64,000 bases of DNA from Podarcis bocagei (Eukaryota), in assembly GCA_964188305.1 (NCBI GenBank), contig OZ076899.1; one strand, 5' to 3'. A program made the position numbers and the translations under genes. Under the pieces are notes generated by a model. It worked only from the letters and a program-made list of their open reading frames with translations. It was not told where the DNA came from and ran no database searches. Shown one piece after another: positions 1-64,000 of this stretch; within the stretch, counting starts at the first letter, position 1, and each line of letters opens with the position of its first letter.

Positions 1-314
1 TGCTCTGCCCTCTTCATAACTCTTCAGGTTCTGGGAGGGGAGCTGGTCTCAGCAGGTAGGCCTCTTGCCCCCCACCTTCTAGCCTCCACTTCTGCCTCTG
101 ATTTTGGACTGGCCTCTGCCACCACCTCTTCCTGCTCACTAAACCCTGTTGCCTCTTCAGCTTCTGACACCTCCACCCAGTCTTCTCCCTCATGGGAGTC
201 CCTCATGACTCATGGTCATCCCACCACCAATCCCCTGGCTCTGGGTCTTCTTCCCTTGGGGGTTCCCCAGCTGGTGCTTCCCACCACTCCTCTGCATCCA
301 GCCGGTCAATGACA
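1..314 (-). mobile_element. Probable LTR-type interspersed repeat, truncated by window edge
   Basis: Begins TGTCA on minus strand; resembles a common lizard repeat with acidic pseudo-ORF; abrupt composition change at 315. Confidence 0.4.
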
Positions 315-789
315 GCTTATTTTTTAGTTGCTGCTTTGCTGAGAGTATTTTATAGGTTGTAATTGTTTTATTGATTATTTGTTAATTGTTTTACATTATT
401 TATGCTGGATTTGTTCTTGGTATTTATTGTTTATAAGTTGCTTTGGGATTCATTTGAATAAAAAGCAGCATAGAAACACAATAAATCAAATCAAACAAAT
501 CAATTTTGATGGCTGTTTTGGAATTGTTGTTTGTTTTCAGTTTGTTAATGTTCGGTTGAATTATAGGGCTTCAAATGAGAATTATTGTTTGTTTTATACT
601 ATTTTGTTACCAATTTGTTAGTTGCCTTGAGTTTCTTTGGAAAGTTAGGCAGCACAGAAAACTTTACACTAAATTGTTTTAATTTTAGCGCATGGAATGA
701 AGGTCAAGTCAGAGACTTAAATAAAAACAAAACTGAACATAGATATTCTTTCTAAGCAAGCAGTTTCCAACTTCCAAAAAGGCCCTTAC

Positions 790-911
790 CTAGCATCAAG
801 GACTGTGCGAGTGAAGTATCTGAGGTACTTGAATATGGACATCGAGTCTTGCTGTTTTAAGATTTCCTCCTCTTTGTATTTAAAGAGCGCCAAAGCAAAC
901 CGGAACATTAC
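790..911 (-). CDS. TBC1D2B: TBC1D2B exon 12
   Basis: Read manually: VMFRFALALFKYKEEEILKQQDSMSIFKYLRYFTRTVLDA, donor |gtaagg. Confidence 0.93.
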
Positions 912-3902
912 CTAAATGTTTGACAAACATCAGGTTACAAAAGAGAATGAGCAGTGTTTAAAATTCCCTGCCACTTCAGTTAACTGCATGGAAGAGATCA
1001 CTAACTATTTAGGCCACAAAAGGCTCATCCCCTCAACTTCTAGAAAATTATGGTTAGTCTCGCTTCCCACTCTGTTGGCTTCAGAAACTCCATGAATGCC
1101 CACATGCATTCAAGGCACAAGGACTAAAACCCTGGTTTTCACAAGGAAAGCAGAGATTGATGAGATGTTTAATTATAGTGCAACAGCAGAGTCTCATGGA
1201 ATTCACACAGTATTTGTCAATATTCTTCCAGAGGTAAATTTAGTTCATCCTATCAAATTCTCTAAGCAGTATGAAAGATAGTCTTCAGAAAACATTAACA
1301 CTTAATAGTCTGGTTTGGACATAACACTCAACTATTGTGAACAAGACTCAGGATGTTCATTCATTCCCTCTCCTCTCCTCTCCTCCCCTCCCCTCCCCTT
1401 CCCCTGGCTTGGCTGCAGTTTAGCATTATGTCTGAACCCTAAACAGTGATTAATCCGAAACTACATTATATTGAAACAAGTCAACATCATAAACCAAGGT
1501 TTGAAGATGGTTTCAATAAGTCATAGTTGACTGGACACAGCTGGCCAGAGTGAAGCCATAACATTAAACAGAAACCAAAACTTCCTATCTCCTCGTGGCT
1601 GTACTGGAGGAGGGAACTGACAAGTTTAAGACTCATTCACATTATGCTAAATCAGGAGTCAGCAAACTTTTCAGCAGGGGGCCGGTCCCTCAGACCTTGT
1701 GGGGGACTGGACTATATTTGGGGGGGGATGAACGAATTCCTTTGCCCCACAAATAACCCAGAGATGCATTTTAAATAAAAGCGCACATTCTACTCATGTA
1801 AAAACATGCTGATTCCCAGACCATCCACGGGCTGGATTTAGAAGGCGACTGGGCCGGATCCGGCCCCTGGGCCTTAGTTTGCCTACCCATGTGCTAAATC
1901 ATAGCTTAGTCTGAACATTGCCAGCAATTCAATTTCTTTCCTCAAGCAATTGTTTCATCAGCACTCATAAAAGATACAGGGCACAACCAAGGCACATGGA
2001 AATGAATGGGACAACTGAGCTATTGCACAGCTCCTATTCATTTCACTAATGTTGGGCAGGAGAACATCCCACTGGGTGGCATCTCAGCTCAGCTTTACCC
2101 ACAGGTTTTACAAACATCAGGAAACATTCAGGGTTATGCCATGTACCTTTGGCCCCTCGTACAAAAAAGAGTCCCATATCTTGAAGAGTATGTCGCTGAC
2201 CACACTGTCTACAAACACAACAAGGAACCAGTTGAAAGTGATGAGCGAGTAGTCCACTCTGTATTGCTCAAAGTGGGCATGCAGCCGAGGGAGTTTCTCA
2301 CTCATCAAGTCCTTGAAGACTCTCTGGTCAACCTAAAGGAGTGCAATACAAAAGAAAACTCATTCAGACAAAAATGGAACAAACGGTACAATCTTTTTTT
2401 AAAAAATAAAATGGCAGCCTCACAAGGCCTTAAAGGAGGGTGACTGAATCTCTAATGCCAGAGCAAACTGGTATCTGATTAAAAAGGTGGCACTTAAAAG
2501 TAGGGATAATTTCTATAGAACAAGAACCCCATATGCAGAAATATAATATACACTGGCAGAAGGGACATTTATCAATGTGAAAGAACAAAAACCTAAACAC
2601 ATACAAGATGACTAGTATGTCTAATTCTCAAAAAAGCATGTGGCTCATAATCAAAAGAGCCAGACTGCAGCTGGAGATTCATGTAACTGGATGTTTTTAC
2701 ATGCAAAACAAAAGGAAAGACTTCCTGTGTGTAATAATCCACCAAGTCAGGGCAACAGGTTCTAGCCTAACTTCCATTTCAGTATGTGAGTTTTCTATAT
2801 GCAGGGATGTGTATTTGTTGCATGTATGGAGAAAGAGCTTATCACTTAAGCCCCTACCAAGATTCCTCTTCTGGTGTTTGCGGGAACTAGGCCTTTAGGG
2901 GTTGAATTTGCATGCCGGCACACTCCATACCTGGGAGCCTAGTAAGGTTTTAGTATAATAGTCCCGAGGCATGAAGACCTCCACTATTGTAACTAGGCAC
3001 CAAAAGGCATCTTCCTGCTCCAAGTAGAGAAGCGCAATTGCCACCAGTCTGAAAGACAGAAGATAAAACAGAACAATCTCATATTGCAAAACTGCAAGAG
3101 TCTGGGTGCCATTAAAACTGATGCTGGTAAGTGACCGGCACCAATATATGATTGGACCACAGAGAAGGGCTAAAATGAGCGCTGCTTGGCTTGTTTAAAC
3201 ATATATGCATACGTATTTCACCAGCTTCATCTGGTTCACCAGCTTTGGCCATTCCTGGACAGGGATAGTCCATCCATTGGGAACCTCAAGGCTAGTTTAC
3301 TGCAATGTGTTCTATGTGGGGCTGCCCTCGGGCCTGGTTTAAAACCTCCAGGTGGTGCAGAATGTGGCAGCCAGACCACTGATAGGGGCACATAACCAAC
3401 AACATGTGACCCAATTGTTAAAATATCTGGACTGGCTGCCCATCTACTACTGAGCCAGGCTCAAGATTTCTGCATTAATTTACATATCATTGAACAACTT
3501 AGGTCCAGGGTAAACCTCAGGGACCATCTGAACCCTTATGTCCCAGCTCTTTCACCAGTAGAAGCACTGCTGTTTGTCCTGAGTCGCTGGGGGTCATTTG
3601 ACATCAACGGTGAAGGACATCATCTCCCAGAACGTCCTCTCCATGGAATGCAGCCTAAAGATCCAGTGTGCGCTTACAGACAGCATGGAGCCATAAAGGG
3701 AGATGTCTGACCAGCTGAAGAGGCAAAAGCACCAGCCGTCTATCACCATGTTCTTCTGGAAAATACCACCACCAGCAGAAGCAGCAGCAGCAAGTGCATC
3801 TGAATTGCAGCCAAGCACTTCAGGGTACCAGTCTATTCCTTGTTGCTGTTTCCACGTCATCCTCCAGCAATGAGGAAGACTGAGTGCCACCACTGCCCAC
3901 CA

Positions 3903-3942
<40 letters not shown>

Positions 3943-6900
3943 GAGAAGTCCTACAGCCAAGCACTTCTGGGGTACCAGTCCACTGGAAGACTGAGAGCCA
4001 CCACTGCCACAATTCCTGCCCATCTGGTAAGTACTGCTGGTTTTTTAAAGGGTTTTTCTAGGGGTTTCAGAGGTTTAGAGAGTATGTGTATTTCAATTAT
4101 ACACAATTCCATGTATGTGTGCAGTGCCTCGGAACACAACCGCTGTGTAAATTGGGAGTTGCCTGTAGCTCTAGACCAATCTGGTTTATTGCTCAAAGGA
4201 ATATTGCTGATGCTATTTGAAGGGTTCTGGATATTATTATTATTATTATTATTGAATTTATATACTGCCCTATACCCGGGGGTCTCAGGGTGGTTCACAG
4301 AATAAAATCAAGATATAAAACCAAGATATAATTCACCATGCACGCAAATGTAATTCTTCTGTAACTTTAATTTCACTAGATACCTTCAAGACCTTTGATT
4401 GTACTGAATGGAGCTACTTCAGGAAACTCTTATCAAAGAGTTGTTTGGGAATAGATTTTTACATTTAACTGAGCATATTTATTTGGAATTCTAAGCTTGC
4501 ATTACCATTAGTGGAGTTAACTCCACAAATTTCACAATCAAACGAGGGACCAAACAAGACTATCCACTATTGCCACTCCAATTTGCAGCGGTAATAGAGG
4601 CTTTAGCTACAAATCTAAGAGATATCCAAATTCAGGGAACTGAACATAAATTAAATCCATTTGCACACAATCTGCTAAAATGTTCTATGATCCTAAAAGA
4701 GCTCTCTTGCCTCTACAGCAGACTCTTAGTATGTCTTCATGGAACTTTGAAGTGTCAGGCATAGCCCTACTGGCTTTAGCCCAAACGTAGCAGAGTTTTC
4801 CTGCACAGCGAGGAAGCTAGTTGCGGCAGTAATGACTAGTCAGCTAGACTCAGAATAACTATTTACAGGATTTATTAAAAAGGAAAAATAAAACCAGCAG
4901 AGTTTCTGCATACAAATAAAAGCAAATAAATCCTATCTTTCTTTCTCTCTCAAAACCATACACAGCACTTCTGACTCCTAACACACCTCACATCAAACTG
5001 TGCTAGCAATCCCTAGATAACAGAGTTGAGTGCTGCTCGTTAACCAATCAGAGTGAGTAGTTTCTAGGTCAAGCAGACCTGGGCTTTCTGCCAAGAGTAA
5101 ATTGCCACCAGCTGGAGTTAATTGGTGAAGCTAGAATCTGCAAGTTTCTCACGAGAACCAATTAACAGAAACTGAAACCGAAACTGAACACCCCCTCACA
5201 GATTCTGCTGAACAATTAACTCCAAATACACCTATGTAGGAGATTATTTTTCCAGCAAACCTAAACCCTTGCACATTCGCTTGTTCTTTACCTTTGCCAA
5301 TGGTTTAGTTAACACATCTGCCACATTTTCTTCACTTGATACATAAGTACAGGTGATTACATTGTCTTGTACACAGCAACGTACATTTTGGTATTTTACA
5401 GAGATATGTTTGGAACGCGATTTGAAACCCTCTGTTTTACTTAAGGTTATACAAGCTTGATTATCAATGTAAACTTGTACTGGTTCTCCACAATTTACAT
5501 TTAAATCTGCCATCAAATGCTTGAAATAAATCACCTCGTTGCACAATTCACTCAATGCGGCGTACTCTGATTCCGTTGATGACACACTTACAACGTCTTG
5601 CTTGCGTGACCGCCAGCTGATTAAAGCTCCACCGACCATTATGACTAGTCCTGTGACAGATTTTCTATCTGGCAAATTTCCCCAGTCACTATCACAGTAG
5701 CAACTCAACATTTCATCCTCTGAAGAATTTAATTGTAACATATAGCCAATTGTCTGTTTGAGGTATCTCAGAACTTGTTTTACCCCTTTCCAGGCATTTA
5801 GTGTGGGTTTTGAGACCAATCTACTTAATATGCCTACTGCATAGCTAATATCAGGTCTGGACCACTGTGCTATATACAATAAACTTCCAATTACAGAGTG
5901 ATATACATCAGGATGTTCAAATTCAGGACTCTCATCTATGTGAAGTGTTTTTATGAAACCTGGATCCATAGGCACCGCTGCCCCTTTGCAATCCTGCATC
6001 CTGTATGTAGTCAGTAGTTGTTTAACTTTGTTCTGCTGACTAATTAGGCAGCTGCCATCTTGGGCCCAGCACACTTCCAACCCTAGATATGTCCTAACCG
6101 GGCCTAAGTCCTTCGTACACCCACCTGCAGCCTACAATCTTTGCCCCCTCAGGCGCTGCTACTGGTGTAAAAACCTTGTGCTCATTCAGAGAGGACATCT
6201 CTTCCTCCATTGCCTGTTTCCAGAGCTCTGCCTCCTCTTTTGGTAACTTTAACACCTCCTGAAAACTCTTGGGTTCTGCAATTACACTAAACACATTTGC
6301 AGTATCTGGGGAAAAACGCACCGGAGGCACTCCTTTGTTTTGTCTTTTAGATCTTCTGGGAGAAAATTTTTCTTCTGACCCACTTTCCTCCTCAGAACTA
6401 CGACCTCTCTTTTGTTGCTTAGCAACTGGGCTCTGGCTAACTCCACTTTCCTGAGAGCTCTTATCTGAACTTTCCTCCCCCTCAGACTCTGATTCTCTAT
6501 GTCTACCTTCAGAGTCATGAAGCTCCTGGGAAGGTTCAAACCAAACCTCAGTATTGGCATGTAGTCTCTCCCAGCCACTATGTTCACAAAAACTGGCATT
6601 CCTGGAGATCACAATGCCATTTGTCCCTTCAGCAAAACGGAAACCTTTTCCCAGCTCCTGGTAACCCACAAACACTAGCTGTTTGGTCTTAGGATCTCCC
6701 TTCTTTCTCATTTGTTTCGGAATTAATACCCAGGCTTTTGATCCAAACACATGCAAATGGTCAATTTTAGGTTTTTTTCTGAAACAATTTAAAGTACGGG
6801 GTTGTACCTATTGTTTGATGAAAGAGCCTATTTTGGAGATAACACGCGGTGAGCATGCTCTCCCCCCAATAAGACATGGGCAAATCAGCATCATCAAGCA

Positions 6901-9900
6901 TGGCAAACATCATACCTTGTAAAGATCTGTTTTTTCGCTCTGCAACGCCATTCTCCTCTGGGGAAAAAACGTTCGTTTTCCTATGCCCAATGCCACGCTT
7001 TTGTAACCAATCTTTAAAAGCATTTGACATAAATTCGCCACCTCTGTCCGTCTGAATCCTTTTGAGTTTAGTGGACAGAAATCTTTCCACAGATGCCACC
7101 CAGCCTTTAAACTTAGTGAACACGTCACCCTTATTCTTCATGGGAAAAACCCAAGAATAACGCGTGGCGTCATCCACAATTGTTAGTGAAAAACGCGATC
7201 CACCCCTGCTTACAGCAAATGGACCAATTACGTCCATGTGAACCAGCTGTAGCGGTGACTCACTAACTCTGTCGCTTCTGGGGTAAGAGACTCTGTGGGT
7301 TTTAACCTTTTTACAAACATTACAATCAAGGTACTTGTTACAACTCTTTAAATTACCCCCATCAGCCAATTCAGACATTTTTAGTACACTTTTCCAGCAA
7401 GCATGCCCCATTTTCCTATGCAATAAGTGCACACAGTTGTCATGTATAGCTTTGTTATTCACTGCAGGCTGAGATTTACTGACTACTGCTGCAACTTGAG
7501 ATCCTGCTTTAAGCCAAAACAAGCCTCCCTCTGACTTAGCAGTGCCTAAAATCTCACCAGCCTTCTTAATAATGCAACTGTCTCCTTCAAAATACACTTT
7601 AAACCCAGCTTTTAGCAAACAATCTACAGACATCAGATTGCTCCTTAATGACGGCACACAAAGTACATTTTGCAGGCATTCACGAAGACAAGGAACAAAA
7701 ACTGCACCCCCCGAAATCACTTCGGAAGTACTTCCGTCTGCTAGAGCCACCTGGCTGCGCTGTGCTGAGTTCTTGGAAACAAACAATTCATCTGAATTCA
7801 CGATGTGGCGAGATGCTCCCGAATCGACCACCCAGACCGCTTGTTTCTCATCAGCACTCTTGACCTCGCCGGTCACCAGCTGAGCCGACTGTTTTCGTTT
7901 GAAGAATTTCTTTTTACGCTGCTGCTGCTGCTGCTGATCTCGTCTCTGCTCCTGCACCGGCCACTGAGACTTGACCAACTCCGGACATTGTCGTTTTAGA
8001 TGCGCTGAAGACCCACATCGGAAACAACGCCTAACAGCAAACGCTGACTCCTCACCAGTACGCTGCTTTTGCTTCACCTCTGGCACGGCATGAGAACTCC
8101 TTCCAAACCGTCCACCAGTAGAAGCCTCTGCAGCCACCGACCTTTCTTGCCTCTTCTGCCATTCTTCAATCAAACGCCCAGTAACGTAACTGACTGATAA
8201 ATCATGCTCCTGCATGCCTTCTAGAGACAAAACTAAATTATCCCAGCTTTCCGGGAGAGAACTCAAAATAATAGCCACCTTCTCCTGCTGGTCTAATGCA
8301 CAGTCTCTTTCCTGTAGCGCAACAAACTTTAACTGTAAACTGTGTAGGTGTTCCTGCATTGTAACCCCAGGCTGTAACATTGCCTTGTACAATGCCTTGC
8401 GAATGAACAGCTTGGAAACCGCTGTCTCACGCACATGGAGTTCTTTAAGTGCTTGCCACACACCTCTAGCTGTCTTGATTCCCCTCACATACGGCAACTG
8501 GGAATCTTCCAGCCCCAAGACAATTGTGGCCCTTGCTCTTTGGTCTTTATCGAGGTCTTCATCATCAGGCTTCGTAGGAAACTTACTCACCACTTGCCAG
8601 AGACGATCCCTCTGCAGCACTGCCTGCATGCGTTCCGACCACAGCAAGTAATTGGAGTCATTCAGACGCTCAAAAGCCATCTGAACTGGTTGTAAGGCCA
8701 TCTTGAGAGCGATGTCCCTGGAACCCGGAACCAGCTACTCACGACCACCGAGAGAGAAAACAGGAACCACAGCACCCAGCACTCACACGCTGCAGCTGTT
8801 GTCCTTGCGTCCGCTGCGTCACCAGCTCACCACGGTCAGGAACCAGCCAGAGAACAACAACCTCTGGAACTACTGGAACCAACGCCGTTGATGCTGACAC
8901 CACCGCAACTCAGGCTGGCAGTACAATGCCCATAACCTCATGGAACTTTGAAGTGTCAGGCATAGCCCTACTGGCTTTAGCCCAAACGTAGCAGAGTTTT
9001 CCTGCACAGCGAGGAAGCTAGTTGCGGCAGTAATGACTAGTCAGCTAGACTCAGAATAACTATTTACAGGATTTATTAAAAAGGAAAAATAAAACCAGCA
9101 GAGTTTCTGCATACAAATAAAAGCAAATAAATCCTATCTTTCTTTCTCTCTCAAAACCATACACAGCACTTCTGACTCCTAACACACCTCACATCAAACT
9201 GTGCTAGCAATCCCTAGATAACAGAGTTGAGTGCTGCTCGTTAACCAATCAGAGTGAGTAGTTTCTAGGTCAAGCAGACCTGGGCTTTCTGCCAAGAGTA
9301 AATTGCCACCAGCTGGAGTTAATTGGTGAAGCTAGAATCTGCAAGTTTCTCACGAGAACCAATTAACAGAAACTGAAACCGAAACTGAACATGTCTACTA
9401 AGGTTGCTGGGTGTGTGGGGGTGTGGACTAGATGACCTTCTACAATTCTATGAAAAATTAATTAAAACAAATAAGTGATGTTTCCTATTTCCATGATTTC
9501 AGAACACAACTGGTTACACTCTAATTCTGGTTTTAAATTGCTATGTGGTGGATTCAGATATCTCAAAGTAGTAAAATCATGGGGTTATGTCAACTTTACT
9601 CAAGGAATTTTGGGGATCTTGACAAAAGGCTACAGAAACATTTAAATTTAAGTTGGTTAGGCCAAATTGCAGCTGTGAAGGTGTGCATTCTTCATAAATC
9701 TCTATTTTTCTTTCAGGCCCTGCCCATAACTATCCCTCTTTCTCAATTGGCTCAATGGCAACACTTGATTAATAATTTTATTTCAGGAGGTAAAGAAAGC
9801 AGGGTATGCTGTCTAACCCTGTATTGAGCAAGAACTAAGGGAGGTCTTGGTGCCCCAAATCTTAAGTTGTATTACGAGGCTTTCCAATTAAAAGTTGACA

Positions 9901-12056
9901 CATATGATTAACAACTCAGCTTCAACTCTATGGGCCAAAATAGAACTGGAACCCTTGCAACCCACTCTTAACGCCTTACCCATCCTGAAAACTTCATGGG
10001 CTCACATTAGCAAAATAAGTAATCTGTTTCTACAGCTGACCCTTTGAATATGGCACAAATGGCAATCACATTTAACTCATTTGCCGTCGCCTTTAACTCC
10101 TATTTTAGATCACCCAGCCTTTTGCTTTATCAATAAATATCACCAGTTCCTATTGTGGTGATAAAGGGGAATCTCTATGTAATTTATGTTTCTCCTCTCA
10201 TAACAAAATGACAATAAATATTTCTTTTTAAAAAAATAAATAAAAGTGAGACATGCCAAATGACTACAGAAAATGAAGAAAACAGATTCTACCTGTTGAG
10301 ACCCTGGCAATATCCTATGTCTGGGTTCCGCCAAGAAAATGCAAGCAAGACATTCCGCAGCTTCTGCACTCCTTCAGATGTCAGAGAAGAGTAATGCTTG
10401 TTGTTGGGCAAAGTCCGCAGAAGATCTAGCTCTATCTGCTTTGAAGCCGGGTTCTGCTTCTTCAGGGCATTCTGAAGAAGTGATTGGAAGTAGCCGGGGT
10501 CCATGTGTTCCCTGAACTTCTTTACATGAAGGCCAATGCACCATTTCCACATCTGGGAGCGGTGGGCATGCGGAATCCCATACCGAATGAGGTTCTTGAG
10601 TTCCACAGAGCGCACCATCTCCCTGTTCATGGTGCTAGCCAGATAGTTCTCCCACTTCACCCCTGTGGACATCTCCTGGTTTTCAGTAAGGGAGAGCGAT
10701 TTCAGATCCAAGGCCCGAACCTTCGCTACCAGCTTCTCTTCCTCATCATCCTCTGGGACTGTCTGAAACCCATAAATATCATATTCACTGTAAAGGAGAG
10801 AGAAATCTGATTAACTGGGAATCTTTAGGAATGAAAAAAACTCAAGCAAGAGCGAAAGGTGATATTCTGGAAGTCTGCTATATCTTTTGTGAGCTCAGAT
10901 AAATGCACTAAGTCCCCCCCCCCCCCATTCTGTTAACTCGTTCATTTTAGTAAGGGAGCAGATGGCGCTGTGGTCTAAAACACTGAGGGCTTGCTGATCA
11001 GAAGTTCAGCAGTTTGAGTTCGCGTGATAGGATGAGTTCTTGTTGCTCTGTCCCAGCTCCTGCCAACCTAGCAGTGCGAAAGCATATCAGCGCAAGTAGA
11101 TAAATAGGTGGCAGGAAGGTAAATAGCATTTCCCTGTGCTCTGGCACTCGTCACAGTGCCCTGTTGCACCAGAAGCAGTTTAGTCATGCTGGCCTCATGA
11201 CCCAGAAATCTATCTGTAGACAAATGCCGGCTCTCTTGACCTGAAGTGAGATGAGTACTGCACTCCATAGTCAAGTTTCACTGGACTTAACTATCCAGGA
11301 GTCCTTTACCCTTTAGGTATGTGTTGTTGTTGTTGCTGATGTTTGTTTGTTTGTTTATTGTTAATTTATCAATCATCTTTTAAGCCACTGTCTCAAAGCA
11401 ATTTGCATATAAGGTAATTATGAGCAGTGAAAAATACAAAGCCTACAAATACATTTAAAACAAGACAAAAACCCTAGCAAATGGACAGTCATGGGAAAGA
11501 CCTGGGAAAGCCTGTCAGAACACAAATATCTTCAATTGTTTCTGGAAAGTTAAATAGTGGGAGTCTGTCATATCTCAACAAGAATACTATTCCATAGAAC
11601 AGAGGTGGCCACCCTGAAAGTCTTGCTCTAAGATCTTTGGGTCTTGCAGGAGAAATTCTTCTGCACACTACAGCAATCTACTGGATGTATAAGGGATAAG
11701 GTGGTCTCTTACACTGATTTAACCCTTCAAAGCATATGTGACAGATTTAATTGCAAAATAATTGCCAATAACAATGCTAAGGATTTAATTACACCTGTGC
11801 TCGCCAAAATTATTGAATGCCTCACCAGAATGGTAATGCCATCACACTGTGAAATTAAAAGTTTCTAGTCTCACACATTTTAACCATTATTTTCCAATGG
11901 CAAGGGATAGGACTCGGAGCCTGGAGCTTCTCCATCCTCCCCTTTCCCAACAGCACTCAGTGATCTTCCTTCACCTCCAGTTTCCAGTCTCCTGTTTTAG
12001 AGAATATTTCCAAATATCTTGTGAACCATCCTGAAATCTTTTGGTGAAGGATGGTA

Positions 12057-12110
<54 letters not shown>

Positions 12111-15100
12111 GTTAAATACTTCTTATAAGTGTTCAGACAAACAATTTCTCAAGTTAGAAAACATGCTGATTATACTTGAATTAAATAAGTTAATTCAGGC
12201 TTTGCAACTAATTATTTAAGGGATGGTATACCCCTCTTTCACACACTTTAACACACAAACACAATGTTTAGAAAATATTTAGGGGGTCATCTTGCCAGGG
12301 AGGTTGCAGAAGTTCTAGCTTAGAGCAGCTCACCCTAAAAAGGTGTTAAATTCATTCCCACTGTTCCCCAAAGAAAATACGATGCTACTGGCACCCATTC
12401 CAAATGCAAAAGTAAAGAAAGTATTCTTAACATCACACAACAACACTTCACACAAGAACATAGGAAACTGCCTTCTACCAAGTCAGACAAATGACCAGCT
12501 AGCACAGAACTATCTAGGGCACATGCTTTGCATGCAGAAGGTCTTAGGTTATGCCTACAGCATCTCCATGTAGAGAAGGGAAGGTCTAGAATTCTGGAGT
12601 CATTGCCAGTCAATGGTGTTTTTTTCCTGGTAATTGCTTTTATGTTCACTTTCTAGTACACAAAATGCAGTAATAACAATAAAGAAAGAGAATAGACCAA
12701 AACAAGAAAGGAAAAGGAAGAAGGCTATGAGGAGTGAAGAGGGAGTGGTTAGTATTCTAAAAATAGTAGAACTCCAGACAATTGTCCTCAGTGGCGTAGC
12801 GTGGGTTGTCAGCACCCGGGGCAAGGCAAGTAATTTGTGCCCCCTAACCCGTGGATTTGCGCCCCCTAACCCTAACCCCCAGATGTTGCGCCCGGTGCGG
12901 CCGGCCCCCCCTGCACCCCCCACGCTACGCCACTGATTGTCCTTCATAAGCATATTATCCAAGAACTGCTGCCAGTCAGTGTTGACAATACTGAGCTAGA
13001 TGGACCGATCATCTCACTCAGTGTATGGCATCTAAAGTCTACTCTAAACCAATTCAGCACAAGCTCCCCAGGATTTTGGGCAGGGGATTCTCTCCTGGAA
13101 ACTGAGGGACTGAACCCAGGCGCTCAACCACTGAGGTAGTTCCATAACTATTACAACAGTCCTAACAACACGAGTCTTGTATTATCCTAGTACATGTGTG
13201 CTGGTGGAGCATGCATACGTGTGCCCCCTATCACCCCACCCCTATTCTGCCCTCTTTTGGGTCCAAAAGGACTGCCAAAGGGCAACCAGGCAAAGACATA
13301 GTTGCAGTTAAGAGATTTAAAACTGTGAGCGCCAGCTTAGTCCCTCAGCTGCTACACTGCACTAGCTCTCAGAAAAGGCTGTGGTGTTTTTAAATTTTAC
13401 TTTATTTATATAGTGGTATCATATGTGAAGTTATCAAGAGTCTTCTGTTTACCTGACCATGTGAGGTTTGAAGTATGTCTGCTCCAGGTGCTCACTGCTG
13501 TCCACTTTCAAGGCATCTTCCAGGAGCTGGGTCACCACATCATGACAAGGACCCTGCTCCTCTGAGCAAACTGGGGTCTTCATCTCTTGAAGCAAGATAA
13601 GATACTTACTTTCCACTTGGCAGAGCTTGGCTTCAAGGCTTGTATACTGCAGAGAATACACCAAAGAATTCTTTCAAATTGGCACTTGCAGAAACAAGTA
13701 ATGCATGGGAATCCATTTCAATAAGCAAGTGAGTAAGTGAGTGTATGTATGCACAAGTTGTCCCTCTCCCATGAAGATAAAACAGGATTGAGAAACCTCA
13801 GTCCCAGAGGCCAAATGCAGCTACCTACACCTCTTTAACTTTATGCTTGGGATTCTCCCCAGACCATAACACCTCCTCAAGTGCTTTTGCTTGGCCAGAA
13901 TGCACGCCTCTTGCTTGTGTGGAAGGAGGATGTAGAGATGTGTATGTGCAGTAACTGATGATTTTTTGCATGGCTACGATCTCCTGCACAAAGGTAAGAG
14001 TCACATCCACGTGCATCTGCCCTGCCCACAACTGGTGTGTGTCGCCTGGAAGGCTGCCCGTGAAGGAATGCTGCAAACCTAAGACTGAAAAAGGGTTCCC
14101 CACCTCTGAGATAAAACGAGGATGTTGCAATTCCAGAAAAAGACAGAGGGTTCTGCAAATCAGCATAACAATAAGTTTTAAGTTCCTCTTTCTATATATT
14201 GCTTGAAATTTTCACTTCTGGCAATGAAAGCTAGCAGGATTTTACTTTCAGTGTCAAGTGAAAGATTTACAATGAGCATCTGTGTTAAGCTGACCTTTGT
14301 CATCAAGTCTCTTTCTCTGTTTTCAGCAGTTCTCCGTAAAGCAGACAGTTCTAGGATCTCTTTATTTAAAAATTTGTTCTGGTTTTTATAACCCTGAAGA
14401 CTATCCTGTGAACAAAAGATATGGATAAATATAGGTTATTTTAAAAATATATTATGAGGAATACAAGCAATACATTATGAGGAATACAAGACCCAAGAAG
14501 CTCTACTTTTCTTGTGTTTTTAAAACAGTATATTGACACAGGGGGGAGGCACTCCAGAATTACAGAGAAAGTGCTCAAGTGGGGAGCTAGATAGTCAAAG
14601 AACTCAAAGGTGTGCTATAAATTCTACTCATTAGAACTTGACACGGTGGACCATTTTAGGGCTAGACCACTAGTAAAACTGTACTCTCCAATTTTATACA
14701 ACTATAGGGAAAATGAAACTCTAATGACAAAACAATGATCTGACTCACTGACTTCCAACTGTTGCTCAATCACTCAAGATCATGCTAAGTTTCTTGAGAA
14801 GCTCTGCTTTAAAAATCAAATGTGTCTCAAGCATTAAGAAATAGGGAAGCAATGAAAGTTTATAAAAGAGTTCTATATTTTCAAATCATTAAGCTGTGAC
14901 TGTTTCTGCTGGGCTCTGTCTTCCCTTAAGACTCTTCAGGTCTGAAGGTTGTCAAATAAGGCAGCATCTTGCCACATACATTGTCGCTCTCTCTTTAATC
15001 TGTATTTCTATCATGCTATATGTGTTCTCATGATGTTGCTCTTATGGCATTTTGTTACTTATTCATGGATGTGACCCCATTCCTTAAACCTTGTTTGCAA

Positions 15101-18100
15101 CACCTGTTGTGATCTGAGAATTGGGTCCCCTGCAGCTCAACTCAGATAGATGCAATGCCAAAACATAGTCTGGCAAGTCAGGACCACCTTCAAATGATCC
15201 TCATCCCACCTCTCTTCCATTCGCATTCTCCACTTGATAGTTTTTACCAACCAAACCTAGCCCTTGTGTCCAAAATTAGTGAAATGTGGTAAGTGCCTTG
15301 CTTCCAAACCAAGGTTCAAATTATTTCCTGAAAATATTCAGCCTACAGAAGGGCACATCACATGGAATTCGAAGGGCCTCCACTACTGAAGCAAAAATGT
15401 TCCTTACTTTCAGCCTGTCAAGCTCCTGCAGTTCTTTGTTGATGGAAGAAGACATGGGAGAATGGACTGATCCTCCACTCTGGCCAGATGACTGGCCCTC
15501 ACATTCACTCAGCTCCCTGGAAAGTTTCATGATCACTTCATCTTTGGCTTGAATGGTCTCCATAAGCATGCCCAGCTGCTCATTGAGCTCGCCCACCTTG
15601 CATTTCAAATTCTTTACTTCCTGCCGCAAACTGTCCTTCTCCAGATTAAGCTTTTCAAGCTGGCTGTTGAGACCCAATATCTGATTGTCTTTTTCATGAA
15701 GCAGCTCTAACTTATCTTTGGGGACTCCATCACAAAGATGCCCTACAAAATATTTGTCATACTGTGAAGATCTGACGGTCTGCTGCAGAAGCCGCACAAG
15801 TTCCTTTAAGGAGAAGGAAAAAAAGGATATTGGTGAACATGGGGGCATGCGCAAGTTAGATGTGCTTTACCTCTTAGCTACTGTTGATTTTAATTCCTCC
15901 TTTGACAACTTTTATATGCTTGTGCTTAATTATTTTTACTGAGAATATTTTTGTTTTCTTCCTATATACATCATGTTGCATCACATTGCAGTTTGCATGG
16001 CCACCATGCCAACTCCAGTGTGACAAATGGCAGCCAGGAGGAAGGAGAGGTGCTTCACAGACTGGTTTAGTAAGCTACTCTGAAGCACCTGCCTCCATTA
16101 AATGCAGTTGCAACAAGCTTTAACCAAGCAATTTTACAGAGGTTTAGCACAGCAGCTCTATTCTGAAGCAGGAGCAGGCTGGCGGGGGACTGGGGCTTTG
16201 GAAAGGGGTTGGCAGATAGACATGGTTGGTAAGCGGAGTGAGCAGAAGCAGTGGTGCCAATATTTTATATTTTTGTAAACCGCTTAGAGGTTTGCTTTAC
16301 AATAAATAATAAACCAAATTTAAAAAAAAAACCTATTTGGTTAAATAAAAGATAAACTAGATCTGTGCAACCAAGAGGGCTCTTAACTTCCATCACTTGT
16401 GCATCTACCCCTCGTGACAGACATTACACCAATTTTTTAATTGAGGAAAGTTTTAAAACCATTGCAACCTGAAACTGAATCCTGTTGAAAGAGAAGAATC
16501 AAACCTCTGGGTAGATGCCAGCCTTTGGCCATACCTACAGTAGATCTTCAAAAGGAACAATTAGGGTAGTAACTAGAAGCATTTTTAAACCAAGCACATC
16601 AAAATTCTGCTGCAAGTTAATCTCTCTCCCTACACCTACAATCATTCAAAAATAATAATTCTGGACAGCTTAAGGCTTTGAATTGGAGACAATTACAGGT
16701 AAGTAGATAACAGGTAGCCTTCTCCAACATAGTACTCTCCAGATGCTGTCAGATTCTAGCCCTAGCTAGCATGGCCAGGGATGATGGGAACTGAAGCACA
16801 GGGATGGGGAATTCGCCCCGCCAGATGCTGCAGAACTGCAACTCCCATCATCCATAGCCACTGAGCATGCTTGCTGGGGCTGATGAGAGCCACAGTTCAG
16901 CAGCATTGTGTGGGGGAGGACAAATGTCACCCACTCAAGATCTAGAGGAATGAGGGTGGAAAAGGCTGCACCTAGGCACAAGAACCATGTTGGGCTGAAC
17001 AGCATTTTAAGCATCTCTGAGTTTCTATTCAATTCCTGTGCATGGCAAAAAACAAACAACCCCTCCCGCAAAGTTCTTAGCAGCAGTGAGGTCTCTGTAA
17101 TTCTTTAAAAATGTGTTTAAGAGGTCAGCTAGCTATTTTTTAAAATGAAGAATGCACACTGTCTTCACATAGGCTACAGAGGGAAAACCTGGCCCGTCCC
17201 TGGTTCTGGCAACCACACATTTGTAGTATAAAGAACTCAGAGCAGGTGTAGAATGCCTAGGGCTGGGTCCCAAAAGATGCACATACAAAAATTTGGGAGT
17301 GTTTCATTACATCCTCTAGCATGCCTCTAAGGAAAAGGACCCCTGGACGGTTACGTCCAGTCAAAGGCAACTACGGGGTTGCAGTGCTCATCTCATTTTC
17401 TGGTCAAGGGATCTGCTATTTGTCCACAGACAGCTTTCCGGGTCATGTGGCAAGCTTCTGGCGCAACAGGATACTGTGACGGAAACCAGAGCGCATGGAA
17501 ATGCCATTTGCCTTCCCACCGCAGCGATACCTTGCACTGGCATGCTTTCGAAATGCTAGGTTGGCAGAAGCTGGGACAGAGCAACAGAAGCTCACCCCGT
17601 CAAGCGGATTCAAACCATCAACCTACTGATCGGCAAGCCCAAGAGGTGCTGTACTGTAGTCTAAACCACCCGCCTCTAATGTGTGCCAGGCAGGTTTTCC
17701 TGCACTGCTTGGCAAAACCTGCCATATATGATGCCAATGCTGGCTCCAGCTCCAGCTACTGTTCCTCTCTAGCTTGTAGACCAGTTACCTTTTGACTCAA
17801 CAGCTCCTTCTCGAGACTCTCCAACTCTTCCTGTTGGCTCTGGAACTTCAGCTGCATCTCGGAAGCCAGCTTGTTTCCATTACACTCATCAGGAGAAGAC
17901 TCCGTGCTATTCCGGTTTTTGCTGCCTGCAATCATTTCCTTTAAAGGACGCCTTGTTCTGTGTGGAATGCGGCCAAAATCAAATGGAAAGGCTGGACCAG
18001 ACATGCCTGCACAAGAAGATATATTTTTTCCTCATTCAGACTAAAATGTATTTGGACACATTCCTCACTTTGTTAAAAGAACACTACTGTACTCAATCAC

Positions 18101-21100
18101 CAAATCTGGAACAAAGACTGAAGCAAGCACTCTTCTCCCTTGTCCCTTTAATTCTAAGCAGTGAGACCATGCACAATTAAGAAATCATATACCAGGACAA
18201 AATTAGAACTGAAAAAAGAAGTGCCTGCTACTTCAGTGGATGTTAGTTTTAACCCTTTTTGCCACTACAAGGAAGTGAGCTCATAGTATTCGCTCTCATT
18301 TATCCTCTGTGGTTTGTGTTAGAACTAGGGTTACATTTGGAGACTTAGCCTCAGAATCCATTGTCTGTAGTGAGCTCCAACTCATTACAATAGTAAAGGA
18401 AACTGAGCAGTGAAGCACGTATTTCCTTCATCAGACTAACCACAAGTCACCACAAGCGACTCTGATCAGATGGAAGACCTTCCCAATTTAAAGTTGAAAA
18501 CATCTGTGCAGAAACAAACTCCTACCATTTTTTAAATCATCACATTTGTATCCTATCCATCTTCCTCCTCAGACTTCAGACTGACCTACCTGTAAAGGAA
18601 GTTTAGCCACAATTGCCATGGCTGAGTGTGGATTTGAACTCAAACCTCCCCCCCAAACCTCTCTAAACCCCTATCAATTGCACCAAAATGCTCTCTTCAC
18701 TCTTCATTTATCTATCTAATTTATCTATCTTGCATATAGTACAATATAACCAATTTGCAACATATTGTTTAATAAGGAGGTACTTTGTGCTTAAAAGTAC
18801 ACTCAATAAAAATGCCTTGACAACAGCATGGGTCTGTTGGAAATAAGTCACAGCAGTGCAAGTTTGAGTCCAGGTATCCCGGTAGCTAAGACAGAAAAAT
18901 CCAAAAGCAAATCAGTTTCCAAGAAGAGATATTATCAGCATTCTTTATCAATAGAGAACACATTTTCATGGTGTGCCTTTAGAGTGGACTGCATTTTCAT
19001 CAGCTCCTAAGGGTCAATGGTATAGAAATATAAAGAATCTTTCAAGTACAATAGTAGAAAAGATGGGGACAGGAGATGTGGGGAGAAGGAACACTGGAGT
19101 ACCTTTGCTCTGCTCTCCTGAAAACCTCTTCCGATCTTGAACTATTGACTCCTCCAAATCCTTCGTATCTAGAAATTCCCACTCCTCTGTGTAAAAAATA
19201 CTCTTACGGTTGTCATTGCTTCCTTTTCCAGTTCTTAGTGAAGACACAGAGTTCCTGGCAAGTACAGAAATTAAGAAGTAGTTATACAAACAGAGAGAAG
19301 TGTAATTTTTAAAATAAAGGATATTCAAGTGTAGAAATCAAAAGCAAGCAAAACTACTGTTTTGTTCAATTTCTCCTGGTTCCAAATTTACTCCAAAGCA
19401 GAGAACTTGATTGATGCAGATGCCTACACTGCAAAAGTTTGTCAAATGTGCATTTAAATATCAAGGGCTAGGAGTTTAATTTACACCCTTCAGACTAAAA
19501 ATTATTCCCAGGAAGATATAGAAAGGTGCTCAGCTGACATGCACCGGCTATGGCTGATGGGAGTTGCAATCCGAAACATCAAGTGGGGAAGGCTGGACTA
19601 CGCTTCAGCCGTTTCCCACCCTGTCAATGACAGCCTGCTCCAAATAAGTCTCAGAATGCCATTTGTAGCATATGGTAATGCAATAAGTGACTCTGCTACA
19701 ATCTATGACAGCAACAATGGATCACTCAAGGAATCCCTGAGGCTTTCCACTTAAAATAGTAAATCATTTCCTACTACACTTAAATTCAAAGTACAGTGGT
19801 ACCTCGGATTACGAACACTTCAAGTTACATTTTTTCAGATTACGAATGATTTTAACCCAGAAGTGAGTTTTCCGAGCTCTCGGAGGCCTCGTCGCTGCCC
19901 AGAGCCAAGCCCGGACATCCGCGGGGCCTGCGGAGGGTCCGTGACTGGGCTCCAGCCATGGGAGCTCTCTGAGGCCTCCGCGAATAGTGGGAGCCAAGCC
20001 GATTGTGATTGTGGAAGAGGACCCTGAGCTGCCATCCAAAGAATGACTATCATCAGCGCAGGTAAGAAAAAAATCACATTTTCATTTTGTTCTGTTTTAT
20101 TGATTTCATTTTATGGATCAATGGCCTTGTTAGATAGTAAAATCCATGTAAAATTGCTGTTTTAAGGGTCGCTTTTCATCATCTGGTTCCTGTTGAGTGT
20201 GTTTCGTTTGTTAATTGAGTCCCTCGCTGCTAATCAGAGGCTTCCTGTTGAGTCTGCCAGCTGTGGAGTCCCGAGCACCCACGCAACACAGAAGTTATAT
20301 TTGGAGGTTTTGTTTTTGATATTTTTTTTGCGTTTTGGTGTGGCTTTTTTGGTTTTTTGACTGTGGTTTGTTGTTCATTTTATGGGACTGACTTGTGACT
20401 TCGCTTTTGTGACTGTAGCTTGTGCCTTCATTTTTGTGACTTGTTTTTGTGACTGTGTGGAACCCAGTTCAGCTACTGGTTGATTGTGTGACTGCAGAAA
20501 TGGATAAAAGCCCCCCATCCAAACTGACTATCATCAGTGCACATAAGAAAATTGAAAATGGTAAGTAAGATATATTTTAAAAAAAACAAATCAAGGCATG
20601 TAAAGCAACTTTATAAACACTATGAGGAATTGTATAAAGAGTGAAAAATGCCATTTGTTAGTTTGATATAAGAATTCCGGTTGCAAAATCTCGCCATATG
20701 ATTACACCACTCAAGGGTTACTACAGTACATGCATTTAAGATACACTAATCTGCACCAAGCTTCAGGAAGTTTACCAGAACAGATGTATTTCAAGCAATC
20801 ATGTTTGCCAAGAAATGAAGTCGTAAGTGCAGTCTTGAATTTGTGTAACACAATCTTGGTAACAGCAACCACTCTTTACTATGGATCTGCAACAACTGTA
20901 CTAAAATTGCTCAGTAGCTGTTAAAACACATGAACACATATTGGCTAATTTTGCAAAGAGAAACATTCAAAGCACGTGATAAAACTGCTGTATTTCTGAA
21001 AGAGAAAGCCTGGCAATTGTGGTTAAGCAGTCAACAAGGGGGAACTTGGTAAAGTTATTTCCCTTGGCTGACTCTACAATTTCCGCAAGATCTTGGAACT

Positions 21101-24100
21101 TCCTTCATATGTTTGGGGAGGGAGTTAGTGGTAAAGTACTTGTGAGAGATGCTAGACCAGCCTTTGTCAACCTGGTGCCCTCCAGGTGTTGGACTACAGC
21201 TCCCACAGCTCCAGACATAAAATCTGGAGGGCACCATGAGGCAAGGTGAGGCTGTGGCCTTAGGGCGGCAGGCTCCACACAGCTGCAAGGAGCAACAGTT
21301 CCACCTCCTTCACTTGATTGCTGCCTCCTCGGCTGCACACCCTTCCCCTTGCTTTCTGGCTTTCCTCTTTTTCCCTCCTCACCCCCATTTTTCTTCTCCA
21401 TTTAGTCCCCCTTGCTTCACCACAATGTTTCTCCTCCCCATTTCAGAGTCTTACTTCCCCTCCCTTTCTGTACCTCTATCAAACCTCTAGCCCACAGAGC
21501 CCCACTCAACTGCTGTGCTGTGTGCACAGCTCCCTCCCGACATGCAGGCTTCCAGCTTTGCAAGAGAGCAGCTTCAGTCTCCAGCCAGGAAGCCATGGTG
21601 CAAAGGCAAAAGACAGGGCAGTCAGTGAAATGGAAAGAGGAGGCAGGAGGGGTTGCAGGGGACGGGTGTTCTTCTACCACCACAGTACTGTCCTCCATCC
21701 AAAGAACCATTTCAGACAGTAAACAAAACAAAACTTGAGGGTGCAAAGCAGGACTGGAGAGGGGTGGCCTGAGCCCCAGGACAGAGGCTTGGAAGGCTGC
21801 ATTGGTCCCTTAGCCTGAGATTCCCTATACTTGCTGTAACCCAGCACCCTTAACAAACTACAATTCCCAAGGAGAGCACCATTTTCTGGTTCACCTCAGG
21901 CAGCAAAGTATCTTGGGCCAGCCCTGGAACCAAGTTGGTGAAAGTTACACTAGACTATACAACAGTGGTGGGAAGCCTGTGCTCCTCCAGATCTTGAGGC
22001 ATCAACCCATACGATCATATAGGTGTGGTCAGAGAGGATGGGAGTTGTAGTCCAGCAACATGTGGAGGGCTGCAGGTTCCACATAATGTCCACAAAAGCT
22101 TGATCCAGCCAAGAAAAATGTTCATTTGATTTCCTCAGTAAGGAGCACCATACAACCATGCTGGCTGGGGCTGATGGGAGCTGTAGTTCAGGACATGTGG
22201 AGGACACCAGGTTGGCAAAGGCTACTTTATGCACAACCAGTTTGCCACATAGGAACACAATCTGATAAGTAACACAAAACAGATGACGGTTGAAGTTCTG
22301 TGCAGGGCTGATATTTCCCTATGTTATGCCCGAAGCAAAAGTTAACATTAAACACTAGGAGCTAAAGGATCACATGGAGGAAGGATCTGGAGCAGGCATC
22401 CCCAACCTGCGGCCCTCCAGATGCTTTGGCCTACAACTCCCATGATCCCTAGCTAACAGGACCAGTGGTCAGGGATGATGGGAATTGTAGTTCAAAACAT
22501 CTGGAGGGCCGAAGGTTGGGGGTGCCTGATCTGGAGTAATTCAGAGATGCCTTAGTTTTCCTACAAACAGTATGCAAGATTCAGAATCCCATTATGGACA
22601 TTTTTGTGGTCTAACTGACAAGCAGAGAAAAATTCTTAGACCATATTCAGAATTGCACATCCAACATTTTCCTTTCAAAAGCCTTTTTGTGCAACTAAAT
22701 AGCACAGGGGTGGGGGTATCAATCACACTCATTGAAATCAAAGAAGGATGTGGTTTAATTTTTCCAGCGCAACCAAGGCAACAGTTGCCACATGTGCCCT
22801 GCTCCATAACCATCTGGAAAAGGAACCAGGCGAGGGCAATCCTCCAAGTACTGAAGCTTTGCCCCCTAGAAATTGATGGCTGCAGAAGTACTTGCAAGAC
22901 TTACTCCATTGGGCAGCCTTTCAGCATTAATGAAAGGGTGCGAGTGGGAATAGTAAGAAATGCAAGAAGAGAAGTGATCGGAGGTCAGTTGCCACAAAAC
23001 TGTTGCCAGAAGTTGGCCAAGGTCAAAACAGTGACTTCAGCAGCAGCACAAGCCTTATAAATGGTTACTTCTTAGATATTCAATGTGCCTTTCCCACTAT
23101 TTAAAAAGAGAACACAAAGGCAGAGAGATATTTATGGGGTGTTTTTCATTACAATGTTTCAAGACATTTGTTTTAAAGATGTATCAATCAATCTCTTTAT
23201 TATGTTCAATGACCAATATTGTTTCAAAGATAAATGATCTAGAACTTTTTAAACAGGAGTAACAGTGTATTATGTGAACAGGGTATTATGGCCTTTTCAA
23301 AGGGCAAGCGAAAGAGAGCTGGTGCAGCATGGTGGGTAAGACGCTACATTTCATCATTGCTAAAACTTTCTCCTTACCAGAAAGCTGAAAGGTACCAATG
23401 TATTTTTTATGATGAAATTACAGGTCTGCCAACTAAATTCTGCTTCATGTAAACTGGTGGAAAGCATCAGTGAGGGAAAAAAATGTTCAACGAAAGAACC
23501 AACATTTGCTCATAACACAAACATGGTGTGGAAAATAATCACACCATGGACAAAATTTCCTATGAGAAGATATTTTTACTCAGAGATGCACCTTGTGCAG
23601 CAGGTTCTAGTACGTTCTAATCACTCCATTTCCACACCCTTGAGATACATGGGGACTGGACTCCCATATGGATTTTCACAGGTCCCCACTGGTTTTAACT
23701 TTGTCTTAAAGTCCTGTTCCCTGATCACTGGCACCCCTAGTCAGCTTAACTCCATCTCCACAGCCTTGCTTAGATTTAGCCTACATGTTTCCCCTGAAAC
23801 ATAATAAAGTTATTATGGAAGCCAGTGGGCTGCAAGTTGAATGTTGCTGCTGGAAACCTAGGTCCAAATGTTACCTCTGCTAAATCATGAACAGCTTCAG
23901 TTCCAAATGTATTATTTTTGGGGAGGGGAAGAAATATCACTTCCTCCACAGGCTTAATCAGAACATAAACATTTTTGCAATCACATGGTAGTATTTATGC
24001 CAACCCCATTAGATGAACACTGTCAAGTAACACAACACACAATACTCACTTGATATCTGTACCCAGTTGCTTCAAAGAAAAGTTAATGGCACTTGGCTGG

Positions 24101-27100
24101 CCTGGGGCTGGCTGGCACGCTGCCTGTTCTCCCACCAGTTCTGTGCGCGCTGCCTCCACCATTAGGACATTTCTAGCTTTCTCTGCTGATGCATTTGAAA
24201 ACATGGTGGTCCAATCTAAGAAGGGCAAAAAACACCACCAGTACTTAATAATGCAGCTGACACCCCAGGAGTCCACATCAAGGCTCATGGAGGGCAAATT
24301 CAGAGGACTTCTAACATGTCATGAAGGAAGGTATTGAGCTCCCCTCGTAAGTACCCCAGGAAACTTTTGCAGTCCAACAACTATGGTGCTGAAGAGTTAA
24401 TACTCGCCTCAAGGCCAGCTAAGAAAGACATGCAAATTGGCTATAACACACAGCATCTCATGCAGTCATTAAAGCAGAGCTTTCCAAACTTTTCACATTG
24501 GTGACAGACTTTTTAGACATGCATCGTTTTGTGACACAGTAATTAAGATTTACTAGCAAACTGGAGGTTAAACTAACCCATTTCCAGCCGTGGGAGGAGC
24601 ACAGGGAGCATTTGAGTGACACACCTGCACACTGCAGCTGACACACTAATGTTTGAAAAGCTCTGCATTAAAGTTTAGAGAATAAAACTGGAATTCAGAA
24701 TGAGTGTGGAGAAGGGTAGCAGAAACCAACCAAGATAAACCAACAATTATGTCAGTCTCTCACAACAGATTCTAGCACATGCAGGTATTCTAATGCTTCA
24801 GGTACCTAAGAATTAGGCCAAACATTATTTATGTGTAATTGTGTAGCCCCCTAAATACACTAAATACCCCACTAAATACACACAGGTATTTAAAGGTACA
24901 AATTCAAGAGTTTGAATGAGTACATACCATCTCAGGAAGTACAAGAGGTACACTCATAATGGGCCATATTCCTCCTCTGCTCTGTCAAAGGGCCCAGAGC
25001 ACAGAGAGGAGCTGGCAATCATTGGGCAGTCTAAGAGTATCTTTACATACACCTTGAAGCTTCCTCACTTATTATGCAACCTGAAGTGGGACAGCCCACC
25101 TCAAAAGTTCTGCAGGCACGTGAAAACCACAGGGCCCAGTTTTCTTAGCAAGGAGGCCCTTGCTTCCTTCACCTCCCACTAGCCCTCAGCGACATCAAGA
25201 GTGATAGATTAACAGATAGTCCTTCCTAGTACTCTTCCCTCTGTAAGCAGCACTACACAAGAATAGAGCAAGAAAGAGAGAGAAAAGATTATTGAAGTAT
25301 TCCTCCTCCTTGCACCAAATTGCATACATTTGATGACTGCACCATATCAGGCTTTGTCTTCGTTAACAAGGGATATGTTCTGCTATCTGGATCTAAAGCA
25401 TACAATGATTTACAAGTTTCAAGAAAACCACTGCTCCAAGGTGAGCCAAGTTTAGAGCTGTAGACACACCTTCAACCATTTCCACTACAGTACAAAGTTG
25501 TCAGCACTCTGCTAAAATGAGTACTGTGTGAAAACCAGCAGGACGAAGCAAAGCAAAGCAAAGCGATTCCCCTCCCCAACCAACACGGCCCCAGGAAAGA
25601 ATGCTCATGCCCAGTTAACAAGACAGTTTGCAGAATGCCCACACTTCTTGCTGTTTTATGACAGAGATGCATATACAGTAATGTAAAACCACATCACATT
25701 TGTATGGATTCTCTTCTCCAGATCACAACCAGTATGAAATCCACAGGAATGCTGGAGTGTTGTGAGGACATTTACATAACCTACAATCAAGGACACAGTC
25801 TTTCAGCTTGGATGAAGCCAAAGATCTGCTTAACACTCAGTTATTAAAATTACATAAAACGGACTACAACCATTAACGATTAGGCAGGAAAAGCTATTAA
25901 CCAAATAAAATGCTACATCAGTGGAAGACAACCAAGTAGAACCTTTCTAAGTTAAGTGAGCTCTGCATGTTCCCAAATATTCATCATGTAATGTGCCCCC
26001 ACAACATGAAATTTCCTCACCTTCATTCTTGGGGCTGCTGTGATTAGCAAGGGAGGAGAGACTCCCAGGTTCAGACATGGCTTAGTGACATGTGAATGGG
26101 TTGATCCTCCTCCTGGAACTATGTGCTCACCTTCTCTTTCCACAAAATGGCTATGAGGGGTTTGGGAGCTTTCACTTTTTGTTGTTTATGGTTTTACCTG
26201 AACTGGGAAACTTGGGTGTTTCAAACAGGCTAGCTTGTTTACAGTGGGCTTATTTTGAAACAGACTATTGTCAGGGTCAAGCCAAGATGAAATGGGAAAT
26301 CACAGTTAACTGAGAGTAAAGGCTTCCAAAGCCTTCCCCCCAACCACACAGGAGGAAGAGCACAGGAGCAGGATAGGCTTATTCACTTAGTGAAAAACCA
26401 TGGTTTAGCATGATGTCGGAAGAGATCAACCCCAAAACTCTCAGCCTGAGAGTGCTTGCAATTGTGGTCTGGGCAGGGTAATTATGGGCTAGATTAAGTG
26501 GCATTCCCTGCTGGTGACCATAGAAAAACAGTATGATGAGGCAGCAAGTTAATCAACTGCCAGGAAATTTATGTTCCATTTACTCTTAATACAAACACTG
26601 GAAGGGAGTGGCTTGTGTTGGAGCACAGACTTACTTTGAGCTGTTCATGCCCCATATCATCTGTCCATTGCCGGTTTGATCATGACTAGGACACCTGCGG
26701 CATTCTACTAGAACAAGAGGCTGTTGACTGGCATGAAACCTTGCTTGGGTTCTTATCTGGGTTTCTTAAAAAACATCTACTCAAAAGGATGGCTTTGGTG
26801 TGACCTTACATAAAACTTTTACCAGCATGGAAGCTGTTTCAACAAAAGATACCTCCCCTGCTTATTTTATATCGATTATAAATACAATTTAACCTAAATG
26901 AAAATGATGCAGTCAGAAATGTACTATTTAAATTACCTTATAATCTGATAACAGCACTCAATGAATAAATACAATTTCCTCAGTTATCTGTAATACTGCA
27001 AAGTTATTTATTGCTTATATTCACTCACACACAAATATAGGAATGAAGCCAGAAAGACAAGACTCTGCAGACAAAATCTACCATAAATCAGAGAAAGCTC

Positions 27101-30100
27101 AAAGCAGTTTTCAATTAGAATAATTTTCCAAATGCTGGTAGTACAATGGTCCCCATACACAACATTGCACTATATTTTATGCTCACTGCCCACTTCTTTG
27201 TAAACATGAACATTAGGAAGAAAGCTACCATGAATGCCTTCTTGTTTCAGCTGGATGACAAACAGTACTGCAATATCACACTTACTGTAAATTGTAATAT
27301 AAAGTTTTCATTTAAAATATTTAAAGTATCTATATATTGACTTATAAACATGGCAGTGCCTTGAAATACAATCCCTGAAATTATAATCCATAGAAAAAGC
27401 AGCAAAAAACCCAGCAATAGTAGATTGCCAACGTATCTGATTTTATTTATCTCAAAGTTTTTTGGTCTAGAAAGGTACAATCGGCATAACTAAATAACTA
27501 TCACAAAATCAATAAGGTTTCTAAAAATGCTATTTCTCAAGTCAGCTTCAAAAAAGTTGTACAGTTGTACCTCGGCTCCTCAACGCCTTAGGAGTAGAAT
27601 GTTCCGGCTCCCAAACAGAAACTGGAAGTGAGTGTTCTGGTTTTCAAACGGATTTCCGGAACGGATTCTGTTCGACTTCCGAGATACAACTGTACTTATT
27701 CTGCAGCAGATTTATGAAATTCCAGGAGCAATGAAATTAAAAAGATTGCCTATAAAATAGAAAATCCCCCTCCCCCCAGATCAATTGTGTTAAAAATAAA
27801 ATAGCTAAGTAACTTTCAGAAGCTGAATGTTCAAAGCATGATACTAGTTAGGAAGAGAAAAGCAATCACACCCACAAATAATTGTATTTTGGGTAAGGAT
27901 ATTACTAAGATACCTATTTTGTCTCAACAAGATTTGACCAATTATAATTTGGCCTACTGGTCAGAACACAGGCATTTGGCAATGCACTTACAGAATTATT
28001 TTGGCCCAATTTACATGTACTTTCTTTACCTGATCTTAAAGATCCAATTCATGACTTGTGTGAGGAAACCTCACATTCTTATGGGGAAAATTCACTCAAA
28101 ACCTGGGACAATGAAATGCGGCCATTTCTGATAACTCATAAGTTAACTCTTGAAAGACACTGAGGACCTAGAAGCTCTCCCTGCTACTTGGTGGGGTTTT
28201 ATTGCTTATGCCAATAATGCTGATCTACAAAGTCTATTGCCAATACCGGCAGATAAAATTTGGAAGTCTTAAAAAAAATGTTACAGGCTAGATACTTTCT
28301 ATTTTTCTGTCACAATGTATGCTGCTGCTTAGAAGTCAGAATAGCATTTTATAGCTTTTCTAAATCTTGGTTTCCACATAGTTGATATGGTTTTCTTTTG
28401 TATTGTTTTTAAAATAAAAATCTAATGAAAAAACAGAAATTGTGAAAATGCAGTATTTTCTTCAGAAGACAACCTTCATTGCTACTGCAATGGTCTGAAT
28501 GCGGCTGGATTAGTGGCACAACTCCACTATTTCCATAGCTTTTTTATAATAAAAAAACACATTTTGGAGGCTCTGTGCTCTACCTAATGTTCATGTACTT
28601 CTATATATCGTTAATACTGGGGAACCAGTATTACTATTCCCACCCATCTATAACATACACATATTATACTACTAGCATTGAACATCACACAAAGGTTAAG
28701 ACATATCTGGGGCAGCTTTGATGGATTGTGTAAATAACACTGAGACTTACAGGGCAATCCTATAAAAACCAACAAGCAACTAGGATGACCTTTGAATTGT
28801 TTACTATCCTAAGATTTCCTGTTCCAAATGTCATTTACATGAGACCGATAGATTTATTTATTTCTTCTTTATTTATTTCTTCTCAGGATAAGAGAATCTA
28901 ATGAACTTCACAAACCTTGACATCTGTAATGGTTCTAATATGTCAGATTTTATGTTTTAGCATATAGTGATGCCGGTGTCATGCCGGTGACAAATTAAAT
29001 TTTTATATTGCATTTTATGCCACCAGTGGTTGAAATGTTCCAACTCACCCTGAGAATTTGGAGGACAGGAAATCAAATTGAATATTAAATAAAGAAGCCA
29101 CTAAAACTGAGTAAGCAGTTACAGCACAATCCATTAAACGTTATCAAGCACCCTCTCTACACTTCAGCTAATTGTGCCCACAATCTACCTTTCATGGAAA
29201 CTAAGTTAAACTATGTGTAGAGTTGGCAGTTGCACTTAGAATTTGAAAAATATTACGATACTGCCACCAACAAAGTTATATGACTCACATTCTCGACCAG
29301 TCTCATCATTAGCTTACCAGTATTATCTTTGGCAACAAGCCCTTTGGAGGAGTCACATGGTGTCGGTGAAATTTGACTGACTCTCTTAGTTGCATCATGG
29401 CTGTTACAATACTCCCATCTCCTCTGCTGAAGCTCCTGAAGCCAGTACTTCATATCCTGGTGTGTTGGTGCCTGTTACACACACAAGCAGAAATGTTGAA
29501 AACATTACAAGAGGAATACTGCACAAGGAATGGAAGGTGCCTGCATACGCATGAAAACACAAAAAGGTGCCTGTCATCTGTTTGAAAATACAGAAAGGCT
29601 GCTACATTATGGCTGGTCGTCCATAAGCTGCACTAAAATGGAAATAACCCAACAACTGTGTTCAGGGATTTGCATCCTTCTATGCTAAGTATTTATTTAC
29701 AAGATAAAAGATGCAGTTCTGATTTGTGTATGTGGCTCATGCAGTCCAAATTCCATCTAAGTTGGGGACCTGTCATGCAAGCCTAGCTATTGCATTTTTT
29801 GCAATGGCTTGTTGTCCTATTACATGTCCTATTACATTAGTTGACAACAGGAATCTTTAACTTGGACTGCTTTTACCATGTTGTTATTTGAAGGCATCAG
29901 CACAGTGCTCTATGTGTTCACACTTTATCCATGCTTGCCACTACTTTCTTCAAACTGATCTAGATTGGCCTACAATAAGAATAAGAATAATATTTATTAT
30001 AGGATCATGTTTAGTAACAGAATGAATACTTTCAGAATAATGAATCTCATATACAGAGCAACTTGGGGCAGATGGAGAGACCACAATGGACTCTTGATTA

Positions 30101-33100
30101 TTGGGGAGTCCATTTTTCATGATGTGGTTTATATTTTTCAGACTGCCTTTCCAAAACTTAAAATATTTGTCTAATGATGAATGTTTACAGTTTGTCTTCC
30201 CTATAAAGAAAACATGTTACGTATTGATAGGATCGAGGAACAGGAAAGAAAGCTGAAACCTCAAAGAAATAGGCAACCACAACATATGCTGTGAGTTAAT
30301 TCATCTTCCTGTCACAGTGAAAGCAATAAAGGTCAGCATCACTCAGGCAAATAAGCCTGCAGCATCTTAAATACTAATGAATTTATTGTGACATTAGCTT
30401 TCATAGGAAAGGCATGAAATTATCTGGAAGAGACAGTGCTTGACTGCTAGTTAAGGGAAGGTATGTTCTGACTCAATAGGAAAAACCCACAAGAGGAAGC
30501 CAATTGTCAAGAAACTGCATTGCATCATGTTTGAATAACAGCACCATTCTCAGAAGTCCCACTGTAACCCCTGTAACTTATTCTCAGGGAGGCCTAACAG
30601 GATTGGAGTTCAGTGGGGTGCATGTCTGGGTAAACAAGTATTCAATTAGGATGTACAACATTTACTTGGAAGCAATTCCCACCAACCAGTGACACTGCAA
30701 CAGACACAGCTTTTGTGCAATTTTTTTTTTACTGCGCAACTTTTCAGTCACAACTATCTAGCAAGGTTACCTTCATTTTCTCCAGGTAATAAAGAACCTG
30801 TGGGTTGATATCTTAGGATTCAGGATATGACAGGCCTAAAACCATTTTGCTCTTTTCCTGTAGCTTTCACAACCTCCAGTTTAAGCCAATATGGTTCAGA
30901 AAACATCACCACACCATTACCTACATCACAGGATTAGCAAAAGCATTTTGCACACTTAACATTTCTGACCTTGGAACAGGAGGCTGCCAAAATGAATAGG
31001 ATCCCAATGCAGCCAGAAGCCACATTGCTCTAGTACAACAGGCCTGAAGTTGCATTACACGAACACAGCACAACTGCTAGCTATAAAGTGGTGACTTGGA
31101 AAAACTCCCCAAAGGACACAGATTTAATATTTCCAAGTCATTTCTTAGTGTTCCTATAATGTTAAGAATAATGGATGGGAGAGTCCATCCCATGATACAT
31201 TCAGAAACTGTGAATCAGCAGCAAGTTTAGGAATATTAAAGCATGTGAGCATGAAGAAGCCTATGTTTGATTTGACTTTCTTCCTTGAAAATATTGTTCT
31301 GCTCTTATACGGAGTTTTTCCTTGAAAGGATAAATCCATTAAGCTTGAAATGTAAAGCACAAATTCAGTAATGAGCTCCATTTAATCCTGAAATAAATAC
31401 TTAAGAACACCAATGCCTAAACTAAACATTTGGCAGCAAAATTATTATTCTTTTAATAGGCTTTAGGAATCCTCTTCACACCCAAACCCTAAGAGCCAAT
31501 GAAGTAGGACAAGATGCTTGGATAATCCAGGATGTTCTTTTCACAGAGCCATCATTGGAGTTTTTGCAAGATAAAGGAGGTTATTACTATCGTGAACAGC
31601 TACAGAACATGGAACCATATTTCATCAACCATAGTTTCCCAGCTTGGACAAACCAGGGAGCTATGGCTTGTTTGATCACTCCTATGTAGAAAAGAATGAA
31701 GCAGCAGCACATGAGTGAATAAGGTTTGTTCATTTAGCAGAATGTTAAGATGAAACACAGTGGCCGAAACACAGCTAAAGAATAAGTGTAACAAGTCACA
31801 GAAGGTGGCTCAAAGCCAGATCAGCAACATCAGAGCAAAAGGGAAGCGAAGCCCAACAAAAATGATAGAACTAACAATTAAGGAAGAACCAATTGTCCAC
31901 CTTATTCTTTTGTCACTCCACCCCACCAAATATTAGTGCCACCTGATACTGTGAAATTACTGCATTGATACTCAACTAGAAAAGGGAAAGGTATGCCTCT
32001 TGCAGTCACAGGTCAAGGCAACGTTGAAATGTTGGAAGCAGGTACATCCAGGGTGCATTTTAACATACTCATCCTGGCTACTGAAGCAATTCATTGTTTT
32101 ACAGTCCCACTGTAAGTATGTTTCCTCAGAAATAAACCTCACAATGTTCACCAGGACTTAAATCCAAATATGTGTGCAAAGGATTGCTGCCAGCTATTAC
32201 ACCACATTTTGCCTTCATGCTGTATACAGATTGCTGTTCAAGCCCTCAGCTCCAACCTACTGAGCAAGATGCTATAATTCTCAGAATGATTTTGTAACAG
32301 AGCACCTAATATCTACAAGAGAAAATTACTTATGGAAACTTATCACTGAAGAGCACAGCTCTCTCAGAACTTGTTAAATCAGAGAAACATTTTCATTTAC
32401 AGTTTTAAATGCATTGTTTATTACATTATTTGTACATGGATAGCAATACCAAAAGCAGAGCAATAAATGCAATTTCTATTTTTTTTATTACTGTTTGGAC
32501 ATGTTTTGGTATTGCAGTTACACATGGCATGTGGCTTTAGGCACAGACAGCACTGAAATACTGTTTTATTAGCTTGTGGGGCTAGACTACTCTGCTGAAG
32601 AAATAATTCTGGTATGAATTGTGGAGTAAAAGGTCTAGCTCTGTCCTGCAACTCAGTTGTTTCACCTTGCTTTTCTTGTATTATAACTAACGGGGAAGTG
32701 AGTTGTTCCAGCTCTTCCTGCAATACTGACTGATGGTTTCTTGGCTTACCCCACAGACTATCTTGACAGAGGTGCCATGTGGTCTTTGCCACCATCCCAG
32801 CTCAGCAGCTCTCTAGGTACTGCCCACAATGACACTGATAAGTGTGCACTTTAGCCATGCTTTAGGGTAGGTACCTTTGGATATGAAACTGGAAGGTTTT
32901 CCTTCCCTCAGTCTTTATCGCTTGGGTGAAAGAGATTCAAAACAAAACCAGAAGTTATCAAAGGGGAAAGAGAACAGGTGCTCCAGATTAGTTAATGTTG
33001 ATTTGTGTGTGTGTTTTTAGTGTAATCATCTTGGTAACACAAATACATGGTTAGGCAAACCAAATTGAATTCTCCAACAATCTCTTCCTCTGATCCTGCA

Positions 33101-34213
33101 TATAGATGGATAAGGATTTCCAAGGAAGTGCCAGACGATATGCCCAGACAGGTTAACCTATCTGGAAAGAATATCTGTGTGCCAGAGAACATGCTTTGCA
33201 TACAAACAGTAACAGGTATATCCAGGCAGGGCTGGGAAATACCCATTTGAAATTCTGGAGAACCCCTGCTAAGCAGAGTAGTCAACACTGAGCTGGATGG
33301 AGGAGTGGTCTGACTCTGCGGAAGCCACTTGCACAAGCCTATATGTAGAAGCAAGCTCTGCTTGAGCCCAGATGGTTTTGGGATCTGGGTCCTTCAGACA
33401 GGGCAGTTGGTGGAGGAGCAAAGATTTGAGGGAATGCTTTTTCCAACAATCAAGCTGTATGTAAACTTTATGAAATAAATACTGTAAATAACGCTTAACG
33501 GGACTCATTGACAGGTTAAAAAGGGGGGGGGGAGCGCGCATGGTGGTGAGCCTCGAGGAAGCGACCTTACCTGAGAAAGTTACCTGAGAGCAAGCCCCGC
33601 CCCACAAGCCTAAGCGGGCTGGCTTGGAGGTCCATCCCCGCCTCGGAGAGTTCCCTGACCCGCTTGACCCTCCCTCAGGACCCCTTTGGCCGGCGAAGCG
33701 GGGCAGCTACCCCGGACCCACCCCGGGGAGGCCCCGTTCTACCTTGAGGACGGTGACGCCGCCGCCGGGGCTGTGGATCTCGAATGTGCTGCCGAGGGCG
33801 GCCTCGACATCCCCGACGCCGCCGCTGCTGCTGCTGCTGCCGCCGCCGGAAAAGGAGCAGGAGGACGAGGCGGCGGAGAAGGAGGCGGAGGCCGGGGCGG
33901 CGGCGCTGGGGGCGGCGGCGCCGGGGGTCTCGGCCGGCTGGTGGTAGCTGAAGGAGGCTCCGGCGATGTCGAGGCGTCCGAGGGGCACCGCCTCCTGGGA
34001 GCCCTTGAAGTAGTAGAGGGCGCAGCAGCGCGGGTCGAAGGCGAACCAGCGGCTGCGGAAGCCCCGCAGCGGGCCCTTCCCCGTCAGCTTCTGCAGGTAG
34101 CCGCACAGCCGGGGCCGCTCCGAGGCCGAGGGGGGCGCCGCCGCCGGAGGAGGACCTTCCCCAGGCGCGGCGCCGCCGCCTTCTGCCTCCTCGCAGCAGC
34201 CCGCAGAAGGCAT
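790..34213 (-). CDS. TBC1D2B: TBC1 domain family member 2B (PH + coiled-coil + Rab-GAP TBC); coding exons 1-12, final exon outside window
   Basis: 12 GT-AG exons with consistent phases: 33743-34213, 29318-29471, 24050-24215, 19103-19254, 17789-18006, 15408-15803, 14295-14405, 13453-13646, 10293-10787, 2931-3048, 2147-2332, 790-911. Peptides match TBC1D2B as I recall it (LCGYLQKLTGKGPLRG, ELVRLLQQTVRSSQYDKYF, IELDLLRT, GYCQGLN). Confidence 0.96.
1653..1891. mobile_element. Non-autonomous hAT (Charlie-type) MITE
   Basis: Imperfect TIRs caggagtcagcaaac / gtttgcctacccatg; 8-bp TSD TGCTAAAT. Confidence 0.85.
2147..2332 (-). CDS. TBC1D2B: TBC1D2B exon 11
   Basis: VDQRVFKDLMSEKLPRLH...IWDSFLYEGPK. 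Confidence 0.95.
2931..3048 (-). CDS. TBC1D2B: TBC1D2B exon 10
   Basis: LVAIALLYLEQEDAFWCLVTIVEVFMPRDYYTKTLLGSQ|gtatgg. Confidence 0.95.
3200..3570 (+). mobile_element. Degenerate L2-clade LINE ORF2 3' fragment
   Basis: Decayed YCN..Y.GLP...LQ.VQN.AAR coding motif. Confidence 0.6.
3901..3941 (+). repeat. (CAG)n microsatellite
   Basis: About 13 CAG/CAA units. Confidence 0.9.
4330..4680 (+). mobile_element. Degenerate L1-clade LINE RT fragment (left of Copia-A)
   Basis: RGTKQDYPLLPLQFAAVIEALA resembles RGTRQGCPLSPLLF..VIE.LA. Confidence 0.65.
4737..5190 (-). repeat. Copia-A 3' LTR
   Basis: Direct repeat of 8938-9391; AATAAA on minus strand at 4871-4876. Confidence 0.95.
5244..8701 (-). pseudogene. 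Copia-A gag-pol, broken into three ORFs (6767-8701 Gag/PR/IN; 6094-6756 IN C-term/RT start; 5244-6080 RT end/RNase H)
   Basis: CFRCGSSAHLKRQC knuckle, VVDSGAS protease, HHCC and D-D-E integrase, YCDSDW RNase H; +1 frameshift in T7 run 6772-6778; RT core (YVDD) missing at junction near 6114. Confidence 0.92.
8938..9391 (-). repeat. Copia-A 5' LTR
   Basis: Direct repeat of 4737-5190; abuts PBS. Confidence 0.95.
9440..10100 (+). mobile_element. Degenerate L1-clade LINE ORF2 fragment (right of Copia-A)
   Basis: LSWLGQIAAVKV.IL...FFFQALPI...GGLGAPNLKLYY typical of L1 ORF2 downstream of RT. Confidence 0.7.
10293..10787 (-). CDS. TBC1D2B: TBC1D2B exon 9 (N-terminal TBC domain, R- and Q-finger motifs)
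   Basis: EYDIYGF...QIELDLLRT...GYCQGLN. Confidence 0.95.
10954..11313 (+). mobile_element. Sauria SINE (diverged)
   Basis: ggcgctgtggtctaaa...gctcctgccaacctagcag...caagtagataaatagg...cctttacc tail. Confidence 0.85.
12057..12109 (+). repeat. (ATT)n microsatellite
   Basis: About 17 units. Confidence 0.95.
12789..12935. mobile_element. hAT-type MITE
   Basis: Perfect 17-bp TIR CAGTGGCGTAGCGTGGG; 8-bp TSD ATTGTCCT. Confidence 0.9.
13453..13646 (-). CDS. TBC1D2B: TBC1D2B exon 8
   Basis: YTSLEAKLCQVESKYLILLQEMKTPVCSE...KPHMV. Confidence 0.94.
14295..14405 (-). CDS. TBC1D2B: TBC1D2B exon 7
   Basis: Read manually: DSLQGYKNQNKFLNKEILELSALRRTAENRERDLMTK; 111 nt, phase 0/0. Confidence 0.92.
15408..15803 (-). 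CDS. TBC1D2B: TBC1D2B exon 6 (coiled coil)
   Basis: ELVRLLQQTVRSSQYDKYF...ELDRLK|gtaagg. Confidence 0.94.
17331..17672 (-). mobile_element. Sauria SINE (diverged, reverse)
   Basis: Reverse-complement SINE blocks (ttccgggtcatgtggc, gctttcgaa.tgctaggttggcag). Confidence 0.8.
17789..18006 (-). CDS. TBC1D2B: TBC1D2B exon 5
   Basis: FPFDFGR...ASEMQLKFQSQQEELE...SQK|gtaact. Confidence 0.92.
19103..19254 (-). CDS. TBC1D2B: TBC1D2B exon 4
   Basis: NSVSSLRTGKG...FYTEEWEFLDTKDLEESIVQ; phases fit neighbours. Confidence 0.9.
19794..20560. mobile_element. Partial Tc1/mariner (Tigger-like) non-autonomous element
   Basis: TA+CAGTGGTACCTCGG terminus; internal direct repeat near 20032-20070 and 20515-20550; right end not clear. 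Confidence 0.55.
22393..22528. mobile_element. Palindromic hAT MITE
   Basis: Long inverted repeats; 8-bp TSD ATCTGGAG. Confidence 0.85.
24050..24215 (-). CDS. TBC1D2B: TBC1D2B exon 3
   Basis: NASAEKARNVL...ELVGEQAACQPAPG; tag| and |gtgagt. Confidence 0.92.
24475..24665. mobile_element. hAT MITE
   Basis: TIR cagagctttccaaac / gtttgaaaagctctg; 8-bp TSD CATTAAAG. Confidence 0.88.
27562..27692. mobile_element. Short Tc1/mariner-type MITE
   Basis: TA-flanked TIR cagttgtacctcgg / ccgagatacaactg. Confidence 0.75.
29318..29471 (-). CDS. TBC1D2B: TBC1D2B exon 2
   Basis: APTHQDMKYWLQELQQRRWEYCNS...KGLVAKDNT; cag| and |gtaagc. Confidence 0.93.
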
Positions 34214-34490
34214 CGCGGCGGCAAGAGCAGCAGCAGCAGCAGCAGCGCCGCCGCCGCCTCTCTGCGCTCCGGAGAGGGTGTGAGGCTACAGGGCTGGGCG
34301 GCCTTCCGCAGCGCCCTCCCCAGACCTGGCTTTGCCCCCGGAGCATGCTGGGACTTGTAGTCCGCTCTTTCTGAGGCGAAGGGCCTGGCCGCCTACGCCT
34401 CCGCCCTTCTCCCCGCCTCGGTAGGCCCTGAGGAGGCAAGGGCGAGGGTTGCCCATAGGCCAGGAGGCGCGCGAGGTGGCGGTGGGGTTA
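33530..34490. promoter_or_regulatory. CpG island / TBC1D2B promoter and 5' UTR
   Basis: About 1 kb of very GC- and CpG-rich sequence over exon 1 in a CpG-depleted background; GGACTTGTAGTCC (ZNF143-associated ACTACA-type palindrome) near 34350. Confidence 0.85.
33743..34213 (-). CDS. TBC1D2B: TBC1D2B exon 1 (start codon, PH domain)
   Basis: MPSAGCC...RLCGYLQKLTGKGPLRGFRSRWF...VTVLK, donor AAG|gtagaa. Confidence 0.93.
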
Positions 34491-35297
34491 ATTTAAATTA
34501 ATTATAAGCGTTCTTGCTGGCTTTTTAGTGATTTATTTCCTGAATTCATTTTCCATACCGCCTTTCTTCCAAGGAGCTCAAGGCGGCGTTCGGGGTTCTT
34601 GCAGTTCCCATTTAATTTCCTCACATCGCTCCTGTGAGGAAGAGTAAGTGGCCCAAGGTCACATGCAGTGAGCTTCATGTGGTAAATATATTTATTTAAT
34701 TTGTATATCACCCATCCTTTGAAGATTTGAACCCTGGAGTCTCCAGGTCTGACCCTCTTACTGCTGGCTCCTGCTATACGGTATATTGCGATGTATCACT
34801 TGATTGTTTTAAAAAACAAAATAAAACTCAAAGTGGCATACAAAAATATTAATAAATTTATTGGTAAAGGCAATTAACAACAACATACATTTAAAGTACA
34901 TTCAGAGCACAGTGCTTCTCCCAGATCCTGGGAACAAGTTTCCCCTTTGGCTACGATTCCCAGCACCCTGAACAGACGACTGTTCCCAGGATTGGGGGGG
35001 GGGGGCAGGTAAGTAATGCATGGTGTGTAAGCAGCCATAGTTTCCAAGGAGCTTCCAAACCAGAATCTCAAACTGTTTTGAAGATGATTTGGGCAAACTG
35101 GTGTTCAGTGTTACTTCTGGACCAACAAAAAATGGTTTCAAACATTTCCCTGCCCTCAGTGACTTTTGTTGGTAGAATCCAGGGATTATTAGGAAGGGCG
35201 AACAAAGAACCCATGGTTTACTTGGATCTCTGCAATACAATTGACGCGCTGTGGTTTTATCTCAGTGTAAACCATGGTTTGCTGTTACACCTGCATA

Positions 35298-35633
35298 CAG
35301 TGGTGCCTCGCAAGACGAAAATAATCCGTTCTGTGATTCTCTTCGTCTAGCGGTTTTTTCGTCTTGCGAAGCAAGCCCATTGAAGGATTAGCGCTATTAG
35401 CACTATTAGCGGCTTTTAGCGGCTTTTAGCGGCTTATCTGCTGATCGGATCAGCTGATTAGCGGCTTAGAAAAAGGGGGGGAGGGAAAAAACCAGCAGGA
35501 ACTCGCAAGACATTGTCGTCTTGCGAAGCAAGCCCATAGGAGATTCGTTTTGCGAAGCACCTCCAAAACGGAAAACCCTTTCGTCTAGCGGGTTTTCCGT
35601 CTTGCGAGGCATTCGTCTTGCGGGGCACCACTG
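35298..35633. mobile_element. Tc1/mariner-type MITE
   Basis: TA-flanked ~23-bp TIR cagtggtgcctcgcaagacgaa; internal ttagcggc repeats. Confidence 0.88.
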
Positions 35634-36249
35634 TATTTATTTATTGCATTTGGGTCATTCCGTGTCAAGTGATACAGAAACTTTTACCTTACCATTTTAA
35701 ATTACTCTCATTTTCAGTTTTCTAAAAATAGTATAAAAGAAGGTTCCAGATCTCTGTTTTTAATTTTTTTTAACTCATCCCATTTTTGAATTATTACGGT
35801 TTGGAATTTCAAATAATTGACAATTTTGGCCTTGCCCCCTACCTTAAAAGCTCAACCCAGACTTCAAACTATAATATCTGTTACTTCAGGCATTTCTTTT
35901 AAAAAGTTACTCAATTAGAAAGTATATGAAAAGCTAGTCAGGCTTTGCTTTTAAAAATGTATTCAAAAGTAGTTTCAGCTTGTTTGAACCAGCACTGACT
36001 GGCTTTTATGTGTATGGACAAGCTGTGGCTTGTTGTACAGGGCTCAGCAGTGAGTTGGGAGTCTTATCTCAGCTCTTGGGTTGATCAGTTTATTAAATTT
36101 TACTGTGACTCTGACATGTACTAATATATTTTCACTAAAGACTGTCTGCAAAAGAAAGAAATGTGATGTCTAATATGATATATTGCTGTAATCCTTTTAG
36201 TAAAATTAGTCACTAGCATCATCATTTGTTGACCCATCTAGTTGGGATA

Positions 36250-37325
36250 TACTCACCTTGTCATGGTGAGTGGGCTTGAACGTTCCTATGATCCTAGTGA
36301 GCAAAGCCGTTGGGAGTCTCGTACTCTCAATAGGGTCATGCAAGGCGGTAAGGTCCGGGGAGAGAAGCTAGACAAATAATGATCCAAGAAGACCTCAATG
36401 GTAGAACAGGCAGAAGATAACAAGCGGCATGTTACCACAGGTGTGAAGGTGGAAGAAGGCTGCAGCATATAAGAATCTACCGGCTGTCGTGATACTCATG
36501 GCATCGGAATAGAGCCTTACTGCAAAGAGTCCCATGGTGACTGGCAAATGGTAACAAGGGCAGGACCGTGAAATCTGGAAGCACCTGGTCATGAACCGTC
36601 ACATGGGTGGTGGATACAGATTCAGTCATTCTGCCTTAAGGAATGAGGCGTTGAATAGCTTGGCAGCTGTATCCACGACTGAGCAGTCCTATTTTGGATC
36701 CACTTTGCTCATCTCTAAAAGGAGAAGGGGCTAGAAAAGGTGCACTAAACATAGTCTGCCTCCTTTTTCCCCTGACTGCATTACTGCGCCCAGTGGGGTC
36801 ACCACCCAGCAGTCATAAAAGACAATTGACCTTTGGAACATGGAATAGACAGATTACACAAATAACGAGCGCCCCGAGCACAGGAGTGCTATCATTGCAA
36901 GAGAGTTGCGATGTTTTAACATAGATATTGCAGCTCTTAAAGAAACTTGAAGAGCAGGAGAGGGACAACTGAAGGAAGAAAAAGGAGGCTACACATTCTT
37001 CTGGAAAGGTCTACCTGAACAAGAAAGTCAAATATAGTCAGACTTCGTGTTACGTTTGCTTCACATTGTGGCTTTTCAGGTTACAAACACAGCAACCCCA
37101 GAAGTGTTTGCTTCCGAGTTCGCCATGCATGTACACGCAGAAGTGATCTGTGCACTTTGCACATGCACAGAAGCGCTCTATCGCGTTTTGCTCACATGCA
37201 GTAGTGGCGCTCTACTTACAGACTTTTCAGGGTGCGAACGGCACCTTGAAACTGATCATGTTCATAAGTAGAGGTACCACTGTACATGGAGTAGGCTTTG
37301 CTATCAAAAACGATATTGTGAAGCT
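36250..37325 (+). mobile_element. RTE-clade (BovB-like) LINE 5' fragment interrupted by a MITE
   Basis: Decayed APE endonuclease: FGTWN, NIDIAALKET, GYTFFWKG, HGVGFAIK. Confidence 0.75.
37040..37282. mobile_element. Tc1/mariner-type MITE remnant inside RTE LINE
   Basis: Right terminus gaggtaccactg+TA; left TIR lost. Confidence 0.6.
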
Positions 37326-37698
37326 TGTGGTAATAATTTACCTCTACACTACCTTGTTTGTTACCCAGGTGAGGAACAACCACCTTTTGAATAAATCACA
37401 GAACCAAGGAAACTATTTTCAAGTCCAGCATCTGGATTTAGGGACCCCGCATTTATTATAGCTATTGCAATAGGACAGAGCTCATTCAACATGCCAGTTA
37501 AGAAGGTCTGCCCCCAGGCACTTCAGAAAAAAAGCTCATATAGTAGTTCAACCACAGCAAACAAAGAGTCATAAAACATCTTGACATACGTCAGGAAAAT
37601 CATGAGAAGTAAAGCACATATGGCTCCATACTGATATCTTCACTCCTGCATCACCTTGGAGTGGCCCTGATGTGCCCAGGTCATTTGACCATCTTAGG

Positions 37699-38044
37699 CA
37701 GGGGTTGGCAAGGTTTACCTCACCTGGGCCGGTTCACTGGGGATCCTTCCGTGGGCCGGATCGCACGCAAGCATAAGCTTGCGTGGCTGTGATTTCCTGC
37801 GGCTGCATCTGCAGACATGATTTCCAGGGTCTGCGCCTGCACAGATGAGATTTTCAGCGTCTGAGCATGCGCAGACACGATTTCCAGCAACGCAGAAGCG
37901 AGTCTCTGCGCTGCGCTGCGCCAGTTTAGCATAGCACGTGGGGACTCGCCAAGTGGGCAGCTCGGTTCGGGGGCGGCTCGTGGGCCAGTTAAATGACCCC
38001 CGTGGGCCACTTGTGGCCCATGGGCCTTAGGTTGCCTACCCCTG
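37699..38044. mobile_element. hAT MITE
   Basis: TIR caggggttggcaa / ttgcctacccctg; 8-bp TSD ATCTTAGG. Confidence 0.88.
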
Positions 38045-39266
38045 ATCTTAGGTCTCTGGTGTCCAGCATTACCCTGGCAAAATAGCCTTCATTGACAGAA
38101 GAGCATAATAAAATCCTCTTCCTGGGTCTCAGATGACTTCAAGAATTGCTGATTTACACTCTGGTGCTGAAACATCCTGCCATTTGTATCACTTTCAGGG
38201 GTAGATAAGGAGAGATGGAATGCAGCGTACGAGGGGGAAGACTCACAAATGCAGAACACACAAAATCAAGCCTAATATAGTCTAAAATGTTTTAATAATT
38301 AAAGTGAAACATTTAAACATTATTAAAATAATAAAAATATACACCCGGGGTCTCCAATTCTTATACCAGTCTCCCTTTGATCCTAACCTTATCAAGGATT
38401 GTAATCATACTTTATCAAAGTTACCAATCTACCAATTGGACTTCTTTACAAAACACACTTTTACAAGCATTGAATACCACAACATAGCAATATAATACAG
38501 AGAATGACTGAGAGGAAAACTAATACCCCCCCTTAAGGCTTTCTTGATCCAACTATCTGAGGAGACCAACCTCTTGGATTCCAATATGAGATTCCTTTTA
38601 ATCATTTATGGACTTTTAAGAACCTTGGGAGAAGTATTCTCTCTTGCTATAAACATGTTTGTCTATGCTTTACACTCAGCAGGAAGGTTTATTCATAAAG
38701 AAGCACAAAGTTTTATTGCTTTAGCTTTATTTTGTGTCCAGTGTCAAATTAGTCTTCTGGACCCCATCTCTTTGCTATTCCACAACAACACCCCATTAAT
38801 GAATTCTTGTTAAAGGGCTTTCATCAATCATCAGCAGCCTCCCAATTTGGCACAGATGTTGACACATCCAAACAGAAATGTCTTCACCCTTCTGGGAGGT
38901 TCTTAACTTGCTGTGAACTTCACTAAAGGGTGAATCGCTTTCCAACACTCCAGAGGGACACGAAAAGGCTAATTGCACCTTGGGTTCACTTGCCCAATCC
39001 AAAAGCAAAATCTAATTAGAATTTTTCTATAACCCCAAAATTTCAAGTCCAGAAACTAATTTGTTAAACAATTCCAGTAGGTGCATTTGTCCAAATTAAC
39101 TACTTTTACTCTATAAAGCACATACAGACTTCCTTCACACGTGCAGTGATTCCTGCTTAATCAAAGCATATATTTATGTGCCACTGTTAACTTGTTTCCC
39201 ACGGTGCTTCTCCTGAAACCATTGGATCAATAGGGAAGATTGGGACACATGTAGAGACAAAGAAAT

Positions 39267-39628
39267 TAAGAGAGTTTGTACTGGTCCAGTAAACGCTTCC
39301 GCTGCGCCACCAGCAACAGCTCTCTTTGCAGAGCATTAATTAAGTCCAGTGCAGAGATTCTTGTTGCAGTACAAGGCTTCAGAGTCTCAGCAGCAAAGAA
39401 ATAACGACACAGGGAAGCCTGTCTTTCCAAAGACAGGTTTATTGCAGAAAGATAACAGAAACACCTCCGGAGCTTTCGGACATTTTTGCTTCACGCCCCA
39501 ACACACAGAGAAAACAAACACTCTTTATATACTGAGCAACTTAACAACTTAACAACTTAACGAGCTTGACTACTTAAAGTTACATGACATTGCTAACTTG
39601 CCAGCGTCTTAGGTTTCAAACCCTAACA
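39267..39628 (-). repeat. Copia-B 3' LTR
   Basis: Minus-strand TATATAAA at 39524-39531 and AATAAA at 39438-39443. Confidence 0.95.
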
Positions 39629-39659
39629 CCCCCTCTCGCTGGCAATACAAAAAACAAAA

Positions 39660-42600
39660 TTACTTCAGACCCATTTCTTCACAAAAGTTTTCATGCCGCT
39701 GAAAACCAAGCGGTTTTGTAAAACCATCAGCTTGATTTTCATGACTGGGACAGTAATTTAATTTAACAATTCCTGCTTTTACCGTTTGACAAACATTTTG
39801 AAAGCGGATATCCAAATGTTTTGTACGACCTTTAAACTGCCCATTTTGTGCTAACTTAAGACACGGTTGATTATCACCCCATACAGTGATTGGAGTGATG
39901 GCCTTTTCATACATCTCTTGTGCCAAGCATTTGTAAAATTCTAGATCTCTACATAACTCAGATAAGGCACAGAACTCAGCTTCTGTTGACGACAAAGCAA
40001 TCAGGTTCTGTTTCTTGGATCTCCACCCAATCAGAGAGTTACCAAATTTTATTACACAACCAGACACTGATTTTCTATCCTTTAAATTTGCCCAATCACT
40101 ATCTGCCCAACAAGTAATCTGTGCTTGTCCTTCCGAAGATAATTCAAGGCAAAAATCTTTGGTGTATTGTAAATATCTTAACACTCTTTGAATTCCTTTC
40201 CATGCATTTACACTAGGTTTCGAAGCTTCTCTGCTGAGTAAGTTAACAGCGTAAGCAATATCTGGTCTACTCCATTGCGAAAGATGAAGTAAGCTTCCCA
40301 GTGCTGACTGAAAAATTTCAGCACGCTTGAATTCAGCACTATCCTTGAACTCATTGTCTTTTACAAAACCCATTTCCATTGGTGTTCTAACACCTGCACA
40401 CTCCGTCATGTTAAACTTTTTCAACATTTGCAATATCTTGCCTTTTTGATTCAGTAGAAAACTGCCATTTTTGGTCCTATCTATCTGAACACCAAGATAG
40501 ACCTTCACATCACCAAGATTCTTAACTTTGAAGTGTTTATTTAACTCTTTGGCTAGTTTTTTTACTTGTTCTTGTGTCTTTGAAGTATAAATCAGGTCAT
40601 CTACATAAACAAGCAAAGATTCTTGAGCATCTCCTGAACTTCTGAAATATAAGCAATTGTCAGCCTTGCTCCTGCTAAAACCAATGCCTACCAAAACGTC
40701 ATTCAAACACTCATTCCAATTATGAGCAGATTGCTTGAGTCCATAAATAGATTTATGTAGTTTCCATACCTGATTTGATTTACCAACTTTCAATCCTGGC
40801 GGTAGCTCCATATAGAGCTCTTCAGCCAAGTCTGAATGAAGATAAGCTGTAGAGACATCAAATTGATTCACTTTGAACCCTTTCTGAGCAGCAACTGCTA
40901 ATAGTGCCCGTAGGGTTTCACTCCTTGAAGTGGGTGCATAGACTTCGGAATAATGTAACCCCTTTCTTTGCGTAAAACCTCGAGCTACAAGTCTTGCTTT
41001 ATACTCTGGTTTCCCCATCGCTGTTGTCTTTATCCTGTACACCCACCTACAACTTACTGCCTTGGCACCTTCTGGCAGTTTGGTGATGGAAAACACACCC
41101 AGTTCCTTCATAGAATTCAACTCCTTTTGCATGGCCTCACGCCACCTACTGGCCTCCTCCTGGGGTAATTGCTCAACCTCCTCAAAACTTTCAGGTTCGC
41201 AATTTGCCAAACCAGCCCAAACACTAATAGCTTGGTACCTTTCAGGAGGTATACCTTTGTTGGTACGCTTAGAACGCCTTAACAGTTCCTGCGATGTTCC
41301 TTCAGTTTCCCCCTCTGACCCAGAATCACTAGTCGTCACCTGTTTGTCACTAGTAGTTGAAGAACTTTCTGATTCTGACTTTACACGTCTCTCTTGCTGT
41401 ACAGGTGAACTTTTAGAGCTAGAAGATTCTGACTTTACAGACTTGGGTGAACTAGGCGATTTCTCACCCTTGTCCTCAGACTTAAATTCCTCAGTCTGTT
41501 CTGGAACTAATACCTGCCCTGGGGCCTGAGTTTCATTGCTACTGTTCACCACATCAAATAGTATGTCAGGATTTCCATGAATTTTATTCCAACCATCCTG
41601 TTCACAAAATTCTGCACTTCTGCTGATTGTGATTTTCGTTTGATTGCCTTCTACATTCACAAATCTCCAACCTTTTGTGTTTGCTTGATAACCACAGAAA
41701 AACATTTCTTTAGACCTAGGATCGCCTTTCCTACGTTGTGCCCTAGGCACCAGCACATAAGCACGACATCCAAAAACTCTTAGATGATCAATTTTTGGTT
41801 TTTTCCCAAATAGCATGAAGTAAGGAGTGTTGCCTACTGTGCTATTGTACACTCTATTAAAAGTATAATTCGCATACAGTGCAGCCTCAGCCCAAAAACG
41901 CTGTGGAAGTCCAGAATCAAACAGCAAAGCAGCAATGGCTTCCTGTAATGTTCGAAATTTTCTTTCGGCAACTGCATTCTCCTGTGGTGAATAGGGATTG
42001 GTAAGTCTATGAACTATACCTTTCCTTTTTAACCACGTCTCCAGCGTGTGGTTCACAAATTCCCCACCACGATCTGATTGTATTTTACGTACCCTGGTGT
42101 CAAATTTACATTCGACTTCTTCAATCCAATCCATCAGGATGGAAGCTGCTTTTGATTTTTCTTTCAGAAAGAAAACCCAACTAGCCCTTGAAAAGTCATC
42201 CACCAAAATTTGCATAAATCTCGCACCTCCAAGCGATTTGACTGGCATAGGGCCACACACGTCTGTGTGCACAAGTTCAAAGGGTTTCTTGCTTACTCTA
42301 TCAGATCTAGGATAGTTACATGTCTTAACCTTAGCATGTTTACAAGCACAACAATCCAGAAAATTTGGACAGGGTTTAATGTTACACTCCTCAGCTAAAT
42401 CTGGCATCTTGCTTACATACTTAAAGCATATATGAGCTAACCTTCTGTGTAGTAGATGTGCACAACCTGTATGAGGAGCCTTATTTACACACTTAGCTTG
42501 CACTTCACCTGTTGAACATCTACCTGCTGCTAACTGCTCTTCATCCAAAACAAAAAGCCCATCCTCACAGGGAATTTTAACTAGCTCCTTTCCCTTTTTC

Positions 42601-43820
42601 GAAATGGTGCACACATCATTTTCAAACTCAACCTTAAAACCACTTTTTACCAGGCATGACACACTCAAAAGTCCATTCTTCATTCCTGGAAGAACAAAAA
42701 CAGGAAGGTTAGTTTGCAAACAGTTAACATAAATTGTGCCTTTAAGGTTCATTTCTCGTTTACTATTGTCTGCTATAGTCACGGTTTTTGCAACTGGCAA
42801 TGTCTTGCAGTTCATCAAGCAGCCACTAGATGTCGCTGGAACTAAACTGTGACTTGCTCCACTGTCAATTATCCACTTCAAGGTTTGTTGGCTCCTTTTA
42901 GGACTCTGTTGTGCTGCCATTGCAGATAGTCCCTTATCAGCACCTGCTCCCCCTCTGGATCGTTGATTCTTGTAGTTCTCACGTCGTCTTCCTCTGTAAC
43001 TCCGGAAACTGGCCTTGGACTGTTGAAATTCCTGTTGCTTTTCTGGACACTTTGCTATCAAATGAAACCTGCTGCCACATCGAAAACATGACTTGCTGGC
43101 CATAGCAGACACTTGTGAGGCTTCCTTACAGCTCTGCCTGCTAGCTTCCCCACGCTGGGAATTATCTGAACATCCAACCCTTGGGGTATTTGAATTATCA
43201 ATACGTTTTCGATGATGTTGATATTCTTGTTCACACAATCTACCAGTCACATAATTCATATTCAGCTGGTCCTCTGGCAAAACTTGTAAAGTTAGTACTA
43301 AGTTTTCAAACCCTGCATGCAGGCTGCTAAGCAGAGTATAAACTTTAATATTTTCAGGAAAATTCACACCTAAAGATGACAGTCGGTTGAAATACTCAGT
43401 CATCTGTGACGTGTGTTCAACCACACTATCCTCTGGCTTCAGTTTCAACTCATACAAAGCACGTATAATGTTCACCTTCTCTCCGGGCGTGGCTCTATGG
43501 TGAATTCGCCTAAGAGCTTCCCAAATTTCAAATGCAGTCCTTAAATTTTCCACATGAGGTAATTGGGAATCGTCTATCGATACCATCAACATGCATCTAG
43601 CTTTAGTGTCCATTTTATCATGTTCCCTGTTCTGGGCATGTGCAGCAGCCTGTTGCTCTGCTGTGGCATCTGCTGCAACAGCCACAAACGGCTTTCGCCT
43701 CTGGACATAGTCAGCCCACACTTCTTTGGCTTCCAACCAGACTTGAGCCCTCTTAGACCACTGCACGTAATTAGCAGAGTTCAACTTTGTAAAGGGAACC
43801 TGGAAATTTTCCACTGCCAT
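39660..43820 (-). CDS. Copia-B Gag-Pol polyprotein (1386 aa; Gag, protease, integrase, RT, RNase H)
   Basis: Single ORF with CFRCGSRFHLIAKC, WIIDSGASH, HTDVCGP/SDRGGEF/AER, YKARLVARG, LLVYVDD, ADSDWA, ADGFTK. Confidence 0.97.
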   Translation of the reverse strand: MAVENFQVPFTKLNSANYVQWSKRAQVWLEAKEVWADYVQRRKPFVAVAADATAEQQAAAHAQNREHDKMDTKARCMLMVSIDDSQLPHVENLRTAFEIWEALRRIHHRATPGEKVNIIRALYELKLKPEDSVVEHTSQMTEYFNRLSSLGVNFPENIKVYTLLSSLHAGFENLVLTLQVLPEDQLNMNYVTGRLCEQEYQHHRKRIDNSNTPRVGCSDNSQRGEASRQSCKEASQVSAMASKSCFRCGSRFHLIAKCPEKQQEFQQSKASFRSYRGRRRENYKNQRSRGGAGADKGLSAMAAQQSPKRSQQTLKWIIDSGASHSLVPATSSGCLMNCKTLPVAKTVTIADNSKREMNLKGTIYVNCLQTNLPVFVLPGMKNGLLSVSCLVKSGFKVEFENDVCTISKKGKELVKIPCEDGLFVLDEEQLAAGRCSTGEVQAKCVNKAPHTGCAHLLHRRLAHICFKYVSKMPDLAEECNIKPCPNFLDCCACKHAKVKTCNYPRSDRVSKKPFELVHTDVCGPMPVKSLGGARFMQILVDDFSRASWVFFLKEKSKAASILMDWIEEVECKFDTRVRKIQSDRGGEFVNHTLETWLKRKGIVHRLTNPYSPQENAVAERKFRTLQEAIAALLFDSGLPQRFWAEAALYANYTFNRVYNSTVGNTPYFMLFGKKPKIDHLRVFGCRAYVLVPRAQRRKGDPRSKEMFFCGYQANTKGWRFVNVEGNQTKITISRSAEFCEQDGWNKIHGNPDILFDVVNSSNETQAPGQVLVPEQTEEFKSEDKGEKSPSSPKSVKSESSSSKSSPVQQERRVKSESESSSTTSDKQVTTSDSGSEGETEGTSQELLRRSKRTNKGIPPERYQAISVWAGLANCEPESFEEVEQLPQEEASRWREAMQKELNSMKELGVFSITKLPEGAKAVSCRWVYRIKTTAMGKPEYKARLVARGFTQRKGLHYSEVYAPTSRSETLRALLAVAAQKGFKVNQFDVSTAYLHSDLAEELYMELPPGLKVGKSNQVWKLHKSIYGLKQSAHNWNECLNDVLVGIGFSRSKADNCLYFRSSGDAQESLLVYVDDLIYTSKTQEQVKKLAKELNKHFKVKNLGDVKVYLGVQIDRTKNGSFLLNQKGKILQMLKKFNMTECAGVRTPMEMGFVKDNEFKDSAEFKRAEIFQSALGSLLHLSQWSRPDIAYAVNLLSREASKPSVNAWKGIQRVLRYLQYTKDFCLELSSEGQAQITCWADSDWANLKDRKSVSGCVIKFGNSLIGWRSKKQNLIALSSTEAEFCALSELCRDLEFYKCLAQEMYEKAITPITVWGDNQPCLKLAQNGQFKGRTKHLDIRFQNVCQTVKAGIVKLNYCPSHENQADGFTKPLGFQRHENFCEEMGLK

Positions 43821-44027
43821 TCTTGGGGTCTGCTGCTACTCCCTCTGTGTGCCCTTTCTTCTCTTTCCCCTTGGGATTTGTCTTACTCACTTTTCAGACG
43901 CCTCCAGCCTCCTCTGAAGCCTTTAAGAGCTGGATTTACGACCAAGCCGGTCTTCTCTCATCCAAAAGCTGCTTTCACTTTCTCTGCACACAATACAGCT
44001 GTAGAAACGTAGAAAGAGTCCATAACC

Positions 44028-44389
44028 TAAGAGAGTTTGTACTGGTCCAGTAAACGCTTCCGCTGCGCCACCAGCAACAGCTCTCTTTGCAGAGCATTAA
44101 TTAAGTCCAGTGCAGAGATTCTTGTTGCAGTACAAGGCTTCAGAGTCTCAGCAGCAAAGAAATAACGACACAGTGAAGCCTGTCTTTCCAAAGACAGGTT
44201 TATTGCAGAAAGATAACAGAAACACCTCCGGAGCTTTCGGACATTTTTGCTTCACGCCCCAACACACAGAGAAAACAAACACTCTTTATATACTGAGCAA
44301 CTTAACAACTTAACAACTTAACGAGCTTGACTACTTAAAGTTACATGACATTGCTAACTTGCCAGCGTCTTAGGTTTCAAACCCTAACA
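44028..44389 (-). repeat. Copia-B 5' LTR
   Basis: Direct repeat of 39267-39628; abuts PBS. Confidence 0.95.
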
Positions 44390-46074
44390 GAAATGCGGTC
44401 ACCAATTGACCTATTTTGAATTTTGGATTTCACAAAAACCTGATCTATTCAAAGACATAAAACACATGGGTAAACTTTCATACCTACTTTTAAATAATCT
44501 GGTACAATTTCAGCAATCATAATACTCAGCAATTGCTTTTTGGCAGTGATCCAAACCTACGTACAGATTTTCATTTTCCAATGGATATTCTCAGTACCTC
44601 AAACATGCAAATGATATCATACAAACAATTACATGGGAATCACAACACAATTAAATACATCAATTTACAGTTCCAACTACATTCAAACTACCATATAACA
44701 CAAAATACCAATTCTATATTTAGTTATTTATGAAAATCTATTGGTCTTCTTGCTGCTTTCACAAAGATCTTCACTCTCCAGGAGCTTCAACTCCTGTAGT
44801 CCAAAAATTATCTTTGCAAGTCACCTTCTTCCAGGCCCCATTTGCCTGCAGCCCCACAAGTCTTGGTTTGATGCAGATGAAAATAAATGGCTGTTGCTAC
44901 TTTGCTGTTATCTGGGAAGCCGTAAGCATACAATAAACACATTATTCTAAGTGATTTCCTGGCAGATTTCTTCCATTAACCTGGAGGGTTGAGATGCATT
45001 TCTGGAGCACCTAAGTCTGCAGAGAGAACAAAACTGCATCTGGGACTGAAAACATAGTTAGCATGGGAGGGGGTTAAAAAATGACAAACAGGTAAAGGGT
45101 TTTCCAAAATGACGATCCTTTTTTTTTGTAAACCATGTAAAGTTTTTAAGTTAGAAAATTTATTCAGCCTAGTTTATTTATAACTGTTCCTGTTATCTGC
45201 TTAATTTCCTTTAGCTAGTTGGCAGTAGGAGGGAAGAGAAAGAGAATCTTTTTGTTAATTCAAATACAATAGAAAACATTTTGCTATAGGGAGCAGTAAG
45301 AGTTTCCAGACACCCCCATTACCTGCAGAAAGCAAAATTATTATGGAAGAAAAAACTCTTACAGTTATGGGCAGTTATTTTTACACCAGGATAACTTATT
45401 TCCATCACGGGTTTATTCATACGAATTTTAGCAGTGACAGGTTTATTAGAAACAAAGTTTATTATTTATTCTCACATAATTAATCCGAACCATGTGGGTT
45501 CAAAATTAGAATTGAAAATTAATACTTTTTTAAAAAAATCAACTCTCCATTACTGAGTTGATGCACATGTTATTTACATGTACATGTTTGGATGTTGAAC
45601 CAACTTCCAGGCTTTCTGCCATATAAACACAAGTGTTCTAAAGGTGGAGTCTCAAGCCCCATGACTTCAAGCACATAATTAAATGAATTATTTACCATTT
45701 CCGTATTGAGATTTCCGTTTTGAATTTTCAGTTTTCAAACGTTTTGGAACTTGAACGGTCTTCTGAGATCAGGATCCTTAGATTATGACAGACAGCTAAT
45801 CAGATGTTGCAAAACAGCGGCCCTTAGTGTCTGGAACACGCAATAAACAGGGAAGTTACTGCAATGCCCCTGCAGGACAGGCAGCTCAGCCTTGCGCAGT
45901 TCACTGGGTGCCTCCAGTGCTGTGCATGACAAATCAACAATGGGAGTAGAGTTCATAAAATTTATCCATTCTGGTTTTGATTGCTTAAAAGTGATACAAT
46001 GTCTGTTTTGAACTTGGCTAAGTAGAAAATACATACAAACCTTCAGAAATTAATAGAAAATCACTGGTCTAACC

Positions 46075-46518
46075 CATGGGTAGGCAAACTAAGGCCCATG
46101 GGCCGGATCAGGCCCAATTGCCTTCTGGATTCAGCTCACGGACGGTCCGGGAATCGCTGCATGGATCGCCAGCGTGCGTGTTCTTTCCCTCTCCCTCACA
46201 CGGCGGTGGCACCACCGCCTCCTCCCTCCCTCCTCCTGGCTTCTCCCCGCCCTGCCCAGAGGAGGAAGGGGGCTGGGCTTTGTTGGTGCCAGCAACAGCA
46301 GCGGCTGCCATTTTAAGCAGCCCCTCTCCGGAGTCCTTTCACACGCCGCTCATTGTCCCTCCGCCGTCAGCCCCTGCCGCTCGCAAGACACAGGTAAGCA
46401 GTCATCGGGGCTGGTGGTGCTCTTGCATCATTCCCCCCCCAAAAAATATAGTCCGGCCCCCCACAAAGTCTGAGGGACAGTGGACTGGCCCCCTGCTGAA
46501 AGAGTTTGCTGGCCCCTG
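46075..46518. mobile_element. hAT MITE related to 1653-1891 (opposite orientation)
   Basis: catgggtaggcaaac...gtttgctggcccctg; TSD GTCTAACC/GTTTAACC. Confidence 0.82.
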
Positions 46519-48985
46519 GTTTAACCAATCCCCTCTGTTCCAAAGCGTACAGTCACATTCTCCTTATATAGACATTAACACAATAGGAGACAGGAGGCTA
46601 CTCCCAATGACCCAGACAGAAACCCATTGGTAGAGTGGATTGAGACCAGGTACTTTCAAAGCCTGAAAACAGGAAAGTCCAGAGTCCAGAGGACAAGTGT
46701 AAATAGTTTAATTGTTCTTAGGGAATCAGGTACTTAGAAGGTGTGGGGAATAGGGGTGATTGATTGACAGGGGTGGGTGACAGGCTCATGTTTCCACATG
46801 CCAACCACTCCTTCTTTATGACAAATTTGTGATGTACTGATAATGCTGTTGGAAGTGTATGATGGGAAAGGGGCGAGAAATTTGTAAAGTCTGTACAATC
46901 CCTTGCTTGGGGTTCTTACTCACTGTGTGTTTTGAACCTTGTTGCAACAATAAAGATTGGGTCTATTGACTGCCGTTTTGCTTCTTCTAACTTGACTAGA
47001 GACTCTTTCTTTGCTGACCGGAGGGACCCGCGGGGAGTGGCACCCTGACAAGCTGGGCAGCGGAGCAATCCCACATCCCAGGTTTTGTTTTTCCTTATCA
47101 CCAGAAACATACCTCTGAGCTGTCACAGCATCTTGTGAATTTTACTTCTGCAGGTTAGTTCTTCTGTGGGGAAAATACACTTTCAGGCATGGATCTGGGC
47201 CACGCTTGTTTTCTCCTACAAGGCAGAGGTCCAGCACCCAAGAGCAAAATAAAAACTTAAGGAAAAGGAGGGAGAATAACGAAACAGGGCACCTCTCAGT
47301 TTATCTTAGCCTGGGAATTTGTTTTTAGTTCCATAACTGATGTCACATTCCTTTCATACAAAAATCTATTCCTGGTTTCCCTTAAAGTTGCTTCTTTTAA
47401 GCAGCCTAATTTGGACTGAGGGGGTGGGGAGTTATTACTGTTGTTAAACAATTGAGAATCGGGAACCTTGATGATTCTACTGCAAATCACTAAAAGATAT
47501 ACCAAGAGCATGATCTACCTTCTGCCTGCCCCTGAGTATATTATATTGTGCCATTGTTTTGTTTTACTGCATTGCTATATTTAATCCTGCTGATTGCTTT
47601 GTTGTGCTTTTTAAAAGTTGCAAAAGTTTTAAATAAATATTAACAACAGCACACGGTCCTGTTGAAGGTCCTGGGGTTGGCAGATTGACACATATATAAA
47701 AAAACATATTCTTTCTCTCCTTAACATACATCCAAGATTCTGGGTTTGCAGAACAGAAGGTTTCTCTTCAACAATTCCGCAACTTACCATTCATATTCTG
47801 ATTTAAATTACTATTTGTTGAGACAGGAAAAAATACAGAGTATAACGTATAGCATGAAAATGTCAATTTTATTCAGATTTAAACGATTTTTAAAATAGAT
47901 AATTCAAAAACGCAAAAACCAGGTAACCAACTGGAATGTCTTAAGTTGTATCTAATTGTCTGTGCAAAGTTTTACAGGAAAAATTATTCAAATCTATACA
48001 TATTTGCTGTTTTCATTTGTCCTCTCACGGTTATAGTTTTTACAATACCAATAAACTGTATTTTATTGTTTATAAAGCTCTAAATGAACTTTCTCCTAAT
48101 ATTTATGGCTGCATATGTGTTAGATTGATAACTAAAATACATGTATTTCTTTCCCCTCACAATTCTGTTGAAGAAATACCTGGAAATGCTTATTCATTAT
48201 CATTAGCTTTGTGTAAACAGGACGAGATTTAGCTGCCATTTGATTTTGAATTTTACAGCAGTTATACTTCATTAACAAAGTTGAGTCAAAAGAGCCTCCA
48301 GTAAGCTCTTTTGCAAGATGTTGCAAATCAAGGTGCACAGCTGGTGGGTAAACACTGTCGCTTGATAACAATTTATTATTTTTCTTATAATGGAACTTTA
48401 TTATCACTGAAGGAAAAAAAATGCTCAGCTCTAGTTTTGTGAAGTGTTTCCTCTGCGATGTTTTCTTCACAACCTGATGGTATAACACGATTCTACCTTC
48501 TGTATTATCAGGGGCCCACTCTGCTCTCCAGATAACGACCCTGAAAAGTGTGTTCTGCTGCACAAACAAGAACATAAACTGGGCTGTAAGGTACTTGTAG
48601 TATTTTCTGGGCTGCTGCAGGACTGGATTGTACCAACAACAGGGCAGAGCAGTCTCAAAGCACTGAAGCAAAGAGCTTTTAATTTGACTGGGCCCCACTG
48701 AGAAGTAAGCTGGTTTTAAAATCTGCACACGCAGAGTGTAAGAGCAGTTTATGCATTCCAACCTATGGATATGAGCCAATTCTTGAGCAAGCACCATTGA
48801 AAGTAATGGGGGTCCCAGACAACTGTCCCTCTGCAGCTCATGACTCTCTCCTAGAGAATCCATAGCATAGATACTGTTGGTGGGACTTGCCTGTTTCCTT
48901 AAAAGGAACCAAGTTTCTCAAGTGGGAGCTCAGGCCATAGCCAATTGTGGAGAATGGTTGGTACCTTCCGATTTCCCCTGCAACG

Positions 48986-49223
48986 CATAGCTGTCAACTT
49001 ACAGATTTGAAAATAAGGGACCAGCAGTCTCGAAAATAAGGGATCAGCAGCCAAAATAAAGGATTTTCCGGGCACAGGTATGTTCAGCTTCTGAGCCCCT
49101 CCGAGCCAAAGGCAGAAAGCCCAGCCAGCAGCCAAATGAAGCCTCATCTGTAAGGGACAGCAGCGGGACATGGCGCTGGGATAAGGGACTCTCCCGCCAA
49201 ATAAGGGACGCTTGACAGCTATG
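48986..49223. mobile_element. MITE, probably hAT/Tip100-like
   Basis: TIR catagctgtcaa / ttgacagctatg; repeated ATAAGGGA sub-terminal motifs; TSD unclear. Confidence 0.7.
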
Positions 49224-49822
49224 CCTGCGAGAGTAAAACAGAGCAAGTCAGACTGCTCTGTGCCATCCTGCTGGTGCAAGAAGGAAGCAAAATGAAGGGC
49301 AGTCGTGGGCAGAGCAGCCCACGGCCCCACAACCAGTTGTGATGGCTCTCATATTCTTCCAAGTGCCTGGTGGGTTGCCAAGTTGGAGGTGAAAGTTGTG
49401 GGCAGAGCGGAGTTTGGTGCATAAGCAGCGAGTGAGGCTGGACATACACACTTGGATTGTGGGAAGGCGCTGCCCTCTGAGACTCACTGGCTCTGTGCTC
49501 CACAAGAGGGAGACAGGCCTGCTGCCACCCCTCTCTCCCTTCTAGGGGTTGGCCAGCTGGGCCTCTACAAAGGGTGCAGGCCCAGGAGGATGCAAAAATA
49601 AAAGCTCTCCACTATAGCTCAGAGTGGCTAGGAGCCTGCCTGCACATGCACACACTCCCTAGTCTGCTCCTAATCTGGAGGAAGGCACAAGGGACAAGGG
49701 CGGGGTGTGTGTGCTGATACAGCTCCCTGCCAAGGGTGCAAGGGAGCCTAGGTATGCCTCTGCTTCTGGAGCAAGTGTTTCATGCATTTTGGAGACTCCA
49801 TCACTGGAATCTAAAAGGAATA

Positions 49823-50064
49823 CAGCGGTACCTCGGGTTAAGTACTTAATTTGTTCCGGAGGTCCGTACTTAACCTGAAACTGTTCTTAACCTGAAGCAC
49901 CACTTTAGCTAATGGGGCCTCCTGCTGCCGCCACGCCGCCAGAGCACGATTTCTGTTCTCATCCTGAAGCAAAGTTCTTAACCTGAAACACTATTTCTGG
50001 GTTAGCGGCGTCTGTAACCTGAAGCGTATGTAACCCGAAGCATATGTAACCCGAGGTACCACTG
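49823..50064. mobile_element. Tc1/mariner-type MITE
   Basis: TA-flanked TIR cagcggtacctcgggtta / taacccgaggtaccactg. Confidence 0.88.
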
Positions 50065-51296
50065 TAGAACTAAACTTGTATGAATGCTCACCCACACAGC
50101 TCCGCCATGCTTGCAGGAATTTACAGTCATCCAGTGACTGTGGTAAATAATGGGGTGCTGCCGATACTCACAGCTCAATAGAAGTGTTGTGGCTGCCAGC
50201 GCACAATGGATGCCATGGGCAGCAAGAAAAGAAGGGTCAGTCAAGTTTAGTCCAAGAGTATATCAAAAGTGGCTTATTTTAGTCCTTTAAAATAGTTGTT
50301 AAGTGTAGGACTTGATCTGGAGATAGTAATTTGGACTATGAAAAGTGTCAAAGCATGTCTGAGAAATTTGTTACTAACAGTAAATTAATTAGCCAACAAT
50401 AACATCCCTAAGACTCAGATGAAGGGCAGTATATAAATTTAACAAATGAATGAAAGAATGCATTTGATGCCATGAAACATTGTTCTGCATGGCTTCTTCC
50501 CACCACCAGCTAAACCATCAAAGTAGAAACTGCAAATGAACAAACCTATCAGGCTTTGCTGTTGACCAGCCTACAGGTATTCCAAATCCAGTGCAGGTGG
50601 GATTATTGCACAAGGAGTCCCCCAAATTAGGCAATCAACGCGACTGAAGCCCATAGCCAGAAATAGGGAATATGGGGGGGGGGGGAATCACAGTACGTCA
50701 TGCAATACAGGAAAGCCCTATGTTGCAATTAACTTAATATGTCTAAAGTTGTTTACCCATGCAAGATTGTAATAAAATCACATTTTAATAGAATTATGAA
50801 ATAAACATCAAACATGTCAGTCAAACCAGTGCCTTTGTGCTCATTGGTCAAAACAATGGGAGGTGGGAGCAAGTCTGTGACTTAACAGAGCCTCTGATAG
50901 AATTCTGCCTGTATATTTTTTACTTTAAAAGGGCTAAAGGTTTAATTTTTAAGAAATTAAAGCTGAAAATCAGGAATATAGGAAGCTGTCATATACTGTA
51001 CATGAGTCAGGCTATTGATCTATCTAGCTCAGTATTACTTACACTGACTGACAGCAGCAGCTGTCCAGGGCCTCTGACGGGGGGTGGGGTGGGGGGGGAA
51101 GACTTTCTCAGGCCTACTTGGAGATGCTGGGGATTGAATCTACTCTTCCACTGAGCTGTGGCCCTTCCCTAAATTTCCATGAGTGGGGCAGACCCACCAA
51201 CATATTCCCTGTCTCTGAAATGGCCATGATACTGGCACAAGCAATATACACTACAGTTCTGCATTTTCTATTCACTTGGCGTATCTCTTCATTATA

Positions 51297-51514
51297 CAGT
51301 GGTACCTCGGGTTAAGTCATTCCGGAGGTCCATTCTTAACCTGAAACTGTTCTTAACCTGAAGCACCACTTTAACTAATGGGGCCTCCCGCTGCCGCCGC
51401 GCCACTGGAGCACGATTTCTGTTCTCACCCTGAAGCAAAGTTCTTAACCCGAGGTACTATTTATGGGTTAGCAGAGTCTGTAACCTGAAGCGTATGTAAC
51501 CCGAGGTACCACTG
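51297..51514. mobile_element. Tc1/mariner-type MITE, same family as 49823-50064
   Basis: Same TIRs and near-identical interior. Confidence 0.88.
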
Positions 51515-54447
51515 TACTCTTATAAATCAGAAGGAAATGTTGCACAATATCCAGCAGCACCATGCGATATTACAAAAAATTGACCCTTAATCTTAATGAA
51601 ACACAAGAGAGAGAGAAGGGGGGGGGGTGAAATAAAGTGAAAGGTCGTTTTGTCAAAATACTTGCTTGCCAAAGCACCTGTACAGAGTCACCTGCTGTTC
51701 TGGCTGAAAACAGCAGGGAAAGGGTCCTGTAGAAAGGCTCAAACACAAACCGAAGGTTTGCAGTGACAGTGCAGTGTTAAGTATCTCTGATTTCAGTGGG
51801 AAACAGCTGCTGGCAGGGCTGGCCCCCAAGGCATGTTTGCCTTGAGGCGAACCACAAAATGGTTCCCTCACCCCCGCCAGGGAGGAAGGGGTGAGTGAAG
51901 ATTTACATCAGGAACAGGGGTGGCGATAAACATCTACATTGGGCCAGCCCTGGTTGCAGGTGTGTTTAATTCCTCAGTGAAAAATAAATGGGGCTTCAAA
52001 ATGCATAGATTTGGTCTCGGCATTAAAAAAACAGGCTCTGGTTTCTCCAGCAGCAATTATCCATGGCTATATATAAATTTTACATGCATGGGTATAGAAG
52101 CCCATTGCTGCATTAGCCCTAGACTCCCCTCCCATTGGACAGAGACCCCCATGGCTGAAAACAGCCCCCACAACAAAATTAGGCTTAGATAAAAGTCTTC
52201 TGCTGGCTCCTGTCTTCTGTCCCTCCCCCACCAAGCCCAATTGTTGCAGGATGGATGGAGCAAGCTGCTTCCTGCAGCCTCCAGGAAGAACACCTCTGCC
52301 TCCTCCAGCAGTTTGGCTTGAAAGAGGCCAAAATACCCTTTTTCAGCCTAATTGCTGGGCGGAGGGAATGGGAGGGAATGCATAATTAGTGTGCATGCTC
52401 TTTGCATGCAAGTACATATGTGTTGTACATGTGTGGTTTGGCCATGCCCACTGCGGCCTCTGTCCCTTGGAGGGTTGGCCAAGAGACCATTCAGCTCTCA
52501 GGCCAAGAGGTTTTCTCACACTGTCCAAGAGAAACTGAGGCAGGAGTTTGATAATCTTGGGCTAGACGGCTTGGAGAGCTTTTTGAGGAGCAGCGGGGTC
52601 TCATAACAGACGAGGGGATTTGGTGGAGGTGGACATACACAGCTGCCTCTAGGCCAGTGTTGTCCTTTCTGAGCAGCTTATGGTTCTCCAGAGTTTCTGA
52701 GAGCAAAACGTCTTCCCTTTGACTTGTGAACTTGGGGAAGGGGTAGCAGCAAATCACCTGCTCTGCTTGCAGGAGGTCTCGGGTCCAATGGAGGTCCTCA
52801 TGGCATCTCCAGTTGGACTGAGAGAGACTCCCTGCCTGAAACCCCCGGAAAGTCGCTGCCTATCATCCTACTAACTAATACTTTTCTAATCAAAGAGGCT
52901 TCTGGGAATTGGCCCTGGCATCTCCTGTGTGGAAAGCAAGTGGCCATGAGGCCTCTGGCAGTGATTGGATGAGGTAGCCTACCATGACAGAGGGGATTGG
53001 CAGGAGGATGGCAAAGACCTGAGCAGTTTAGCCAGGGAGAAAGGCAAAAGCTCTGAAGGCAGGAATAAGAGACTGAGGGAGCCAGGAGGAAGGCATAAGA
53101 CACAAGAAGATGCAAGAGTTGCAAGAGAGAGCAGCCCAGAAGGGGAGGAGGGGGAAATTAAGGATCCTGGGAACAGACAGGGCTTATCCACGCTTACCTT
53201 TTGCTCTGCCCCTTCCAGGCAGAGGTCGAAGCTTTAACGCTCCCTGTCTGAGTGTTTTGTTCTTGTTTTCCCTTGAGCTTTCCCTTTGAAAACCTGCTGT
53301 TTAAAGCTGAATTGGAGCAAATGTCAATTCAGGTTTTCTGTGGATTGAGCTTTAAGAGACAATTTTCATGGGGAAAGCCGCAAACCTTTTGCAATAATAC
53401 TGTAACCTTCTCAATACCTTGCATGGAAAATGGACAGAGCAGCTTGGGCAATTGCCGCATCACGCCCTGCAAGCTGAGGTGGCCTCTCTTCCCCTCAAGA
53501 ACCATCTACAGAAGGATGGCCAAGAACTATCCTGTCCAGAGGCAAGGAGAGATCTCACATTCAAAAAGTTTTCTTTCCCTGTAGCTTGTCTCTTTTACGT
53601 GTACGTGGTTTTAATTAATACTTATTGTTTTAACATTTTTATGTAAAACCGCTTTCTGGGGTTTGCTGAGAAGCGGTACGTAAATAGAGAGATGGGCCCC
53701 CTACTCCCAGCAGCCAGCCTGGCCACTGATCAGGGATGGGAGTCCCACAGTATCTGGAAGGACACCACAGGTTTCCCATCCCTGTCTTAAATAAATAAAT
53801 TAAACAAGGCAGGATATACACCTGTGAAACCAACGGAGGACCGTAACATGCAATAGAGCATTAGACCTTCAGCAGAAGGCTGTGTTGCAAACACCTGGTC
53901 TGGTGGATCCTCACAATGACTGCCAGCTGACTGATTCTGGATGTTCTCCAGTGGATGATTTTTGCTCTTGAATTTAGTGGAATATAGATTAGCACTTTTA
54001 TGTCTCACAACGGAACTCAATGATGGCCAAAGTGCACAGATTTAAACCCAATTCAGTCCCATGGTAGTGAATGCAACTGATTGAATTGACCTGAATTGCA
54101 GACTAGAGATCTTGCATCCTTCAGCATGTTGAAATACATGGCTCTGCTCAAGCATTTGGAGGCCCTGACAAAAATCTGTGACCCAAGTTATGTGAGACAG
54201 CTCTTTTGGAGTCAATGGAGCTTAGATCTGGAGTTACAGGGCAGTGGTCCTCACAGGTCTTCCGTAAAAAGTATTTTTGATAGCAATGCTGTCTTTTTAC
54301 TATTTACAGTAGCCATACAGCTCCACAAGATTGGGAGCACATAGCTCTGTCCATCCATCAGATTTATATCGCAGCCTGGATCAACATTATAGGCAGACCA
54401 GATCCATTTTTCTTCCAGCTGCTCAGGTGAGCTGCATTCAGATGCCT

Positions 54448-63431
<8,984 letters not shown>

Positions 63432-63844
63432 TTATTTGGAGTTGTCATAGGCACTTTTTCGCTTGCCTCCCAGCAGCTTATTCCAAAAATACTCACCTTA
63501 CCTGCCACACTATCACAGACTAGAATTGTTGATAATTGTTGATAATTTTATTACTCTTTAAAAAAGAAGAAGTTTGAATTCAGACACACTTCTGGCACAT
63601 GGAGGTTTTCAAACTCACACTCTGAACCTATGCCAACTTACTCATAAGAAAAGCAGAAGGTTTGACAGTAGATTCAGCCCAGATTTTAAAAAGAAATTCT
63701 GCACATAATACATTTACAGAATCTGCTGCCACAGAATGTGGCGACCAAAGACAAGTTCATGGTGGTGGTGACGGCAGGAAGCTGCCTTCTGCTGAGGCAG
63801 ACCATTGGTCCATCTAGTTTGGTGTTGTCTGCAGTGACTGGCGT

Positions 63845-64000
63845 GGGACACAGATGGCACTGTGGGTTAAACCACAGAGCCTAGGACTTGCCGATCAGAA
63901 GGTCGGCGGTTCGAATCCCCGCGACAGGGTGAGCTCCCGTTGCTCGGTCCCTGCTCCTGCCAACCTAGCAGTTCGAAAGCACATCAAAGTGCAAGTAGAT
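63845..64000 (+). mobile_element. Sauria SINE, truncated by window edge
   Basis: Same head as 57669 and 59993 copies. Confidence 0.9.

What the first reader, a model, noticed from the sequence alone, without database searches (positions are those of the whole stretch)
44054..44071. Copia-B LTR contains an exact 18-nt copy of the initiator tRNA-Met D-arm, in tRNA-sense orientation
Seen: element-sense GTGGCGCAGCGGAAGCGT in both LTRs (39293-39310, 44054-44071), 26 nt upstream of the PBS and downstream of the LTR AATAAA, so probably in U5. Known: vertebrate tRNA-iMet begins AGCAGAGTGGCGCAGCGGAAGCGTGCTGGGCCCATAACC (recalled), so this is nt 7-24 of the same tRNA whose anticodon arm matches the PBS. 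An 18-mer match to the element's own primer is very unlikely by chance. It has the same polarity as the tRNA, so it cannot be an auxiliary PBS on the RNA. Inference: nascent minus-strand strong-stop cDNA could fold back onto the unpaired 5' tail of its own tRNA-half primer, or plus-strand DNA that reads into the primer could hairpin with it. Either would be a primer-capture step controlling strand transfer. Alternatives: a captured primer relic, or a Pol III A-box (TGGCGCAGCGG).
Basis: partly seen in the sequence, partly recalled or inferred. Interest (0 to 1): 0.75.

Follow-up and report, generated by a model that had tools for sequence, protein, structure and literature searches.

The report
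Primer tRNA copy inside retrotransposon LTR
A young, intact lizard copia retrotransposon carries in the U5 part of its LTR a same-sense copy of the free 5' tail (D arm) of the initiator tRNA that primes its reverse transcription; its two closest sister families carry decayed versions, so it is more likely a working part, or a repeated by-product, of an unusual short-PBS priming system than chance.

Summary
GTGGCGCAGCGGAAGCGT is exact in both LTRs of an intact 5123-bp Ty1/copia element on the minus strand. It lies in U5, 26 nt upstream of the PBS, in tRNA sense. It equals nt 7-24 of initiator tRNA-Met as printed for human and zebrafish.

New findings:
- The similarity continues colinearly to about nt 32.
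- The PBS is only 8 nt (GGTTATGG).
- The two nearest sister families also have only the 8-nt PBS and also carry sense iMet-like blocks in U5: L014 (nt 9-35, 24/27) and L016 from Zootoca vivipara (nt 10-26, 14/15).
- These three families form one well-supported clade. The nearest outgroups have longer PBSs and no U5 block.
- Control tRNAs give no such matches, and the U5 regions are otherwise unalignable between families.

Pol III promoter, chance and a tRNA-like fold are rejected.

The block is derived from the element's own primer. My estimate is about 0.6 that it is selected and about 0.35 that it is a tolerated copy-choice footprint. The favoured mechanism is that nascent strong-stop cDNA pairs with the primer's free tail; a PBS-closing stem is the rival. 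Copies within the family are too similar to test constraint.

The parts
44054..44071 (-). 18-nt sense copy of tRNA-iMet nt 7-24 (D arm) in U5 of the 5' LTR
   Evidence: Exact match. tRNA sequence from PMC8216282. z=9.9 against shuffles.
39293..39310 (-). The same 18-mer in the 3' LTR
44044..44050 (-). CTGGACC, the colinear continuation of the tRNA-like block. It matches tRNA nt 26-32 (CTGGGCC) at 6/7, after TTA in place of G25.
   Evidence: Colinear-extension Monte Carlo, p 0.003-0.02, post hoc. It pairs in the predicted tail:cDNA duplex.
44020..44027 (-). PBS octamer GGTTATGG, complementary to tRNA-iMet nt 32-39 (anticodon loop plus 2 nt). The next base, A, is not complementary.
   Evidence: The same octamer abuts the LTR in L003, L014, L015, L016 and Copia-A.
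44003..44010 (-). Leader box ACGTTTCT, predicted partner of the motif's 3' half GGAAGCGT. It is also complementary to tRNA nt 18-24.
   Evidence: Pair probability is 0.83 in the window copy and 0.99 in the P. lilfordi copy. Its complementarity to the tRNA is not significant alone.
44028..44389 (-). 5' LTR (362 nt, TG..TA). TATA at about 44284-44292; AATAAA at 44199-44204.
39267..39628 (-). 3' LTR, with 1 mismatch to the 5' LTR
39660..43820 (-). Intact 1386-aa polyprotein ORF (Gag, protease, integrase, RVT_2)
39629..39640 (-). Polypurine tract AGCGAGAGGGGG
44390..44394 (-). Target-site duplication ATTTC, upstream copy. The downstream copy is at 39262-39266.
8807..8822 (-). Weak sense iMet-like segment GTGACGCAGCGGACGC (14/16) in the leader of the related element Copia-A (4737-9391), 115 nt downstream of its 10-nt PBS (8928-8937)
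   Evidence: p about 0.014; z=3.0. The blast E-value of 0.03 is similar to other chance hits in the window.

Best explanation
**What it is.** The block is a piece of the element's own reverse-transcription primer, written in sense into U5. It covers initiator tRNA-Met nt 7-24 exactly and continues, decayed, to about nt 32. That is the part of the half-tRNA primer left unpaired by the 8-nt PBS.

**Origin (inferred).** While making minus-strand strong-stop DNA, reverse transcriptase copied the free 5' tail of the annealed or packaged primer and then returned to the genomic RNA. This is the only simple route that puts primer sequence in sense orientation inside U5.

**Present role (inferred).** I take it to be a retained cis element of one clade of short-PBS hemivirus-like copia elements, and to act by base pairing.
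- Once U5 has been copied and RNase H has cleared the template, the nascent strong-stop cDNA can anneal to its own primer's tail. This would be a 25-bp RNA:DNA hybrid with a 2-nt bulge.
- That hybrid would make the tail an RNase H substrate and trim or sequester the primer. Only the roughly 8 nt matching the short PBS would then remain to be copied into plus-strand strong-stop DNA.
- As RNA, the 3' half of the block may also pair with a leader box and close the PBS in a stem.

**What is shown.** Identity to the tRNA, U5 position, specificity to iMet, distribution across the clade, and pairing potential.

**What is inferred.** The copy-choice origin, selection, RNase H trimming and any effect on strand transfer.
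For: - **Match and extension.** Exact 18/18 in both LTRs, equal to tRNA-iMet nt 7-24. There is a colinear extension to nt 32.
- **Specificity.** Sense matches are specific to iMet. z-scores are 9.9 (Copia-B), 6.3 (L014) and 2.7 (L016), against at most 1.6 for elongator Met and Lys tRNAs in all six families.
- **Clade.** Copia-B, L014 and L016 form a clade with 100/100 support. L015 and Copia-A are the nearest outgroups.
- **PBS length tracks the block.** All three block-bearing families have only GGTTATGG followed by a non-complementary base. The families without a U5 block have PBSs of 9+, 10 and 14 nt.
- **Only the block is recognisable.** U5 regions are otherwise not alignable between families, with z at most 1.9. 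L014 and L016 share the same departure from the tRNA (C13 to A), which hints at common descent.
- **Pairing energies.** Primer tail against nascent cDNA gives -53.1, -42.5 and -36.4 kcal/mol, against about -25+-3 for shuffles. The three families without the block give p>0.15.
- **The motif does not prevent transposition.** At least 7 copies with near-identical LTRs exist in the window and in Podarcis lilfordi, and the window copy plus three Logan contigs carry a full-length 1385-1386-aa ORF; the six P. lilfordi insertions were found through partial gene models and their ORFs were not examined. The motif is exact in 14 of 16 LTRs.
- **A natural stop in an outgroup.** L003's 14-nt PBS ends just before the position of G26, which I recall as m2,2G26 in eukaryotic tRNAs. 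This fits a different stop rule being needed when the PBS is 8 nt.
Against: - **No within-family test of constraint.** The two LTR subfamilies differ by only about 3%, so about 0.6 changes are expected in 18 nt.
- **Variable layout between families.** Position relative to the PBS is 26/28, about 44 and about 114 nt. The extent covered also differs (nt 7-32, 10-26, 9-35). This fits independent captures as well as one origin followed by indels.
- **L016 gap.** Its block stops at nt 26, so it would leave nt 27-31 unhybridised. That fits the trimming idea poorly.
- **The duplex is not independent evidence.** The fold-back duplex follows arithmetically from the sense similarity.
- **Ty1 counter-example (recalled).** In Ty1 the primer sequence is reported not to be inherited at all (Lauermann and Boeke 1994). 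A short PBS may therefore need no special device.
Confidence: 0.35

Rival explanations
1. Tolerated footprint. The block is a neutral by-product of reverse transcriptase copying the primer's free tail (copy-choice) during strong-stop synthesis. It was captured independently in each family and is now decaying. The short PBS only makes capture more likely, because it leaves a long free tail next to the polymerase.
For: - This mechanism by itself predicts the sense orientation, U5-only location, iMet specificity and link to a short PBS.
- Blocks differ in position, extent and decay between families.
- No D-arm secondary structure is kept in L014 or L016.
- The within-family data have no power.
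Against: - All three families of one clade carry a recognisable block, while the rest of U5 is beyond alignment.
- L014 and L016 share the C13-to-A change (roughly p=0.07, my estimate).
- 18/18 is intact in Copia-B.
- No documented case of such captures is known to me.
Confidence: 0.35
2. RNA-level primer mimic (PAS-like switch). The block is one strand of a stem that closes the PBS. Its partner in the leader (ACGUUUCU) is also complementary to the tRNA D-arm 3' strand. The real primer would therefore compete with the mimic, giving a bipartite primer site that is opened on tRNA binding. This resembles the HIV-1 primer activation signal and its masking stem, or the Ty1 boxes.
For: - GGAAGCGU pairs with ACGUUUCU with probability 0.83-0.99 in both Copia-B subfamilies, enclosing the PBS.
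- The box lies 16-17 nt from the PBS start, close to the register of a continuous tRNA duplex (+15).
- The 8-9 nt between PBS and box vary between copies, while the box does not.
- Sister family L015 has an interrupted antisense PBS reaching tRNA nt 18 (p about 0.01).
- Anchored alignment of the Copia-B leader to the tRNA complement gives p=0.013 (P. lilfordi type) and 0.11 (window type).
Against: - The box's match to the tRNA complement is not significant on its own (p about 0.75, p 0.10-0.16).
- Only 8 of the 18 or more nt would be used, so exact identity of nt 7-16 is unexplained.
- The same stem is not predicted in L014 or L016.
- The whole 91-nt region folds no better than shuffles (z=0.19).
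Confidence: 0.2
3. Internal Pol III promoter. The motif's A box (TGGCGCAGCGG) drives a small Pol III transcript, as proposed for tRNA-like LTRs of the Helenus TRIMs.
For: The motif contains a genuine tRNA A box. TRIMs with tRNA-like LTRs exist (PMC10886601).
Against: - There is no B box 30-60 nt downstream in either LTR context. GGTTATGGAC lacks the recalled C56 and A58 positions.
- No Rfam tRNA match at E up to 10.
- The element is a 5.1-kb autonomous unit with TATA and AATAAA.
- Sister-family blocks have lost part or all of the A-box sequence (L014 GGCGAAGCAG, L016 lacks it).
Confidence: 0.03
4. Unrelated insertion or chance. The block is a fragment of a tRNA-iMet pseudogene or of a tRNA-derived SINE that landed in the LTR, or simply a random match.
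For: tRNA-derived repeats are common in vertebrate genomes. Kojima proposes SINE insertion into LTRs as the origin of Helenus.
Against: - Chance expectation is about 0.
- The block matches the very tRNA used as primer, in sense, in U5, in three related families.
- It has sharp borders with no SINE body, no tRNA 3' half and no B box.
Confidence: 0.04

Closest known systems
Hemivirus-type priming (Drosophila copia, Ty5): an internal fragment of tRNA-iMet serves as primer
   Same: It is a Ty1/copia element whose PBS abuts the 5' LTR and is complementary to the anticodon region of tRNA-iMet. [quoted passage not shown] Kikuchi 1986 and Ke 1999 are recalled, not read.
   Different: The PBS here is only 8 nt, against the 14 nt seen in L003 and about 15 nt that I recall for Drosophila copia. 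U5 also carries a sense copy of the primer's unpaired tail. I found no description of this for copia, Ty5 or other hemiviruses in the searches run.
Ty1 extended primer site (Box 0, Box 1, Box 2.1) and the HIV-1 primer activation signal
   Same: Both combine a short PBS (10 nt in Ty1) with further sequences near the PBS that relate to the D and T arms of the same primer tRNA. The HIV-1 PAS is masked by a stem in the viral RNA until the primer is engaged (PMC3592414; PMC11181671).
   Different: Those boxes are complementary to the tRNA. The block here has the same sense as the tRNA, so it cannot bind the primer as RNA. At most it could be the masking strand of such a switch.
HIV-1 tRNA-like element (TLE) next to the PBS
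   Same: It is a same-sense mimic of the primer tRNA placed beside the PBS in the viral 5' UTR (PMC5113203 and PMC5689005; PMC11181671).
   Different: The TLE mimics the anticodon arm in three dimensions and binds lysyl-tRNA synthetase. Here the similarity is linear sequence identity to the D arm. The D-stem pairing is not kept in the sister families, and no protein partner is indicated.
Helenus and Cassandra TRIMs (tRNA-like or 5S-like sequence in LTRs)
   Same: tRNA-derived sequence sits inside an LTR. Some fungal Helenus also use anticodon-loop PBSs, including one for iMet (PMC10886601).
   Different: Helenus are 0.3-1.3-kb non-autonomous elements with conserved A and B boxes, presumed to be Pol III units. 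Here the element is an autonomous 5.1-kb Pol II element with no B box. The fragment comes from its own primer, and only the 5' half is present.
Tf1-type self-priming
   Same: A stretch of the element's own 5' RNA stands in for primer sequence (recalled: Levin 1995, Lin and Levin 1997). Other notes on this genome report such elements.
   Different: The Copia-B block lacks the part complementary to the PBS. Similarity ends at about nt 32 and there is no CCATAACC in the LTR, so it cannot self-prime.

Membership tests
Ty1/copia (Pseudoviridae) LTR retrotransposon | Gag, protease, integrase and RT (RVT_2) in that order in one polyprotein | tested here: met
   Pfam hits along the 1386-aa ORF: Retrotran_gag_2, Pol_BBD, gag_pre-integrs, rve, SH3_retrovirus, RVT_2.
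Ty1/copia (Pseudoviridae) LTR retrotransposon | Direct LTRs, 5-bp target-site duplication, PBS after the 5' LTR and PPT before the 3' LTR | tested here: met
   362-nt LTRs with 1 mismatch, TSD ATTTC, PBS GGTTATGG, PPT AGCGAGAGGGGG.
Hemivirus-type (half-tRNA) priming | PBS complementary to an internal (anticodon) stretch of tRNA-iMet rather than to the 3' CCA end | tested here: met
   GGTTATGG is the complement of tRNA nt 32-39 and abuts the LTR. This is only 8 nt. The same octamer is extended to 10-14 nt in relatives.
Hemivirus-type (half-tRNA) priming | A cleaved 5' fragment of the tRNA is actually used as primer | not testable with these tools
   Needs cDNA or primer mapping from particles.
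Helenus / TRIMp3 (tRNA-like LTR, Pol III) | Short non-autonomous element, under about 1.3 kb | tested here: not met
   5123 bp with an intact polyprotein ORF.
Helenus / TRIMp3 (tRNA-like LTR, Pol III) | Conserved A box and B box (GGTTC) in the LTR | tested here: not met
   An A box is present, but there is no B box and no Rfam tRNA match.
PAS / Ty1-box type auxiliary primer site | The motif is complementary to the primer tRNA | tested here: not met
   The 18-mer is in sense. A candidate complementary box in the leader (44003-44010) was inconclusive.
HIV-1-like tRNA-like element | Folds like a tRNA arm and binds the cognate aminoacyl-tRNA synthetase | not testable with these tools
   No tRNA-like fold was detected. 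D-stem pairing is not kept in L014 or L016. Protein binding was not addressable.

The most novel reading that the evidence does not exclude
The U5 block is a selected 'primer-tail catcher'. Because U5 repeats the primer's free tail in sense, the first 45 nt or so of strong-stop cDNA anneal back onto the primer's own tail. That hands the tail to RNase H and trims the half-tRNA down to the 8 nt that match the minimal PBS. This would be a sequence-encoded way of setting the plus-strand strong-stop end, independent of tRNA modification and unknown in retroelements. The short PBS and the block would then be one co-evolved system that defines a clade of vertebrate copia elements.
Probability: 0.25. 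Interest if true: 0.8.

Novelty: new variant of a known kind. Interest (0 to 1): 0.6.

Why it matters
How half-tRNA-primed (hemivirus-type) elements make, place and remove their primer is still poorly understood. Vertebrate copia elements have hardly been studied mechanistically.

This clade offers a clean natural experiment. It combines a minimal 8-nt PBS with a sense copy of the primer's unpaired tail in the strong-stop region, and its sister lineages have long PBSs and no copy.

- If the block is selected, it is a new kind of cis element for reverse transcription: a primer mimic that acts through the cDNA or through a PBS-closing stem.
- If it is neutral, it is direct genomic evidence that reverse transcriptase copies its own primer during strong-stop synthesis, and that such events become fixed.

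Either way, the finding gives concrete, testable predictions for primer length and strong-stop ends. It also warns annotators that tRNA-like hits in LTRs need not be Pol III promoters.

Tried and rejected
**Alternative identities for the motif**
- Rfam scan of the LTR and leader at E up to 10 gave no tRNA or other credible family.
- The 91-nt U5-PBS fold is no more stable than shuffles.
- A gap-penalised local alignment of the 26-nt spacer to the rest of the tRNA was not significant (p=0.25). Only the later, restricted colinear test was significant, and that test was post hoc.
- The idea that U5 is a whole eroded tRNA, with the LTR end CTCTCTTA matching the tRNA 3' end CTCTGCTA, is not supported.

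**Other matches in the window**
- Other TGGCGCAGCGG-like hits (37913, 51394) are low-complexity CG repeats.
- A 17/18 sense match to tRNA nt 17-34 at 6061-6078 lies in Copia-A coding sequence (YLGLEV motif) and is chance.
- The Copia-A leader 'motif' is 14/16, and its blast E-value of 0.03 resembles other chance hits in the window. I treat it as weak.

**Collection searches that found nothing useful**
- A metagenome scan for D-arm, 10-40 nt, then GGTTATGG found only bacterial dehydrogenase genes and one other bacterial locus.
- A viral-contig scan with the protein alignment found no relative.
- A Gag-only protein search found no hits. The exact window protein is not on record.

**Pairing and constraint tests that failed or lacked power**
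- The leader box as a significant tRNA complement failed.
- The U5-leader stem is not reproduced in L014 or L016.
- The within-family conservation test has no power.

No expression or per-site diversity data were obtained.

- The three tRNA sequences used in scripts were typed from the text of PMC8216282.

Full report
**1. The observation**

The 18-mer GTGGCGCAGCGGAAGCGT occurs exactly twice in the 64-kb window, at 39293-39310 and 44054-44071. Both copies are on the minus strand, and none is expected by chance even with two mismatches allowed.

The two copies sit in the LTRs of one element on the minus strand:
- 5' LTR 44028-44389 and 3' LTR 39267-39628. Each is 362 nt with termini TG..TA, and they differ at a single base.
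- Target-site duplication ATTTC and polypurine tract AGCGAGAGGGGG.
- An intact 1386-aa ORF with Gag, protease, integrase and RVT_2 domains in copia order.

In element sense the LTR has TATATAAAG, then AATAAA (44199-44204). The motif lies about 115 nt further on, so it is in U5. It ends 26 nt before the LTR end. GGTTATGG follows the LTR directly (44020-44027).

The recalled tRNA sequence is right. Human initiator tRNA-Met is printed in PMC8216282, and its 5' 31 nt in PMC13625232. A zebrafish 5'-tRF with identical nt 1-30 is printed in PMC10341043. The motif is nt 7-24, in the same sense. GGTTATGG is the complement of nt 32-39.

I could not fetch the lizard's own tRNA gene. No tRNA gene lies in the window or in the fetched loci.

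**2. What the block is not**

- Rfam finds no tRNA-like fold in the LTR or leader, and the region folds no better than shuffles.
- There is no B box, so a Pol III type-2 promoter is not present. The element has ordinary Pol II signals.
- Other A-box-like hits in the window are CG-rich low-complexity sequence.
- A 17/18 sense match to tRNA nt 17-34 inside Copia-A is coding sequence and therefore chance.

**3. Extent of the block**

The borders of the exact 18-mer are sharp. A gap-penalised alignment of the spacer to the rest of the tRNA is not significant.

A restricted colinear test does show a continuation. After TTA in place of G25, the next seven bases CTGGACC match tRNA nt 26-32 (CTGGGCC) at 6/7, with p 0.003-0.02. 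That test was post hoc.

The block therefore resembles nearly the whole part of a 39-nt half-tRNA primer that an 8-nt PBS would leave unpaired.

**4. The family**

The protein clusters with annotated fragments from Podarcis lilfordi (GCA_947686815.1) and with Logan contigs. I fetched six P. lilfordi insertions and two Logan contigs.
- Their LTRs are about 94% identical to the window's and nearly identical to each other.
- The motif is exact in 14 of 16 LTRs. One has G9 to T. One has a 1-nt deletion beside an assembly gap.
- The spacer to the PBS is 26 nt in the window type and 28 nt in the P. lilfordi type.
- The bases just after GGTTATGGA vary, so PBS complementarity really is about 8 nt.
- At about 3% divergence, only about 0.6 changes are expected in 18 nt. 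The family cannot show constraint.

**5. Relatives: the main new result**

An exhaustive HMMER search and contig look-ups gave three more families, and a word-based search gave a fourth. The window's Copia-A is a fifth.

| Family | Protein identity to Copia-B | Source | PBS | Sense iMet-like block |
|---|---|---|---|---|
| L014 | 49% | ENA assembly | 8 nt | U5: GGCGAAGCAGAAGTGTGCCTGGGCGCCAT against tRNA nt 9-35, 24/27 with two 1-nt gaps; about 100 nt upstream of the PBS |
| L016 | 39% | Zootoca vivipara | 8 nt | U5: GCGAAG--GAAGCGTGC against nt 10-26, 14/15 with a 2-nt gap; about 44 nt upstream of the PBS |
| L015 | 42% | ENA assembly | GGTTATGGG, then an interrupted antisense match reaching tRNA nt 18 (p about 0.01) | None in U5 |
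| Copia-A | 38% | This window | 10 nt | None in U5; weak 14/16 match in the leader |
| L003 | 31% | ENA assembly | 14 nt | None |

(Loci.)

Local alignment of each LTR plus leader to the tRNA in sense gave these z-scores against shuffles: Copia-B 9.9, L014 6.3, Copia-A 3.0, L016 2.7, L003 1.9, L015 -0.4. The L003 value is an artefact of the GGGCCC palindrome in its PBS. Elongator tRNA-Met and tRNA-Lys never exceeded z=1.6.

On maximum-likelihood trees, Copia-B, L016 and L014 form a clade with 100/100 support. L015 and Copia-A are the nearest outgroups (99-100%), and L003 is far away.

The U5 block is therefore found in all three families of one clade and in none of the outgroups. It coincides exactly with the shortening of the PBS to 8 nt.

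Between families the U5 regions are otherwise unalignable, with z at most 1.9. L014 and L016 share the same departure from the tRNA (C13 to A). This is a weak hint of common descent, roughly p=0.07 by my estimate.

**6. Mechanism: origin**

Reading the primer during plus-strand synthesis would place antisense tRNA downstream of the PBS. That is not what is seen.

A sense block inside U5 is what results if reverse transcriptase, early in minus-strand strong-stop synthesis, switches template onto the free 5' tail of the primer or of another packaged tRNA-iMet, and then returns. This explains the orientation, the U5 location, the choice of tRNA and the link with a short PBS, because a short PBS leaves a long free tail. 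This step is inference.

**7. Mechanism: present role**

Three readings remain.

(a) *cDNA fold-back.* The nascent cDNA is complementary to the primer tail over nt 7-31. The predicted duplex is -53 kcal/mol in Copia-B, -42.5 in L014 and -36.4 in L016, against about -25+-3 for shuffles. The three other families are not significant.
- Such an RNA:DNA hybrid would be an RNase H substrate. Trimming the tail would leave only the 8 nt that match the PBS to be copied into plus-strand strong-stop DNA.
- L003's 14-nt PBS ends exactly before the position of G26. I recall this base as m2,2G26 in eukaryotic tRNAs and as a block to RT. That would be the natural stop for long-PBS relatives.
- This reading uses every base of the block and explains the co-occurrence with the short PBS.
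- Its weaknesses: the duplex merely restates the similarity, L016's block is too short for it, and Ty1 is reported (recalled) not to inherit primer sequence at all.

(b) *RNA-level switch.* In Copia-B the 3' half of the block (GGAAGCGU) pairs with the leader box ACGUUUCU, 16-17 nt after the PBS start. Pair probability is 0.83-0.99, and the stem encloses the PBS.
- The box is also complementary to tRNA nt 18-24, nearly in register with the PBS. The arrangement resembles the HIV-1 PAS and its masking stem, or the Ty1 boxes.
- However, the box is not significant on its own, and the stem is not reproduced in L014 or L016.

(c) *No function.* The block is a tolerated footprint of copy-choice that is captured repeatedly.

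I put selection at about 0.6 in total: about 0.35 for (a), about 0.2 for (b) and a small remainder for other functions. I put the neutral footprint at about 0.35.

**8. What is known**

- Hemivirus-type priming with a short tRNA segment is established.
- Auxiliary primer contacts (Ty1 boxes, HIV-1 PAS) and a same-sense tRNA mimic beside the PBS (HIV-1 TLE) are known.
- tRNA-like sequences in the LTRs of Helenus TRIMs are known, and Kojima remarks that partial tRNA similarity in LTRs is not rare.
- I found no description of a sense copy of the primer's own D arm in U5 of an autonomous copia element, nor of its link to a minimal PBS. The absence of a paper in this library is not proof of novelty.

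**9. Limits**

No read-based diversity or expression data exist here.
- Contig look-ups were exhausted at six families.
- The hosts of L003, L014 and L015 are unknown (ENA assemblies).

**10. Verdict**

The block is longer than reported and is shared across a clade.

Noticed in passing
window 4737-9391 (minus strand): Copia-A is a 4655-bp copia element with identical 454-nt LTRs and TSD AGACA. It has an intact 644-aa Gag-PR-IN ORF but no RVT_2 core; the ORFs downstream carry only the SH3-like domain and an RT C-terminal remnant. It looks like a very young RT-less, non-autonomous derivative, as noted elsewhere in this genome.
   Followed up: partly
window 44003-44011; window 8986-8994 and 4785-4793; L014 about 456-466; L016 about 2941-2949: A CpG-containing heptamer CTACG[C/T]T lies near the PBS in four families of the clade. 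It is in the leader of Copia-B and L014 and in U5 of Copia-A and L016. All three minus-strand occurrences in the 64-kb window are in the two copia elements. It may be a conserved cis element. Its relation to the tRNA is unproven.
   Followed up: partly
L016:2833-2841: The Zootoca family also carries an antisense 9-mer, TTCCGCTGC (complement of tRNA-iMet nt 12-20), in U5 about 70 nt upstream of its sense block. This is not significant alone (p=0.14).
   Followed up: no
L015:323-347: The sister family L015 has an interrupted, extended PBS, GGTTATGGGATCCAGCCTGCGCTTC. It matches the complement of tRNA-iMet nt 39 to 18 with two small indels (p about 0.01). This suggests primer pairing, or primer read-through, well into the D arm.
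   Followed up: partly
window 44179-44198 (and the 3' LTR copy): A perfect 9-bp inverted repeat, CCTGTCTTT-GG-AAAGACAGG, lies directly after the AATAAA signal of the LTR. It may be a hairpin at the R/U5 border.
   Followed up: no
window 44301-44324 versus L002/L008-L013: The U3 octamer repeat GTTAAGTT is present in three tandem copies in the window's LTRs and in two copies in all P. lilfordi and Logan copies. This marks two LTR subfamilies.
   Followed up: no
window 6061-6078 (minus strand): GGAAGTGTGCTGGGCCCA matches tRNA-iMet nt 17-34 at 17/18 in sense, but it encodes the conserved YLGLEV(C)WAQ stretch of the Copia-A pol remnant. I judge it chance.
   Followed up: yes
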